A stretch of 64,000 nucleotides of DNA from a bacterium. GTDB taxonomy: Bacteria > J088 > JAWLBW01. The notes beneath the pieces are model-generated. The model had not been told where the DNA came from. It did no database searches and saw only the letters and a list, made by a program, of their open reading frames with translations. Position numbers and translations under genes: made by a program. The stretch covers positions 1-64,000 of the forward strand of contig JAWLHK010000012.1 of the NCBI GenBank assembly GCA_041690355.1, in the 5' to 3' direction. Positions 1 through 64,000 of the stretch are shown here, one piece after another (within the stretch, counting starts at the first letter, position 1; every line of letters starts with the position of its first letter).

Positions 1-2198
1 AAGTCCTTCGCGTCGACGCCGAGCGACAGCAGGTACTTGCCGGCCGGGCTGTCCTTCTTGATGGAACCGGCCGGCGAGATGTGGTCGGTCGTGACCGAAT
101 CGCCCAGCACGGCCAGCACGCGGGCCCCCTGGATGTCCTTGACCCCCGGTGCTTCCTTCGGCATGTCCTGGAAGTACGGCGGATGCTGGATGTAGGTGCT
201 CTTCTCGTCCCACTGATAGAGATCGCTCTTCGGAGCGTCGAGCGAACGCCAGTTGTCGTCGCCGGCAAAGACGTCGGCGTACTGACGCTTGAACTGCTCG
301 CTGGTGACCTTCTCGCGCACCGTGGCCGCGACCTCTTCTGCGTCGGGCCAGACCTCCTTGAGGAAGACCGGCTCGCCGTTCGGATCGTAACCGAGCGGTT
401 CCTTCTCGAGATCGATGTCCATCGTGCCCGCGATGGCGTAGGCGACGACGAGCGGAGGCGACGCCAGGTAGTTGGCGCGCACGTCGGGATTGATGCGCCC
501 CTCGAAGTTCCGGTTCCCCGAGAGCACCGAGACGGCCACCAGGTTCCCTTCTTTGATGCCTGCGGAAACCGGTTCGGGCAGCGGGCCCGAGTTGCCGATG
601 CAGGTCGTGCAGCCGTAGCCGACGAGGTGAAATCCGAGGCCTTCCAGATACGGCAGCAGGCCCGCTTCGCGCAGGTATTCGGTGACGACCGTGCTGCCGG
701 GGGCGAGGCTCGTCTTGACCCACGGCTTCACGTCGAGGCCACGCTCGATGGCGTTCTTGGCCAGCAGGCCGGCGGCGACGAGCACGCCCGGGTTCGAGGT
801 GTTCGTGCAGCTCGTGATGGCGGCAATGACGACCGAGCCGTGGCCGAGGTTGAAGGCGGCACGCGGCGTGCGCACGGGAATGGCCTTCGCAATGGCGCCG
901 AGCGCGGGATCGATGACGCCGCCGGCGGCCACCGGCTGGCCCCCCTCGGTCACCCAGCGGTCGCGGGCTTCCTGCGGGATGTCCTTGATGTCCTTCTCCA
1001 TGAGCTCGAGCAGCGCCTTGCGGAAGGAGCGTTTGGAATCCTTGAGCGCAATGCGATCCTGCGGGCGCTTCGGGCCGGCGATGCTCGGTTCCACGGCCCC
1101 CAGATCGAGCTCGAGCGTATCGGAGAACGCCGGGTCGGCCATGTCGTCGGTGCGGAACAGTCCCTGCTCTTTCGCGTAGGCTTCGACCAGTTCGATGAGG
1201 TCGTCGGGGCGCCCGGAGAAGCGCAGGTATTCGAGCGTCTTCGCGTCGATGGGGAAGTAGCCGATGGTCGCGCCGTACTCGGGCGCCATGTTTGAAATCG
1301 TCGCCCGGTCAGCAATGGAAAGCGACGAGAGGCCGGCGCCGAAGAATTCCACGAACTTGCCGACGACCCCCCTCTTGCGCAGCATCTGGGTCACCGTGAG
1401 CACGAGGTCGGTCGCGGTCGTGCCGGGCTTGAGCTTGCCGGTCAGCTTGAAGCCGACGACTTCGGGGATCAGCATGGAGACCGGACGGCCGAGCATGGCC
1501 GCTTCGGCTTCGATGCCGCCCACGCCCCAGCCGACGACGCCAAGCCCGTTGACCATCGGGGTGTGCGAGTCGGTGCCCACGAGCGTGTCGGGATAGGCCC
1601 AGCCGTTCGCTTCGTTGCGGAAGACGACCGGCGCAAGAAACTCCAGGTTCACTTGGTGCACGATGCCGGTGTCCGGCGGCACAACGCGGAAGTTCGAGAA
1701 GGCCTTCTGCCCCCACTTGAGGAACACGTAGCGTTCCTTGTTCCGCTCGAACTCCAGGTCGGCGTTGCGCTGCATGGCGTTGGCCGAACCGAAGTAGTCG
1801 ATCTGCACCGAGTGATCGATGACGAGATCGACCGGCTGCAGCGGATTGATCTTGTTCGGGTCACCGCCCATGCGCTGCATGGCGTCGCGCATGGCGGCCA
1901 GGTCGACGATGGCCGGCACGCCGGTGAAGTCCTGCAGCAGGACGCGGGCCGGCATGTAGGCGATCTCCTTCTCGGGCGTCTTGGACGGACTCCAGTTCAG
2001 CACCGCCTCGATGTCGGTCTTCGTGACCAGCTCGCCGTCTTCGCGGCGGGCGAGGTTCTCGAGCAGGATCTTCATCGACATCGGCAGCTTCGACACTTTG
2101 CCGCCGCTGGCCTTGTCGAGCGCCTTGAGCGAAGCGATGGTCCACGACTTGCCGCCGACCTGCAGTTTCGCGTGGGACTGGAAGCTGTCTTGCGCCAT
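1..2198 (-). CDS. acnA: Aconitate hydratase A (3' end runs off window)
   Basis: Manual translation from ATG at 2198: MAQDSFQSH...[25 protein letters not shown]...[34 protein letters not shown]...[12 protein letters not shown]...[12 protein letters not shown]; absent from the ORF track because there is no stop in the window. Confidence 0.97.
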
Positions 2199-2263
2199 GA
2201 GAACCTCGGGAAGGATAAAAGGGTTATTCTAGCACTCCGGGCGGCGGGGGGTCGAGCCCTCGG

Positions 2264-2298
2264 CAATGATCAATGGCCAATGATCAATGATCAATGGC
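2264..2298. repeat. Heptamer tandem array (CAATGAT/CAATGGC)x5
   Basis: caatgat caatggc caatgat caatgat caatggc. Confidence 0.9.
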
Positions 2299-2567
2299 CG
2301 AGAAGCAAGGGCGTGGGTGACCGGAGGGGAAGCCCGGTCTTCACGTCTGCCCGCTGGAGGATGCTCCCCGCATCCCTTCCGGTGAACAGGGGTTCTGCGT
2401 GCCGGAGGGGCGCTTCTCGATAGCCCGGGACGGAAGCCCCGGGATGACGGGGGGGTGTGCGGATTTCCCCGGGGTCGGAAGCGCCGGCACGGCGCGCGCG
2501 AGCCGTCCTTCATGTCCACGGCCGCAGCGATCAGGATAGCCCGGGGGACCGAGGGCGCACTGTGACG

Positions 2568-3848
2568 CTACGCGAATTCCTCGGTCTTGGGTCCCCCTCC
2601 AAGGGGAACGGCGGGGGGTGCCTCCAGGAACGCAATCAGCTCGTCACGGCGCTTCGCCGCATCCTCGTAACCCAGTTGCGCCAGACAGCGCGTGTACTTC
2701 GGCTCGAAGACCAGGTAGCTGAACAGCTCCCGCCCCTCGACGGGATTCAGGGAAAGCAGGCGCATGGCGAACCGCTCGAACGCGCTGAAGCTTTCGTCGA
2801 GATAGGGGTTGTGGCGCAAGAGTTCCGCAAAGACCTCAGACAGGTCACGGCTCGGCTGAATGGCCAGGGCCGAGACCCGCCGCAGACCGCGTCCCGCGAT
2901 GTCTTCCCGATCCGTCCCCGCCGCCAGATGCGCGTTGATGCGATCGAGAAAGTCGGAGCCGTAGACCTCGCTCCCCCAGTCGATCAGCTTGTTGATGCGC
3001 GTGAGCTGCTCCATGTCGTAGGTGACGCGATCCTGGAAGATGCTGTCGGCGATGGCCGCCGCGATGCGGCCCACTCCAGGGGGCGTGTCCTTGACGGGAT
3101 GCTGGGCCTTCTCCGGCGCATGCATGCCGATGACGAGCACCCGATCGGCGCCGAGCTGAATGGCCGGGCTGATCGGCGTATTCAGGTGCAGGCCGCCGTC
3201 GGAGTAGAAGCACTCGCGGATCTGCACGGCGGGAAAAACGAATGGGATCGAAGCGCTCGCCGCCACGTGCCGCGGGTCGATGGGCACGTCGTAGACGGGA
3301 TACGGGCCGTGGTACTCCACTTCGGGTCGCTTCTCGAGGAACAGCTCGGTGCGATTGTAGGTCAGGTTCGTGGCGGCGAGCACGATGCCGTCCAGGTGCC
3401 CCGCGGCCAGGTTCCGGCGGATGTTCCCGAAGGGGATCAATTCCTTCAGGTATCCGGGCAGCGGACGCGCGTCAAAGAGCGACACGAAGCCGCGGGCGAG
3501 CGGATTCCGCTGTTTGCCCGGATTGAAGCGGAGAAAGTTGCCGGCGATGCTCGAGGTGGTCTGCAGGATGAATTTGCCGACTTCAGACCAGTCGCGGCGG
3601 TAGATGCGATCGCCGTCGATGTTCTCCCAGAGGCTTCGCAGCATGACCCCCTGCTCGCGGGGGTCGTCGGCGAACGCAGCGAGAAAGGCGGCGTTCACGG
3701 CGCCGACGCTCGTGCCGCAGTAGAGATCGAAGGGGATGGACCGCCACGGCTCGGGGAGCCCCGTGCGCAGATAGTGGACGACGCCGGCCTCGTAGGCGCC
3801 GCGCGCCCCGCCGCCCGACAGCACCAGTGCCAGCCGCCCGCGTTCCAT
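2568..3848 (-). CDS. Patatin-like phospholipase
   Basis: LVLSGGGARGAY, GTSVG nucleophile and DGG motifs. Confidence 0.92.
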   Translation of the reverse strand: MERGRLALVLSGGGARGAYEAGVVHYLRTGLPEPWRSIPFDLYCGTSVGAVNAAFLAAFADDPREQGVMLRSLWENIDGDRIYRRDWSEVGKFILQTTSSIAGNFLRFNPGKQRNPLARGFVSLFDARPLPGYLKELIPFGNIRRNLAAGHLDGIVLAATNLTYNRTELFLEKRPEVEYHGPYPVYDVPIDPRHVAASASIPFVFPAVQIRECFYSDGGLHLNTPISPAIQLGADRVLVIGMHAPEKAQHPVKDTPPGVGRIAAAIADSIFQDRVTYDMEQLTRINKLIDWGSEVYGSDFLDRINAHLAAGTDREDIAGRGLRRVSALAIQPSRDLSEVFAELLRHNPYLDESFSAFERFAMRLLSLNPVEGRELFSYLVFEPKYTRCLAQLGYEDAAKRRDELIAFLEAPPAVPLGGGPKTEEFA

Positions 3849-3873
3849 GCGCCCACATCATACCGTGCGCGAG

Positions 3874-3936
3874 GCGCAAAGCGCCAAGCGCCGAGCGCTG
3901 AGCGCCGAGCGCTGAGCGCCGAGCCCCAAGCATCAA
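3874..3936. repeat. Heptamer tandem array (GCGCYGA-like)x9
   Basis: gcgcaaa gcgccaa gcgccga gcgctga gcgccga gcgctga gcgccga gccccaa gcatcaa. Confidence 0.9.
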
Positions 3937-3937
3937 T

Positions 3938-4067
3938 CCGTTCGTGTCGAGCCGACCGCCGGCAGCAGCGCGAACGGCGACAGCGAGACAGACGCCTGGT
4001 ACTACTGGTGCGCTCCCTCGCTGTCGGCTTCCACTCCCGTTTCGGCCCGTCAGCTCGGGACGAACGG
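3938..4067. repeat. Long palindromic dispersed element (REPIN/MITE-like), copy A
   Basis: Terminal inverted repeats ccgttcgtgtcgagccgac...gtcagctcgggacgaacgg; inner stem cgacagcgag/ctcgctgtcg; homologous to 9805-9949. Confidence 0.8.
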
Positions 4068-4075
4068 TGTCCCTG

Positions 4076-4110
4076 AAATCGTCAATCGTAAATTGTCAAT
4101 CGTCAATGGC
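4076..4110. repeat. Heptamer tandem array (MAATCGT)x5
   Basis: aaatcgt caatcgt aaattgt caatcgt caatggc. Confidence 0.9.
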
Positions 4111-4116
4111 CCTCAA

Positions 4117-4146
4117 TTGACACCCATGGCCCCTCCCGACTATCCT
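4117..4146 (+). promoter_or_regulatory. Sigma70-like promoter, probably leaderless
   Basis: TTGACA-N18-TATCCT, 7 nt before ATG 4154. Confidence 0.65.
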
Positions 4147-4153
4147 TGTAAGC

Positions 4154-4954
4154 ATGTCTCTCCCGCCCGTTCAGCCCACCGTCCGCAATGTAACGTTCGA
4201 CGTCGAGCAGGCGCCGCGCTACTGGCACGGCGGCGACCCGGCGATCACGGCGCTCTTCAATGCGCTGTCGACACTGTTCCCCGAAGGGGAGAAGTTCTTC
4301 ATCCGCAGCGTGCGCCAGTTCTCCGATCGCATCACGGATCCGCAGCTGCAGGAAGATGTGAAGGCCTTCTGCGGGCAGGAGGCCGTGCACAGCCGCGAAC
4401 ACGACCGCCTCAATGCGCATATTCATGCGGAATGGGGCGACATCGTCCGCAAGAAGGAACGCGCCATCGGCGGCTTGCTGCGCTGGGCCGAAAAGCGCAT
4501 GACGCCGCACTACCGGCTCGCCGTCACCTGCGCCATCGAGCACTGGACGGCCATGCTCGCCGAGGCCGTGCTGTCGAACCCGGATATGCTCAAGGACGCT
4601 CCGCCCGAGATGGCGGCTATCTGGCGCTGGCACGCCCGGGAAGAGATCGAGCACAAGGCGGTCGCCTTCGACGTCTTCCGCACGGTGGGCGGACCCTTCT
4701 GGCTGCGCGCGCTCGCGTTCTTCAACGAAAGCATCCTGTTCATGACCGTGCTCGGCGTCATGATCAACGCGCTGCTCAAGGTAGACGGTCAACCGCGCTT
4801 GCGCAGCTGGATGCGCATCCTGGGCTTCTTCTGGTTCGGCCCGGTGAACGGGTTCCGCGTCCTGCGCCGCTGGGTGAGCTACTTCAATCCACGGTTCCAC
4901 CCGTGGAAGCATGACGATCGACCGCTGCTGCAGGCGGCCGAGCAGTATACCTGA
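4154..4954 (+). CDS. Predicted metal-dependent hydrolase (ferritin-like, PF10118-type)
   Basis: FPEGEKFFIRSV, QEAVHSREH, EHWTA and WHAREEIEHKAVAFDV motifs. Confidence 0.9.
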   Translation: MSLPPVQPTVRNVTFDVEQAPRYWHGGDPAITALFNALSTLFPEGEKFFIRSVRQFSDRITDPQLQEDVKAFCGQEAVHSREHDRLNAHIHAEWGDIVRKKERAIGGLLRWAEKRMTPHYRLAVTCAIEHWTAMLAEAVLSNPDMLKDAPPEMAAIWRWHAREEIEHKAVAFDVFRTVGGPFWLRALAFFNESILFMTVLGVMINALLKVDGQPRLRSWMRILGFFWFGPVNGFRVLRRWVSYFNPRFHPWKHDDRPLLQAAEQYT

Positions 4955-4964
4955 CGGTCGTCGG

Positions 4965-5004
4965 ACCCCCCATCCGCTTCGCTACGGGGGGCAATGCGCC
5001 GGAC
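4965..5004. repeat. Dispersed 40-bp REP-like repeat, copy 1
   Basis: accccccatccgcttcgctacggggggcaatgcgccggac; 2 mismatches to 18940-18979. Confidence 0.85.
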
Positions 5005-5200
5005 CACCGACAGCGCCACCACCTCCCGCCTGCGCTGCCGCGCATGGCGCCCTCCTCCTCCAGCGAGGAGGAGGGGGGGAGTGCTCACCGATCGACAACT
5101 GTTCTTTCCCTTCGAGATCATTGACCCGCCGCCTTGCGAAGGCGGAGGGTCCGGGCGGGTCGATCCCGCCCGGGGGAGGTGGTAGATACCCGGCAGCCCC

Positions 5201-5812
5201 TCACATCCCCAACGGAATCTCCCCCCGCACGCTCGTAAGGCTCCCGTGCGGACCCACGTCGCCCACGGCAATCGCGCGGGCGTAGCCCACGGCCCGCACG
5301 TCGCCGAGCAGCGCCCGCGCCGCTTCGATGCGCTCGGGGGGAACCTTGCCGATCGTGAAGTGCGGCGACCAGGCGTCGAGCGACTGGGGAAACCCGATGT
5401 GGTCGAGGCGAGCCTGCTCCTCGGGATTCAGGCGGTCGCGCCTGTCCTCCCAGATGGCGGCGCGCGCGTTCCCGTGCAGCGGCTGCAGCTTGTGGATCAT
5501 CCAGCGGTGCAGATGATCCAGCGCGGCGCTTCTGTCCACCAGCGCGAGCACGGTCCCCTGCGGCGACACCATCGCGCGCCGCACATGGATCGCCACGTCG
5601 CGCACGTCGGCCACATTGTTCCGCACGAGCGGTTCGATGAGCGGAACACAATCCGGCTCGTACCCGGTCATGTAGAGCGTGAGGTGCGGATGCGGCGGCG
5701 CATCGGGCTGCAGAACGAGGCTGTTGCCGGCGCCATCCGCCAGCAGGGCCGACAGTTCCGCCAGCGTGCGCGCCAGGTTCTCGTCGGGCAGGAGAGCGAC
5801 GTTGATGTCCAT
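5201..5812 (-). CDS. 2H phosphoesterase / 2'-5' RNA ligase family protein
   Basis: Two HxT motifs (PHLTL, PHFTI); start MDINV. Confidence 0.82.
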   Translation of the reverse strand: MDINVALLPDENLARTLAELSALLADGAGNSLVLQPDAPPHPHLTLYMTGYEPDCVPLIEPLVRNNVADVRDVAIHVRRAMVSPQGTVLALVDRSAALDHLHRWMIHKLQPLHGNARAAIWEDRRDRLNPEEQARLDHIGFPQSLDAWSPHFTIGKVPPERIEAARALLGDVRAVGYARAIAVGDVGPHGSLTSVRGEIPLGM

Positions 5813-5890
5813 GCGCTCAGTGTACCGCACCGCCCGCCATGCGCGGGGCGCGCGTCTCCGGTAAACTGACCGCTTCGGAGGACGATTCGC

Positions 5891-7495
5891 ATGTCACGTC
5901 GCAGCTTCTGGGGTTGGGGATACGAAGATCAGGCGCTCACGCCCGAACAGCGCGAGCCGCTCAAGATGCTCACGCAGATGCAGTTTCCCCAGGCCGCGCC
6001 CGAGCCGGTCACGCCGCCGCGCCTCGAGGAGATCGAGCTGCGCGCGCCCCGCATTGCGCCGCCGGCTTCGCTCGCGGAAATCGTCAGCACCGACAAACAC
6101 GAGCGCGCGGCGCACACGTACGGAAAAGCCTATCGCGACATCGTGCGCGCGCTGGAGCGGAACTTCACGGCCGCCCCCGACGCCGTGGCCTTCCCGCGGA
6201 GCGAAGCGGAGATCGGCGACGTGCTCGACTGGTGCGCGCGCGAGCGCATCGCGGTCATCCCCTACGGCGGCGGGTCGTCGGTGGTCGGCGGGGTGGAACA
6301 TCGGTACGAGGGGGACTGGCGCGGCGCCCTCACGCTCGACATGCGCAACATGAACCGCCTTCTGGAAGTGGACTCCGTCTCGCGGGCCGCGCGGATTGAA
6401 GGGGGCATCTACGGGCCGGCCCTCGAAGAAGCGCTGAAGCCGCACGGCTACTCGATTCGCCACTATCCGCAGTCCTTTGAATTTTCCACGCTCGGCGGCT
6501 GGGTGGCTACGCGCGCCGGCGGTCATTACGCGACCAACTACACCCACATCGACGACTTTGTGGAATCGGTGCGCGTGCTCACGCCGCGCGGCGACCTGGA
6601 AAGCCGCCGTCTTCCCGGCAGCGGCGCGGGACCCTCGCCCGACCGGATGTTCATCGGATCCGAGGGGGCGCTGGGGATCATCACGTCGGCGTGGATGCGC
6701 GTGCAGGATCGCCCGAAGTTCCGCGCGGCGGCGACGGTGAAATTCGACGACTTCCTCGACGGGGCCGAAGCCGCGCGCCTGATTGCGCAATCGGGACTCT
6801 TTCCGGCCAACTGCCGACTCATCGACGCGCAGGAAGCCTTCAACAACGGCGTGGGCGACGGCTCGGCGAATCTCCTGCTGCTCGGGTTCGAATCCGCGGA
6901 TCATCCGCTCGATCCCTGGATGGACCGTGCGCTCGAGATCGCCCGCGGCTGCGGCGGGCAGGTTTCCGAAGGAACCGGGCGCACCAAGGTGACCCAGGAA
7001 GGAGAACGCGAGGGTTCGGCCGGCGACTGGCGCAACATGTTCATCCGCGCGCCGTACATGCGCGACGCCCTGGCGCTGCTCGGGATGATCGTGGAAACCT
7101 TCGAAACGAGCATCACGTGGGAGCGTTTCCGCGAGTTCCACTTCGCGATCACCGAGGCCGTCACCGCGGCGGCGCACGAGGTCTGCGGGGGCGCCATCGT
7201 CACCTGCCGCTTTACACACGTCTACCCCGACGGTCCGGCGCCCTACTACACGGTGCTCGCGCCGGGCAAGCCCGGAAGTTCCCGGGTCACCCAGTGGGAC
7301 GAGCTCAAGCGCGCGGCTTCCGAGGCGCTCCACAAGCACGGGGGAACGATCACGCATCACCACGCCGTCGGCCGCGATCACCGCCCGTGGTACGACCACC
7401 AGCGCCCCGATCTCTTCGCCGACGCCCTGCGCGCCGCCAAGCGCACCCTGGACCCCGAGGGGATGCTGAATCCCGGCGTGCTGATCGATGCGTGA
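5891..7495 (+). CDS. FAD-binding oxidoreductase, alkyl-dihydroxyacetonephosphate synthase-like
   Basis: PYGGGSSVVGG, HYPQSFEFSTLGGW, GSEGALGII, THVYPDG, HHHAVGRDH, LDPEGMLNPG. Confidence 0.9.
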   Translation: MSRRSFWGWGYEDQALTPEQREPLKMLTQMQFPQAAPEPVTPPRLEEIELRAPRIAPPASLAEIVSTDKHERAAHTYGKAYRDIVRALERNFTAAPDAVAFPRSEAEIGDVLDWCARERIAVIPYGGGSSVVGGVEHRYEGDWRGALTLDMRNMNRLLEVDSVSRAARIEGGIYGPALEEALKPHGYSIRHYPQSFEFSTLGGWVATRAGGHYATNYTHIDDFVESVRVLTPRGDLESRRLPGSGAGPSPDRMFIGSEGALGIITSAWMRVQDRPKFRAAATVKFDDFLDGAEAARLIAQSGLFPANCRLIDAQEAFNNGVGDGSANLLLLGFESADHPLDPWMDRALEIARGCGGQVSEGTGRTKVTQEGEREGSAGDWRNMFIRAPYMRDALALLGMIVETFETSITWERFREFHFAITEAVTAAAHEVCGGAIVTCRFTHVYPDGPAPYYTVLAPGKPGSSRVTQWDELKRAASEALHKHGGTITHHHAVGRDHRPWYDHQRPDLFADALRAAKRTLDPEGMLNPGVLIDA

Positions 7496-7549
7496 GCCGT
7501 CGTCCGACGCTGGTTGACAGCATGCGATTCAGTTCGCGAGAATCGGATC

Positions 7550-7785
7550 ATGCCTGTCGAAGTAAACATATCCGACGCGAAGAAAAGGCTGTCACGCCTT
7601 CTGCGGTCGGTAGAGGAAGGCGAGGAGTTCCTCATCACGCGTGATGGCCGACGCGTTGCCAGGTTGACGCCGTATTCGCACAGGCCGGATCTCAGCTGGA
7701 TAGGGAAGGCGCGCGGAAAAGTCCGAATGCACGCAGATTTGGACGCGCCTCTGCCGGGATTCGAGGGGGCGATTTCTACAAGTGA
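7550..7785 (+). pseudogene. Orphan Phd/YefM-family antitoxin, apparent frameshift near 3' end
   Basis: MPVEVNISDAKKRLSRLLRSVEEGEEFLITRDGRRVARL; G5 tract at 7765-7769; family-like end (DFYK*) is out of frame at 7783-7785; as written the ORF runs to 8290. Confidence 0.7.
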
Positions 7786-7804
7786 CCCGGCGTTAGTCGC
7801 GTTC

Positions 7805-8182
7805 CTACCCATACGGCACATACACGAAAGAATACCGATCCGGCGGAAAATCACGCGTGTTCCGCGTAACCAGACGCAGGCCTTCGCGAAGCGCCAGCGC
7901 GGCCTGAAACGCATCGGGCAGTTTCCACTTTTCCCGCGCGCGCAGACGGGCCGCTTCGTCGGCCAGTTCGAAGTCCGCGGCCAGAAACGCGAACGAGCGC
8001 AAGAGATCGCGGATGCGGTCCCGCTCTTTATCGGCTGCGCCGGCCAGCGTCTCGGCGACGGTTATGAACGATACGCAACTGTCGAGGCCGGCTTCGAGAA
8101 GAAAACGGCGCGCGGCCTCAATGCCGTTGAGGTGGTCGATGAGAAGGGTGGAGTCGAGCAGAAAATGCGGGCGGACGCTCAC
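7805..8182 (-). CDS. vapC: PIN-domain toxin VapC
   Basis: LLDSTLLID, TVAETLAG, LPDAFQAALA, LVTRNTRDF; GTG overlaps the antitoxin stop. Confidence 0.9.
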   Translation of the reverse strand: MSVRPHFLLDSTLLIDHLNGIEAARRFLLEAGLDSCVSFITVAETLAGAADKERDRIRDLLRSFAFLAADFELADEAARLRAREKWKLPDAFQAALALREGLRLVTRNTRDFPPDRYSFVYVPYG

Positions 8183-8433
8183 CGGTCCCATTCCCTGCGC
8201 AGCCGGCGCACGGCAGCCACCGAGTCTTCGCCACGCCGGATGCCGAAGGTGGCATCAAGCCGTTTCGCGAGCGTGGCCCGTTCTTCGTGACGGGTGCGAT
8301 ATTCAGCGACCGCTTCGCGCACGATCTCGGCCATGCTCTCCTCCCGCTCGCGGCTCATCTTTTCGAGCCACGCCCGCTCTTCGGCCGGGAGGGTGATCAA
8401 GAGACGAGGCGGCAATGCAGGCTTGCGCGTCAT
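8179..8433 (-). CDS. vapB: CopG/RHH antitoxin (VapB)
   Basis: LLITLPAEERAWLEKMSREREESMAEIVREAV; coupled to the PIN gene. Confidence 0.85.
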   Translation of the reverse strand: MTRKPALPPRLLITLPAEERAWLEKMSREREESMAEIVREAVAEYRTRHEERATLAKRLDATFGIRRGEDSVAAVRRLRREWDR

Positions 8434-8462
8434 GATATCACTTTATCACATTCGTGATATCA
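8433..8462. promoter_or_regulatory. vapBC operator palindrome over the -10
   Basis: TGATATCAC-N12-GTGATATCA; minus-strand TAAAGT 6 nt before ATG. Confidence 0.75.
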
Positions 8463-8688
8463 GTGGACAGGGACAGGGTGCGCGCATGATCAATGTCGAT
8501 GATCAATGCCGAATCCCGAGGCGAGGCCCACACGGTTCGTGGGTTTCAGGTGGAGTCGGTGGCTGCAAGGACGCCCTCACGCTGGCGGCGCTTCCGCTGG
8601 TCGCGCCCGTCGGCTCAGGACGGGAAGTCGCTGCGCGAAGGATCCATGACCGATTGGTAATGCCGCACCGGACAAGTCTGGCGCCGAA

Positions 8689-9660
8689 TCAGCGCTTGAC
8701 CTTGTCGGGGAGCATGTAGGGATAGTCCTTCCCCAGAATGCCGTGCAGGAACCGATCGATCTTGCGGGACCCGAGGTAGATGCGCCAGATGAGCGCGTCT
8801 TCGCGGTAGTAGGCCTGCACCTCGTGCACGCTGAGCGGCGCCTGGGGAAATGCGGACTGCGCGAACCAGTCGTTCGCCGTCTCAATCAGCGAGGGAACGT
8901 CGGCGCTGCGCCCCTCTTTGTAGAAGTTGGCGATCATGTCGATGGCCACCTTGCGCAGGTCGTAGTAGCGCGTGAGCACGTCCTCGAGAAAAAGCATGCG
9001 GATGATCCAAACGAGAAACGAGGGGGCGCTGCGCAGGAACAGCTCCGGATCGAGCTGCTCGACCCCCGCCTTGCGCAGGAGCGGCGTACTCGTGTCGAGG
9101 TAGTCGAGGGGAACGGTCTCCCCGGCATCCAGGCGGGACATCGCGTCCGAAGAACGGAATGCCCAGTTGGAGATCTGGCCGTCGATGGCGATCTCGGCGG
9201 TCCCCTTCTGCGCGGCGTTGTATGCAAACACCCGCTCGGTCTCGGTCAGCGCCGATCGCAGCAGCGCTCCCAGGCCGCGCGCGCTCAGCTGCGGAATGGC
9301 CGCCTGCGCGACCCGTTCGCGCGGCAGGCGCTCCTGGGCGATGTAGACGACCACCTTGCCGCGGTGCCGGCCCAGACGCACCGTGCGGCTCGGTACGACG
9401 CGCACGCCGACGGCGCCGTTCAGAAGATTCACGTATTCCGCATAGAGGGATTCGTAGGCCGCGACCTCGGCGTCATCGAGGAACATGGGCATGCGCTTGA
9501 GGGCGACGTGCGCGGCCTCGGGCGCCTCGACGGCGAGCACGGTGCTGATCTCGCCGTATCCGAGCACGCGCACGGGAATGGCGCTCGAAGCCGGCTGCCG
9601 CAACTGCAGACCCGCTTCGAGGCGCTCGAGGAATTCAGGATCGATCTTCAAGGTATCCAT
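8689..9660 (-). CDS. Hypothetical protein with protein-kinase-like motifs (DUF6206-like)
   Basis: VLGYGEISTV, ALKR, DGQISNW, YLDTSTP; start MDTLK chosen. Confidence 0.65.
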   Translation of the reverse strand: MDTLKIDPEFLERLEAGLQLRQPASSAIPVRVLGYGEISTVLAVEAPEAAHVALKRMPMFLDDAEVAAYESLYAEYVNLLNGAVGVRVVPSRTVRLGRHRGKVVVYIAQERLPRERVAQAAIPQLSARGLGALLRSALTETERVFAYNAAQKGTAEIAIDGQISNWAFRSSDAMSRLDAGETVPLDYLDTSTPLLRKAGVEQLDPELFLRSAPSFLVWIIRMLFLEDVLTRYYDLRKVAIDMIANFYKEGRSADVPSLIETANDWFAQSAFPQAPLSVHEVQAYYREDALIWRIYLGSRKIDRFLHGILGKDYPYMLPDKVKR

Positions 9661-9668
9661 AGGCTGTA

Positions 9669-9696
9669 GCGCCAAGCGCTGAGCGCTGAGCACAGA
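9669..9696. repeat. Heptamer array (GCGCTGA-like)x4
   Basis: gcgccaa gcgctga gcgctga gcacaga. Confidence 0.8.
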
Positions 9697-9804
9697 GAAA
9701 GAATCTTTGAATCCGCAGGCCATTCGTCATTCAATTACTCGTAGCTTGTCTTCGGGGTCTCCCATCGGGGGACGGCAGGGAGGGGCATTCCGCGCCCGCC
9801 GTTT

Positions 9805-9949
9805 CCGTTCGTGTCGAGCCGACGGCCGGCAGCAGCGCCCCTCCCGTCGGGACAGGCTCCGGCGACGGCGAGACAGGCGCCCAGGCTCCCATGTGCGACC
9901 TCTCGCTGTCGCGTCCACTCCGTTCCCGCCGTCAGCTCGAGGCGAACGG
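9805..9949. repeat. Long palindromic dispersed element (REPIN/MITE-like), copy B
   Basis: ccgttcgtgtcgagccgacgg...ccgtcagctcgaggcgaacgg; homologous to 3938-4067. Confidence 0.8.
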
Positions 9950-9987
9950 ATTCGTAGCCACTAGAGAATACAGAGGCCCTTTCCGGC

Positions 9988-10019
9988 AAATCGTCAATCG
10001 TAAATCGTCAATCGTCAAT
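9988..10019. repeat. Heptamer array (MAATCGT)x4.5 containing the aminotransferase stop
   Basis: aaatcgt caatcgt aaatcgt caatcgt caat. Confidence 0.9.
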
Positions 10020-11280
10020 TCCCCATGATTCCATCGACGACCCCCAGGGCCGCGTCGACCCGCTCCAGGATATCCTCGGCGAGCGCGCGATCCGTGGTCA
10101 GCGGGGGAAGAAGCTGCGCGACCCGCTTGTAGTTGCCCGCGTAGATCGAGAGGAATCCGTTGTCGTAGGCGGCCTTGGTGAAGACGGGTCCGCACATGTC
10201 GTTCACCATCTCGATCCCCATCATGAGCCCGCGTTGGCGCAGGCCCACGACGAGCTTCGGATACTTCGCGCGCAGCTCGACGAACCGCTCGGCAAAGAGC
10301 GCGCCCATCGCGCGCACGTTCTCAAGAAAGGCGGGATCCGAGGCGATGTCGAGCACCTCGGCCGCGACCGGACACCCCAGTTCCGCACCGCCGAAAGTAG
10401 AGATGTGGATGAAGGGGTCCTCGTGGAAGACCTTCTCGAGCGGCGCGCGGAAACAGGTCGCACTCATGGGATAGAATCCGCCGGAGAGCCCCTTGCCGAG
10501 CACGACGATGTCGGGAACGATCCCCTCGTGCTCGAATCCCCACAGCTTGCCCGTGCGACCGAGCCCGGTCTGCACCTCGTCGGCGATGTACAGGGCGCCG
10601 TAGCGGTCGCACAGGTCGCGCACCGCCCGCAGATACCCTTCGCGGGGAACGGCGATGCCGTAGGTCGCCGGAATCGTCTCGAGGATGACGGCGGCGACGT
10701 TCCCCTCACGCAGCGCGGCCTCGAGGGCGTCCTGATCTTCCCAGGGAACCTGGCGGAAACCTGGGAGCTGCGGTCCGAACGGCGCGCGGAACTTTTCGTC
10801 TCCCGTGGCGAGCGCGTACCCGGTGTGGCCGTGGTATCCACCGTGCGCCGAGACGATCGTCTGCCGGCCGGTATACGAACGGGCCACCTTGATGGCCAGG
10901 TCGACCGCTTCGCCGCCGCTCACGCCGAACACCGTGTACTGCAGGTCTCCAGGGAGCAGACCGGCCAGCTTCTGCGCCAGCGCCGCACGCTGTTCGCTCA
11001 GCAGATGATGGTTCCCGATGTCGAGTTCCTCGAGCGCCGCGCGCAAGACCCCAAGGATGCGGGGATTGCGATGGCCCAGGTTGAAGACGCCGCCGTTGCA
11101 GTGCGTGTTGATGAGCCGCTTCTCGCCGTCGAGATCCCACAGATACGGGCCCTCGCGCCGGCCGATCACGAAGTCGATGCCGACCGACGTGAAGAAGTCG
11201 GCTTTGCCCGACGAAACATGGCGGGCGAAGAGGTCGATGGCTTCCGGCTTGCCGAGACGGCCGATCCACTTTGCGGTCAT
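10015..11280 (-). CDS. Class III PLP-dependent aminotransferase
   Basis: SGGEAVD, GYHGHT, IADEVQTGLGRTG, GKGLSGG, STFGG; RBS GGAGG before MTAKW. Confidence 0.93.
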   Translation of the reverse strand: MTAKWIGRLGKPEAIDLFARHVSSGKADFFTSVGIDFVIGRREGPYLWDLDGEKRLINTHCNGGVFNLGHRNPRILGVLRAALEELDIGNHHLLSEQRAALAQKLAGLLPGDLQYTVFGVSGGEAVDLAIKVARSYTGRQTIVSAHGGYHGHTGYALATGDEKFRAPFGPQLPGFRQVPWEDQDALEAALREGNVAAVILETIPATYGIAVPREGYLRAVRDLCDRYGALYIADEVQTGLGRTGKLWGFEHEGIVPDIVVLGKGLSGGFYPMSATCFRAPLEKVFHEDPFIHISTFGGAELGCPVAAEVLDIASDPAFLENVRAMGALFAERFVELRAKYPKLVVGLRQRGLMMGIEMVNDMCGPVFTKAAYDNGFLSIYAGNYKRVAQLLPPLTTDRALAEDILERVDAALGVVDGIMGN

Positions 11281-11299
11281 CCTGCCTCCCAAAGTGTCT

Positions 11300-11337
11300 A
11301 AGCGTACCACACCGTCCTTGCGCACGGCAGACCGGCC
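11300..11337. repeat. 38-bp exact direct repeat, copy 1
   Basis: aagcgtaccacaccgtccttgcgcacggcagaccggcc, identical at 12468-12505. Confidence 0.95.
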
Positions 11338-11446
11338 GTCGACTCATGCCACCCCGGCGGCCCTGCAGTAAGGGAGACGGCTATGGTGCGGTTTGCCCTT
11401 CAGAGGCTTCGTGAGCTGACCCAGCGAGGCGGTTCTGCAGCCCGCC

Positions 11447-11484
11447 CAACGGCCTGCGCCCGCTCTGCGCGGGCGCAGGCGTTT
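11447..11484. terminator. GC-rich hairpin after the lipoprotein gene
   Basis: gcctgcgcccgc...gcgggcgcaggc stem immediately after the stop; no clear U tract. Confidence 0.55.
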
Positions 11485-11485
11485 G

Positions 11486-12343
11486 TCAGTATGCGGTGAA
11501 GGTCATACCGTCGAAGACAATTGTCGTACTGTTGACGACGCTGAAGGAGATCGGATCGCCAGGCGTTACGGACTCGTCGTAAAGGGTTGTCGTCCAGGTT
11601 CCAGTATCGGGATCCTTTTCCTGACACTCCTGGAGCTCCCACGTCGGTGAAATGGTCGCCGCGGTCTCTGTAAACGTGCCCATTCGCTGGCACCAGTTAT
11701 CGGATACGTGGTCGCCATCGAGATCGTGATCCTCAGAGAGGTTGAGCCTGCAGGTTCCATCCGCGCAGACTACCCGCAGATCCCACACTTCGCCGTTTGC
11801 TGCGAGGGAGCCGGACTCCCAGAAACCTTCGATGACGCTCCTGCCGCCGGTACCGCTTGTCCCATCGATATCCTCCTGGCTGACGTTGATGGGATCGAAG
11901 GTTGTCCACGGCGTGTACTTTTCGTCCTCGGTCACCCCCCGAACGCGGAATTCGTAATCTCCAGCTGCAAGGACCTGAAAGCTCATGAATACGTCGGTTT
12001 CCACGGTGCCGCCGTTGAGGAGTTCGATTTTGCTCTTCCTTGCAATGGTTACCCACTCGTAAGTGAGGTTGACCAGTTCCAACGGCGCCTCGTTAAGCCT
12101 GCGCATTCCCCCAATCGTCGGCGCCGGCTGAGCGTCAGGCATGCGACCCTCGAGTTCGTAGCTCTCGGCGAGCCGGTGCGGTTTCCAGCCCAGGGTGATG
12201 ATATTCCCGTCTTTCTGTACTTCCACATCGGCAACCGGGGTTTGCAGCAGCTCTTCGTCCGTAAGCGCTTCGGGGGCCGGTGCGGCGTCGCATGCACTGT
12301 TCAGGACGAGCCCTCCGAGAAGAAGCAGCGTTTTGATTTTCAT
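11486..12343 (-). CDS. Putative lipoprotein (FN3-like strand pattern plus beta-rich C-terminal domain)
   Basis: MKIKTLLLLGGLVLNSAC lipobox-like; ITLGW...YEFRVRGV; visibly more A/T-rich than neighbours. Confidence 0.7.
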   Translation of the reverse strand: MKIKTLLLLGGLVLNSACDAAPAPEALTDEELLQTPVADVEVQKDGNIITLGWKPHRLAESYELEGRMPDAQPAPTIGGMRRLNEAPLELVNLTYEWVTIARKSKIELLNGGTVETDVFMSFQVLAAGDYEFRVRGVTEDEKYTPWTTFDPINVSQEDIDGTSGTGGRSVIEGFWESGSLAANGEVWDLRVVCADGTCRLNLSEDHDLDGDHVSDNWCQRMGTFTETAATISPTWELQECQEKDPDTGTWTTTLYDESVTPGDPISFSVVNSTTIVFDGMTFTAY

Positions 12344-12467
12344 GGATTCGTTTTCTGGCAGAAAGGTTGAACTCAAGCCGCGTTGAAGGTGGCAATGTAC
12401 GTTCGCGCCAAGGAGCTTAACTCGCGCCTGGCATGACTGCATATCCAAAATTGGGTATGCATCCGGA

Positions 12468-12505
12468 AAGCGTACCACACCGTCCTTGCGCACGGCAGAC
12501 CGGCC
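12468..12505. repeat. 38-bp exact direct repeat, copy 2
   Basis: Identical to 11300-11337 (offset 1168). Confidence 0.95.
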
Positions 12506-12520
12506 CTCTACGATCTAGGC

Positions 12521-14182
12521 ATGCGTATTCTTTCTCTTCTCGTGCCCCTGTTCGCAGTCCTCGTTCCCCAGCTTGCTTCAGCCGATCAGTCCGGCGATCG
12601 CCCGGTGCTCGCCGTGGCCCCCATCCAGGCGCCCGGGTTTCCCGCGCCCGTGACCCAGGCCGTCATGGCCCGCCTGGTCGAGATGGCGCGCGACAGCCGC
12701 GAGTTCACGGTCATGGACCAGGGGGACCTCGACACCGTGCTCCGCTTCCAGAAACAGGGGGTCTCGCCGGTCATGTCCGACCCGGTTGCCTTGGGCAAGC
12801 TGGTCGCCGCGCGCGAGGTGCTCACCGTCGACGTGCAGAAACTCGACGCGGCCCGCTGCAGCCTGAACCTCAAGATCACCAACGTGGAGACCGGCATCGT
12901 CGACGCCGCTCGCCTCGAATCGGGCGGCTGCGCGGCCACCGATCTGTTCGTGACGGCCCAGAAGGCGTGGAGCCGGCTGCTCGTCGGGCGCATCACGATC
13001 ACGACCGATCCCGCCGGCCTGCCGGTCTCTGTCGACGAGGGCGCGCCGGCCAAGTCGCCGGTCTCGCTCGAGCTGCCGGCAGGGCCGCACCACTTTGCCG
13101 TCGTCGCCCAGGGCTACGCCGCCACGGCGACCACGGTGGCCGTGCGCGCCAACCAGAACGTCGCCCTGCAGCTGCGCGCGCCGAAACTGGACTACGGCGT
13201 GCTGCTGCTGATCGGCTCGCCCATCGGCGCCTCGGTTTACCACGAGGGGGTGCGCATCGGTTCGCTTCCGTTCGAGCAGAAGGTCGTCACCGGCCAGTAC
13301 CGGTTCTCCGTCGAAACCGATCTCGGGCGCTACCCAGTGAACGCCCAGGTGGTGCCGAACAAGCGCGTGCGCGTGCGGGTCGATGCGCCGTTCGCCGCGC
13401 TGCGGAACTTCGACGATGCCTTCAAGGAGGCGAACGAGGTCGCCCGCTCGGGTGACCACAACCTCGCCGTCGAGCTCTACGACAAGGCGCTCGCCGCGGC
13501 GCGCGAAGCCATGGGGCTGGTGCCCGACGACGCCAAGGGCGAGCTGGCCGCCGCCATCAGCTACACGCAGGGGGCCATGGCCCTCGAGCTGGCATGGCTG
13601 GCCAAGGAAGAGTCGGAGCTGCTCGGCTCCATCGACGCCTACTGCGCGCACCTTTCCGAAGCCGATGCCCGGTTCGCCGAGGCCCGCATGGCCGTGCCGA
13701 AGGTCGAGACGCTCAAGGTGTCGGCCAACGGGCTCGCCAAGCGCCGGGGCCCCCTCGCGCTCGGCCCATGCCACCCCAGCGCGCGCTTCGCGACGAACAT
13801 CGATCGGCTCGTCTGGTCGCTCGGCTCCTCGCCGGCCGTCGACGAGGATCGCGCGCGCTCCAAAGCCGTGCTGCTCGAACTGCGGAAGCAGGATGGGCTG
13901 ACGGCGCCCCAGAAAGAGTGGCTCAAAGGCGAGCTGGCCCTGCTCTTCGCCATGGAGAAGATGGCCGAGATCGAGGCCCTGCGGCCGCAGCTGCTGAGCA
14001 ACCCGCGGGCCGTGCTGCCGTCGATCTGCAAGCTGGCGAAAACCGCCCGCGGCTACGCGGCATCGGCACGCCAGTACTTCCCCCGGCAGACGAGCGAAAA
14101 GCTCCCCGCCGAAGACCGCCACCTTCTGCTGGACCGCATCGAGTACAAGGCGCAGCAGGACGAGGCCATGTGCCGTAGTTAG
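12521..14182 (+). CDS. Exported PEGA-domain protein with helical/TPR-like C-terminus
   Basis: Signal peptide; ITTDPAGLPVSVD...SPVSLELPAGPH and GSPIGASVY PEGA-like repeats. Confidence 0.75.
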   Translation: MRILSLLVPLFAVLVPQLASADQSGDRPVLAVAPIQAPGFPAPVTQAVMARLVEMARDSREFTVMDQGDLDTVLRFQKQGVSPVMSDPVALGKLVAAREVLTVDVQKLDAARCSLNLKITNVETGIVDAARLESGGCAATDLFVTAQKAWSRLLVGRITITTDPAGLPVSVDEGAPAKSPVSLELPAGPHHFAVVAQGYAATATTVAVRANQNVALQLRAPKLDYGVLLLIGSPIGASVYHEGVRIGSLPFEQKVVTGQYRFSVETDLGRYPVNAQVVPNKRVRVRVDAPFAALRNFDDAFKEANEVARSGDHNLAVELYDKALAAAREAMGLVPDDAKGELAAAISYTQGAMALELAWLAKEESELLGSIDAYCAHLSEADARFAEARMAVPKVETLKVSANGLAKRRGPLALGPCHPSARFATNIDRLVWSLGSSPAVDEDRARSKAVLLELRKQDGLTAPQKEWLKGELALLFAMEKMAEIEALRPQLLSNPRAVLPSICKLAKTARGYAASARQYFPRQTSEKLPAEDRHLLLDRIEYKAQQDEAMCRS

Positions 14183-14401
14183 TCACGGCTGTGCTCCCGT
14201 CTGGAGGGGGGGCGCGGGGGAGGGGGAGAGTGGGGGCGCCGGCAAGAACCCAGTCCGACTGAGTTCCTGACGCGCCCCGGGCGCCAGAACGTACGCATGC
14301 TCGCCGCGTGCCATGAGCAACGAGGATGCCCGGGCGGCGTCCACGCGACCGGCTGTGTCCTCCTTGGGTCCCCCGGTCGGGGGACGACAGGGGAAGCAGC
14401 C

Positions 14402-15253
14402 CTACCCGATCAATCCCGCATCCCGCGCGACGGGCTCTACACGTTGAATGAGCTCGCCATGCGCCCGGCCATTACTGGCGGCAAGGCCGTGCGGATTCGC
14501 CAGGCCGGGAACGTTGTAGCGCAGCGGCCGGCCGGCGAGATCGGTCAGCACGCCCCCCGCTTCTTCGAGCAGAATCTGGGGCGCGGCCGTGTCCCAGAGT
14601 TTCGTCTTGGGACTCGGGTGAAAGTAGAGGTCGGCTTCGCCAAGCACGAGCTGCGTAACCTTGAGGCCGACACTGCCGCAGGTGATTTCCCGAGCCGGGC
14701 CGATGGCCTCGAGCACGGCGTCGACCGTCTTCGACCGGTGGTTGCGGCTCACGACCGCCGTCATGCGCTCGGGGCGCTTTTCGTCGGTCACGCGCAGGCG
14801 AGTCGGCTGGCGCCCGTCGAGTTCCGCAAAGGCGCCGCGCCCCTTCACTGCGTAAAAGAGATTATCCCCCACCGGCTGATAAACGACGCCGAGAATGGGC
14901 GCGCCGTCGACCACGAGGCCGATCAGCACCGAAAATTCCCCGTTGCCCGCGATGAAGTCGGCCGTACCGTCGAGCGGATCCACGATCCACACGCGCTTGC
15001 CCTCGCGACCTGCACGCGGATCGCCCTCGCCCTCTTCGCTCACGACGACGTCGTCGGGAAACACGCCGGACAGCTCACGGGTAATCAGGCGGTGGGCGGC
15101 CTTGTCGGCCTCGGTCACCGGCCCTTCGGCCCCTTTGCTTTCGACGGCAAGGTTCCCCTTCAGATAGCGCGCCATGATGGCGGCTCCGGCGTCACGCGCC
15201 AGCTTCATGGCCAGACGCAATTCGCGATCCAGCGGTTCCTGCGGGTCGGTCAT
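14402..15253 (-). CDS. cysQ: 3'(2'),5'-bisphosphate nucleotidase CysQ / inositol monophosphatase family
   Basis: PVTEAD, SEEG, WIVDPLDGT, WDTAAPQILLEEAGG. Confidence 0.85.
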   Translation of the reverse strand: MTDPQEPLDRELRLAMKLARDAGAAIMARYLKGNLAVESKGAEGPVTEADKAAHRLITRELSGVFPDDVVVSEEGEGDPRAGREGKRVWIVDPLDGTADFIAGNGEFSVLIGLVVDGAPILGVVYQPVGDNLFYAVKGRGAFAELDGRQPTRLRVTDEKRPERMTAVVSRNHRSKTVDAVLEAIGPAREITCGSVGLKVTQLVLGEADLYFHPSPKTKLWDTAAPQILLEEAGGVLTDLAGRPLRYNVPGLANPHGLAASNGRAHGELIQRVEPVARDAGLIG

Positions 15254-15528
15254 CCGGGAAATACCTGCTTGAAAGGATGAACCTCGGTGCGCCCAAAGAT
15301 GCCGTGAAGCACGTAGGCGTCGCCGGCCAGCCACATGTGGGCCGCATCTTCCGAGGGAAACCGGGCGACGACCAGCGATCCGGCGCCGTCGGTCAGTGGA
15401 CCGGCGAGCACCAGACGCCCTTCGGCATCCAAGGCCGCCAGCCGGGCGAGGTGGGCCTCGCGGTGGACCTTGCGCAGCTCGGCGCCGCGGGGACCGTCCC
15501 ATCCATACAAAGCAAACAGATCCATCAA
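15250..15528 (-). CDS. YciI family protein
   Basis: REAHLARL...LAGPL...GSL...DAY. Confidence 0.85.
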   Translation of the reverse strand: MMDLFALYGWDGPRGAELRKVHREAHLARLAALDAEGRLVLAGPLTDGAGSLVVARFPSEDAAHMWLAGDAYVLHGIFGRTEVHPFKQVFPG

Positions 15529-15532
15529 TGAC

Positions 15533-16588
15533 TCATGAGGTAACGGACAGGGGGGCGCGCTCGCCGCAGGTCACCCGGGCGTGTACGACCTCATCCTGAT
15601 CGATGGTCGCGGCCTCGGAGACGGCGGCATATCCGCCGGCCGTGCGGGCGTAGATGGCAGAACGGCCCTCAAAATGCAGATCGAGAATGTCGCCCGCCAG
15701 GTGCGGGTTGACGACGTAGGTGACCTTCGACATCCCCTCGAGCAGGCCGGTAGCCCCCTCCTGCATCCACTGTTCGCGACGCACGCGGCGGTCCCCCTCG
15801 CGCGCGAAGACCCAGCCGTCTTCCCACTTCCACGGGTTGGCCGAGGGCCAGGCGACCAGCTCGACCCCCATCCGGTCGAACCGCGGAATCAGGGGCGTGA
15901 AGCCGGGCTCGTCGGACGTATGCGCACATTTGAAGCCGTCATAGCAGATGGCGGTGGCGGTCTTGATCCCCCCCACATCGACCGGCACGACCTCGCCGGG
16001 AGACCCCGGCGTCAACCCGATGTCGTCTTCGAGGGTCGGCACCAGGTTCACCTTCGGGGTCTCGGCCAGCAGCCGTCCGTCGGGCCCGAAGGTATACGAA
16101 AGGTTGTAGACGCGCCCGTCCAGCGGGCTGAAGGGGCGCAGGACGAGGCCGTGGCGGTTGCGCGGCAGCGAGGCGCTGCCGGCGACCACGTAGGTCCGGG
16201 TCTCGAGCGCGAACCGCGAGAACGTGCGCAGGATGATGTCGCGGATGGTGTTGGCCCGCGCCAGCCAGAACCCGGTCTTCTCGTTGGCCTGCCGGTAGCG
16301 GGCCATCGTCCACAGGACGCGCAGAAAGCGCTTGCGCCCCAGGCGATTAAAGGCTTCGTCGACGGTCTGCAGGCCGGCCAGCTCGGCGCCGAACCCTTCG
16401 GCGGCCAGAAACAGGCCGATGTTCTCGGGAAAGACGACCAGCCCGGGGCCGGTTGCATCCGCGCGGCGGGCGCGGACGGCGGCCTCGTACGAGAAAATTT
16501 TCGCGTGGAAGGCGTCTGCGGAGAGATAGTCTTCGAGCGCGCAGCGAGCCTGAATGGCGAACAGGTCGACCGAATGGCGACTGGGCAT
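15533..16588 (-). CDS. Carbon-nitrogen hydrolase (nitrilase superfamily)
   Basis: Glu-Lys-Cys triad: VFPEN, PKVNL, AICYDG. Confidence 0.85.
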   Translation of the reverse strand: MPSRHSVDLFAIQARCALEDYLSADAFHAKIFSYEAAVRARRADATGPGLVVFPENIGLFLAAEGFGAELAGLQTVDEAFNRLGRKRFLRVLWTMARYRQANEKTGFWLARANTIRDIILRTFSRFALETRTYVVAGSASLPRNRHGLVLRPFSPLDGRVYNLSYTFGPDGRLLAETPKVNLVPTLEDDIGLTPGSPGEVVPVDVGGIKTATAICYDGFKCAHTSDEPGFTPLIPRFDRMGVELVAWPSANPWKWEDGWVFAREGDRRVRREQWMQEGATGLLEGMSKVTYVVNPHLAGDILDLHFEGRSAIYARTAGGYAAVSEAATIDQDEVVHARVTCGERAPLSVTS

Positions 16589-16781
16589 CCAAGTATTATA
16601 CCCCAAGCGACCCGAAACGGGGCAAGGGGTCTCCCGGCGGGCACTCTTTCCCCGTCCACCGGCTTGCCTCCTTCGATCCGCGTCGACCCGTGACGGCCCG
16701 GGCGTTCACGCTTGCCGAAAACCCGGTGCCGGGCAGACTGGTGAAAATCGCTGTTAGAACATTAACTTGCGGAGTTCACCC

Positions 16782-17240
16782 ATGAAACTGTGGAGCGAAG
16801 CCTTTTCCGACGGAGCCCCCATTCCCCCGCAGCACACCTGCGAGGGGGAGAACGGCTCGCCGGACCTGCGGATTGACGACGTGCCGGCGGGGACGCAGAG
16901 CCTGGTCCTGGTCGCCGAGGACCCCGATTACGCCCGGGGGGTCTGGGTGCATTGGCTGCGCTACGGCATTCCCCCCGAGGTCGAGCACGTGGCCGGCGAT
17001 ACCCCACCCGACGGCGAGCTGCCCGATGGCTCTCGCCAGGGGCGCAATGATTTCAACGAGTTAGGCTACGGCGGACCCTGTCCCCCGCGGGGGACGGAGC
17101 ACCGCTACGTCTTTCGCCTCTTCGCGCTCGACCAACCGCTCGCGCTGGGGCCGGGCGTCGACCGTGAAACGCTGCTCGGAGCCATGCGCGGTCACGTCCT
17201 GGCCGAAGCCCGCCTGACGGGAACCTGCCGGATCCATTGA
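16782..17240 (+). CDS. YbhB/YbcL (PEBP/RKIP-like) protein
   Basis: HTCEGENGSP, EDPD, WVHW, GYGGPCPP, HRYVFRLFALD. Confidence 0.93.
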   Translation: MKLWSEAFSDGAPIPPQHTCEGENGSPDLRIDDVPAGTQSLVLVAEDPDYARGVWVHWLRYGIPPEVEHVAGDTPPDGELPDGSRQGRNDFNELGYGGPCPPRGTEHRYVFRLFALDQPLALGPGVDRETLLGAMRGHVLAEARLTGTCRIH

Positions 17241-17267
17241 CGATTTACGATCTACGATTGACGATTT
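17236..17267. repeat. Heptamer array (ATTGACG-like), left arm of an inverted pair
   Basis: attgacg atttacg atctacg attgacg attt; begins at the ybhB stop. Confidence 0.85.
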
Positions 17268-17378
17268 CCGGGCCGACCGCCTTTCGAGATTCCGCGCTGG
17301 GCAAGACTGCAACCCCTCGGATCGATTGGAGATTTTCTTGTTCGGGCCCGCGGCGAGCCGGAAGACGCTCGTTTCTTC

Positions 17379-17408
17379 AAATTGTCAATCGTCAATCGTC
17401 AATTGTCA
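17379..17408. repeat. Heptamer array (CAATCGT-like), right arm of an inverted pair
   Basis: aaattgt caatcgt caatcgt caattgt. Confidence 0.85.
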
Positions 17409-17463
17409 TTTCCTTGCGCCGGGGCCCCCTCGCGACCGATAATATACGTTTGTCTCGTACTGC

Positions 17464-18867
17464 ATGAAGGTCGCGATATTCGGGCAGATGCTCGACGTTC
17501 CCCTTGCCCTTGCCAAACAGGGGCATACGGTGCTGTGGTATAACACGGCCCCCCGGGATCGCAAACAACGTCTCCCCCAGGAGATCCGTGTCGTCGACGT
17601 CACGCTGGACCGGCTCAAGGAAGAGCCGGTTCCGGACGTGGCCGACGCCGATATGCTGCTCGTGAACCTGACCGCGTATCAGATGAACGCGGCCACGCTC
17701 GGGAAGTTCGTCGCGTTCTATCCGAAAGTCCCCATCCTCTTCAATCGCGACAAGTGGCGCTCGGGCAAGGCCCCCGCCTTCGATCTGCCCGTGCGCGGCA
17801 TCTCGCTGCGCCAGCTCATCACCGGCACCCTGAAACGCGAGGTCGACTGGGTCGATCTGAAGCGCCGTGTTTTTCAGCTGCGCGCGCTGATGGAAGGGGC
17901 CCGCAAGGTGCTCATCCTCACGCACAACAACCCCGACCCCGACTCGCTGGCGTCGGCCCTGGCGCTGCGAGTGCTGCTCGGGCGCAATAATCGGACGGCG
18001 ACCATCGGCTACATGGGGCACCTGATTCACCGCCCCGAAAACCAGCAGATGGTCGAGCTGCTCGACATCGACGCCCGCCGGCTCGAATTCGGGGATATGG
18101 AGGAGTTCGACCGCATCTGCCTGGTCGATTGCCAGCCCCCCTACTTTTCGCCCCCGTACTTCGATCGGGAGCTCCCCCGCGTCGACGCCGTCTTCGATCA
18201 CCACCCGGAGCTGCCGGGCTACACCGTCCCCTTCAAGGACCTGCGCACGAACGAAGGGGCGACCAGCACGATCCTCACGACACTGCTGCGGGCAGCTGAC
18301 GTGGAAGTCAGCGAGCGCCTGGCGACGGCGCTCCTCTACGCCATCAAGACCGATACGTTCTTCATGCGCGACGCCGCCGAAGACGACGTCGAGAGCTTTC
18401 TCTACCTCTATCCGCAGGCCAACCTGAACCAGATCCGGCGCATGGAGAAGCCCGAGATCGACAGCGATCAGCTGCTCAAGTTCGGCGAGGCCATCCGCCG
18501 GCACGTGATCTTCGGGAATGTCTTCACCTGTTACGCCGGCGAGGGGATCAAGGAAGACATGATCGCCCGCCTGGCCGACTTCGGCCTGCAGACCCGCGGC
18601 GTCGAGTGGAGCGTCGCCTTCGGGTTCGAAGAAGACCTGCTCGTCATGTCGATGCGCAACGTCGGCTACGTGAAGGGGGCCGGGCGCATCCTGCGCAAGT
18701 GTTTCGGCACCATCGGTTCCGCCGGCGGCCACCGTAACGCCGCGCGCGCGCTGATCACCAAGGCGGCCCTGCGCAACGCCCACGGCAAGGATTTCCTCAA
18801 GAAACTCGACACGATCATCATCCGCCCCCTGCTCGACGAAATCGAGGGCGAGACCGAGCCCGCTTAG
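17464..18867 (+). CDS. DHH/DHHA1 phosphoesterase with N-terminal extension
   Basis: THNNPDPDSLAS, LVD, DHH, DT and SAGGH motifs. Confidence 0.88.
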   Translation: MKVAIFGQMLDVPLALAKQGHTVLWYNTAPRDRKQRLPQEIRVVDVTLDRLKEEPVPDVADADMLLVNLTAYQMNAATLGKFVAFYPKVPILFNRDKWRSGKAPAFDLPVRGISLRQLITGTLKREVDWVDLKRRVFQLRALMEGARKVLILTHNNPDPDSLASALALRVLLGRNNRTATIGYMGHLIHRPENQQMVELLDIDARRLEFGDMEEFDRICLVDCQPPYFSPPYFDRELPRVDAVFDHHPELPGYTVPFKDLRTNEGATSTILTTLLRAADVEVSERLATALLYAIKTDTFFMRDAAEDDVESFLYLYPQANLNQIRRMEKPEIDSDQLLKFGEAIRRHVIFGNVFTCYAGEGIKEDMIARLADFGLQTRGVEWSVAFGFEEDLLVMSMRNVGYVKGAGRILRKCFGTIGSAGGHRNAARALITKAALRNAHGKDFLKKLDTIIIRPLLDEIEGETEPA

Positions 18868-18939
18868 GGTACCCGTGTGAACCCTTGCGGAGGGGGAGAG
18901 TGGGAGAGGGGGGGATTTTTCCGGTCATCGGACGCCGAC

Positions 18940-18979
18940 ACCCCCCATCCGCTTCGCTTCGGGGGGCAATGCGTCGGAC
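18940..18979. repeat. Dispersed 40-bp REP-like repeat, copy 2
   Basis: Matches 4965-5004 at 38/40. Confidence 0.85.
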
Positions 18980-19093
18980 TTCGGCAAAGCAAGGGCATCC
19001 GAACAGCCTCCGCTGCGCGGACCCCACCTTGTGCACATCGTGAACCAGGACCCGCCGGGGACAGCAAGGGGCCGTGTGTCCGCAGGCGGTCAG

Positions 19094-19339
19094 TCAGCAG
19101 GCACCTTGGTCGCGAATCCGATCAACCAGGTCGTCGGTGACGATCTGCGGCTTGCGGAGGGGGAGAGGCCGGAAACCATAAAAGGATCCTTCCACTCCGG
19201 TGCGCAGATCTTCTTCCGACACGGCCAATCCCCGACGCGCGAGTGCCGAGATGACTTCACCCAGGTTCTTGCGCTCGCGGCGCGCGAGTTCCCGCGCCGC
19301 CTCGAGCACGTCGTCATTAATCGAGAGCGTGGTGCGCGT
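19094..19339 (-). pseudogene. Orphan VapB/CopG-type antitoxin with ACG at the expected start
   Basis: (ACG)RTTLSINDDVLEAARELARRERKNLGEVISALARRGL; family start is MRTTL; no toxin downstream. Confidence 0.72.
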
Positions 19340-19382
19340 GCATCTGATGTGAGAGCATCAAGATGCGGCGAGTCAACACAGG

Positions 19383-19659
19383 GGGTCGAGGGTCCAGAGT
19401 CGAGGGTCTACAATCTGGAACCGGTCGGGCTCCTCGGCGCGCAGGGTACGGCAGGGGGATGAAAGCGCTCTTCTCCCGGCAGACTCCCCGGGCGTTTGCT
19501 ATGATCAGGGGCAGAAACCAAGCGCCGAGCGCCGAGCACCAAGCACCGAGTATGGAAAGGCAACCAGCTTTTTCGTTTGGGATTCGTCACTCGTCACTCG
19601 TCACTCGTAACTCGTCACTTGCCTGAATCGTCAATCGTCAATCGTAAATCGTAAATTTG
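19383..19659. repeat. Cluster of four different heptamer arrays upstream of mpl
   Basis: GGGTCGA-like 19383-19410; GCRCCRA 19515-19549; CTCGTCA 19583-19617; MAATCGT 19625-19659. Confidence 0.88.
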
Positions 19660-19660
19660 T

Positions 19661-21109
19661 ATGCGTCCTCCCGTTCCCTCGCTCGACAACGTTCGCCACG
19701 TGCACCTGATTGCCGTCGCCGGCACCGGCATGGGCTCGCTCGCCCAGATGCTCAAGGAGCGCGGCCTGCGCGTCACCGGCAGCGACCAGAACGTCTATCC
19801 GCCCATGAGCACGCAGCTCCTGGCGAAGGGCATCGAGATTCGCGAGGGGTACAAGGCCGGCAACCTGGCCGACCGGCCCGACCTGGTCGTCGTGGGGAAT
19901 GCGGTGAGCAAGACGAACCCCGAGGTCGAGGCGCTGCTGGCGAGCGGCATCCCCTACGTCAGCTTTCCCGAGGCAATCGAGACCTTCTTTCTCCCCGATC
20001 GCACGAGCGTCGTCATCGCCGGCACGCACGGCAAGACGACGACGACCAGCCTCACGGCGTGGATGCTGGAATCGGCCGGTCTCCAGCCCGGATTCATGAT
20101 CGGCGGCATGGCGAAGAACTTCGGCGAGAACGGCCGCGCCGGACGCGGAAAACCCTTCGTCATCGAGGGGGATGAATACGACTCCTGCTTCTTCGACAAG
20201 GAGCCGAAGTTTCTGCACTACCGCCCCGAAATCGGCGTACTCACGAGCGTCGAGTTCGACCACGGCGACATCTACAAGAGCTTCGACATCCTGCTCGAGA
20301 AGTTCGCGAAGTACCTCGCGCTCGTTCCCGCCCACGGCCTGGTCATCGCCTGCACCGACTACCCCGCCATCCGCGACCTGCTGGCGCAAGGGCACGCGAA
20401 GGCGCCCGTGGTCACCTACGGGTTCGAGGGGAATCCGACGTGGAGCGCGACCGACCTGGTTCCGCAGAATGGGGGCACCGCGTTCACCGTGGCGCGCGAG
20501 GGTAAACCCGGGGCGCGCTTCACGATTCCGCTCACCGGGCGCCACAACGTGCTGAATGCGCTCTCCGTCATCGCCGTGGCCGACCGGCTGGGCCTGACGG
20601 ACGCCGTCGTGCAGAAGGGATTCGACGGCTTTCACGGCATCACGCGGCGGCAGGATCTCGTCGCCACCGCCGACGGCGTCGCCATCTACGACGACTTCGC
20701 CCACCATCCGACGGCCATTGCCGAGACGATCGACGCCATCCGCATGCGCCATCCGGGGCAGCGGATTTTCGGCCTTTTCGAACCGCGCTCGAACACCAGC
20801 CGACGCAACATCTTCCAAGCGGAATTTCCCCCCGCGCTCGCCCATGCGGATCACGTCGTCATGGCCCCCGTCTTCAACGCCGATAAGCTTTCCGATGCGG
20901 AACGGCTCGATGTGTCCCGGGTCCTCGCCGACGTGCGCGCCCTGGGCAAGGCGGCCGACGCGCCGGGGGACGTGGACGCCATCGTGGCCTTTCTCGCGAC
21001 CGAGGCGAAGCCGGGCGACGTCGTGCTCGTCATGAGCAACGGCGGTTTCGGCGGAATTCACGGGAAGCTTGCCGCCGCGCTCACCGCGCGGGCGGCAAGC
21101 CATTCCTGA
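19661..21109 (+). CDS. mpl: Murein tripeptide ligase Mpl
   Basis: GTGMGSLA, GSDQNVYPPMS, AGTHGKTTTT, EGDEYD, DDFAHHPTAI, FEPRSNT, MSNGGFGGIH. Confidence 0.93.
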   Translation: MRPPVPSLDNVRHVHLIAVAGTGMGSLAQMLKERGLRVTGSDQNVYPPMSTQLLAKGIEIREGYKAGNLADRPDLVVVGNAVSKTNPEVEALLASGIPYVSFPEAIETFFLPDRTSVVIAGTHGKTTTTSLTAWMLESAGLQPGFMIGGMAKNFGENGRAGRGKPFVIEGDEYDSCFFDKEPKFLHYRPEIGVLTSVEFDHGDIYKSFDILLEKFAKYLALVPAHGLVIACTDYPAIRDLLAQGHAKAPVVTYGFEGNPTWSATDLVPQNGGTAFTVAREGKPGARFTIPLTGRHNVLNALSVIAVADRLGLTDAVVQKGFDGFHGITRRQDLVATADGVAIYDDFAHHPTAIAETIDAIRMRHPGQRIFGLFEPRSNTSRRNIFQAEFPPALAHADHVVMAPVFNADKLSDAERLDVSRVLADVRALGKAADAPGDVDAIVAFLATEAKPGDVVLVMSNGGFGGIHGKLAAALTARAASHS

Positions 21110-21214
21110 TGCCTGATGCTTGATTCCTGAGCCGGCAAGGACACGCTCCGACTAGCCTAGCATTCCTGATTCCTGATTCTTAATTCCTGAGCCGGCAAGG
21201 GCACACTTCGGCTA
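21101..21214. repeat. Tandem duplication with 60-bp period, each unit starting with a TTCCTGA heptamer array
   Basis: cattcctgatgcctgatgcttgattcctgagccggcaagg vs cattcctgattcctgattcttaattcctgagccggcaagg. Confidence 0.85.
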
Positions 21215-21253
21215 CAGTGGACTCGTCGACTCCAGACTTGAGACTTCCGACTG

Positions 21254-21730
21254 ATGACTGACCGCCCCTCCCCGCCGCAGCCGATGCCCGGCATCCCCTG
21301 GGTGCCCGACTGGGCGTGGATCAACACGGCCCCCTTCAAGCTGGCCCAGTGGCGCGGCCATCCCGTGCTCGTCGACGTGTGGAATCTGCAGTGTCACAAT
21401 TGTCTGCAGAGCCAGCCGTGGATCCGCGAAGTGGAAGAGCGCTACGGGCCGCGCGGACTCAAGCTGCTCGGGATCCACACGCCTGAGCATCCGGAAGATC
21501 GCGACGTGAACCGCGTGCGCGCCGCGGTGGAGGCGCACGGCATCCGGCGGCCGGTCGTTCTGGATAACGGCAATGACTTCTGGAACTCTCTCGGCAACCG
21601 CTTCTGGCCGACCTTCTATTTTGTGGATCGATTAGGCCAGATGCGCTACCGTCACATCGGGCGCGTCGCCTCGGGCTGGCCCGAAGCCCGCCAGGCCGAA
21701 GCCTGGCTCGAAGAGCTGCTGGGGGAGTGA
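21254..21730 (+). CDS. Thioredoxin-like redoxin (DipZ/TlpA-type)
   Basis: WNLQCHNC, GIHTPE, NRFWPTFY. Confidence 0.88.
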   Translation: MTDRPSPPQPMPGIPWVPDWAWINTAPFKLAQWRGHPVLVDVWNLQCHNCLQSQPWIREVEERYGPRGLKLLGIHTPEHPEDRDVNRVRAAVEAHGIRRPVVLDNGNDFWNSLGNRFWPTFYFVDRLGQMRYRHIGRVASGWPEARQAEAWLEELLGE

Positions 21731-21922
21731 CCTCCTCCCCCCTGCGCTTCCGGCGCAGTGGGCCCTCCTCCTTCTCAAGGAGGAGGGGAATATGGCGGCG
21801 ACCGCGTAACGCCCCCTGGCCCGTTGTTCTGCTACCCTTCCCCTTGGCAAGGGGAAAGGGTCGAGGCGGCCTCAGCCGCCACGGGGTTGGGGTTTCCATA
21901 CGTGACCTGCAATGAGTCCCTC

Positions 21923-22960
21923 ATGAAATCAATTTTCTTCACCGAACACGGCGGCCCCGAAGTTCTCCAGCACGGCGACGTCCCCGACCCGGAACTCAAG
22001 GCCGGCCACGTGCGCGTCGACATTCGCGCGAGCGCATGCAATCCGGGCGATGTCTGGTCGCGCCGCGGATTTCCCGGGTGGACCATTCCCCTCCCCCACA
22101 TCCCGGGCTCAGACGCCGCCGGCGTGGTGGCTGAAGTCGGCGCGGGGGTCGAGGGAATTTCCGTCGGCGATCCGGTCGTCATCCACGCCGGCCTCTCGTG
22201 CGGCAAATGCGCCGCCTGCCTGCGCGACGAGTCGTACTTCTGCCGTGAATTCGCGATTCTGGGTCAGCGCACCGGTCCGTGGTATGGCGCCCATGCGGAA
22301 TCCATCGTGGTCCCCGCCGCCAACTGCGTGCCCAAGCCGGTCCGCCTGAGTTTCGAAGAGGCTGCTGCCCTTCCCGTCGTGCTCGTCACCGTCTGGCGCC
22401 AGCTCGTCGTGCGCGGCGGCCTGCGCGAAGGCTCCACCGTGCTCGTCTGGGGCGGCGCCGGTGGACTGGGCTCCATTGCCATCCAGTTGTGTAAAGCGTT
22501 CGGCGCCCTCGCGGTCGCTGTCGGCAGCGAAGACGAAAAGCTCGCCGTCGCGCGGGATCTGGGCGCCGCGCACGCCGTGAACCGGAAGAAGCAGGACGTA
22601 CTGGAAGCGATCAAGGAGATCACCGGCGGCGAAGGGGCCGACATCGTCTTCGAGCACGTGGGCAAACAGACGTGGAAGACGAGCGTGCTCGCGGCGAAGC
22701 GCGGCGGTATCATCGTCACCAGCGGCGCGACCAGCGGCTACGAAGCCGTGACCGATCTGCGCTACGTCTTCACGCGCTACCTGACCATCGCCGGCACGAA
22801 CCTCGGTACCCGGGGCGACCTGGAAGATGCCCTGCGCTTCGTGGATCAGGGGGACCTGCGGCCGATCATCCACTCCGTGCTCCCCCTGGAACGCCACGTC
22901 GAAGCGCAACGCCTGCTCGAAGCGGGCGAAGTCATCGGCAAAATCGTGCATCCGCGTTGA
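21923..22960 (+). CDS. Zinc-binding medium-chain dehydrogenase/reductase
   Basis: PHIPGSD, CGKCAACLRDESYFC, GGAGGLG. Confidence 0.9.
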   Translation: MKSIFFTEHGGPEVLQHGDVPDPELKAGHVRVDIRASACNPGDVWSRRGFPGWTIPLPHIPGSDAAGVVAEVGAGVEGISVGDPVVIHAGLSCGKCAACLRDESYFCREFAILGQRTGPWYGAHAESIVVPAANCVPKPVRLSFEEAAALPVVLVTVWRQLVVRGGLREGSTVLVWGGAGGLGSIAIQLCKAFGALAVAVGSEDEKLAVARDLGAAHAVNRKKQDVLEAIKEITGGEGADIVFEHVGKQTWKTSVLAAKRGGIIVTSGATSGYEAVTDLRYVFTRYLTIAGTNLGTRGDLEDALRFVDQGDLRPIIHSVLPLERHVEAQRLLEAGEVIGKIVHPR

Positions 22961-22971
22961 GCCTAGACTGC

Positions 22972-23000
22972 TTGCGTTCCCGTACGCAAAGGCGTACGAT
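22972..23000 (+). promoter_or_regulatory. yefM-yoeB promoter with operator palindrome
   Basis: TTGCGT-N17-TACGAT; CGTACGC-AAAG-GCGTACG at 22981-22998. Confidence 0.75.
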
Positions 23001-23016
23001 CAGCCTGAGGAATGCA

Positions 23017-23259
23017 ATGAAAATTATCTCCGCAAGCGCGGCTCGCGCGAACCTCTACAAATTGCTCGACGACACCGCTGATTCGCACGAGCCGGTACAG
23101 ATCACTGGGAAGCGCAACAATGCAGTCCTGGTCTCTGCAGAGGACTGGGCGGCCATGCAGGAAACGCTTTATCTGCTTTCGATCCCCGGTATGCGCGAGT
23201 CCATCCGTAAAGGGCTGCAGACTCCGCTGGAAGAAACCTCCGAAGAGCCGGGATGGTAG
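23017..23259 (+). CDS. yefM: Phd/YefM antitoxin
   Basis: ARANLYKLLDDTADSHEPVQITGKRNNAVLVSAEDWAAMQETLYLLSIPGMRESI. Confidence 0.93.
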   Translation: MKIISASAARANLYKLLDDTADSHEPVQITGKRNNAVLVSAEDWAAMQETLYLLSIPGMRESIRKGLQTPLEETSEEPGW

Positions 23260-23531
23260 AAAAACGTTCTGCGTGGAAGATAGTCTTTACGAAGCAGGCT
23301 CAGAAAGACGCACGCAAGATTGCACGATCGAATCTGAGACCACGGGTCGAGCAGCTGCTTGACGTTCTCCGGGAAGACCCGTACCGCAATCCCCCGCCCT
23401 TTGAACGTCTTGTCGGCGATTTACTGGGCGCATGTTCTCGCCGCGTCAACATTCAGCACCGGCTGGTCTATCAGGTCCTCGAGTCAGAGCACACCGTAAA
23501 GATCCTGCGGATGTGGTCTCATTACGAGTGA
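23253..23531 (+). CDS. yoeB: Txe/YoeB toxin
   Basis: PPPFERLVGDLLGACSRRVNIQHRLVYQV...LRMWSHYE. Confidence 0.93.
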   Translation: MVEKRSAWKIVFTKQAQKDARKIARSNLRPRVEQLLDVLREDPYRNPPPFERLVGDLLGACSRRVNIQHRLVYQVLESEHTVKILRMWSHYE

Positions 23532-23600
23532 CCGGTTCCCGGAGGAACCGCGTTGCCCCCCTCGGGCATCGGCCATCGGGCATTGCGCGGCTCTGCCGCG

Positions 23601-24554
23601 CTACGGCATCAGATTCCGCACGCGCACCGGCTCTTCGCCCAGCCAGTCGGGATTCAGCGCGGTGCTGTCGAAGATCGAACTCGTCTTGAACGGCTCCCAG
23701 GTGCCGTCGGCTGCGGGAGTTGCGGTCCGCTGCAAAAGGGCCAGGAGTTCCCCGCCGGCAAGCGGATGGAAGTCCGAAGCGATGCGGCAGGCCTGGTCGA
23801 GAATCTCCATGCTGTCGATCCCGGTAATCACGACCGACGCGGGGAGCGAGAGTGCATAGCGCAGGCATTCCTCGGCCGAGACGACGCCCGACTTCAGGAG
23901 AATGCCGTTCGCGAGCGCCTTCATGCCGAGCACGCCGATGTTCTCGCGCAGCAGCTCGGGGAGTACGAGCCGCTCGAAACTGCGGTAGTGCGCGTCCATG
24001 ACGTTCAGCGGCATCTGCACGGTGTCAAAGCGGAAGCCGTGTTCCCGCGCGACCGCCAGCATGTGCAGGTGGATCTGCGGATCCTTGTGGCCGGTGAACC
24101 CGATGTAGCGCAGCTTTCCCTGCTGTCTGGCCTCGAGAAGTGCGGCGTTCGCCCCCTCGTCATCGAAGACCCGGTGGGGATCGTCGAAGCGGATGACCTC
24201 GTGGTGCTGCACGAGATCGATGCAGTCGACCTGCAGGCGGCGCAGCGACTCCTCGAGCTGGCGCATCGCCTCTTTCCGGCTGCGGCCGTCGATCTTCGTC
24301 ATCACGAAGGCCTTGTCGCGATAGCCGTCGCGTAACGCCTTTCCCACGCGCCGCTCGCTCTCGCCGTCGTTGTAGTCCCAGGAATTATCCAGGAAGTTGA
24401 TGCCGCGGTCCAAAGCCGTCCGCACGATGCGCAGCGCGAGCTCCTCGCTCACCTTCGAGAGCGACAGGTGCCAGCCGCCGACCCCGATGGCCGAGACGAG
24501 TTCGCCGGTGTGGCCGAGTGTTCTGCGGGGAATGTCGTGGGATTCATCAGCCAT
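23601..24554 (-). CDS. Aldo/keto reductase
   Basis: GINFLDNSWDY, FVMTK, SLRRLQVDCIDLVQHH, RYIGFTGH. Confidence 0.92.
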   Translation of the reverse strand: MADESHDIPRRTLGHTGELVSAIGVGGWHLSLSKVSEELALRIVRTALDRGINFLDNSWDYNDGESERRVGKALRDGYRDKAFVMTKIDGRSRKEAMRQLEESLRRLQVDCIDLVQHHEVIRFDDPHRVFDDEGANAALLEARQQGKLRYIGFTGHKDPQIHLHMLAVAREHGFRFDTVQMPLNVMDAHYRSFERLVLPELLRENIGVLGMKALANGILLKSGVVSAEECLRYALSLPASVVITGIDSMEILDQACRIASDFHPLAGGELLALLQRTATPAADGTWEPFKTSSIFDSTALNPDWLGEEPVRVRNLMP

Positions 24555-24703
24555 GATCGGAATCTCCGGTCCGGGGTTCCGCCCAGCTTAGGACGCCTGT
24601 GCACTCAAGTCAATGGTGTCCACAGGACGGTGTTGGGCATCGACCATCGACCATTGATCATTCGCGCAGCGTCTCCATGCGCGGAATGGGGTACCATATC
24701 CGC

Positions 24704-25066
24704 ATGTCTTCCATCATCCTCGGCCTCGTCATCGCCATCATTCTCTTCGCGCTCCTGCGCTTCGCCATGGGTGCGGGGGTGCCGCGCATCAGCGGTCCCG
24801 AGGCCAGGAAGCTGGTCTCCGAGGGCGCCCTGTTCGTTGACGTGCGTAACCCTCCCGAATTGCAGGGCGGCCGTAACCGCGAGGCGAAGAATATTCCGCT
24901 CGGCGATCTGAAAGGCCGCATGGGGGAGCTGGGAAGCAAGGATCGGCCCATCATCCTCTGCTGCGCCTCGGGCACCCGCTCGGCCATGGCCGGCCGCATG
25001 CTCAAGTCGGCCGGGTATACGAAGGTCTACAACCTGGGCCCCTGGCACCGGTATCCTTCTTCCTGA
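24704..25066 (+). CDS. Membrane-anchored rhodanese-like protein
   Basis: N-terminal TM; VDVRNPPE; CASGTRS active loop. Confidence 0.85.
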   Translation: MSSIILGLVIAIILFALLRFAMGAGVPRISGPEARKLVSEGALFVDVRNPPELQGGRNREAKNIPLGDLKGRMGELGSKDRPIILCCASGTRSAMAGRMLKSAGYTKVYNLGPWHRYPSS

Positions 25067-25082
25067 CGGCCCGCCGGTGGAA

Positions 25083-25131
25083 TTGCGTCGCACGGCGCCC
25101 GCTTGGTAAAGTGGTAAATCGGTCTGTTTAT
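25083..25131 (+). promoter_or_regulatory. Promoter plus putative TetR operator (copy 1)
   Basis: TTGCGT-N18-TAAAGT then GTAAATCGGTCTGTTTAT (25114-25131). Confidence 0.6.
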
Positions 25132-25147
25132 CACAAGGATGAGAGCG

Positions 25148-27037
25148 ATGAACCCCACCCGGTGGCTGTGCGCGGCGCTGCTGGTCGGCGCCTGCAGTTC
25201 GCAGCCTGCTGCCCTCCCGCAGGATGGGCCGACCTTCGTCTACGGCGATCCCGACCGTATGATCCCGTTTCCCTCGGACCGGTTCCTCGCCCACGATGGC
25301 GGCGCGCGCCCCGAGACGCATGAGCGCGCAACCGGCTATCACATCGACGTCGAGCCGTTTCGCGCGCGCGACCCCATCTTCGCGAAGGTGCCCGAAGTGG
25401 CCGACGGCCTCGCGGGGCTCGACGGCTTCGGCACTTCGTCGGAAATCATCCTTGGCCTGACTTTCGCCGCCGACGTCACCGCGCTCACCGATGCCGCCAC
25501 TGCGTTCGAGCGGTCGGTTGCCGACGATTCGCCCCTCTGGCTGATGAGCATCGATCCGGCTTCGCCTCGGGCGGGAGAGCCGCTCCCGTTCGTCGCGTTC
25601 TTCGAGCCCGACGGCAACACCCTGCGCATCCGGCCGTGGCGGCCGCTGCAGGCGTCGAGCCGGCATGCCCTGATCGTGCGTCCCGGCCTGCGCGACGTGC
25701 TCGGCCGCCCCTTCGTTTCACCCCCCGGCTTCCAGGACGCGATGAAGCATCCCGAAGCGCACGGCCTCGAAGGAGACGGCTACGCGCAGCTGCGGCAGGT
25801 CTTCCCGGAACCCATCGTTTTCGCGATCACTTTCCGCACGGCATCCATCACGCCGAAGCTGCGCAGCCTGGCGGATGAAGTCCGCGCCGCGAGCCCGTCG
25901 GCCATCACCTTCGTCACGCGCGCGCCGGCAACCTGGCAGCCCCATCTGGCGACGATCGTCGAAGGATGGTTCACGCACCGCCTGTATCTCACGCCGCAGA
26001 ACATGCTGGGCCTGACGGTCACGGCCGAAGAAAAGATTCCCTTCACGCTCGCCCTGCCGCTGACGACGGCGACGCTCCGCGAGCCGTTTCCCATCGTGCT
26101 GGCGCAGCATGGTTTCGGCGGTTATCGGCAGTGGATCTTCGACCGCACGGCCGATGCCTTCGCGGCGCAGGGGATGGCGACCGTCGCCATCGATGCGCCG
26201 AACCACGGCGCCCGCGGACCCGGCGACGGCCTGGCCGGAGATTTCCTCACGGGCGTTCGCGAAACATTCGGCATCTGGACCAACGGCGACTCCATCGTCA
26301 TCCGCAGCTGGCACTTCCGCGACCTGCTGCGGCAACAGGTGCTCACCCACCTGCAGCTGCTCCTGGCGCTGGAGGCGTGGAACGGGGATGTCACGCGCGC
26401 CACGAATGCGCCGGGTCCGGATCTCGACGTTTCGGAAGCGGGCTACATCGGGCATTCCATGGGCGCCGTGATGGGCGGCGTGAGCGGCGCCGTGCTCCCC
26501 GAACTCCGTCGGATTCTCCTGAACGTCGGGGGCGGCCGCATCTCCGACGTGTTCGCCGGCAACGAGTTCATCGATCGCCTGGCCGTGGTCGCGCTGCGGC
26601 CACGAGGGGTGAGCGTGGGCGAAGGGTGGCGCATGATCAGCATGGCGCAGGCCACGATCGACCCGGGCGATCCGCTCAACTACGTCGCGCACATTGCGGG
26701 AGAACCGTTCGACGGGCAGGAACCGCGGCCGGTGCTCATGCAGAACGTCCTGCACGATTTTCTCGTGCCCAACCATGCCTCGTATGCGCTTGCCCGCGCG
26801 ATGGACGCCGTCCATGTGGGCCCCCTCGATCTCGAGGTTGCCGATCTGGAACGGCAGCGCATCCCCCCCGGCGGGCTCGAGGGAAATGACCTCACGGCCT
26901 TCGCCTACTTCGACGAAGTGCGCATCGGGGGAGAGCGGTTCCGCGCCGACCACAGCAACCACATCGGCAGCAGCTCGGGCCTCGAACAGGCCGCGCCGTT
27001 TCTCCGTTCGGGCGTCGTGATCGAGCCGGCCCCCTGA
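25148..27037 (+). CDS. Lipoprotein alpha/beta-hydrolase (extracellular lipase-like)
   Basis: LLVGAC lipobox; PFPSD, LDGFG; QHGFGG, IDAPNHG, GHSMG, DPGDPLNY, DFLVPN. Confidence 0.8.
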   Translation: MNPTRWLCAALLVGACSSQPAALPQDGPTFVYGDPDRMIPFPSDRFLAHDGGARPETHERATGYHIDVEPFRARDPIFAKVPEVADGLAGLDGFGTSSEIILGLTFAADVTALTDAATAFERSVADDSPLWLMSIDPASPRAGEPLPFVAFFEPDGNTLRIRPWRPLQASSRHALIVRPGLRDVLGRPFVSPPGFQDAMKHPEAHGLEGDGYAQLRQVFPEPIVFAITFRTASITPKLRSLADEVRAASPSAITFVTRAPATWQPHLATIVEGWFTHRLYLTPQNMLGLTVTAEEKIPFTLALPLTTATLREPFPIVLAQHGFGGYRQWIFDRTADAFAAQGMATVAIDAPNHGARGPGDGLAGDFLTGVRETFGIWTNGDSIVIRSWHFRDLLRQQVLTHLQLLLALEAWNGDVTRATNAPGPDLDVSEAGYIGHSMGAVMGGVSGAVLPELRRILLNVGGGRISDVFAGNEFIDRLAVVALRPRGVSVGEGWRMISMAQATIDPGDPLNYVAHIAGEPFDGQEPRPVLMQNVLHDFLVPNHASYALARAMDAVHVGPLDLEVADLERQRIPPGGLEGNDLTAFAYFDEVRIGGERFRADHSNHIGSSSGLEQAAPFLRSGVVIEPAP

Positions 27038-27057
27038 ACTGCGGAAGCTGCGGAACG

Positions 27058-27714
27058 TTACGCCTTGAGCAGCGCCGCGAGCACCTTGCCGAGCGGCTCC
27101 TTCAAGTCGGCGAGGTGCTCGCCTTCGCCGGCGCCGATGGCGGTCGTGACCATCGAGCTGACCCCGTGCAGCAGAACCTTGACGGCGGTGCGCTGGTCGG
27201 GCCCGTGTCCGAAAATGCCTACGTGCTCGTGCAAGACGGCGACGGCGATGTCGACGAACGCTTCCAGCGACTCCTGGCGCTGGCGCACGGCCTGCGGACC
27301 CGCGGCATAGACTTCGACGAGCAGCGCCTTCGCGTAGGCCGGCTGGCTCGCCAGAATGTCGAGGTAGGAGCCGAGCACCCATTCGAGTTTCTGAAACGGC
27401 GAAGTCCCCTTGCCCTTGCCGGGGCCTCCGGCGAACCGCTCCTGAATTCCCATGGCCAGCACGGCGGCGACCTGCCGGGCGGCCAGTTCGTAGGCGGCGC
27501 GAAAGCACTCGGCCTTGTCCTCGAACAGGGCATAGAAGGTCGCGCGCGAAACCCCCGAACGGCTCACCACGTCGGCCACCGACGTACGCGCATACCCTTT
27601 CTCGGCGACGGCGTCGATCATGGCGATCAGCAGACGCTCACGCTGCGACTGCTCAACCTGATCGCGCGTCAGGTCGTGCGGGCCGCGCGGCAGCGGACGG
27701 GGTGTGAGGTTCAT
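27058..27714 (-). CDS. TetR/AcrR family transcriptional regulator
   Basis: QRERLL...KGYARTSVADVVSRSGVSRATFYALFEDK. Confidence 0.93.
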   Translation of the reverse strand: MNLTPRPLPRGPHDLTRDQVEQSQRERLLIAMIDAVAEKGYARTSVADVVSRSGVSRATFYALFEDKAECFRAAYELAARQVAAVLAMGIQERFAGGPGKGKGTSPFQKLEWVLGSYLDILASQPAYAKALLVEVYAAGPQAVRQRQESLEAFVDIAVAVLHEHVGIFGHGPDQRTAVKVLLHGVSSMVTTAIGAGEGEHLADLKEPLGKVLAALLKA

Positions 27715-27809
27715 CGGCGTAGAAGTCTCGCGGGTTCCAAGGTAACCAGTATATAGACCCGCCGCCGTCGGGTCGAGCCTGGGAGACGGCGGGCCTGCAT
27801 GGTTTCGCT

Positions 27810-27894
27810 GTAAATTCTGGTGTTTATCGTCCATGGGAGAAAAGTGTGGACAAGGCGGCGCCGGAGGGGTAGTGTGATGAACGGTTCTGTTTAT
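27810..27894. promoter_or_regulatory. Two putative TetR operators and the promoter of the hydrolase-ligase operon
   Basis: GTAAATTCTGGTGTTTAT (27810-27827); TGGACA-N17-TAGTGT (27847-27875); ATGAACGGTTCTGTTTAT (27877-27894). Confidence 0.62.
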
Positions 27895-27917
27895 GACTTA
27901 TCCGTAAGGCGGTGCGC

Positions 27918-28760
27918 GTGGAAACCTTCCAGTTCCGGAATTACGAAATCAAGTTCGTTCGCAAGGGGTCCGGTTCTCCGATCGTCTTCCTGCACAACGG
28001 CGGCACGTCGCACGCGATCTGGAAAGAAGTGATCCCCCGTCTGGCCGATTCGCACACCTGCTACGCCCTCGATCTGCTGGGCTACGGCGCCTCGTCGAAG
28101 TCCGCCGACGATTACTCGCTCGAGACCTATGTCGAGATCCTCGGCGCGTTCATCGATCACCACCAGCTTGCCCCCGTCACGCTCGTTGGCAACTGCATGG
28201 GAAGCGCGATGTCGATCCTGTATGCGCAGCGCAACCCGGGCAACGTGCGTTCGCTGATTCTCGTGAATCCGCTCACCTACAGGACGTTCGTCCACGGCCG
28301 GCTCGGTTCGTTTCTGCGTCTGCGGCGGTCGGCTCCCGGGTTCTCACGGGCCATCTACCGGACGATCGGCGGATTCAAACTGAACCGTCTCGTCAGCGAA
28401 CAGTCGCTGCGCATGCAGTTCGGCGCCATCGGGCGCCAGAAGCACCTGGAGAAGAGCGACGATCTGTGCGCGTGCTTCACGGGAGAGGGGCAGTTCAACT
28501 CGCTTCTCGGCGCGCTCGATGATCTCGTGCATTACGACCAGTTCGACACGCTGGCCAAGGCGCCCGGTTTTCCGCCCGTCTGCTCGATCTGGGGCCTGGA
28601 GAACCAGATTCTCTCGGCAAGGGCCGGCGAGGAGCTGAACGAGACGCTGCAGCCCGTGCGCGCCGAACGGCTCGACGGCTGCGGGCACCTGGCCATGCTG
28701 GAAAAACCCGACGAAGTCGCCCGAATCATCCGCGAGTTTACCGTGGAGGCGAATCCATGA
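27918..28760 (+). CDS. Alpha/beta-fold hydrolase with Cys at the nucleophile elbow
   Basis: FLHNGG, DLLGYGAS, GNCMG, GCGHLAMLEKP. Confidence 0.88.
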   Translation: METFQFRNYEIKFVRKGSGSPIVFLHNGGTSHAIWKEVIPRLADSHTCYALDLLGYGASSKSADDYSLETYVEILGAFIDHHQLAPVTLVGNCMGSAMSILYAQRNPGNVRSLILVNPLTYRTFVHGRLGSFLRLRRSAPGFSRAIYRTIGGFKLNRLVSEQSLRMQFGAIGRQKHLEKSDDLCACFTGEGQFNSLLGALDDLVHYDQFDTLAKAPGFPPVCSIWGLENQILSARAGEELNETLQPVRAERLDGCGHLAMLEKPDEVARIIREFTVEANP

Positions 28761-30460
28761 GCACCCTGCTGCAGGACGAAGTTTTCAACCTCGCCGAGAT
28801 CGTTCGCGAGGTCGCGAAAAAGTATCCGACGCGCACGGCCGTCGTTGAGCCCGACGGGCGCGGACCCGACGGAAAGCGCAGGTACCGCACTTATACCTAC
28901 GAGCAGATGTCGGCCGATGCCGAGTCGGTGGCGCCGGGCCTGCGTGAAATGGGCATCGCCGAGCACACGCGCATCGTGTGCATGACCCCGCCGAGCTATG
29001 AGTCATGCGTGCTCGGACTCGCTCTGCAGCGCGTCGGCGCCATGACGCTGTGGATCGATCCGTCGGTCGGGTACCGCAATGTCGGTGAACGCCTGCGCCG
29101 GATCAAGCCCGAGGCCTTTGCCGGCATTCCGCTGGCGCACCTCGGCCGCATTGCGTTCGCCTGGGGGCCGCGGTTCCCCAAAAAGTCGATCGTCGTCGGC
29201 GGCAGCTTCCCGGGCGCCCGCACGCTGGCTTCGCTCAAGCGCAAGGCCCCCGAGGTTCCTCCGCGGCCGGCGGTCAACCCCGACGATCCGGCGACGGTCC
29301 TCTACACCACGGGGAGTACGGGACCGGCCAAGCCGGCGCTGTATCTGCACCGCAACTATGTGCACCTGTTTCGCACGGTCCATCACAGCTGGCGTTTTAC
29401 CGACGACGACATCCCGGTAGACATGGCCGTTTTTCCCGCCTTCTTCTTCATTCCCATCAGCGCGGGCGGAACGATGGTGGTGCCGCCGATCAACTTTCCC
29501 CGTGAGACGCCGGCCAAGGCGAGGCCCGAGGCCCTGCTCGAGGTCATCAACGACTGCGGAGTGAATTCGTGCTTTGCCTCGCCCGTACTGCTGGAAAACA
29601 TGGCCCGGCATGCGGTGAAGCACAGGATCACGACGCCGACGTTCAAGCGCGTCATCGGCGGCGGCGCGCCCATCTTCGCATCGGTCAAACGGGCGCTGCT
29701 CGAGATGATGGGTCCTGAAGGAGAGGTGTTCTCCAATTACGGCGCGACCGAGGCCCTGCCGTCGACAGAGATGGGCGCGCAGGAGGCGCTTTCAGAAACC
29801 TTCGATCTCACCGACAAGGGCGCCGGCATCTGCGTGGGCCGTCCGTTTCCCGGCGTCGAGCTGAAGATCGTGCGCATCGTCGACGGGCCGCTCACGTCCA
29901 TCCAGGATGCCGAGCCGTTGCCCCGGGGAGAGATCGGCGAGATCCTCGTGCGCGGTCCTCACATCAGCCCCGGATACTTTCTGGATCCGGAGAGCGACCG
30001 CAAGAACAAGGTGCGCGACGAGAGCGGCCAGTGGCATCGTCTGGGCGACGCCGGTTACCTCGACGCCAAAGACCGCCTCTGGGTGTGCGGCCGCGTCGGC
30101 CAGCGCGTGAAAGCCGCCGAGGGCAATGTATTCTCCCTGCTCTGCGAACCGATTTTCGACGCCCACCCCGCCGTGCATCGGAGCGGACTCGTCGGCGTGG
30201 CGCGGAGCAACGGCGAAGTTCCCGTCATCTGCGTCCAATTGCGCACGGGTGAGGAAGCGCGCACGGCGGATATCCGGCGGGATCTGCTCGCCCTCGCGCA
30301 GCAGCACGACGTGACTCGACTCGTGCGTCACGTACTGTTCGTGGACAAGCTGCCGACCGACCCCCGCCACAACTCCAAGATCGAACGGCCGAAGCTGGCG
30401 ATGTGGGCGACGAAGCAGCTGCAGAGCGAAGCAGTCTGGCGGGCGGCCGCGGGCGAGTAG
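28757..30460 (+). CDS. Adenylate-forming enzyme, OleC (olefin beta-lactone synthetase)-like
   Basis: YTTGSTGPAK, YGATEALP, GICVGRP, WHRLGDAGYLD...LWVCGR, LPTDPRHNSKI. Confidence 0.8.
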   Translation: MSTLLQDEVFNLAEIVREVAKKYPTRTAVVEPDGRGPDGKRRYRTYTYEQMSADAESVAPGLREMGIAEHTRIVCMTPPSYESCVLGLALQRVGAMTLWIDPSVGYRNVGERLRRIKPEAFAGIPLAHLGRIAFAWGPRFPKKSIVVGGSFPGARTLASLKRKAPEVPPRPAVNPDDPATVLYTTGSTGPAKPALYLHRNYVHLFRTVHHSWRFTDDDIPVDMAVFPAFFFIPISAGGTMVVPPINFPRETPAKARPEALLEVINDCGVNSCFASPVLLENMARHAVKHRITTPTFKRVIGGGAPIFASVKRALLEMMGPEGEVFSNYGATEALPSTEMGAQEALSETFDLTDKGAGICVGRPFPGVELKIVRIVDGPLTSIQDAEPLPRGEIGEILVRGPHISPGYFLDPESDRKNKVRDESGQWHRLGDAGYLDAKDRLWVCGRVGQRVKAAEGNVFSLLCEPIFDAHPAVHRSGLVGVARSNGEVPVICVQLRTGEEARTADIRRDLLALAQQHDVTRLVRHVLFVDKLPTDPRHNSKIERPKLAMWATKQLQSEAVWRAAAGE

Positions 30461-30503
30461 ACAGGGTTTCGGGTCGGCTACCCGAAGCCGGCAGAAGTTG
30501 TGC

Positions 30504-31022
30504 CTACAGGTACCGCGCGGCGGCCATGAACGACGTCGCGAACACGAGCAGCACGGCGCCGAGCACCGTAGCGCGATAGAGGCGCATCTGCAGCCGCTGC
30601 ATCTCGACCAGCGTCTCGGGCGCGGGCGGACCCCCGGCGGCCTGCGCCGATGCGGCGAGGGCGCCGAACTTCCGGGCGGTCGGCGCGTTCACGAGCTGGC
30701 CCAGCAGCGCGGTCGCGATGGCGAAGCCGCCGCCCAGGCTCCATCCGATGCCGACGCCGGTCGTGAACCACGCGCCGGTAAATCCGCTCGACGCCCACCA
30801 GAACAGCGCCAAACCGGTGAGCAGCGTGATGAGCACGGCGCCGTTCATGAAGCGCGGAAGTCGGCGCACCTGAACGATCTCCTTCATCACCTGTCCCCCC
30901 GCAGGACCCGCCGCACGGGTGGCGGGAAGGAGAAAGGCGGCATTGTAGAGAACGGCGCCGAGCCAGAAGCCCCCGGCGACGACGTGAAAGGAACGAAGGA
31001 CTGCCAGCACGAGCGGATGCAT
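30504..31022 (-). CDS. Hypothetical 4-TM membrane protein
   Basis: Four hydrophobic helices; HVVAGGFWLG. Confidence 0.75.
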   Translation of the reverse strand: MHPLVLAVLRSFHVVAGGFWLGAVLYNAAFLLPATRAAGPAGGQVMKEIVQVRRLPRFMNGAVLITLLTGLALFWWASSGFTGAWFTTGVGIGWSLGGGFAIATALLGQLVNAPTARKFGALAASAQAAGGPPAPETLVEMQRLQMRLYRATVLGAVLLVFATSFMAAARYL

Positions 31023-31155
31023 GAAAACCCTCCGGCCGGACGATCTGCCGGCCCACGATGACCTTGATCAGGTGTACCGCAAAGCCGGCAATCCGGCAAG
31101 TTCGCGCAGGGCCTACGGCGTCGACCGAGGCGAGGTGCCATCGGTCTGCCGCGCG

Positions 31156-31485
31156 CTATTCCGCAAAACTGTAGGCCGGGCGCCGTGAAAGCAGCGCCGC
31201 CGCGAGTAGAAGTCCGCCGAAGATCGCCAGCGCGGTCAGGAACGCCGGTATCCCAAGAAGGGCGCGGATGGTGGAGAAGATCACTACGCCGAGGAGGAAC
31301 GTCGTCAGCGAGCGCGCCCGGCTGCCCCACAGAAACGCAATCAGCGGCACAGACTGCGGATTGCGCCGCAGGAGTGTTCCGCAGAAACTGCAGCGGAACG
31401 TGAGAACGCCATCGCCATCCGGCACGTGGGCAAGCGGCCGCAAGCGAAGCGAGTTCCCGCAGTGGGGGCATGCATGACGATTCAT
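31156..31485 (-). CDS. Small zinc-ribbon membrane protein
   Basis: CPHCG...CSFCG followed by TM helices. Confidence 0.6.
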   Translation of the reverse strand: MNRHACPHCGNSLRLRPLAHVPDGDGVLTFRCSFCGTLLRRNPQSVPLIAFLWGSRARSLTTFLLGVVIFSTIRALLGIPAFLTALAIFGGLLLAAALLSRRPAYSFAE

Positions 31486-32033
31486 CGTCTTTCCTCTCGT
31501 CGAACCCGGGAGCGCGGAGACCCTCCATCGGAGGGCTTGCCCGCGAACTTCTTCAGTGCCTTCGCGCCCTCCTCGTGGCCGAAGAATTCCGCTTCTTCCA
31601 GTGGAGTGGCATAGTGATCGATGCGCGTGCGCGCCTCTGGATCTGCGCCGCGCGCGAGGAGCACCTTGACGCAGGCGGCCTCGTCCTGCGTGGCCGCGAA
31701 GTGAAGCGGCGTGTAATCGTTCACCCCGCGTACCTGAATATCGGCGCCGTGGTCGAGCAGCAGCGCGACGCGTTCGGCCCGGTCGGCGTGGTTACTGGAG
31801 ATCGCGGCAAAGAGCGAGGGAAAACCATCCGGCGCTTCGTAGTTCGGATCGGCCCCCAGGTCCAGGAGCTCGCGCACGAGCGAGAGGGGCGAATGGTACA
31901 AGGCATATTCGAGGCAGGTGCCGCCGCACTCGTCGGTCACGTTCGGAAATCCCGGCGGATTCCCCAACGCCCGTCGAACGGCTTCGAGATCGCCACGCAC
32001 GTATGCGTTGTGGAGGTCGACGACGCTGCTCAT
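31482..32033 (-). CDS. Ankyrin repeat protein
   Basis: LLDLGADPN, LLLDHGADIQ, YTPLHFAA, LLARGADP. Confidence 0.9.
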   Translation of the reverse strand: MSSVVDLHNAYVRGDLEAVRRALGNPPGFPNVTDECGGTCLEYALYHSPLSLVRELLDLGADPNYEAPDGFPSLFAAISSNHADRAERVALLLDHGADIQVRGVNDYTPLHFAATQDEAACVKVLLARGADPEARTRIDHYATPLEEAEFFGHEEGAKALKKFAGKPSDGGSPRSRVRREERR

Positions 32034-32075
32034 AAGAACGAACATCCTTGGCTGGCGTGCCGCAAAGGAAGGGGC

Positions 32076-32474
32076 CTATACCCAGTTTTCAACGCGCAGA
32101 TCGGCCACGTTACGAAAGTGTTTCTCGTTGTTGGTAACCAGCGCACAATCGACTGCGAGGGCGTGCGCTGCGATGAGTGTGTCGATGCTGCCTATCGGCC
32201 GGCCCCTTGCAACAAGAGCGCTTGCAACCTTCCCGAAGGCATTCCCTCCCGCCTCATCGAATGGCAGAACGCTGATGGGCCGGAGAAAGGCATCAATGAG
32301 CCCGTGCAGGCGGCCTGACTTTTTTCGGTCTGCGCCGAACCGAAGTTCAGCAACGGTCAGTGCGCTTACACACAGTTCGGAGGGGTTGTGCTCGAGAATC
32401 CGGGCGCCGACGTGACCCACTCCGCGCAGGGCAAAACTTACCGAATCCGTATCGAGCATGAACCGAGCCTTCAT
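32076..32474 (-). CDS. vapC: PIN-domain toxin VapC
   Basis: MLDTDSVS, TVAELRFGA, PIGSIDTLIAAHA, LVTNNEKHF. Confidence 0.95.
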   Translation of the reverse strand: MKARFMLDTDSVSFALRGVGHVGARILEHNPSELCVSALTVAELRFGADRKKSGRLHGLIDAFLRPISVLPFDEAGGNAFGKVASALVARGRPIGSIDTLIAAHALAVDCALVTNNEKHFRNVADLRVENWV

Positions 32475-32710
32475 CGGAACGGATTCCGGAGTCTGGAGAG
32501 GGGAATATCCTGGGGCCTCTCGAGTTCCTCCGGCCAGGCTCCCAGAACGTCCAGAAACTCCTGGGGCCATTCCTCTACCGGCTCCAGGATCACACGCCGA
32601 CCCTCCCGGCGCACCCGCACCTCCTCCATTCCGTCGTCAAAACGGCACGACTTCGGAAGACGAACCGCCTGGCTCCCCCCATTCCTGAACAGCTTCGCTC
32701 GCTTGCTCAT
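32471..32710 (-). CDS. vapB: AbrB/SpoVT-type antitoxin VapB
   Basis: AKLFRNGGSQAVRLPKSCRF. Confidence 0.95.
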   Translation of the reverse strand: MSKRAKLFRNGGSQAVRLPKSCRFDDGMEEVRVRREGRRVILEPVEEWPQEFLDVLGAWPEELERPQDIPLSRLRNPFR

Positions 32711-32715
32711 TCCAA

Positions 32716-32745
32716 AAGTATAGACTATTATCTATACTTCTTCAA
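32716..32745 (-). promoter_or_regulatory. vapBC leaderless promoter with operator palindrome
   Basis: TTGAAG-N17-TATACT-N6-ATG; AAGTATAGA-N6-TCTATACTT. Confidence 0.8.
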
Positions 32746-33431
32746 CGGGACCTCTCGTACCGCCACCCCCCGCGCAGCATGTGCAGCCGGTGCCGGGAAC
32801 CGGGGGCTTCGAGATTCATCGCGTCGTACCCCGCATCCCCCTCGTACAGCGCCACTTCTCCGTCAGGGACGAAGACGATCTTCGGATTGAACCTTTCCAC
32901 CACGTGGCGCTCGAAAAAGTCCGGAAGCGCAGCCACGCCGCAGACCTGCGCGAGCGACTGCAACGTAATGAAGGTCGGTGGCGGAAGCGCAATCTCGCCG
33001 CGCGCGCGGGCATCCAGAGCGGCGGCGGGCGGCATCCAGCGGGCGTCGATAATCTCCTCGCCGTCGACGCGCACTTCCTCCTCGCGCGGAACAGAGGCCA
33101 CGAAGAACCAGTTGGCGAACCTTCGCGGCCGCACGATCGAAGTAGTCCAGTGCGACAGCGGCCGCAGCGCCTGCGGATCGAGGACGAGCGCCGTCTCCTC
33201 GTGCACCTCGCGCACGGCGGTGCGCCGCGCGGTCTCCAGGTGATCGAGGGGAAAGGATTCAGCATCGGCGGCATCGACGCGTCCGCCGGGAAACACCCAG
33301 GCCCCGCCATGATACACGAGTTTCTCATGGCGGCGGACCATGAGCACCTCGAGGCCGTCGCCGTCGCGCAGGACGATGACCGATGCCGAAGGGCGGGCCG
33401 GCAAAACCCGATCGCCGGTTTCGCCGGTCAC
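32742..33431 (-). CDS. NUDIX hydrolase
   Basis: WVFPGGRVD...TAVREVHEET; HWTT...RRF. Confidence 0.88.
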   Translation of the reverse strand: MTGETGDRVLPARPSASVIVLRDGDGLEVLMVRRHEKLVYHGGAWVFPGGRVDAADAESFPLDHLETARRTAVREVHEETALVLDPQALRPLSHWTTSIVRPRRFANWFFVASVPREEEVRVDGEEIIDARWMPPAAALDARARGEIALPPPTFITLQSLAQVCGVAALPDFFERHVVERFNPKIVFVPDGEVALYEGDAGYDAMNLEAPGSRHRLHMLRGGWRYERSR

Positions 33432-34318
33432 GGCCTTCCCCCTGCTGGCGGCGGCAGCTCTTCCCGTGCCAGGAGCAGGTACAGAAAGGCTTCGGCTTCG
33501 GGGGTCATCCTTCCGGCCGCAAACGTGTCGAGCCAGGCGTGAATCTGCGCGGCGTACGGCGTCACCGCGGCCTCCAGCGCGCTCCGTTCCACGTCGGTGA
33601 GCTGGGCTGTGAAGCGCGCCCGGCACCCGTCATCGCCGACGCCGAGCCGCTGCGCCCAAGGGGTAAGATGGCGAAACGGTTCCGGTACCCGTGACGTTCG
33701 AGTTCTTCGCTCAAGGTCTTTCCGGCGTGCTTCGCATTCCTTCGCTTCGCGTTTCGCCATGGCTGCGGCGCGGCCGGGCTCGGCCTGCTCAAGAATTCGC
33801 TCGTACTCGTCGCGCAGGAACGCTGAAAAGAAATTCCGCGCGTGCAGAAAGCCATTCTTCAGAAGCGTCCGCGCGTTCACGGGGAAGCGGGCGGCTTCCA
33901 GGTCGTCGGCAATCGACGCCAGATCGATCCCCTGGCGCACCGCCGCCCGCTCGATGTCGCCACGCAGCAACGCCTCGCCGTTGGAATCTTCTTCGGCCTG
34001 CTCGGCGCGAAGAGTCAGCCAGTAGACTTCGTGGAGCACATTGGAGGGCTCCAGCCGATGGGCCCGCTCGACAGCGGCAAGGGCATCCGCGAGGGTCGAC
34101 TCGTCATGGTCGAGCGCATGGCCGAGCATGGCATGAGAAACTGCCGACGTGTCATCGAGTGCTACAGCCTCCCGGAGCACCGCCCGGGCCCGCCGCAGAA
34201 GATCAGGCGCATCCTCCTCAAGAGCGTGCGTCAACAGAACAACCCCGCTCGCATACCGCGATTGCGCATCTGGACCTTCAAGGGCACGCAGGATCTTCTC
34301 GAGCGAAGCGGGCTTCAT
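33428..34318 (-). CDS. Hypothetical protein with TPR-like helices
   Basis: AVALDDTSAVSHAMLGHAL...AHRLEPSN; coupled to the NUDIX gene. Confidence 0.65.
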   Translation of the reverse strand: MKPASLEKILRALEGPDAQSRYASGVVLLTHALEEDAPDLLRRARAVLREAVALDDTSAVSHAMLGHALDHDESTLADALAAVERAHRLEPSNVLHEVYWLTLRAEQAEEDSNGEALLRGDIERAAVRQGIDLASIADDLEAARFPVNARTLLKNGFLHARNFFSAFLRDEYERILEQAEPGRAAAMAKREAKECEARRKDLERRTRTSRVPEPFRHLTPWAQRLGVGDDGCRARFTAQLTDVERSALEAAVTPYAAQIHAWLDTFAAGRMTPEAEAFLYLLLAREELPPPAGGRP

Positions 34319-34364
34319 GGAACCTGTGGGTGGACCTGTGGGTGGATCGCGCGCGGTCGCCAGC

Positions 34365-34754
34365 TCACGGCAGACTGCAGCTGCCGTTGCGGTAGTGAAA
34401 CAGTACTGAGCAGCTCGTATCGCCGTGGGCGCGGCGGCGGTGATCCACGCACAGTTTATAGACCGCCTTCAGCCACGGTGCGTCGCAGGTTTCGAGCCGG
34501 CTCTCGGCCAGAATACGCGTGTGGTCGGGACGCTCCTCGACCTGGTAGCCGACTCGCGCAAGCGCAGGCGCGGACACGATCTCCACACGCAGCTGCGCCT
34601 CGTGGGAGACGAACTCCGGGCGCTCGCGCGGCACCGCCGGACGGAATACGTAAACGACGAGCACGGCAAATCCGAAGACCCCGAGAATCAGGGCCGGATG
34701 GCGCGTGGCCCAGGCCGTAACCGCGCCCAGGCGATTGCCGGGACCGCCGGGCAT
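34365..34754 (-). CDS. Hypothetical membrane-anchored protein
   Basis: Single TM; four Cys; operon position. Confidence 0.5.
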   Translation of the reverse strand: MPGGPGNRLGAVTAWATRHPALILGVFGFAVLVVYVFRPAVPRERPEFVSHEAQLRVEIVSAPALARVGYQVEERPDHTRILAESRLETCDAPWLKAVYKLCVDHRRRAHGDTSCSVLFHYRNGSCSLP

Positions 34755-34757
34755 CGT

Positions 34758-35231
34758 TCAGTCTCCGTAATACGTTGCGAGCGGCCAGAGGGTAAACGGC
34801 GGCTTGGCGACCACGTCCCGGCGCCAGATGATCGAGGCGACGCCGTTCACGCGCACGCCCTGATGGCGCAGAACGTCGATGACCTTCTGCGTGGTCAGCC
34901 CGGTCGTGACGACGTCTTCGACCACGATGGCGCGCAGGCCGTTGATGATCTGGCCGCGCAGGCTGCCATCTTTGTTGAACTGCCCGTAGAGCGCCTCAGT
35001 CTGGCGCGAGAGCTCATGGGCGAAGGTGATGCCGCCATTGGCCACGGCGACGAAAAGATCCGTCTTCTGCAGATGGTCGCGGTAGTACCAGTGCAGCCAC
35101 TGAGAAGCAAGAAGCTCGCAGTCTTTCGGGGTCATGCGCGCGCAGTCGAAGCGCACCCGCGTGCGCACGCCCGATGCGAGTACGAAGTCGCCGTCCTCGC
35201 GCGTCTTCTGCAGGAGATTCTGTTCCCACAT
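34758..35231 (-). CDS. Short orotate phosphoribosyltransferase-like PRTase
   Basis: GDFVLASG; PRPP motif IVVEDVVTTGLT. Confidence 0.75.
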   Translation of the reverse strand: MWEQNLLQKTREDGDFVLASGVRTRVRFDCARMTPKDCELLASQWLHWYYRDHLQKTDLFVAVANGGITFAHELSRQTEALYGQFNKDGSLRGQIINGLRAIVVEDVVTTGLTTQKVIDVLRHQGVRVNGVASIIWRRDVVAKPPFTLWPLATYYGD

Positions 35232-35263
35232 GGTTATACCTCAGGGTACAGGATAGCAGCCGG

Positions 35264-36631
35264 TTACGGATCCGTCGATGGAGCGGGCTCGGGGGCGGAG
35301 GCGAAAGATTCGCCGTTCGCGGGCCAGTGCGACTGGAGAAACTCCGTCGGCGCCTTCGCTGCCGCCCCCGGCGCATCCGTCTGCACCCACACGGCCCACT
35401 CCCCCTCGGCACGGCCGAAGGCGAGCTCGGCGAGTTTCTTTCCGTCTGCGCCATACGCGACGAGACGGCGGGCGGGGGCCTCGAGCTGCAGATCCCGGCG
35501 TTCAGCCCTGCTCACGGCTTTCCACTCGTTCGCGCGGTACGCTTCCAGGGCCGCGAGCAGGGCGATGACCTTGTCGGCATCGGTGGCACCCGAGGCGCTC
35601 CCCGCAAGACGCCACTCGGCGCCGTGCCGCTCGAGCGCCGCCGTGAGGCTTCTGCCGTCGTAGAACTCCAGACGGCTCACGCGATCGGAAGCATGAGGAA
35701 ACAGGCGGCGATCCCGCAGGGCGTCGGGATCCTTGGCGAGCTGCTGATAGTTCCAGTCGGCGACCCGCAGGATGGCCGGGCGCCCCGCGGCGCGCGTGAA
35801 GCGGTCCTGCCCGTGCTGCGACCCGAATGCGATCTCGTGGCGGGTTCCGTTCGCGAGCTCAACCTCGAGCCGGGCCTCCGGTTGCACGAGGCCCGCTTTG
35901 GCGAGATCGCCGGCGGTCGGCATTTCGACCTGCCATCCCGCGATGCGCAGGGCGGCCAGATCGCGGGCGATGCCCCCGGCCACGCCGTCGTCGGCATCCA
36001 TGGAGACGGGCGCCGTCAGGCGCCAGTCTTCACCGTTGCGGCGTACGACCAGCTCGGGCTGCCCCGCCCGGCGGATGGTCACGGCCGTGACCTCCGAGGC
36101 GGCGAAGCGGAACATCTGCTTGTTACGGTAATCTCCCGCCGGACGTCCGGTGATCGATTCGATGCCGCCCGAGACCTGCAGTACGCGCGGCTCGTCGCCC
36201 CGGCGCACATACGTTTTTCCGCCGACCGGCGACCGTTTGCCGATGCGCACGATCTCTTCGCCCTGAGCGGTGCGGACGCGCACGACCGCGGCCGCCGGAT
36301 CGAGCCCGAACGGGGCAAAGTCGGTGACGTCGTCGATGGTCTCGATAGACGAAGAGCCTTCAATCTGGCTGAGCAGGCCCGTGACCGCCGGCTGCTCGGC
36401 CGTGTCGCTGACCGGACGTGCAAGGCGCCAGGTTTCGCCTTCGCGGACGATCTCGATCTCGCCGTCGGCGCCGCTGAGCACGATGGCGCGAATCTCGTCG
36501 CGCCGGGCCGTGAAGACCCGTGCCGCTTCCTTCTCGGCGCTCTCGGTCGCTTCCTTCCCTTTGAGCTCCACGAACCAGACGTAGCCGCCCAGCGCGGCGA
36601 GCAGCACGAGCACAATGAGCGTTCGCAGCAT
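35264..36631 (-). CDS. DUF4340 domain protein
   Basis: N-terminal TM; repeated W.L..P...AD / GL.P...  units; follows GldG-like gene. Confidence 0.82.
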   Translation of the reverse strand: MLRTLIVLVLLAALGGYVWFVELKGKEATESAEKEAARVFTARRDEIRAIVLSGADGEIEIVREGETWRLARPVSDTAEQPAVTGLLSQIEGSSSIETIDDVTDFAPFGLDPAAAVVRVRTAQGEEIVRIGKRSPVGGKTYVRRGDEPRVLQVSGGIESITGRPAGDYRNKQMFRFAASEVTAVTIRRAGQPELVVRRNGEDWRLTAPVSMDADDGVAGGIARDLAALRIAGWQVEMPTAGDLAKAGLVQPEARLEVELANGTRHEIAFGSQHGQDRFTRAAGRPAILRVADWNYQQLAKDPDALRDRRLFPHASDRVSRLEFYDGRSLTAALERHGAEWRLAGSASGATDADKVIALLAALEAYRANEWKAVSRAERRDLQLEAPARRLVAYGADGKKLAELAFGRAEGEWAVWVQTDAPGAAAKAPTEFLQSHWPANGESFASAPEPAPSTDP

Positions 36632-36641
36632 GGCGGCCTCC

Positions 36642-38186
36642 TCAGCGCCGGCGCCAGCCGACGACGATGCCGAGCGTCAGCAGCAGCTGGGGAAAGATGA
36701 GGACGGCGAAGTTGAAGACATTCGACATCTGCTCATCGGTAAGGCGCACGAAGCTCGCCCGGGGCCCCTTGGGCCGAATCGCGATCTGCTTTTCCAGATC
36801 CGTGAGCCAGTTGGCGGCGTTCAGGAAGAAATCCGAATTGAAGAACGCCTGGGCGAACCGGTTGCTCACGAGGTCGGCGTCGCCGATGACGACGATTTTA
36901 GCCTTGCCTTCCCGCTCTTCGCCCGTAGCCGGCCCGACGGCAACGGCCAGGGGAACGGGGCCCTGCAGATCTTTGTTGTCGAGTTCGACTTCTCCGGTGT
37001 CGTAGAGCCGGTCGATTTCGGTTTCGCCCCAGCCCGTGGCTCCGCTCTTCATGATGGCCGTCGCGGCGTACCCTTCGGGTGCGACGCCGGGACTCACGGA
37101 GCGGGCCTGGGTCAACACGGTCTGTTTCTGGAATTCGCGCGTGATGGGATGTTCAGCGTCGTAACTGGTGACGACGGGCTGCAGGCCGAGCGATTCTCCT
37201 TCGAACAGTCGCAGCACGCGGTCGACGACGACGTCGTTGCCGACCTTGATCCCCCAGCGCGCCAGGAGTTCGTTGAGGGGGCCGCCGACACGCGGATCGA
37301 GCAGCACGTAGAGGCTGCCGCCGCGTTCCAGATAGGCCTGAAGGGTCGCGGTCTCGCTTTCGAGGTAGGGCTTTTCGGGCCCCGCGACGAGCACGACCGT
37401 GCAGTCGTCGGGTACCGCCGGGGCGGCGGCGAGAATGAGCGGCTTCAGCGCATAGTTCTCCCCTTCGAGCGCCTGTGCGGCGAGGGCGTAGCCGAACTCA
37501 GTCTGCGCGTCGCTGAGAGAGCGTTCGCCGTGCCCCTGAACCGTGCAGAGCGTCTTCTTGCCGACCGCGGTGATGTTGAGAATGGCGTTCGTCAGGCTTT
37601 CTTCGAGCGTGGCGGCATTGACCTGCTGCAGCGTCTTGCGGTCTTCGCCCACCTCGACGACGAGGGTCGCGTTCTGGCGGATGGCATAACGTTCGGCCAG
37701 CTCGGGGCGCTTGTCGGGATCGACGACTTCCCAGCTGAAGCGCTTGTCGTTGGCGTAACGGTAGCTACCGAGCAGATCCTCGATGGCGCCGGCCTGTCCC
37801 CCCACGAAGAAGCCGATGACGCGCACGTCCTGGGTCAAGTCACGCATGAGGTTCAGCGTGGAGTCCGACAGCGAGTAGACGCGGTTTTCGGTCAGATCCC
37901 AGCGCTTGTGGTTGCGAGCGGCGATGAAGTTGACGAGGACCAGAATGGCGAGAACGCCTGCCGCGTAGATCAGCGCGTTCGCTCCGGCCCGCGACGAGCG
38001 CCCGAGCAGGGCCGCCTTCAGATCCTGGAAGTTCAGGATGGCGGCCAGCAGGGCGAAGACACCTCCGGCGACGAGATTGATGAGGACATAGGCGCTCCGA
38101 AAAGTTCCGGTGTAGAGGCCGACCCCCAGACCGAACGCCAGCGCGATGAGACCGATGATGCCCAGAATACGCGAGATGGATTTCAT
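36642..38186 (-). CDS. GldG-like ABC auxiliary (uncharacterised transport) protein
   Basis: RWDLTENRVYSLS, QGHGE, VIGDAD, NSDFFLNAANWL, C-terminal TM-WRRR. Confidence 0.87.
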   Translation of the reverse strand: MKSISRILGIIGLIALAFGLGVGLYTGTFRSAYVLINLVAGGVFALLAAILNFQDLKAALLGRSSRAGANALIYAAGVLAILVLVNFIAARNHKRWDLTENRVYSLSDSTLNLMRDLTQDVRVIGFFVGGQAGAIEDLLGSYRYANDKRFSWEVVDPDKRPELAERYAIRQNATLVVEVGEDRKTLQQVNAATLEESLTNAILNITAVGKKTLCTVQGHGERSLSDAQTEFGYALAAQALEGENYALKPLILAAAPAVPDDCTVVLVAGPEKPYLESETATLQAYLERGGSLYVLLDPRVGGPLNELLARWGIKVGNDVVVDRVLRLFEGESLGLQPVVTSYDAEHPITREFQKQTVLTQARSVSPGVAPEGYAATAIMKSGATGWGETEIDRLYDTGEVELDNKDLQGPVPLAVAVGPATGEEREGKAKIVVIGDADLVSNRFAQAFFNSDFFLNAANWLTDLEKQIAIRPKGPRASFVRLTDEQMSNVFNFAVLIFPQLLLTLGIVVGWRRR

Positions 38187-38199
38187 GTCGTCTTCCTCC

Positions 38200-38973
38200 T
38201 CAGCGCCACTTGCGGGATTCGAGGCTGACCCCGGTCAGCACGAGCCCCGCACCGATGAAGGACACATAGTAAACGAGCCCCTTGGTGTCGATGACCCCCT
38301 TCACGAAATCTTCGTAGTGCCCGATGAGCGAGAGGTAGTCGAGCACGTCCTTCGAGGCTCCGCTCATGCTTATCGAGTTGATGTTGATCAGGTAAAACAT
38401 GAGCAGCACGACGAAGCACGAGACGGCGGCCACGATCTGGTTTTCGGTGAGCGAGCTCGTGAACAGTCCCACCGCAATGAAACAGGTGGCCAGAAGCAGC
38501 AGGCCGAGGTAACCGCTGACGACGGGACCGAGCTCGGGGTTGCCGTAGTGGAAGAGGAGTCCGGGGTAAAGGACGGTCAGCCCGATCATGACGGCGAGAA
38601 AAACGAAGGCCGCGGCGAATTTGCCGAGCACGATCTCGCCGATGCCCACCGGGCTCGTCATGAGCAGCTCATCGGTGCGCATCTTTCGCTCCTCGGCGAA
38701 AAGGCGCATGGTGATGAGCGGCACGGTGAGCACGAGAATGACCGTCATGTTCTGCAGGATGGGGGCGAGCACCATCTGGTTCAGATTCATCTGCATGAGC
38801 GCCTGCTGGTTCTGCATCTGCATGTAGAGGAAACTCATGAAGTTGAAGCGGTTCAACAGGCCGAAGAAGATCCACCCGTTGAGCAGCAGAAAGAAGGTGA
38901 GCACGATGTAGCCGATCGGGCTCGTGAAGATGCTGCGCAGTTCACGCGCGGCGATGAAGTACACGTTGCGCAT
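38200..38973 (-). CDS. GldF-like ABC-2 permease
   Basis: FTSPIGY, PLITMRLFAEERKMRTDELLMTSP, SSLTENQIVA. Confidence 0.9.
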   Translation of the reverse strand: MRNVYFIAARELRSIFTSPIGYIVLTFFLLLNGWIFFGLLNRFNFMSFLYMQMQNQQALMQMNLNQMVLAPILQNMTVILVLTVPLITMRLFAEERKMRTDELLMTSPVGIGEIVLGKFAAAFVFLAVMIGLTVLYPGLLFHYGNPELGPVVSGYLGLLLLATCFIAVGLFTSSLTENQIVAAVSCFVVLLMFYLININSISMSGASKDVLDYLSLIGHYEDFVKGVIDTKGLVYYVSFIGAGLVLTGVSLESRKWR

Positions 38974-38990
38974 GGTTCTGTTCTCCGGAA

Positions 38991-39716
38991 TCAGGCTGCC
39001 GCCGGTTGCATGGTGAGCTGAATGAAGACTTCCTCGAGCGACCGTCCGGCTGCGAGGGCCGCAATCGTCTCGTCGGCCACGATCCGGCCGCGGTTGATGA
39101 TGACGGCGCGGTCGCAGGTCATGGCGACTTCAGGCAGGATGTGCGTCGAGAGTATGATCGTGTGGTTGCCCGCCAGGCTCTTGACCAGATTGCGGATCTC
39201 GATAATCTGCTGGGGGTCGAGTCCCGCGGTCGGCTCGTCGAGAATGAGCACGTCGGGGTCGTTGATGAGCGCCTGGGCGAGCCCCACCCGCTGCCGGTAC
39301 CCCTTGGACAGCTTTCCAATGCTGCGCTTCTCCATGTCGGCGATGCTGCACTGGTGCATGACCTGCTCGACACGGGCGCGGCGCTCGCGGGCGGGCACCC
39401 CTTTGATGCGGGCGACGAAGAGCAGAAAGCTGCCCACCGTCATGTCCAGATAAAGGGGCGGCACCTCGGGCATGTACCCGATGCGCTTCTTGACCTCGCG
39501 GGGTTCGCGCTGCACGTCATGACCGGCGATACGCACCGATCCCGAGGTGAGCGGCAGGTAGCCGGTGAGCATGCGCATGGTCGTGCTCTTGCCGGCGCCG
39601 TTGGGGCCGAGAAATCCGACGATTTCTCCCTTTTGCACCGCGAACGAGATGTCGCGCACCGCTTCGACTTCGCCGTAGCGCTTCACGAGGTGGTCGACCT
39701 GAATCATAGGCTCCAT
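38991..39716 (-). CDS. GldA-like ABC transporter ATP-binding protein
   Basis: GPNGAGKST, LSKGYRQR, ILDEPT. Confidence 0.93.
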   Translation of the reverse strand: MEPMIQVDHLVKRYGEVEAVRDISFAVQKGEIVGFLGPNGAGKSTTMRMLTGYLPLTSGSVRIAGHDVQREPREVKKRIGYMPEVPPLYLDMTVGSFLLFVARIKGVPARERRARVEQVMHQCSIADMEKRSIGKLSKGYRQRVGLAQALINDPDVLILDEPTAGLDPQQIIEIRNLVKSLAGNHTIILSTHILPEVAMTCDRAVIINRGRIVADETIAALAAGRSLEEVFIQLTMQPAAA

Positions 39717-39942
39717 GAAACCTCCTAAGACGATCGGTGAATCGGTGGGTGGTAGAAGAAGGGTCACCGAACCATCGCACATGCTACCCATAATGTTGCA
39801 TGATTTCAACCAAATAGGCGCCGTTTCGGCCGGCGGTTCCGCACGCGGGGCCAGGAAGAAGCGTGTCGATTCGGCCGAATCGAACCGGGGGCGCGGCTGG
39901 CGCGCAAGGGTGCGGGGGGCAGCCTCGCGCGGGTGGCCTGCG

Positions 39943-40458
<516 letters not shown>

Positions 40459-40479
40459 GATTGTGCCCGCCTGAAATTT

Positions 40480-40517
40480 TTGACATTTTCCGCAGACGAC
40501 AGTACCCTGCCGTCTGC
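40480..40517 (+). promoter_or_regulatory. Internal sigma70 promoter for glnA with overlapping inverted repeat
   Basis: TTGACA-N17-TACCCT; GCAGACGACAG-N4-CTGCCGTCTGC. Confidence 0.6.
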
Positions 40518-40563
40518 ATTCGTTTAACCCTGTGACTGTTCGTGTTTGAAAGGTAGGTTCTCC

Positions 40564-41985
<1,422 letters not shown>

Positions 41986-42010
41986 TCGGGCAGTCCCGGT
42001 TCACACATGC

Positions 42011-42045
42011 GAAAGCCCGCTTCTGAAAGGAAGCGGGCTTTTTTC
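42011..42045 (+). terminator. Rho-independent terminator after glnA
   Basis: aaagcccgcttc-tgaaag-gaagcgggcttttttc. Confidence 0.9.
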
Positions 42046-42092
42046 ATGCCCGCATGCGGGCGGCGGGCAGGCACAGATCGATGTGCCGTGCG

Positions 42093-42965
42093 CTACGCTT
42101 GGTCCCGATCCGGCGTCCGGCGCCCGCCCTCCGCCCCGGGGCGATGGAAGTCGGGCCGCTCGTCGAGCCAGGTGCTCCGGCCGCGAAACCGGAGGCCCTC
42201 GCGCAGGAGCGCTTCGTGCGGCCCGGCGTAGTAGACGCGCTCGAGGTAGAGCCCGTCGGGAGGCGCCGTCTGACCCGCCCGCCTGCGGTCGCATGCCTGA
42301 ATGACGGCCGCCATTTCGGCTGCAGAGCGCTTGCCGAGACCGACCTCGACCAGGGTGCCGACGATATTGCGCACCATGTATTTCAGAAACCCCTCGCCCG
42401 CAATGCGGAAGTGGAGCTCGTCGCCCACCGCCTGCCAGCCCACGCGGAAGATGGTGCGCACGGTCTCTTCGACTTCGGTGTTGGTGGCCTGAAACGAAGC
42501 GAAGTCGTGGCGCCCGGCCAGGGCCGTGGCGGCCTCGATCATGGCCTCGAGATCGAGGGGTGCGACGACGTGCCAGACACGCCCGCGATCGAGCGCCGTG
42601 CGCTGACGACGGTTAAGAATCCGGTAACAGTACGTCTTCGAGAGGGCGCTGCGGCGCGCGTGAAATTCAGCCGGCATCTCGGCGATCCCGAGCAGCGCGA
42701 TGTCGCGGGGGAGGTGGTGATTGACGCCGCCGCGCAGGGCGTCGAGCGGCAGGTCGGTCTCGAGCTCGACGTTGCCGACCTGAAACATCGCGTGCACGCC
42801 CGCATCGGTGCGGCCGCTGCAGTGCACGACGGGGGGCTCGGCCGATCCAGTGAGCCGCTGCAGGGCTCGGCGCACTTCGTCGTGAACCGTGCGGCGACCG
42901 GGCTGCAGCTGCCATCCGGAAAAAGCGGCGCCGTCGTATTCGAGAATCAGCCCCAGGTTGCGCAT
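42093..42965 (-). CDS. truA: tRNA pseudouridine(38-40) synthase
   Basis: EYDGAAFSGWQ, SGRTDAGVHA, HDFASF, FLKYMVRNIVG, TAPPDGLYL. Confidence 0.97.
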   Translation of the reverse strand: MRNLGLILEYDGAAFSGWQLQPGRRTVHDEVRRALQRLTGSAEPPVVHCSGRTDAGVHAMFQVGNVELETDLPLDALRGGVNHHLPRDIALLGIAEMPAEFHARRSALSKTYCYRILNRRQRTALDRGRVWHVVAPLDLEAMIEAATALAGRHDFASFQATNTEVEETVRTIFRVGWQAVGDELHFRIAGEGFLKYMVRNIVGTLVEVGLGKRSAAEMAAVIQACDRRRAGQTAPPDGLYLERVYYAGPHEALLREGLRFRGRSTWLDERPDFHRPGAEGGRRTPDRDQA

Positions 42966-42981
42966 CGGACGAGGCCGAGCG

Positions 42982-43752
42982 TCAGAGGTCGAACATGAAG
43001 CCGCCGAACCAGGTCTGGGCGCTCAGATCGAATCCGCTGTTGTCGCCGAAGTTCGTCATGTCCGAATCGCGGTACTCGACGAACAGGTACGTGTTGTTGA
43101 TTCCCCAGTTCGCGTCCATCGACCCGGCCGAGGTCGGATCGAGCCAGTCGAGCAGGATCTGGCCGCCGGCACGCCAGTGCCAGCCGCGTTTTCCTCCGGT
43201 CACGCTGTCGCCGGAACCCCCCTCTTTGGCGTCGGAGAAGTACCAGTAGTCCAGGCCGGCCCCGGCAAAGGGGACCACCGGCTGCCCCTCGAAGAGCGCC
43301 ATGTGATAGGTCACGCCGAGCGAAGCGGGAACGATCGTGAAGGTCTCTTTCTGGGCTGAAACGGCACCCCCCGCAGTCAGGGTATTGCCTGAAGCGCTCA
43401 TGTAGCCGAGCGTGCCGGTGACGCCGAGTGCGCCGATGTACCGGTAGATAAGCGGCTGGTACTCGTACTCGATGGCGAAGGCCGGGCGGAACTTGTCGCC
43501 GAAAATCGTTTCGAACTGCGGCCCCGAAGGGTTGCCGGGATTGATCCGCTCCGGCGTATAGTCGCCGACCTTGAGCGCCAGCGCGCCCGATCGCTCGCTG
43601 TGCGTCGGTTCGATTTCGGGCGGCCGGGCGGGAGGCAGCTCGCGCCGCACACCCTCTTCTGCAGCGGGCGGTTCATCCTGGGCCTCGGCGACCGGAGCCG
43701 CGAGCCACCAGGCTGCGATACCGAGCGCGGCGGCGAAAAGACGCGTCTTCAT
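42982..43752 (-). CDS. Outer-membrane beta-barrel protein (MXAN_2562-like)
   Basis: Signal peptide; [19 protein letters not shown]; terminal FMFDL. Confidence 0.75.
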
Positions 43753-44876
43753 GCGACCTCCTGTTTCCGGCGGGTCCCCAGGGCCAGCAGGAGCCCCAGA
43801 ATCCCGGCCGCCGCAAATCCCCAGCCCGCGGCGGGATGCAGTACGGCGTAGCTGAATGCGATGAGCGGCAGCAGGCCGATGCGCACGGCGGCACGGGCCG
43901 TCTCGCTCTCCCGGATCCAGTCGGCGATCGGCGGACTGACGCGATAATAGAACGACACGAAGGCGCGGCCCGGCGCATGGCCCAGCAGAACACGGTCGCG
44001 GAACTGGCGCAGGATGCGTACGTGCGCTTCCTCATACGAACCATAGGCGGCGGTGGCGATGAAGCAGCCGCCGTTCTCTCCGGCCAGATCGGCGAGGGTC
44101 ACGGTCGTTACCGGCTGCGCAAGCGTCTCGACAATCTCACCCTGCGCATTGCGGGGGAAATCGCTCGTCTTGCCCACCCAGTCGACGGCGCGCACGGTTG
44201 CATAGTACTGCTTCCCGTTCTGAAGCCCCTCGACGAGCGCCTCGTTCGTCGAGACCCGCTGCGAAGGCTGCGCCGTCGCCTGCTGCGTGGTCAGATCGGC
44301 GAACGACTCGGTGCTGTAGGAAACAAGCCACCCGTCGATGACTTCATTGTTGCTGCGGCCTGGAGCGTCCCAGGTCACGAGGATGGCCTCGTCGGCCCCT
44401 TGGGCCTGGACCCCTTTCGGCGCATCCGGCGCCGTCTGGTCGACGATGATGACGTAGGTCGTCGTGGCGGTCGGCGAGGCCGACTCTGCGGTGCCCGTGG
44501 GCCGGAACTCGACCCGGAACGTGTTCGTATCGGTGAAGCCGCGGCTGAGTGAGGCGTTGGAGACCGAAAGGGTGCGCGTGATCGTCTCGGCCGCCGTGAC
44601 TTCGACGGTGGCGCCGAACGGAGCGCCGTTGAGCAGGAACTTGAGGGAACCTGCTTCGTCGACGTCGAAATCGAAGGTCGCGACGCCGGCCTGCGAATTC
44701 GTCCCAAGCTCGTTGATGCCCACCACCGGCGTGGGAAAGCCGGTCAGGCGCCGCGGCTGCGGCGTGACCTGCGATGCCGTCAGCGTCGCGGCGGCGGCCG
44801 AGCCGGCCACCGAGAGTACGAGGCCGGCCGCGAGCCAGAAGAAACGATTATTTTTTCGCGGGCATGTATTTGTCAA
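43749..44876 (-). CDS. Exported FN3-domain protein with CFI-box-CTERM domain
   Basis: DQTAPDAP...VTWDAP...[28 protein letters not shown]...LRQFRDRVL...[12 protein letters not shown]-terminal TM plus basic tail; TTG start with GAGGT. Confidence 0.82.
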
Positions 44877-45879
44877 TGAGCACCTCGGCAATCTGTACGG
44901 CGTTCAGTGCGGCCCCTTTGAGCAGCTGATCGCCGGCGACAAAGAGGTTCACGGCGTGGTCGTTCGACAGATCGTTGCGAATGCGGCCGACGTAGCAGTC
45001 ATATTTCTCGCTGACTTCGACCGGCATGGGGAAATGGTTCTTTTCAGGGTCGTCCTGAAGGTGGACGCCGGGAAAGGCGCGCAGCGCATCGCGGATGCTC
45101 TCGAGCGACGGCCGCCGGTCGGCGAACTCCACGTACAGCGATTCGGCATGCGCGCGCAGGATCGGGACGCGCACGCAGGTCGCGGTGACGCCGATCGAAT
45201 CGTCGTGAAGGATTTTGCGCGTCTCCTTGATCATCTTCATTTCCTCTTCGTTGTACCCTTCGGCGCCGACGGCGCTGTTGTGGCTGAAGAGGTTGAAGGC
45301 GTACTGGTGCGGGAAGATCTGCTTCGTGAGCGGCTTGCCCTCCAGATACTCGCGGGTCTGGTTCTGCAGCTCCTCCATCGCGGCGGCCCCGGCGCCGCTG
45401 GCGGCCTGGTAGGTCGAGGAAATGATGCGTGAAACCTTGCCGAGCTTCGTCAGCGGGTAGACGGCCATCAGCATGATGATCGTCGAGCAATTCGGGTTCG
45501 CGATGATCCCCTTATGCTTTCCGATATCCTCGGGATTGATCTCCGGAACGACGAGCGGGTGTTCCGGGTGCATGCGGAAGGCCGACGAATTGTCGATGAC
45601 GACCGCACCCGCGTCGACGGCGGCCTGCGCGAATTCCTTCGAGCGGCTGCCCCCGGCCGAGAAGAGCGCAATGTCGACGCCGCGAAAGCTGTCTTTCGTA
45701 AGCTCTTCGACCGCGTATTCCCTGCCCGCGAAGGTCATCTTCTTGCCCACGCTGCGGGCGCTGGCGAGGAGTTTCAGCTCGCCGACGGGGAACTTGCGAT
45801 CCTCGAGAATCTTGAGGAACTCGACGCCGACGGCCCCGGTGGCTCCTGCGATGGCAACATTGTAACGACGATCGGACAT
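44848..45879 (-). CDS. asd: Aspartate-semialdehyde dehydrogenase
   Basis: [45 protein letters not shown]. Confidence 0.98.
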
Positions 45880-45981
45880 ACCAGCTTCCTTCCTGCCTCT
45901 CGTGTGGCCGCGTCTACGGCCGCGCTTCCTGAATGCGAACCGGAATAGAGAACGATGACGCGCCGAAGCGCGTGGGTGCGA

Positions 45982-47070
45982 TCAGGCGATGATCCCCTTC
46001 AGGCTCTCGCGCACGGCGGCGCCCATGGCCTTGCAGCCGATGACTTTCTCGCCGGGCGCGGCGATGTCGCCGGTACGCAGACCGCGCGCCAGGACGTCAT
46101 CGACCGCCTTCTCGATGGCGTCGGCCGCCGCCCCCTGATCGAAGCTGTAGCGCAGCATCATGGCCGCCGAGAGAATCGTGGCGATCGGGTTGGCCTTGTC
46201 CTGGCCTGCGATGTCGGGCGCCGAGCCATGCACCGGCTCGTACATGCCGACCTTGCCCCCCAGGCTCGCGCTCGGGAGCATCCCGATGCTGCCGGTCAGC
46301 ATGGCGGCTTCGTCCGAGAGGATGTCGCCGAAGAGATTCGTGGTCACGACCACGTCGAACTGGCGCGGGTTGCGCACGAGCTGCATGGCGCAATTGTCCA
46401 CGTACATGTGGTGGAGCTCGATATCCGTATATTCCGCATCGCGGATGCCCTGGACGACGCGGCGCCACAGCTCGGTGGTTTCGAGCACGTTGGCCTTGTC
46501 GATGGAGTGCACCTTGCGGCCGCGCTTGCGGGCGATGTCGAAGGCGACGCGGGCAATACGATCAATCTCGGGGGTCGTGTAGACGAGCGTGTTCACGCCG
46601 CGCTCGGTGCCGTCGGGGAGCTTCTCGACCCCCTTGGGCTTTCCGAAGTAGATCCCGCCCGTCAGCTCGCGAACGACCATGATGTCGATGCCCGACACGA
46701 CCTCGGGTTTGAGCGTCGACGCGGCCACGAGGGCGGGATAAACCACGGCGGGGCGCAGATTGGCGAACAGCCCCAGCTCGGCGCGCAGGGCCAGAAGAGC
46801 GCGCTCGGGCCGTACCGCGTAGTCGAGCCCTTCCCACTTGGGGCCGCCGACGGCGCCGAGCAGGACGGCGTCACTGGCCTTGGCAAGCGCCAGCGTCGCG
46901 TCGGCCATCGGCACGCCGTGTTTATCGATGGCGCAGCCACCCACCAGATCATGCGTGAATTCGAACTGCAGATCGAACTTCGGGGCGATCATCTCGAGAA
47001 CGGCGACCGCCTCGCCCATGACTTCGGGCCCGATACCGTCGCCGGCGAATACTGCAACCTTGTACTTCAT
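45982..47070 (-). CDS. leuB: 3-isopropylmalate dehydrogenase
   Basis: [46 protein letters not shown]. Confidence 0.98.
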
Positions 47071-47115
47071 GTCGTCAATCTCTCAGAAACGGAATAAAGG
47101 GAAACGCCCCGGAAC

Positions 47116-48684
47116 TCACGGGCCCACTTCGCGCGGCGGCGGCTGCCCCTCGCCTTCGAGGTTCACCCAGTTCTGCCGGCGGTATTCAAGCTTGTTCAGC
47201 GCATTGACATACGACTTCGCGCTCGCGACGACGATGTCGGTGTGCGCCCCTTGCCCCAGCGCCGTCTTGCCCTCGAGCTCGAGGCGCACGATGACTTCGC
47301 CCTGCGCGTCGGTGCCGCCCGAGATGCTGCTCACCGTGTACTGCAGCATGCGCGCCTGGGTGCCCGTAATGCGTTTGATGGCGTTCAGGGCGGCGTCGAC
47401 CGGGCCGTCGCCGTTCGATGTTCCCTTGACCGGCTCGCCGTCGATCTCCATCTGCACGGTCGCCGTCGGCAGCATGTCGGTGCCGCTCGCCACGTTACAG
47501 CCGTTCAGTTTGTAGCGGTAGGGGGTCGTCTGCTGAACCTGCTCGGCCACGAGGGCCTCGAGATCCTCGTCGAAGATTTCCTTCTTCTTGTCCGCAAGGG
47601 CTTTGAACTTGCGGAAGGCCTCGTTGAGGGCATCCTCGCCGAGTTCGTAGCCGAGCGACTTCAAACGATCGCGAAAGGCGTGCCGGCCGCTGTGTTTGCC
47701 GAGCACGAGCTTGTTCTGATCGAGACCGATGCTCTCGGGGGTCATGATCTCGTAGGTCAGGCGCTGCTTCAGCACACCGTCCTGGTGAATGCCCGCTTCA
47801 TGCGCGAACGCGTTCGCACCCACGATCGCTTTGTTCGGCTGCACGAGCATGCCGGTCACCTGGCTCAGCAGGCGGCTCGAATGGTAGATCTGCGTGGTGT
47901 CGATGGTCGTCTCGACGCCGAAGACTTCGGGCCGGGTCTTGATGGCCATGACGATCTCTTCGAGCGCGGCGTTGCCGGCCCGTTCGCCGATGCCGTTGAC
48001 CGTGCACTCTACCTGCCGGGCCCCGGCGCGCACGGCCATCAGGCTGTTGGCAACGGCGAGGCCGAGATCGTTGTGGCAGTGCACCGAGATGACCGCCTTG
48101 TCCATCCCGCGCAGGTTGGCGAGGAGAAACTCGATGAGTTTTCCGTATTCCCCCGGCGTCGTGTAGCCGACGGTATCGGGGACGTTCAGCGTATTCGCGC
48201 CGGCGTCGAGGGCGACCTGAAAGACTTCGCGCAGGAAATCCCAGTCGGAGCGGGTCGCGTCTTCGGCGCTGAATTCGACATGTTCCACATACGAACGCGC
48301 CTGGGTCACCGCCCGCCCGGCTTCGGCCAGCACCTGATCGCGCGACATCTTGAGCTTGTACTTCATGTGGATGTCGCTGGTCGCGATGAACGTGTGGATA
48401 GCGGGGCGCTTGGCATGGCGCACGGCCTCGAAGCAGCGCTCGATGTCGCGCTCGCTCGTGCGCGCGAGCCCGGCCACCATCGGCCCCTCGACCTGCTGGG
48501 CGATCGTGCGTACGGCCTCGAAGTCGCCGTCGGAGGCCATCGGGAATCCGGCCTCGATGATGTCGACGCGCAGGCGCGAGAGCTGGTGGGCGACGCGCAG
48601 CTTCTCGTCGACGTTCATGCTCGCGCCGGGGCTCTGTTCGCCGTCGCGCAGGGTGGTGTCGAAAATGCGGATGCGGTTGCTCAC
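47116..48684 (-). CDS. leuA: 2-isopropylmalate synthase
   Basis: [38 protein letters not shown] overlaps the pssA stop. Confidence 0.97.
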
Positions 48685-49655
48685 AGTCCCCCTCCGTCCC
48701 GATTGGCATCGGATTCGGCGTCGGCCAGGTCTTCGGCATACAGCTCGTCGGCCGCCCCGGTCTGCCCCGTCTTGCGATGGTGGCGGAAGAGGAACCATTC
48801 GACGGGGCCGCTGAAGAAGTAGCCCATGGCGATGAAAAACAGCGAGATGACCGGCTGCGCGGCGACGAGGATGATCAGGCCGACGGCGATGAGCAGGACG
48901 AAGAACGGCGCCCGCTTGAGCGGATCGATGTCCTTCGAGAGGCTGCGGTAGCGCACGTTGCTGACCATCATGAGGCCGGCCATGAACGTGATGGCGAGAA
49001 AGACCCAGTGCGGCAGCTCGAGCACGTTGCGCTTGAGCAGCCAGGTGACCTGCTTCGTGCTCTCGTCGCCGCCGAAATCGGCCAGGTAGAGATAGAAGAG
49101 CACCGTGGCCGCGATGACCATGGCGGCCGCCGGTGACGGCAGCCCCTGGAAACTCTTCTTCTCGACATCGCCGCTCTGCACGTTGAAGCGGGCCAGCCGC
49201 AGGGCCGCGCAGGCCGCATACAGAAAGCAGGCCAGCCAGCCGTACCGCTGAAACGGCTCGAGCGCCCAGGCATACATGAGCAGGGCCGGGGCAACGCCGA
49301 ATGCGACCAGGTCGCTCAGCGAGTCGTACTCGGCGCCGAAGTCGCTGGCCGTGCGGGTCAGCCGGGCCACGGCTCCGTCGACCGAATCGAAGGCCGCCGA
49401 CACGAATATCGCGATGGCGGCCACCTGATAGTAACCGCTTACGATGGCGTCGGTGCCGCCCGCGAGCTGCTCCAAGCGCGATTCGTCAATGCCCGCCCGT
49501 CGCAGGTTGTCGAGGGCCGACGCGAGCGAGTGCCCTTTGAGGCTCGAGATGATCCCGTAGAAACCCGCAAAGAGGCTCGCGCTCGTGAAGAGGTTGGGAA
49601 GGACGTAGATGCCCCTCCGCAACCCCGTTCGCGCCGGCTTTTCGATGTCGGCCAT
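48681..49655 (-). CDS. pssA: CDP-diacylglycerol--serine O-phosphatidyltransferase
   Basis: LPNLFT, DSVDGAVAR..FGAEYDSLSDLVAFGVAP, RLARFN, FQGLPSP. Confidence 0.95.
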   Translation of the reverse strand: MADIEKPARTGLRRGIYVLPNLFTSASLFAGFYGIISSLKGHSLASALDNLRRAGIDESRLEQLAGGTDAIVSGYYQVAAIAIFVSAAFDSVDGAVARLTRTASDFGAEYDSLSDLVAFGVAPALLMYAWALEPFQRYGWLACFLYAACAALRLARFNVQSGDVEKKSFQGLPSPAAAMVIAATVLFYLYLADFGGDESTKQVTWLLKRNVLELPHWVFLAITFMAGLMMVSNVRYRSLSKDIDPLKRAPFFVLLIAVGLIILVAAQPVISLFFIAMGYFFSGPVEWFLFRHHRKTGQTGAADELYAEDLADAESDANRDGGGL

Positions 49656-49667
49656 TGCTGCCCGTGC

Positions 49668-50696
<1,029 letters not shown>

Positions 50697-50711
50697 TTAA
50701 CCAGGGCCGAA

Positions 50712-51233
50712 TCAGGCGGCCTCTTCGCGCAAATCTTTGTCTCGTTCCCGGCCGCTCTGTCCGCGCGCCAGGGCAATCTTTCCGGTACGGGCGATATCCT
50801 TGATCCCCATGGGTTTGAGGAGATCGAGCATCGCTTCAATCTTTTCCGAGTCTCCCGTCACTTCGATGATGAACGTGCGCGGACCCACGTCGACGATCTT
50901 TCCGCGAAAGATGTCGACGATGCGCAGAATCTCAGCCCGGTGCTTCTCCTCGGCGTTCACCTTGATGAGCGCCAGCTCGCGGTCGACGTACCGGAGCTCG
51001 GTCAGGTCGATGACCTTGATGGTGCAGACGAGCTTGTTCAGCTGCTTGACAATCTGCTCGATGACGGCGTCGCTGCCGCTGGTAACGATGGTCATCTTCG
51101 AGACCGTCGGGTCCAGCGTTTCGGCGACGCAGAGACTTTCGATGTTGTAGCCGCGACCGCTGAACAGGCCGGCAACACGGGTGAGCACGCCGGACTCGTT
51201 CTCGACGAGTACGGAAATCGTATGTTTGGTCAT
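50712..51233 (-). CDS. ilvN: Acetolactate synthase small subunit
   Basis: [41 protein letters not shown]. Confidence 0.97.
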
Positions 51234-51407
51234 GCGCTTCTCCTCGGGGCGAACGATTACGGCGCAGGATCGCTGCGCCGACCATTCCACCGCACGCAAG
51301 TTACGGGAATCCTTTATTCTACCCGAGCGCCCGGCCCGCCCGCAAACCCCTGAGGCAGTGATGAGGGCATGCGTCGCCGGCCCGATTGCCGGGGGGACGC
51401 CGGTCAA

Positions 51408-52169
51408 TCAGACGGGGGGTGCCTTCGCCAGCGCCGTCTCGCTGCGCTCGAGCAGGGGGTGGTCGACCGGATCACGCCGTCCGGCCCGCCGGTCGGTCCG
51501 CAGCTGATACGTGCGTCCGTGGTGATCGAGCACTTCGCGCCAGCCCTCGAGTTCGAGGTGCGCCCACGCGGCCGGATCGACCGGCGGTGACCAGTGCACG
51601 CAGGCGCGGGAAAACGGCAGGGGGATGAGGAAGCGGTCCCACACCGGCACGGTGACAGACCGGCTGGCCGAGGCGCTGATCCAGATGACGGGCAGGTTCA
51701 GCTTGCGCGACAGGGCGGCCATGCCCAACTTGGAGACATAGCGGGGGCCGTGCGGGCCGTCGGGGGTAAAACCGAGGGTCTGGCCGCCCCCTTCGTAGAA
51801 GCGCTCCATCATCGCCTGGCGCGCCTGGGGGCCGCCGGCGTTGCTGCTGCCGCGGACGCTGCCGAGGCCGAAGCCGCCGATGACGCGCGCGATGAGTTCG
51901 CCGTTGCGGTGGCGCCCAATGAGGACGTGGGCCTTGCCCTTCTTCTCCCAGAGCCCCGGCATGAACAGCAGGCGGCCGTGCCAGAAGGCCATGATCACGG
52001 GGCGCCCGCCGTCCCAGAACGGGGTCACGTTTTCGCGCCCCTCGATCTCCCACCGCAGCGTTCGGTAGAGGAGCTTGAGCACGCCGATGAACACGGGGGG
52101 CAGGAGCCCCGCAATCACCCAGTCGAAGAGACGCTGGTAAGCCCGCTTCAGTCGCACGCTCGACAGCAT
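51408..52169 (-). CDS. Lysophospholipid acyltransferase family protein (DUF374)
   Basis: AFWHGR, VRGSS, TPDGPHGP, WDRFLIPLPFS. Confidence 0.88.
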   Translation of the reverse strand: MLSSVRLKRAYQRLFDWVIAGLLPPVFIGVLKLLYRTLRWEIEGRENVTPFWDGGRPVIMAFWHGRLLFMPGLWEKKGKAHVLIGRHRNGELIARVIGGFGLGSVRGSSNAGGPQARQAMMERFYEGGGQTLGFTPDGPHGPRYVSKLGMAALSRKLNLPVIWISASASRSVTVPVWDRFLIPLPFSRACVHWSPPVDPAAWAHLELEGWREVLDHHGRTYQLRTDRRAGRRDPVDHPLLERSETALAKAPPV

Positions 52170-52299
52170 AGCAGACCGGGGCGTTCCCGGCACCGGGCCG
52201 GCATGGCTGAGCGGAGGAGAGTGCTTTCGCGCCCGCCCTCCGCCCCGCCGAGGCCTGAAACGTATCCGTGACGGCCGGCGGGTGGCCGGCCGTCGGGTG

Positions 52300-53049
52300 T
52301 CAGAACGTGGTCCCGAGATTGACCGAGAAACTCCAGGTGTTGCCCGACGGCAGGTCGTTGTCGGCAACGTTGGTCAGGAACCGGTAGTCGGCCCGGCCGC
52401 TGAACGTGAAGTTCTCCACCGGATAGACCTGGACGCCCAGACTGACCGGGATGTGCATCGTCGACGTATCATCGTAGACCTGACGTCCGATTTCGAGTTC
52501 CTCTTCGCCGATCGTGCTCACATTGGCGAATCCGACGCCCCCCGAGACGAACGGCCGGGCAATCGACCGGTTGATCCAGTTCGCGCGCAGGGCGATTTCG
52601 GCCATGCTCCCCATCGCATAGTCGGCGATATCGGGATCGTTGTTGATGTCTTCATCCGGCGCGTTGATCAGCGAAATCAGGCCGGCCTCGAGCCCGATGA
52701 CGTTGTCGTTGTTGAAGCCGCCGCGCACGTTGCCCGTGAACCCGGCTTCGAGCTGGTCGCCCAGGTCGTGGGTGTAGCCGTTGGCGCCCGCCCCGATTTC
52801 AATCGTGACGTTGTCGGCGATACGCCCGCGCGTTTCGGGTTGGGGAACGAGCGTTTCTTCGATATCGGACCGGACGACATCCTCGTCGACCTGGATATTC
52901 GGCACGTCGCCCCCGGTGTCTTCTACCCGGACGCCGCCTCGGTCAAAAACCGTATCGTCTTGCTCGGTCGTCTGTGCGGCCGCCACGCCGGCTGTCAGCG
53001 GCGCTGCCAGCACGACCGCGGCCAGAACTGCGAAAATGTTACGAACCAT
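52300..53049 (-). CDS. Outer-membrane beta-barrel protein (OmpA/opacity-like)
   Basis: Signal peptide; PFVSGGVG; terminal LGTTF. Confidence 0.78.
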   Translation of the reverse strand: MVRNIFAVLAAVVLAAPLTAGVAAAQTTEQDDTVFDRGGVRVEDTGGDVPNIQVDEDVVRSDIEETLVPQPETRGRIADNVTIEIGAGANGYTHDLGDQLEAGFTGNVRGGFNNDNVIGLEAGLISLINAPDEDINNDPDIADYAMGSMAEIALRANWINRSIARPFVSGGVGFANVSTIGEEELEIGRQVYDDTSTMHIPVSLGVQVYPVENFTFSGRADYRFLTNVADNDLPSGNTWSFSVNLGTTF

Positions 53050-53159
53050 ACCGCTAGCCTCCTTGTTCAATCCGTACCCTTCACACTAGGGTGGGCAGCG
53101 GGGGTCGAACAATATCGGGGCGTCAGGGGTTCGCGGCCCGCGGGGCGGGCGGTCGCTGG

Positions 53160-54704
53160 TCAGGCCCGGGCGAGGTCGGGCGATTCTCCGCGCAGGTAGG
53201 CGTCGCGGTGCGCAATCAAATGATGCGCCGCCATGCGCGAGAAGGCCATGATGCTCTCCTGCGGATTCACGCCGAGGCTCGAGGGAAAAATCGAGCCGTC
53301 GGCCACGAAAAGCCCCGGCACGTCATGGGTCTCAAGGCGGGCGTTCACCACGCTGTCGCGCGGGTCGTCGCCCATGCGGCAGGTGCCCATCGGGTGAAAG
53401 GCGATGATCTCCAGATCCTGCGGGCGCACGCGCCGTTCACCCAGCTTGCTCAGCTCGGCCGGCGTGCGGATCTCCTCGATGCCGAAGACCGGGGGGAGCA
53501 GCTTCTGCGCACCAACTTCGAAATAGACGCGGCAGGCGATCTCGATCCCCTTCACGAACTTGTCGGTGTCCTGCTGGTTCAGGTTGTAGGTGACGAGCGG
53601 CCGATCGCCGACCCCCGGCCGTACGCGGCCGTGCGAGCTGTCGCTGACCATGACGCCGAACCCGGCGAGCCTGCTGTAGTCGGCCATGTACTCCTTGAGC
53701 CGCGCGCCGAAAGCCGGCAGCGCGAAGGCCAGAAAGGCGGGGGGTACGTAGAAGCCTTCGAACATGATCCCCTCGTCCTGGAACTCGTCCACGTAATAGG
53801 ATTGGGGGACGCCGCTCCAGCCGTCGATGACCCGGTCGAAAACGGCAATCACCTTGGCCGCGGGGTGGATGCGCAAGTTGCGCCCGACCTGGCCCGAGCG
53901 GTTGGCGAGGCCGTTCTTGAGCAGGAGCAGGGGCGAATAGATCGTTCCGCAGGCTACGATGACGACCGGCGCGTCGATGCGGAACGTGCCGCGGTGCGTG
54001 CCGCGCCCTTCGACCAGAATTCCCTCGACCCCGACGGCGCGCCCTTTCTCGGTGCGGATCTTGCGCACGCGAGCCGACGTGTAGAAGTCGGCGCCGTGCT
54101 CGACGGCCTGGGGAATGAAGTTGAGCGACATGCTCTGCTTGGCGCGGTTGGGGCAGCCGAACGCGCAGAGGCCGGCTCCCTTGCAGCCGGTGAAGTTCCG
54201 GCGCAGGGGCGCGCCGTGGTAGCCGAGCTTGCGCGAGCCCTCGGCGAAGAGCTGATTGTTCGCGCCCATGAGATCCCAGGGCACGTCCTGCACGTCGATG
54301 GCCTTTTCGACGGCGTCGAAGTGGGCCTGCATGTCGGCGTATTCGAGCCCCGTGAGGCCGAAGGTGCGCTTCCAGTGGGCGAAGACCTTCTCGGGGGTGC
54401 GGAAACAGGTACCCGAGTTGATCGTCGTCGTTCCCCCGAGCGTCATGCCAAGGGGGAGCGGGACTGGAGGGTTGCCGAGCGTCGCCGACATCGAGGCGTC
54501 GCGGTACATGTCGCGGGTCGCCGCCCAGGTGTCGCGGTTGAACTGATCGACTTCGTAATGCTGCCCCTCTTCGACGACGGCGACGCGCCAGCCGGCCGCC
54601 GCCAGTTCGCGGGCCATCGGGGCCCCCCCGGCGCCGCTGCCGACGATGACCACGTCGTACTGCGCGCGAAGTTCCGCCTCCCCTTTGCGGGTATCGATGA
54701 TCAT
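53160..54704 (-). CDS. GMC family oxidoreductase
   Basis: IVGSGAGG, LGGTTTINSG, VGRNLRIHP, HPMGTCRMG, DGSIFP..LGVNP. Confidence 0.95.
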   Translation of the reverse strand: MIIDTRKGEAELRAQYDVVIVGSGAGGAPMARELAAAGWRVAVVEEGQHYEVDQFNRDTWAATRDMYRDASMSATLGNPPVPLPLGMTLGGTTTINSGTCFRTPEKVFAHWKRTFGLTGLEYADMQAHFDAVEKAIDVQDVPWDLMGANNQLFAEGSRKLGYHGAPLRRNFTGCKGAGLCAFGCPNRAKQSMSLNFIPQAVEHGADFYTSARVRKIRTEKGRAVGVEGILVEGRGTHRGTFRIDAPVVIVACGTIYSPLLLLKNGLANRSGQVGRNLRIHPAAKVIAVFDRVIDGWSGVPQSYYVDEFQDEGIMFEGFYVPPAFLAFALPAFGARLKEYMADYSRLAGFGVMVSDSSHGRVRPGVGDRPLVTYNLNQQDTDKFVKGIEIACRVYFEVGAQKLLPPVFGIEEIRTPAELSKLGERRVRPQDLEIIAFHPMGTCRMGDDPRDSVVNARLETHDVPGLFVADGSIFPSSLGVNPQESIMAFSRMAAHHLIAHRDAYLRGESPDLARA

Positions 54705-55132
54705 GCGCGTTCTCCCTGGAATTTGTTGGCGTTCGGCTTGTATCCGCGGTACCCGATGGCGTCCATCACCCGCTCGTCACGGTAGAAAGGGAGCAGGAGC
54801 ACGGTGGAAAGGAGAATGTGGAAGCCGCGCAGCGCGTAGACGGAACTGTGACGCACGCGATCGAACACCCGGTTGCGCTTTTCGAGGGGCAGCCGCGAGA
54901 AACGCCCGAAGGCGCCGGCGTAGATCCACCCGAGGTATTCCAGCAGGAAGAGGATCACGCGAAGCAGCAGGCGCACCTCGAACGGTACCGAGGGGAGGTA
55001 TTCCCGGTTGACCCAGCCGAGGTAATCCACGTCGGCATGGCCGAGCTCGAAGGCCCCCCCGGGGGGAAGGATGCACTCGGCTGCTGCCTTCAGCGTGCGT
55101 GTCTCGCGGTTGTTAAGCGGTTTGATTTTCAT
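54701..55132 (-). CDS. Gluconate 2-dehydrogenase subunit 3-like partner protein
   Basis: TLKAAAECILP, FSRLPLEKR, FY...IGYRG; coupled to the GMC gene. Confidence 0.75.
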   Translation of the reverse strand: MKIKPLNNRETRTLKAAAECILPPGGAFELGHADVDYLGWVNREYLPSVPFEVRLLLRVILFLLEYLGWIYAGAFGRFSRLPLEKRNRVFDRVRHSSVYALRGFHILLSTVLLLPFYRDERVMDAIGYRGYKPNANKFQGERA

Positions 55133-55880
55133 CGGGCTCTCGCTCAAAAAAGCGTTCCATACCGAGGGTCATGTACTCGCGGGCCAGCCGGGCGGCGCGC
55201 ACGCCCTTTCGCGCGCGCACGGCCGCGAGGATGTCACGGTGGTACCGGCGGATTTCGCGCGGCTCGCCGGTCAGCAGGGCGAACATGCCGGCATTGTCGA
55301 GGTACGTCTGGCGCACGCTGTTGAGCAGCAGGCGGATGACGATGTTGCCGGACGCGTCGGCCAGCGTCTCGAAGAATTCGAAATCCTTGCGCTGCATGGC
55401 GGCATGATCGTCGAGCAGCCCGGCCTCTTCGTCGAGAATGCGCGTGAGCGCGTCGAGGTGCGCGGGCCGGGCGCGGTCGGCCGCGAGACGCACGAGCTCG
55501 GTGCCCACGAGGGCGCGAAACTCCAGTGCGCTGCGCAGGATCTCGGCCTGGGGGAGCTCGGTCTCGAAAAGGTACTTGAGGATCTGCAGACCGGCGCCGG
55601 TCATGAAGTCCTTGACCAGCGAGCCCTCGCCGTGCCGGGTTTCGATGAGGTCTTCGCGCTCGAGCACGCGCAGAGCTTCGCGCAGGCTGACGCGGGTGAC
55701 GCCCAGCTGCTGCGAGAGTTCGCGCTCGGGAGGCAGGAATTCTCCGGGCTTCCACGTACCGGCCAGAATACCCGTGCGCAGCTGGTCGACGATGCGCTCC
55801 GAGAGCCGCCGCTTGTCGATGGGCTGCACGGGGGGCTGGGCTGCGGGGGCGGAACTCGGGGTGGTCGGGCGATCTCTCAT
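55113..55880 (-). CDS. FadR/GntR family transcriptional regulator
   Basis: LPPERELSQQLGVTRVSLREAL...RHGEG; FCD domain ASGN. Confidence 0.93.
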   Translation of the reverse strand: MRDRPTTPSSAPAAQPPVQPIDKRRLSERIVDQLRTGILAGTWKPGEFLPPERELSQQLGVTRVSLREALRVLEREDLIETRHGEGSLVKDFMTGAGLQILKYLFETELPQAEILRSALEFRALVGTELVRLAADRARPAHLDALTRILDEEAGLLDDHAAMQRKDFEFFETLADASGNIVIRLLLNSVRQTYLDNAGMFALLTGEPREIRRYHRDILAAVRARKGVRAARLAREYMTLGMERFFEREPDENQTA

Positions 55881-55917
55881 TGGCACGTCTCGCTGGAATC
55901 CGGCTCGACCCACCAGG

Positions 55918-55974
55918 GTGGACTAGTGGCCTAGTGGTTAGACCACTTTACCACTGGGGGCGTGCGGGGGTCAA
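55918..55974 (-). promoter_or_regulatory. FadR-type operator and promoter
   Basis: AGTGGT-TAG-ACCACT palindrome (55933-55947) among GTGG/CCAC half-sites; TTGACC-N18-TAAAGT on minus strand. Confidence 0.75.
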
Positions 55975-56076
55975 GGAAATCGAGGGGGGAGTGAGGAGGG
56001 CGGGAAGGAAGAACCTGTGCTGCGCACGGGGCCAACGCCCTTGACGCGCGCGCGACGACCATGAACACTGCAGGAC

Positions 56077-56388
56077 ATGGCCGGTGAGACTCCGATTCAC
56101 ACGACCCCGGTGTCGTTCGACGACGCGCGCGGCACGCAGGTCGTCTTCATCTTCAACTCCATTCACCGGGTACTCAAGGCCGAGCAGACGTTGAAGCGCG
56201 CGGGCATCCCGTTTCGCCTGGTGCCCACGCCGCGGCCGCTCGTATCCGACTGCGGCATGGCCATCCTCGGCGCGCGCGAAGACGCAGAACGGATACACGC
56301 GTCCCTCGCAGGCGAGCGTCTGCGGATCGTGAAGCTGTTTGCGGGGGACGAAAACGGCTGGTGGCCGGTCAACCTGCCGGCTGCTTGA
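56077..56388 (+). CDS. DUF3343 domain protein
   Basis: FNSIHRVLKAE..LK....VPTPRPLVSDCGMAI. Confidence 0.8.
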   Translation: MAGETPIHTTPVSFDDARGTQVVFIFNSIHRVLKAEQTLKRAGIPFRLVPTPRPLVSDCGMAILGAREDAERIHASLAGERLRIVKLFAGDENGWWPVNLPAA

Positions 56389-56992
56389 GCGCGAGCAGCG
56401 TGCGGGCGCGCAGGCGGGTCTGCCCGTCGTCTTCGCCGATCAGGGCCGAGATGACCGCGACCGATCGCGCGCCGGCCCCCAGGACCGCCGAAGCCGTTTC
56501 GCCCGAGATGCCGCCGATGGCGACCACCGGAAGCCGCGATGCCGCGGCGGCAGCCGCCAGCATCTCGACGCCGGTCACCGGGTCGGGGTTCGCCTTGGAA
56601 CGGGTGGGGAAAACGGGACCGAATCCAAGATAGTCCACCGGTTCGGCCTGAGCCGCTTCGACCTGGGCAAGCGTGTGCGTCGAGAGGCCGATGGCGCCGC
56701 CGAATACCGAGCGTGCGTCACCGGGCGAAAGGTCGTTCTGCCCGAGATGCAGAATGTCGGCCTTGACCGCGGCGGCGATATCGGCCCGATCGTTCACGGC
56801 AAACAGCGCTCCGTGCGCACGGCACAGCGGCGCGACGTCCTGGGCAGCCGCATGGGTTTCGGCGGCGGTTCTGCCCTTGGCGCGCAGCTGGATGAGCCGG
56901 ACGCCGGCCTCGAGCAGCACTTCGGCGCGGTGCAACGTCTGTTCCCGCGTGTCCAGATCGACGATGGCGTAGAGGGGCGGCAGGGCAATCAT
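56369..56992 (-). CDS. thiE: Thiamine-phosphate synthase
   Basis: IQLRAK, VNDR, HLGQND, GLSTH, GPVFPTRSK, VAIGGI. Confidence 0.95.
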   Translation of the reverse strand: MIALPPLYAIVDLDTREQTLHRAEVLLEAGVRLIQLRAKGRTAAETHAAAQDVAPLCRAHGALFAVNDRADIAAAVKADILHLGQNDLSPGDARSVFGGAIGLSTHTLAQVEAAQAEPVDYLGFGPVFPTRSKANPDPVTGVEMLAAAAAASRLPVVAIGGISGETASAVLGAGARSVAVISALIGEDDGQTRLRARTLLALKQPAG

Positions 56993-58458
56993 GACTTCGC
57001 CTTGGCCTGCTTGAGGTCGATGCCGCAATCCTGGATTTTCTTACGGAGCGTGTTCCGATTGATGCCCAGAATCTCGGCGGCCCGGATCTGGTTGCCGCGG
57101 GTTTCGCGCAGCACGAGCTCGAGCATCGGCTTTTCGACGCGGCTCATGATCTGGTCATAAAGGTTCGTGACTTCGGTCGTCGAAACGCGGGCGATGAACT
57201 GCTCGAGCTTGCGGTAGACGATTTCGTCGAAGCTCTTGTCGAACCAGTCGTCGCCCACGGGCTGCGGGGGCGGCTGCGCCGCACCGGTCGCAGGGACGGC
57301 GCCGAAGTCGTCGGCGGTCAGGGTCTGGCCGGTCGAGAGAAGCGCAACACGCTTCACGACGTTTTCGAGTTCGCGCACGTTGCCCGGCCAGTTCTGGCGT
57401 TTGAGCCATTCGATGGCCGAGGGAGAAAGGCGCTTCTGGCCGTAGCCGAGCTCCTGGCCGTACTTGCGCAGGAAGTACCCGGCCAGGAGGGGGATGTCTT
57501 CACGCCGCTCGCGCAGCGGCGGGAGATCGATGGGGACGACGTTAAGCCGGTAATACAGATCTTCGCGGAACGTGCCGGCGCCGACCATCTCGGCGAGGTT
57601 ACGGTTGGTGGCCGCAATGACCCGCACGTCGACTTTCTGCGAGCCCGCGCCGCCGAGGGGCGCGATCTCACGCTCCTGCAGGGCACGCAGAATCTTCACC
57701 TGGAGGTCGGCCGGCATGTCGCCGATTTCGTCGAGAAACAGGGTGCCGCCGTCGGCCAGTTTGAACTTGCCCTCCTTGCGCTGGAAGGCCCCCGTGAACG
57801 AGCCGCGCTCATGGCCGAAGAGCTCGCTCTCGAGCAGCTCGTGCGGAATGGCCGCCGCGTTGATGGTGACGAAAGGACCGCCCGCGCGCGACGAGTGGTA
57901 GTGGATGGCCCGGGCGACGAGCTCCTTGCCGGTACCGCTCTCGCCGGTCACGAGCACGGTCACGTCGCTTGCCGCGACCTTACCGACCATCTTGTACACG
58001 TCACGCATGCGCGGGCTGTCGCCGATGATCTGCTCGCCCGGTTCGAACTGGCGCTCGACGGCGGCGCGCAGGCGCACCAGTTCTTCCTGCACCTTCACGC
58101 TGTTGCCCGCCTTGTCGGCGAGCAGAAGCACCTCGTCGAGCTCGAACGGCTTGGTGATGTAGTCGAAGGCTCCCGCCTTCATGGCCTCGATGGCGTTCTT
58201 GACGGTGTTCTGCGCAGTCATGACGATGATCGCCGGCGCCTGCGGTTTCCCCTTCACCGAGCGCACCAGCGAAAGGCCGTCGGCCCCCGGCATGATGATG
58301 TCGACGAAGGCGACCTGAAAAGCCTCGCGCTCCATGGCGGCCCGCGCTTCTTCGGCCGACGCGACGCTGGTCACCTCGTGCCCCCCCTTGCCAAGCGCGC
58401 GCTCGAGCACGAAGCGCAGACTGGGATCGTCGTCGACAATCAGAATACGGAAGCCCAT
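56989..58458 (-). CDS. ntrC: Sigma54-dependent response regulator NtrC
   Basis: Receiver; GESGTGKE; ESELFGHERGSFTGA; Fis-like HTH GNQIRAAEILGINRNTLRKK. Confidence 0.88.
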   Translation of the reverse strand: MGFRILIVDDDPSLRFVLERALGKGGHEVTSVASAEEARAAMEREAFQVAFVDIIMPGADGLSLVRSVKGKPQAPAIIVMTAQNTVKNAIEAMKAGAFDYITKPFELDEVLLLADKAGNSVKVQEELVRLRAAVERQFEPGEQIIGDSPRMRDVYKMVGKVAASDVTVLVTGESGTGKELVARAIHYHSSRAGGPFVTINAAAIPHELLESELFGHERGSFTGAFQRKEGKFKLADGGTLFLDEIGDMPADLQVKILRALQEREIAPLGGAGSQKVDVRVIAATNRNLAEMVGAGTFREDLYYRLNVVPIDLPPLRERREDIPLLAGYFLRKYGQELGYGQKRLSPSAIEWLKRQNWPGNVRELENVVKRVALLSTGQTLTADDFGAVPATGAAQPPPQPVGDDWFDKSFDEIVYRKLEQFIARVSTTEVTNLYDQIMSRVEKPMLELVLRETRGNQIRAAEILGINRNTLRKKIQDCGIDLKQAKAKS

Positions 58459-58493
58459 GGTCACACCTTCTTTCGCTTCATTCGCCGTGGCAC

Positions 58494-59597
58494 TCATGCC
58501 GGTCCTCCGTCGCCTGCAGGCGCTCCCGATGCGGCCCCGCGCGAGGGGCCCTCGAGGGGGAGCACCATGGTGAACACCGTTTTTCCCTCGCCGCTGTCGA
58601 CTTCGAGCACACCGCCGTGCTCACGCAGAAGGCGCAGGCTGATGGCCAGCCCGAGCCCCGTGCCGCTCGTCTTGGTCGTGAAAAACGGCGTGAAGAGTTT
58701 TTCCTTGGCCTCGGCGCTCAACCCGGGTCCGCCGTTCTGGATCTCGACGTTGACGACCCGCCGCGCGGCGATGCGCCGGCCGCCGATCTCGATGCGGGTG
58801 CGCACGACGACCGGCTCGGCGGGCGGAGACGCCTCGAACGCGTTCTTGATCAGATTGACCGCCACCTGCTGCAGGGCATCGCTGTCGGCCACGACGTCGG
58901 GGAGCGACGGATCGTAGTCCCGGTGCACTTCGCGGCCCGAGAAGGCGGGGTCGCGCAACAGGGTTTCGAGCACGGCGTCGAGCAGGCGGTGAATGTTCAC
59001 GGGCGCCATGTTGAGCGCGCGCGGATTGCCGAAATCGAGCAGTTCTTCGAGCAGGCGATTGATGCGGCGCACGTCCCGGTCGATGACCGCGAGGCACTCC
59101 CGCGCGTCGTCGGCGAGCGCTTCGGATCGCAGCAGCTGCGCCGCGCCGAGAATGCCCCCGAGCGGATTCTTGATTTCGTGCGCCAGGCCCGCGGCAAGAA
59201 TCCCGAGCTGGCGCAGACGATCTTCGCGGCGCATGGCTTCGCTCATGTGCGCGAGCGAGCTCTCGTCGCGGATCTGCACGACCGTCCCCGACACGGCCCC
59301 CTCGGCAGAAAACAGCGGCGTCACGACGACGGTCACGAGCACGTTCTCGCCGTTTCCCGCGCCGCGCGCGAGGGGAACCATGTAGTAGACCTGTTTGCCC
59401 GCCTGGGTCATGGCGCGGGCGAGCGCTTCGGAAAGCCAGGGATTGGCCGCGACGAGCTCGCGCCAGGTCTCATGGAAAACCTCGGCGTCGCCGCCCAGCA
59501 GCCCGGCGGCCGCGGGGTTCGCGAACACGAGCCCGCCGGCCGGGTCAAAGGCGAGCACGGTCTCTTCGAGCCCCTCGAGAATCACGCGGGGCGGCAT
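58494..59597 (-). CDS. ntrB: PAS sensor histidine kinase NtrB
   Basis: AHEIKNPLGGILGAAQLL, DYDPSLP, NLIKNA, FTPFFTTK..GTGLGL. Confidence 0.88.
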   Translation of the reverse strand: MPPRVILEGLEETVLAFDPAGGLVFANPAAAGLLGGDAEVFHETWRELVAANPWLSEALARAMTQAGKQVYYMVPLARGAGNGENVLVTVVVTPLFSAEGAVSGTVVQIRDESSLAHMSEAMRREDRLRQLGILAAGLAHEIKNPLGGILGAAQLLRSEALADDARECLAVIDRDVRRINRLLEELLDFGNPRALNMAPVNIHRLLDAVLETLLRDPAFSGREVHRDYDPSLPDVVADSDALQQVAVNLIKNAFEASPPAEPVVVRTRIEIGGRRIAARRVVNVEIQNGGPGLSAEAKEKLFTPFFTTKTSGTGLGLAISLRLLREHGGVLEVDSGEGKTVFTMVLPLEGPSRGAASGAPAGDGGPA

Positions 59598-59604
59598 GGG
59601 CCAC

Positions 59605-60678
59605 TCAACCCCAGCCGCGCTCTTCCCACCAGGCCTGCTCCTGGGCATCCTCGGCCTCCATTTTCTGGGGTTCCACGGGGAGCGCTTCGCTCCAGCGGCG
59701 CTCATATTCCGCAATGAAACCACGTACGTCATCGGCCGCCTGCAGGGTGCCCACGCGGGCGCGCAGCTCGCGCACGTTGCGCATCCCCTTGCCGTACCAG
59801 AGCAGGTGCTTGCGGAACTCGCGCACGGCGCGGAACTCGCCGTGGAATTCCACATACATCTCGAAATGTTCGCGCAGCAGCGCCGCCCGCTCGGCCGCGG
59901 GGATCTCGTCGACCGCCTCGCCGCGGAAGAGCGCGCGGATCTGGCGGAAGATCCACGGGCGGCCGGTAGCGCCGCGGCCGATCATGACGAGCCCGCGCGG
60001 ATGCTCGCGATGGCGCGCCATTGCCTGCTCGGGGGTCACGACGTCACCGCTGCCGATGATGGGGATCTTCACGCCGTCCTGCGTGGCGGCCACGAGCGAC
60101 CAGTCGGCCGTTCCCTCGTAGCCCTGGGCGCGCGTGCGCGGATGCAGCGTGACGGCGTCGGCCCCTTCGCTTTCGGCCACACGGGCGATTTCGGGGGCGT
60201 TGACCGTCCCCTCGTCCCAGCCGGCGCGAATCTTGATCGTGACCGGCAGGCGGGTGCGCGCGCGGATGCCCGCCACGATCTTCCCGAGTCGCGGCGGATC
60301 GCAAAGCAGGGCCGCGCCGGCGCCGGTCTTCACGACCTTCTTCACGGGGCAGCCCATGTTCACGTCGACCAGATCGGCGAGCCCTTCCCCCTCGAGGCGC
60401 GCGGCGGCTTCCCCCAGTTCCGCCGGATCGTTGCCGAACAGCTGCACGCCCAGCGGCCGCTCTTCGGGAAGGCTCGCCAGATACCGCTGGGTCCCCTTGC
60501 CGCCGCGCAGAAGTCCCTTGGCGCTGACCATCTCGGTAAACGCGAGCGCGGCTCCTTCGCGCCGGCAGAGCAGGCGAAAGGGGAGATCGCTGACGCCGGC
60601 CATGGGCGCCACGACGAACGGATTGTCGAGCACCAACGGACCGATGCGGAACGATTTCTGCGGGTTGGATTCGGACAT
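59605..60678 (-). CDS. dusB: tRNA-dihydrouridine synthase B
   Basis: APMAG, TEMVS, NMGCP, KIRAGW, HPRT, MIGRG. Confidence 0.93.
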   Translation of the reverse strand: MSESNPQKSFRIGPLVLDNPFVVAPMAGVSDLPFRLLCRREGAALAFTEMVSAKGLLRGGKGTQRYLASLPEERPLGVQLFGNDPAELGEAAARLEGEGLADLVDVNMGCPVKKVVKTGAGAALLCDPPRLGKIVAGIRARTRLPVTIKIRAGWDEGTVNAPEIARVAESEGADAVTLHPRTRAQGYEGTADWSLVAATQDGVKIPIIGSGDVVTPEQAMARHREHPRGLVMIGRGATGRPWIFRQIRALFRGEAVDEIPAAERAALLREHFEMYVEFHGEFRAVREFRKHLLWYGKGMRNVRELRARVGTLQAADDVRGFIAEYERRWSEALPVEPQKMEAEDAQEQAWWEERGWG

Positions 60679-60680
60679 TT

Positions 60681-60726
60681 TGCCTAAAAGATAGGCATTG
60701 TACAGCAGCGAAGATGGATGCCGCAA
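60681..60726 (-). promoter_or_regulatory. dusB-ntrBC promoter with perfect NtrC-like site
   Basis: TTGCGG-N18-TACAAT; TGCCT-N7-AGGCA at 60681-60697. Confidence 0.7.
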
Positions 60727-60765
60727 TGAGTCGGGGCTAAGAGACCGGCTCCCCCGATGTTGGAT

Positions 60766-61188
60766 TCAAGCGGTTTCGCCCTTGGTCGGCGGCAACGTCG
60801 TGAAGGCGGGCTCAAGCACCGGTTCTTGATGGGATTGAGCATCGGCCATCGGCCATTGGGCATTTTCGAGCGGCAGCGCGGCCTCTCCTTCGCGCTGGGC
60901 GGCCTGCAGCAGCTCGGCTGCCTTGCCCGCCCGATACGCATGCTTCAGCCACGTGAGCACCGCGACGTTGGCCAGCGTGACCGTGTTGGCGACGATGAGG
61001 ATGGGATCCAGGCGCAGCAGCGAGTAGAACAGCCACATGACGATTCCCACGCCGTACGTCACCAGCATTCCCCAGCTCAAGTCCTGGACGGAGCGGGTGC
61101 GAAGGGCGCGAATGATCTGGGGGATGAGGCTGGTGCAGGTGAGCGCGGTTGCAATCGAGCCGACGACTTGAACGCCGAGCGTGTCCAT
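60766..61188 (-). CDS. SemiSWEET / PQ-loop transporter with C-terminal extension
   Basis: SLIPQIIRALRTRSVQDLS...W..Y...PILIVAN. Confidence 0.85.
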   Translation of the reverse strand: MDTLGVQVVGSIATALTCTSLIPQIIRALRTRSVQDLSWGMLVTYGVGIVMWLFYSLLRLDPILIVANTVTLANVAVLTWLKHAYRAGKAAELLQAAQREGEAALPLENAQWPMADAQSHQEPVLEPAFTTLPPTKGETA

Positions 61189-61409
61189 GCGGAAATGCCT
61201 GTAGGTAAAGCCGCGGCGCGCCTCCCCGACCCTCGTCGGACTGCGCGCGTGCAGGCTTGCGAAGCATGGTGCCCGAAGGCCGGTTCCTCGACAAGAGGCG
61301 GGGGGCTCTCCCGGGAGACCCGCTCGAAGAAAAGCGCTCTTCCCCAAGCCCCCTCGGTTGCATTTTCCGGAGTGTTTCTGGTAAGTTAAGGGCAACCCCG
61401 CGGGCCCCC

Positions 61410-62495
61410 ATGCTGGAAGAGCAGGAGAAAACCCAGATTATCGCAGAGCTGGAAAAGAAGATCGAAGAGCTTTCGGTCTTCAACGAGATCGGCAAGGCGC
61501 TGACCTCGACGCTCGACCTGCGCAAGGTGCTCGACATCATCATGGAGCGCATCAGCGAACTGTTCCGCCCGAAGAACTGGTCGCTGCTGCTCGTCGACGA
61601 GCCCAGCCAGGAGCTCTATTTCGAGATTGCCGTCGGCGAAGGGTCCGAAAAGCTCGGCGAGTTGCGCCTCAAGATGGGCGAAGGGATCGCCGGCTGGGTG
61701 GCCCAGCATGCCGAACCGCTGCTGATCAGCGACGCCTACTCCGACCCCCGCTTCACGCCGTCGGCGGATCAGAAGACGAAGTTCAAGACGCAGTCGATCA
61801 TCTGCGTGCCCCTGAAGTCGAAGGGCAAGGTGCTCGGCGTCATCGAGATCATCAACCAGCTCGAAGGCAAGGCGTTCAAGATTGAAGACCTGACGCTGCT
61901 CAAGACCATGGCCGATTACGCGGCCATCGCCATCGAGAACGCGCGCTACTTCCGCAAGGTGCAGGAGCTGACAATCAAGGACGACATGACCGAGCTGTTC
62001 AACTCGCGCTACCTGCAGCAGCAGCTCGAGATGGAGATCCAGCGGTCGCGGCGCTACCACCTCTGCTTTTCGTTGATCTTCTTCGACCTCGATCACTTCA
62101 AGCTCGTCAACGATAATCACGGCCACCTGATCGGCAGCCAGGTGCTGCATGAGACGGCGCAGATCGTGCGCCAGTGCCTGCGCGACGTCGACATCCCCAC
62201 GCGCTACGGCGGCGACGAGTTCGTGCTGCTGCTCCCCGAAACCGATCGGGAGGATGCGCTCATCGTCACCCGGCGCATCCGCGACGCCATCCGCGCGCAC
62301 CGCTACGCCGCGAACGAAGGGCTCGACATCCGCCTCACGGCCAGCTTCGGCATCGCCACCTATCCCTATGACGCCGAGAACAAGGTCGACATCGTGCGCA
62401 TGGCCGATAACGCGATGTACTATGTGAAGGAAACTTCTCGCGACGACATCGCCACGGCCGCCGAGATCGCCGCGCGCAACAAGAGCGCGGTCTGA
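61410..62495 (+). CDS. GAF-GGDEF diguanylate cyclase
   Basis: GEGIAGWVA GAF; DLDHFKLVND; RDVD I-site; YGGDEF. Confidence 0.95.
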   Translation: MLEEQEKTQIIAELEKKIEELSVFNEIGKALTSTLDLRKVLDIIMERISELFRPKNWSLLLVDEPSQELYFEIAVGEGSEKLGELRLKMGEGIAGWVAQHAEPLLISDAYSDPRFTPSADQKTKFKTQSIICVPLKSKGKVLGVIEIINQLEGKAFKIEDLTLLKTMADYAAIAIENARYFRKVQELTIKDDMTELFNSRYLQQQLEMEIQRSRRYHLCFSLIFFDLDHFKLVNDNHGHLIGSQVLHETAQIVRQCLRDVDIPTRYGGDEFVLLLPETDREDALIVTRRIRDAIRAHRYAANEGLDIRLTASFGIATYPYDAENKVDIVRMADNAMYYVKETSRDDIATAAEIAARNKSAV

Positions 62496-62511
62496 ACGCG
62501 GAGACGGGCGG

Positions 62512-63105
62512 ATGCTGACGGCCCGCCAACGCGACATTCTGGCGTATATCGAGGCCTACGTCGCCGAGCAGGGGATCGCCCCGACCCTCGAAGAAATTGC
62601 CGCGCACTTTTCGCTGCGTTCGGTCGCCACCGTGCACAAGCACATCGGCAACCTCGTCGCCCGCGGCCACCTTCGGCGCGGGACGGGAAGCCGCTCGCTG
62701 GAACTGGTGCGCACCGTGCTCCCCTACGCCGAGGCGCCCCTGCGGGGCATCCTGCGGGCGGGCGCGCCGCTGGGGGAACCGCCGCACGACGAACGGATCC
62801 CCGTCCCTTCGGCCATGGCGCGGGGGAGTGCGCCGCTGTTCTGTGTGCGCGTCGAGGGGGACGGTTTCCGCGAAGAAGGGCTGGCCGCCGGCGACCTGCT
62901 GATCTGCACCGAGGCCGTTCCCCCGGCCGACGGCGACCTCGTGCTCGCCCTGCTCCCCGCCGGGCAGGCGGTCTGCGCGCGCTATGCCCTACAGCCCGCG
63001 GGAGGCGCGCTGATGAGCGGCGCCTCAGAGCTCTGGCCCGCCTCACTCTCGCTGCGCGTCCTGGGCGTGGGGGTGGGGGTTGTTCGCGTGCTGCCGCGCG
63101 GATGA
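62512..63105 (+). CDS. LexA-like repressor lacking catalytic Ser and Lys
   Basis: LTARQRDIL...PTLEEIAAHFSLRSVATVHKH; AG site LRAGAP; GDGF and AVCAR replace GDSM and TVKR. Confidence 0.8.
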   Translation: MLTARQRDILAYIEAYVAEQGIAPTLEEIAAHFSLRSVATVHKHIGNLVARGHLRRGTGSRSLELVRTVLPYAEAPLRGILRAGAPLGEPPHDERIPVPSAMARGSAPLFCVRVEGDGFREEGLAAGDLLICTEAVPPADGDLVLALLPAGQAVCARYALQPAGGALMSGASELWPASLSLRVLGVGVGVVRVLPRG

Positions 63106-63333
63106 ACCGGCTGCTTACCCAGGGGAGCCGGTTCCCGTTTTCCATAATCGACGTCCTGTTTCCGTTCGCCCTGAGGAGCCGGCATCATTTCGACAGCGCA
63201 GCCTGGGTGAACGAAACACCTGCCAGAACCTTTTTCGGCGTCTCGAAGGGCCAGCGAGCCGTGCACATAATTTTCAAAGAACTGTTTGCACTGGCGCACG
63301 AGTTCTCGAATACGCTTCCTCTTGACATTCTGG

Positions 63334-63360
63334 CCCTTCGACAAGCTCAGGGCGAACGGA
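63334..63360. repeat. REP-like element
   Basis: cccttcgacaagctcagggcgaacgga; end shared with the termini of the 3938 and 9805 elements. Confidence 0.6.
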
Positions 63361-63361
63361 T

Positions 63362-64000
63362 TTAGTCCACCTGTGAGGAAGAGGGTTCTTCGAGCGACGC
63401 GCGGACGGCCGCGCGCAGCGGCTTGCCGATGGCATTGTGGGGAATCTCAGGGCGGCGCACGTACCGCCGCGGGCGCTTCGCTGGGGAGAGGAGTTCGCGC
63501 ACATGGCGATCCAGATCCTCATCCCGCACATCCGGTTCCGCGACGAGCACGGCGACGACCCGCTCGCCCCACTCCTCGTCGGGCTCGCCCACGACGCATG
63601 CTTCGTGCACGCCCGGAACCCCGGCGAGCACCGCTTCGACCTCGGCGGGATAGACGTTGACGCCGCCGGAGAGGATCAGATCCGTGCGGCGATCGGACAG
63701 GTACACGTAGCCATCTGCGTCCGCATAGCCGATGTCGCCGACGGTGAGAAAGCCGTCGCGCCATTGCGCCGCGGACGCATCGACGCCCAGGTAGCCGCGC
63801 ATGAGCATGCCGCTCCGCACGTAAATCAGGCCCGATTCGCCGACAGGTAACTCATCTCCTTCGTCGTCGAGAATGCGCACCTCGACGCCGGCCGGCGGCC
63901 TGCCCACGCTTCCCGGACGTGCAAGGTGGCCGTCGGGGGGCATGACCGCCATCGTGCCCGTCTCGCTGCTGCCGAGAAATTCCCAGAGCCGCCCCGGGCC
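63362..64000 (-). CDS. Acyl-CoA synthetase / AMP-binding enzyme (5' end outside window)
   Basis: GSVGRP, TVGDIGY, DRRTDLILSGGVNVYPAEVE, DEEWGE, HNAIGK. Confidence 0.93.
   Translation of the reverse strand, partial: GPGRLWEFLGSSETGTMAVMPPDGHLARPGSVGRPPAGVEVRILDDEGDELPVGESGLIYVRSGMLMRGYLGVDASAAQWRDGFLTVGDIGYADADGYVYLSDRRTDLILSGGVNVYPAEVEAVLAGVPGVHEACVVGEPDEEWGERVVAVLVAEPDVRDEDLDRHVRELLSPAKRPRRYVRRPEIPHNAIGKPLRAAVRASLEEPSSSQVD

Follow-up and report, generated by a model that had tools for sequence, protein, structure and literature searches.

A candidate TetR regulon linking a lipoprotein hydrolase with a Cys-hydrolase and an OleC-like ligase

The olefin pathway enzymes OleB and OleC, a beta-lactone decarboxylase and a beta-lactone synthetase, are an adjacent and sometimes fused pair of a dehalogenase-like protein and an adenylate-forming enzyme. 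OleB is assigned to haloalkane dehalogenase subfamily III in excerpts of PMC10503415, and oleBC fusions are recorded in excerpts of PMC7064751. According to excerpts of PMC3656444, VolA of Vibrio cholerae is a surface lipoprotein lysophospholipase, an extracytoplasmic alpha/beta hydrolase that is coexpressed with FadL and frees fatty acids for uptake and activation with FadL and FadD. Lipid metabolism is also controlled by the TetR-family repressors PsrA of Pseudomonas and FadR/YsiA of Bacillus, which act on dyads that overlie promoters of genes for lipid metabolism as well as the promoter of their own gene. The PsrA operator is given as C/GAAAC-N2-4-GTTTG/C in excerpts of PMC13104628.

We compared these systems with a locus in a 64,000-nt stretch of bacterial DNA (the window; G+C 65.4%), for which an earlier note had proposed a TetR regulon of four genes sharing an 18-bp operator. 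The features of the locus are listed in Table 1. The locus is probably a real TetR regulon that scavenges esterified lipids. Its regulatory logic is familiar, with a lipid-type TetR that represses a secreted lipase together with enzymes for uptake or activation; the enzyme pair that it regulates is unfamiliar.

Table 1. Coordinates of the features of the locus within the window
Feature	Position	Strand	Basis
Lipoprotein-gene promoter (predicted): TTGCGT, 17 nt, TAAAGT	25084..25112	+	By eye; in 42-nt repeat D1
Operator O1 (candidate), GTAAATCGGTCTGTTTAT	25114..25131	.	Motif and repeat search
Lipoprotein serine hydrolase, 629 aa	25148..27037	+	ATG 25148; in-frame ATG also at 25139
TetR-family repressor, 218 aa	27058..27714	-	TetR_N
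tetR promoter-like site: TCGACC, 17 nt, TATACT	27748..27776	-	Consensus promoter scan
Operator O2 (candidate), GTAAATTCTGGTGTTTAT	27810..27827	.	Motif search
Hydrolase-ligase operon promoter (predicted): TGGACA, 17 nt, TAGTGT	27847..27875	+	By eye; in repeat D1
Operator O3 (candidate), ATGAACGGTTCTGTTTAT	27877..27894	.	Motif and repeat search
Cytoplasmic alpha/beta-fold enzyme, 282 aa	27912..28760	+	Abhydrolase_1, 101.8 bits
Adenylate-forming ligase, 567 aa	28757..30460	+	AMP-binding, 171.6 bits

All three 18-bp sites were found on the plus strand at the positions where the earlier note had placed them, and counting by hand confirmed that they are imperfect palindromes, with 5, 5 and 6 mirrored pairs of 9. 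The first base of O1 and of O3 is 1 nt past a -10 hexamer, and their last bases lie 16 nt upstream of ATG 25148 and 17 nt upstream of GTG 27912, respectively. This placement, also part of the original proposal, is visible by eye (TAAAGT at 25107-25112 and TAGTGT at 27870-27875, each followed by one G and the site), but both promoters fell below the thresholds of a consensus promoter scan. The sole call of that scan in 24900-30700 was the minus-strand TCGACC-17-TATACT, which fits tetR. O2 lies in the space that separates the divergent promoters, at a distance of 33 nt from the -35 hexamer of tetR and 19 nt from that of the hydrolase gene, and overlaps no predicted core promoter. A motif-free repeat search of 24900-28000 returned as its largest direct repeat a 42-nt block (D1; 25093-25134 versus 27856-27897, 71% identical) that takes in the promoter spacer and -10 hexamer, followed by a single G and the site itself. 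A search of 24500-31000 against Rfam for an RNA element gave no matches at E <= 1.

We asked how often such sites occur in the window. The degenerate pattern of the earlier note had 3 matches against 0.02 expected, a circular comparison, as the pattern was derived from the same sites. The pattern ATAAACA-N4-TGTTTAT, which mirrors the invariant right half of the sites and is less circular, gave 3 matches (<=3 mismatches) against 0.11 expected, and 3 matches were reached in 0 of 100 shuffles. The word TGTTTAT occurs four times in the window, counting both strands; three of these occurrences are O1 to O3, which fall in two intergenic regions of jointly ~270 nt. The fourth, at 46919, was rejected as an operator: it lies inside the coding region of an isopropylmalate/isocitrate dehydrogenase (Iso_dh) and was taken as chance. 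The whole motif could be a chance likeness of AT-rich words in a GC-rich genome, where such words cluster in intergenic DNA, and the first pattern test was circular, but the concentration of three of four TGTTTAT words in two intergenic regions and the recovery of the 42-nt block with no motif as input argue against it, as do a one-mismatch copy of the motif at a second locus and an excess of a related motif in Myxococcota, both described below. We regard chance likeness as extremely improbable.

The protein encoded divergently from the operon belongs to the TetR family (PF00440, TetR_N, 41.9 bits versus a cut-off of 24). Its only full-length matches are weak ones to Bacillus-type FadR (NF053878, 26.7 bits; PDB 3whb and 1vi0, E 1.6e-5), and although the NF053878 match covers the full length, the score is far from the 200 bits required, placing the protein outside Bacillus-type FadR. 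Like PsrA and FadR, it has dyads over target promoters and by its own gene (O1 to O3), and the AAAC/GTTT half-site is common to the window operators and the PsrA site as given in excerpts of PMC13104628. Unlike these repressors, it shows a 6-bp spacer (5 bp in a Myxococcota clade), similarity to FadR of only 26.7 versus 200 bits, and regulated genes that are not those of beta-oxidation. A total of 567 homologs of the TetR were found. TetR and ligase homologs occur together on 7 other contigs, including short ones of 4205, 4426 and 5861 bp, where sharing was read from identical bp totals of the contigs of the matches and is thus a proxy for linkage.

Twenty-five loci were compared with the window, and only one of them, L005, carries an ortholog of the TetR (57% identity). 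At 7870-7887 of L005 the sequence ATAGACAATAATGTTTAT has one mismatch to ATAAACA-N4-TGTTTAT; it sits in the divergent intergenic region between tetR and a gene for a secreted PF00756 esterase, which is followed by the hydrolase and ligase genes. The site had been noticed by eye before the mirrored pattern was written; when the locus was simulated with a Markov model, 1 of 300 runs produced a match as good, and for the 270-nt intergenic region simulated by itself the figure was 3 of 20000. With a weight matrix derived from O1 to O3, the site came joint sixth within L005 (8.2 bits); it stood out only when the symmetrised consensus was used. The exact idealised palindrome was present in 0 of the 25 loci. 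The recurrence of the motif at the sole ortholog locus suggests that the sites behave as TetR-type operators, as had been proposed. Another TGTTTAT word, at 8924 of L003, was rejected as an operator because it lies inside an acyltransferase gene.

In Myxococcota, a related palindrome stands upstream of the hydrolase-ligase operon; it keeps the TAAAC/GTTTA half-site, but its spacer has one base fewer. Loci with another TetR clade (c4; 25% identical to the window clade and encoded nearby in 8 Myxococcota loci) have the form GGTA(T/A)AC-N5-GT(T/A)TACC. The spacer thus follows the TetR clade, being N6 in the window and L005 and N5 with the other clade. The N5 motif had 40 matches in 286 kb versus 0.55 in simulations, and matches lie 11-30 nt upstream of the starts of hydrolase, PF00756 esterase, DUF4185, LGFP, Big_5, TetR and PAE-like esterase genes.

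The motif might instead be bound by a different regulator, or be a promoter-proximal element that two co-evolved promoters have in common. The position of O2 outside both core promoters would suit this explanation, as would the presence of the c4 TetR in 8 Myxococcota loci with the related palindrome in more, but many of the TetR-less loci are short contigs. The size of the dyad is typical for a TetR dimer, the motif flanks tetR in the window, L005, L009, L023 and L025, and the spacer length shifts with the TetR clade. We therefore consider it very unlikely that the motif is anything other than an operator of the adjacent TetR.

In the product of the lipoprotein gene, the lipobox reads LVGAC and the serine motif G-H-S437-M-G; His602 is invariant, and a stretch of the N-terminal region is Big_5-like. 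An alignment of 17 sequences (A2; 16 homologs and the window protein) showed an invariant lipobox Cys16, G-[HQ]-S437-M-G and His602, the lipoprotein signal peptide and serine-hydrolase triad expected of a VolA/Pla-1 protein. Pfam gave no match for the lipoprotein, and its hydrolase core matched the VolA/Pla-1 model (TIGR03502) over residues 316-446 only, at 72.8 bits, far under the 383.9 bits that mark membership. Distant look-alikes in the Atlas carry Lipase_bact_N and Big_5. The locus resembles the VolA system, in excerpts of PMC3656444, in having an extracytoplasmic lipoprotein hydrolase, and differs from it in that no FadL gene is adjacent in the window and the partners are the Cys-hydrolase and the ligase. 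Lipoprotein and ligase homologs share only 3 other contigs, on 2 of which the TetR also occurs (by the identical-bp proxy). None of the 25 loci yielded a lipoprotein homolog, and the four-gene composition thus fails as a conserved unit; other loci have different lipoprotein esterases under the related operator, and the lipoprotein is the variable part. Big_5 proteins of the loci were considered as relatives of the window lipoprotein and rejected (NCBIfam, 0 matches for 6 of 6; hhalign, 37 columns at probability 0.7).

What is conserved across the loci is the pairing of the Cys-hydrolase with the ligase. The hydrolase gene is immediately 5' of the ligase gene in 22 of the 22 loci with upstream DNA. 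The two reading frames overlap by 4 nt at the stop and start (ATGA) in the window. Elsewhere they likewise overlap or abut: of 21 loci, 15 show the 4-nt overlap and 3 an overlap of 1 nt. Fusions exist in both orders, ligase-hydrolase (P0316, P0318) and hydrolase-ligase (P0340, P0364), with the Cys kept in all four. Ligase homologs that are 58-78% identical come from several phyla.

The hydrolase carries the signature residues Asn29 (HNGG), Cys95 (G-N-C-M-G), Asn231 and His259. The earlier note was right about this Cys nucleophile, which all 22 aligned orthologs share, and about the lipoprotein identity of the secreted protein, which the lipobox bears out. The Cys-His-Asn signature, versus the usual Ser-His-Asp, is present in 131 of the best 150 representatives of 50%-identity clusters. 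The top phmmer matches are haloalkane dehalogenases (E 4.6e-19), and the predicted structure (pLDDT 89.0) has as its top Foldseek match the subfamily III haloalkane dehalogenase 8ooh (E 1.1e-18, TM 0.71). The likeness to DhaA and DhmeA extends to the region of an HGNPTS-like N-terminal motif. The fold is thus dehalogenase-like alpha/beta with a helical cap, as in OleB and subfamily III, but the position aligned with the nucleophile Asp of DhaA-type enzymes at the elbow is Cys95. Since this defining Asp is replaced by Cys, the hydrolase is excluded as a dehalogenase; judged by its sequence, it is a haloalkane-dehalogenase/OleB-like protein with an Asp-to-Cys exchange. An Atlas search with the hydrolase returned generic alpha/beta hydrolase clusters only.

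The ligase belongs to NCBIfam NF006754 (PRK09274, 'fatty acid CoA ligase family protein'), scoring 554.3 bits versus 478 and aligning residues 8-557 with profile positions 3-553 of 555; the family name is an annotation label, and a literature search found no paper that uses the accession. The next named models are those of OleC, at 392 and 359 bits, whereas the top long-chain-fatty-acid--CoA ligase model (PRK06187) reached 173 bits. The OleC-like character reported earlier is real as a resemblance, with alignment end to end on both OleC models, but the protein is not an OleC member (NF045786, 391.9 versus 900 bits; NF045785, 359.2 versus 850) and falls instead within PRK09274.

These properties raise the possibility of a biosynthetic OleB/OleC-type module. 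The ligase fits both OleC models over its full length, the top matches of the hydrolase are haloalkane dehalogenases including the subfamily to which excerpts of PMC10503415 assign OleB, and fusions are found here as excerpts of PMC7064751 record them for oleBC. A module of this type is nevertheless unlikely: the OleA thiolase and the OleD reductase are absent within ~10 kb either side in the window and from the recurrent neighbours in the 25 loci, the OleC cut-offs are missed widely, and the dehalogenase nucleophile Asp is Cys in every aligned ortholog, with Asn in place of the usual acid. The pair would further differ from OleB/OleC in having secreted esterases under a predicted TetR operator, and its recurrent neighbours, which are secreted esterases and glycan-degrading enzymes, suit breakdown over synthesis. 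On these comparisons, the pair represents a large uncharacterised family related to OleB/OleC, with another nucleophile and without OleA or OleD.

An ordinary fatty-acid feeder, in which a FadD-like acyl-CoA synthetase supplies beta-oxidation or membrane synthesis, a generic esterase or thioesterase assists and a FadR-like TetR governs both, would require no unusual chemistry. It would agree with the NCBIfam assignment of the ligase, whose nearest solved structures are CoA ligases, with the FadR-only full-length matches of the TetR and with a VolA-like lipoprotein, which suits fatty-acid scavenging. We consider it unlikely, as beta-oxidation genes are missing next to the pair both in the window and in the annotated loci, the OleC models outscore PRK06187 by far, and the invariant Cys-His-Asn signature together with the fusions in both orders argues for a joint reaction and not two housekeeping steps.

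The explanation that we favour, with modest confidence, is a TetR-repressed lipoprotein esterase and a coupled hydrolase-ligase pair that handle lipid-derived acids. The repressor, distantly like fatty-acid- or acyl-CoA-sensing TetR proteins, would bind as a dimer to the 18-bp operators, each with an ATAAAC half-site and a 6-bp spacer. O1 and O3 cover the expected transcription start, and bound repressor would therefore block initiation; O2, between the divergent promoters of tetR and the operon, probably aids repression or auto-regulation. A lipid-derived ligand would free the DNA from the repressor. Outside the cytoplasm, the lipoprotein, as a serine esterase or lipase, would then cleave an external ester and set free its carboxylic acid, which is probably a long-chain fatty acid of the hydroxy or the ordinary type. 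Of the translationally coupled cytoplasmic pair, the ligase may adenylate the freed acid, after which the Cys-His partner may either bind the activated acyl as a thioester or open a beta-lactone that the ligase has formed; in either case the product would be converted further. Of this picture, the sites and where they lie, the recurrence of the motif beside the TetR ortholog, the close hydrolase-ligase coupling and the repeated association with secreted esterases are observed, whereas binding by this TetR, the ligand, the substrate and the reaction of the pair are inferred. The statement in the earlier note that no described pathway has this composition holds for the pair, of which a search of the openly readable literature found no description, but VolA with FadL, the PsrA and FadR-type TetR regulons and OleB/OleC are close analogues. 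Should beta-hydroxy or mycolic-type acids turn out to be the substrates of the pair, this would be a new fate for such lipids and a new catabolic use of beta-lactone or thioester chemistry. The operator offers a handle for defining the genes that are co-regulated with the pair.

The Myxococcota loci provide such a set. PF00756 esterases are present in 4 and PAE-like esterases in 7 of the 25 loci, most of them with a lipobox, according to gene calls from a crude GC3 filter that makes errors, including antisense and merged ORFs. Some of the Myxococcota esterases have the Corynebacterium glutamicum mycoloyltransferase PS1 as their best solved relative (E 1.6e-22), and in one PS1-like esterase the C-terminal module gives a match to the D-arabinan-binding domain of an endo-D-arabinanase that degrades arabinogalactan (E 1.7e-21). 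DUF4185 (GH183) and LGFP-repeat proteins also share the operator with the pair in these loci. By its sequence relatives, this co-regulated set points to the breakdown of mycolyl-arabinogalactan envelopes. The lipoproteins that have the operator in common with the Myxococcota pair are homologs of envelope enzymes of the mycolate-bearing Corynebacteriales. We tentatively suggest, with low confidence, that the pair is the intracellular arm of prey-envelope salvage, with 2-alkyl-3-hydroxy (mycolic-type) or other 3-hydroxy fatty acids from foreign envelopes as substrates. If so, the action of an OleC-like enzyme on free mycolic acids, together with a Cys partner that forms a thioester or opens a beta-lactone, would constitute a first catabolic route for these acids, and the regulon of the window would represent a version of it whose lipoprotein esterase differs. 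A sequence cluster of genes from the loci (c0), considered as ligase paralogs, was rejected as such, as its members encode PAE-like esterases.

Three candidate 18-bp operators (O1, O2 and O3), predicted sites of the adjacent TetR, were located on the plus strand exactly where the earlier note had placed them (Table). The window has a G+C content of 65.4%, and TGTTTAT occurs four times on both strands, three of the occurrences being O1 to O3; the fourth (46919), inside an isocitrate/isopropylmalate dehydrogenase gene, was discarded. The pattern of the earlier note matched the window three times (0.02 expected), a circular test because the pattern was built from the same sites. When the invariant right half was reflected to give a mirrored consensus, ATAAACA-N4-TGTTTAT, and up to three mismatches were allowed, O1 to O3 alone were matched, with 0.11 matches expected and three matches reached in 0 of 100 shuffles. 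The largest direct repeat returned by a motif-free search of 24900-28000 was a 42-nt block (25093-25134 and 27856-27897, 71% identity), in both copies of which a GC-rich spacer leads into a -10-like hexamer (TAAAGT or TAGTGT) that a single G separates from the 18-bp site; the start codon lies 16 or 17 nt after the end of the site. The consensus promoter scan made no call for the lipoprotein-gene or hydrolase-ligase promoters, and Rfam gave no match at E ≤ 1 in 24500-31000. The site of an analogous regulator, PsrA (C/GAAAC-N2-4-GTTTG/C; PMC13104628), shares its half-site with the window operators.

Coordinates of features in the window and in the related loci. N5 denotes the palindrome with a 5-bp spacer between the TAAAC and GTTTA half-sites; L-numbers denote genome loci found with the ligase.
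Feature	Sequence	Position	Strand	Remark
Lipoprotein, 629 aa	window	25148-27037	+	lipobox LVGAC
TetR protein	window	27058-27714	minus	
Alpha/beta-fold hydrolase	window	27912-28760	+	
Adenylate-forming ligase	window	28757-30460	+	start overlaps hydrolase by ATGA
O1	window	25114-25131	+	
O2	window	27810-27827	+	between tetR promoter and TGGACA hexamer of operon promoter
O3	window	27877-27894	+	
Promoter-like TCGACC-17-TATACT	window	27776..27748	minus	sole consensus-scan call; fits tetR
N5 before hydrolase gene	L007	9091-9109		
N5 before hydrolase gene	L008	1409		
N5 before hydrolase gene	L009	9080, 9101		tandem, 21 nt apart
N5 before hydrolase gene	L012	8956		
N5 before hydrolase gene	L015	8966		
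N5 before hydrolase gene	L016	749		
N5 before hydrolase gene	L017	8350		
N5 before hydrolase gene	L018	5040		
N5 before hydrolase gene	L020	4677		
N5 before hydrolase gene	L022	4802		
N5 before hydrolase gene	L025	9062, 9083		tandem, 21 nt apart
N5, extra	L007	1003, 3497, 6560, 9014		
N5, extra	L008	10722, 12006		
N5, extra	L012	1859		
N5, extra	L015	6820		
N5, extra	L020	8927		
N5, extra	L022	1214		
N5, extra	L023	7620		

No Pfam domain was found in the lipoprotein, and its residues 316-446 matched the VolA/Pla-1 phospholipase model below threshold (72.8 bits versus a cut-off of 383.9). Only 16 homologs were present in a set of 5.8 billion proteins, all of about 625 aa, with the lipobox Cys, G-[HQ]-S-M-G and a C-terminal His invariant. 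Matches of their profile to the PDB were limited to short stretches of small esterases. The Atlas look-alikes were unnamed proteins, most frequent in Myxococcota, and farther clusters carried Lipase_bact_N, Big_5 and PAF-AH_p_II. A 16-nt inverted repeat (27077-27122, 94% complementary, 14-nt loop) lies within the 3' end of tetR, near the convergent end of the lipoprotein gene, and could be the terminator of the lipoprotein transcript. The only matches of TetR that extended through the ligand-binding domain were to Bacillus-type FadR and were weak; TetR scored 26.7 bits against NF053878 (cut-off 200) and E 1.6e-5 against PDB 3whb and 1vi0. The genes that flank these four on either side have unrelated housekeeping functions and include no thiolase and no OleD-type reductase. 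Elsewhere in the window are a patatin-like phospholipase gene (2568-3857, minus strand) and, adjoining a GMC oxidoreductase, a gene for a GntR regulator with an FCD/FadR_C domain (55113-55922, minus strand); the motif is absent near both.

The hydrolase and ligase form a conserved pair. The ligase search gave 1707 matches among 8000 candidates scored, the best 120 of which were 58-78% identical, with sources named as Deltaproteobacteria, Bdellovibrionota, Chitinophagales, Geothermincolia, Isosphaeraceae and a Mycobacterium. A genome scan with the ligase yielded 25 loci, mostly from Myxococcota MAGs (56-71% identity). A hydrolase ortholog lay directly upstream of the ligase in all 22 loci having upstream DNA, the other three (L001, L014 and L024) being cut at or inside the ligase. 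Of 21 loci, 15 showed a 4-nt overlap between the hydrolase stop and the ligase start, and three a 1-nt overlap; for the remaining three the start-choosing heuristic took a later start despite an ATGA or TGATG at the hydrolase stop.

Among 1.84 billion representatives searched, 86 relatives of the hydrolase were found at E ≤ 1e-30. The nucleophile elbow G-N-C-M-G and the histidine loop G-H-L were present in 22 of 22 aligned orthologs (L004, which begins after the elbow, was excluded). In the best 150 representatives, the position of Cys95 was occupied by Cys (131), Ser (10), Asp (2) or Gly (1), with 6 not aligned. The window hydrolase has Asn29 in the oxyanion region, Cys95, Asn231 at the acid position, and His259. 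Both Asn residues (Asn29 within HNGG) are shared by the Cys forms, whereas most Ser forms have Gly in the oxyanion region and half of them have Asp at the acid position; this putative Cys-His-Asn signature is reminiscent of papain-type triads. The closest solved relatives are haloalkane dehalogenases, with Cys95 aligned to the nucleophile Asp. The AlphaFold model (pLDDT 89.0, pTM 0.90) was nearest to DhmeA, a subfamily III dehalogenase (8ooh, E 1.1e-18, TM 0.71), with HsaD, ABHD6 and a phospholipase A almost as near.

The pair is OleB/OleC-like in ancestry and in occasional fusion. OleB is described as a putative member of dehalogenase subfamily III (PMC10503415), and fused OleB/OleC forms occur (PMC7064751), as do fusions of the present pair: four of the best 150 hydrolase representatives are fused to a PRK09274-type ligase, two in each domain order (P0316 and P0318, ligase-hydrolase; P0340 and P0364, hydrolase-ligase), with the Cys kept in all. 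Yet the defining features of both families are lacking. The ligase, which had been described as OleC-like, matches the two OleC models over their whole length but misses their cut-offs (391.9 versus 900 and 359.2 versus 850 bits), and it passes NCBIfam PRK09274 (554.3 bits, cut-off 478); OleA and OleD do not accompany the pair, either nearby in the window or among its recurrent neighbours in the loci, and the nucleophile is Cys, unlike the Asp of dehalogenases. Since the nucleophile is a thiol, we infer that the hydrolase might form a thioester acyl-enzyme from an acyl-adenylate or open a beta-lactone made by the ligase.

Conservation did not extend to the four-gene neighbourhood put forward in the earlier note: the lipoprotein homolog was found in 0 of the 25 loci, for which gene calls were crude, and a TetR ortholog (57% identical) only in L005. 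We also used a longest contig of identical length as a proxy for co-location of protein homologs. By this proxy, TetR and ligase homologs share seven other contigs (4205, 4426, 5861, 23050, 33015, 79482 and 142769 bp, the last being the L005 contig), and lipoprotein and ligase homologs share three (23050, 33015 and 39243 bp), two of which also carry TetR.

In L005, a 270-nt AT-rich gap separates tetR (minus strand) from the gene for a secreted PF00756 esterase, behind which come the hydrolase and then the ligase. Across the 21.7 kb of this locus the mirrored consensus was matched only once, by ATAGACAATAATGTTTAT (7870-7887, one mismatch), just past a TTGACG hexamer. Simulation produced an equally good match in 1 of 300 L005 loci and, for the intergenic region by itself, in 3 of 20000 runs; these figures are for a consensus written after the L005 site had been seen and for the only TetR-ortholog locus among the 25. 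With a matrix from the three window sites, the L005 site ranked only joint sixth within L005.

In the Myxococcota loci, TTGAC(A/C) precedes the hydrolase gene, and in most of them the 19-nt palindrome GGTA(T/A)AC-N5-GT(T/A)TACC follows within 2-3 nt and ends 5-10 nt before the hydrolase start codon, suggesting that the transcripts are leaderless or have a very short leader. The palindrome arms were invariant in an alignment of 11 Myxococcota upstream regions. The half-site core TAAAC/GTTTA is common to this palindrome and the window sites, and the Myxococcota spacer is one base shorter. Eight of these Myxococcota loci encode a TetR that belongs to a different clade and has 25% identity to the window TetR over 166 residues, so spacer length tracks TetR clade. 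The N5 palindrome (≤3 mismatches) matched 40 times in 286 kb of 21 loci, compared with 0.55 in simulations. The genes that follow a copy after 11-30 nt encode the hydrolase, TetR, PF00756 and PAE-like esterases, and DUF4185, LGFP-repeat and Big_5 proteins, and most of the proteins encoded behind them have lipoboxes. The extra copies precede, at the same 11-30 nt, lipoprotein genes (DUF4185, LGFP-repeat, Big_5, PF00756 and PAE-like) and a gene for a caspase-domain protein. Together, the copies define a predicted local regulon.

A secreted esterase adjoins the pair in 11 of the 25 loci (PF00756 in 4, PAE-like in 7). The recurring set is thus a predicted repressor operator, at least one exported esterase and the hydrolase-ligase pair; the window lipoprotein is one form that the exported member takes. 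Among solved structures, PS1, a mycoloyltransferase of Corynebacterium glutamicum, is closest to the L005 esterase (6sx4, E 1.6e-22), with Cmt1 and antigen 85 proteins lower in the match list. A lipoprotein esterase in L007 (7556-8995, minus strand) joins a PS1-like domain to a C-terminal module. This module matches EndoMA1, an endo-D-arabinanase, over residues 296-477 of the latter (8ic1, E 1.7e-21), a region described as a putative carbohydrate-binding module with D-arabinan tetrasaccharide bound in the crystal (PMC10509167). Such an architecture would be expected of a mycolyl-arabinogalactan esterase. DUF4185 is the GH183 D-arabinanase family (PMC10115798, PMC10509167). In L009, L014 and L025, a PAE-like (PF03283) esterase gene directly follows the ligase (at about 11858-12870 in L009 and L025) and is followed by an LGFP + Peptidase_C39_2 gene.

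In the mechanism that we propose, a TetR dimer would cover the transcription start regions by binding O1 and O3, would also bind O2, which lies between the two divergent promoters, and would be released by a lipid-derived ligand. The lipoprotein esterase would then cleave an external ester, and the acid set free would be converted inside the cell by the ligase together with the Cys-hydrolase; VolA with FadL (PMC3656444) is an analogue of such salvage. We consider the regulon part probable, the salvage reading tentative, and the whole mechanism, regulon and salvage together, slightly favoured. That the pair serves as a salvage route for mycolic-type acids seems unlikely. It is conceivable because beta-lactone synthetases close di-alkyl beta-hydroxy acids (10.1101/856955), which have the mycolic-acid scaffold, and because there are PS1-like esterases, a putative arabinan-binding module, and an operator common to the DUF4185 and LGFP-repeat proteins. 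No account of such a route came up in a literature search that paired mycolic acid and esterase with myxobacteria and predation. In L003 (a Smithellaceae MAG), the gene before the hydrolase encodes a PF01553 (PlsC-type) acyltransferase (8241-9143), and the 0-nt gap between its stop and the hydrolase ATG suggests one operon; this arrangement gives a hint of a role in lipid remodelling among anaerobes that are not predators.
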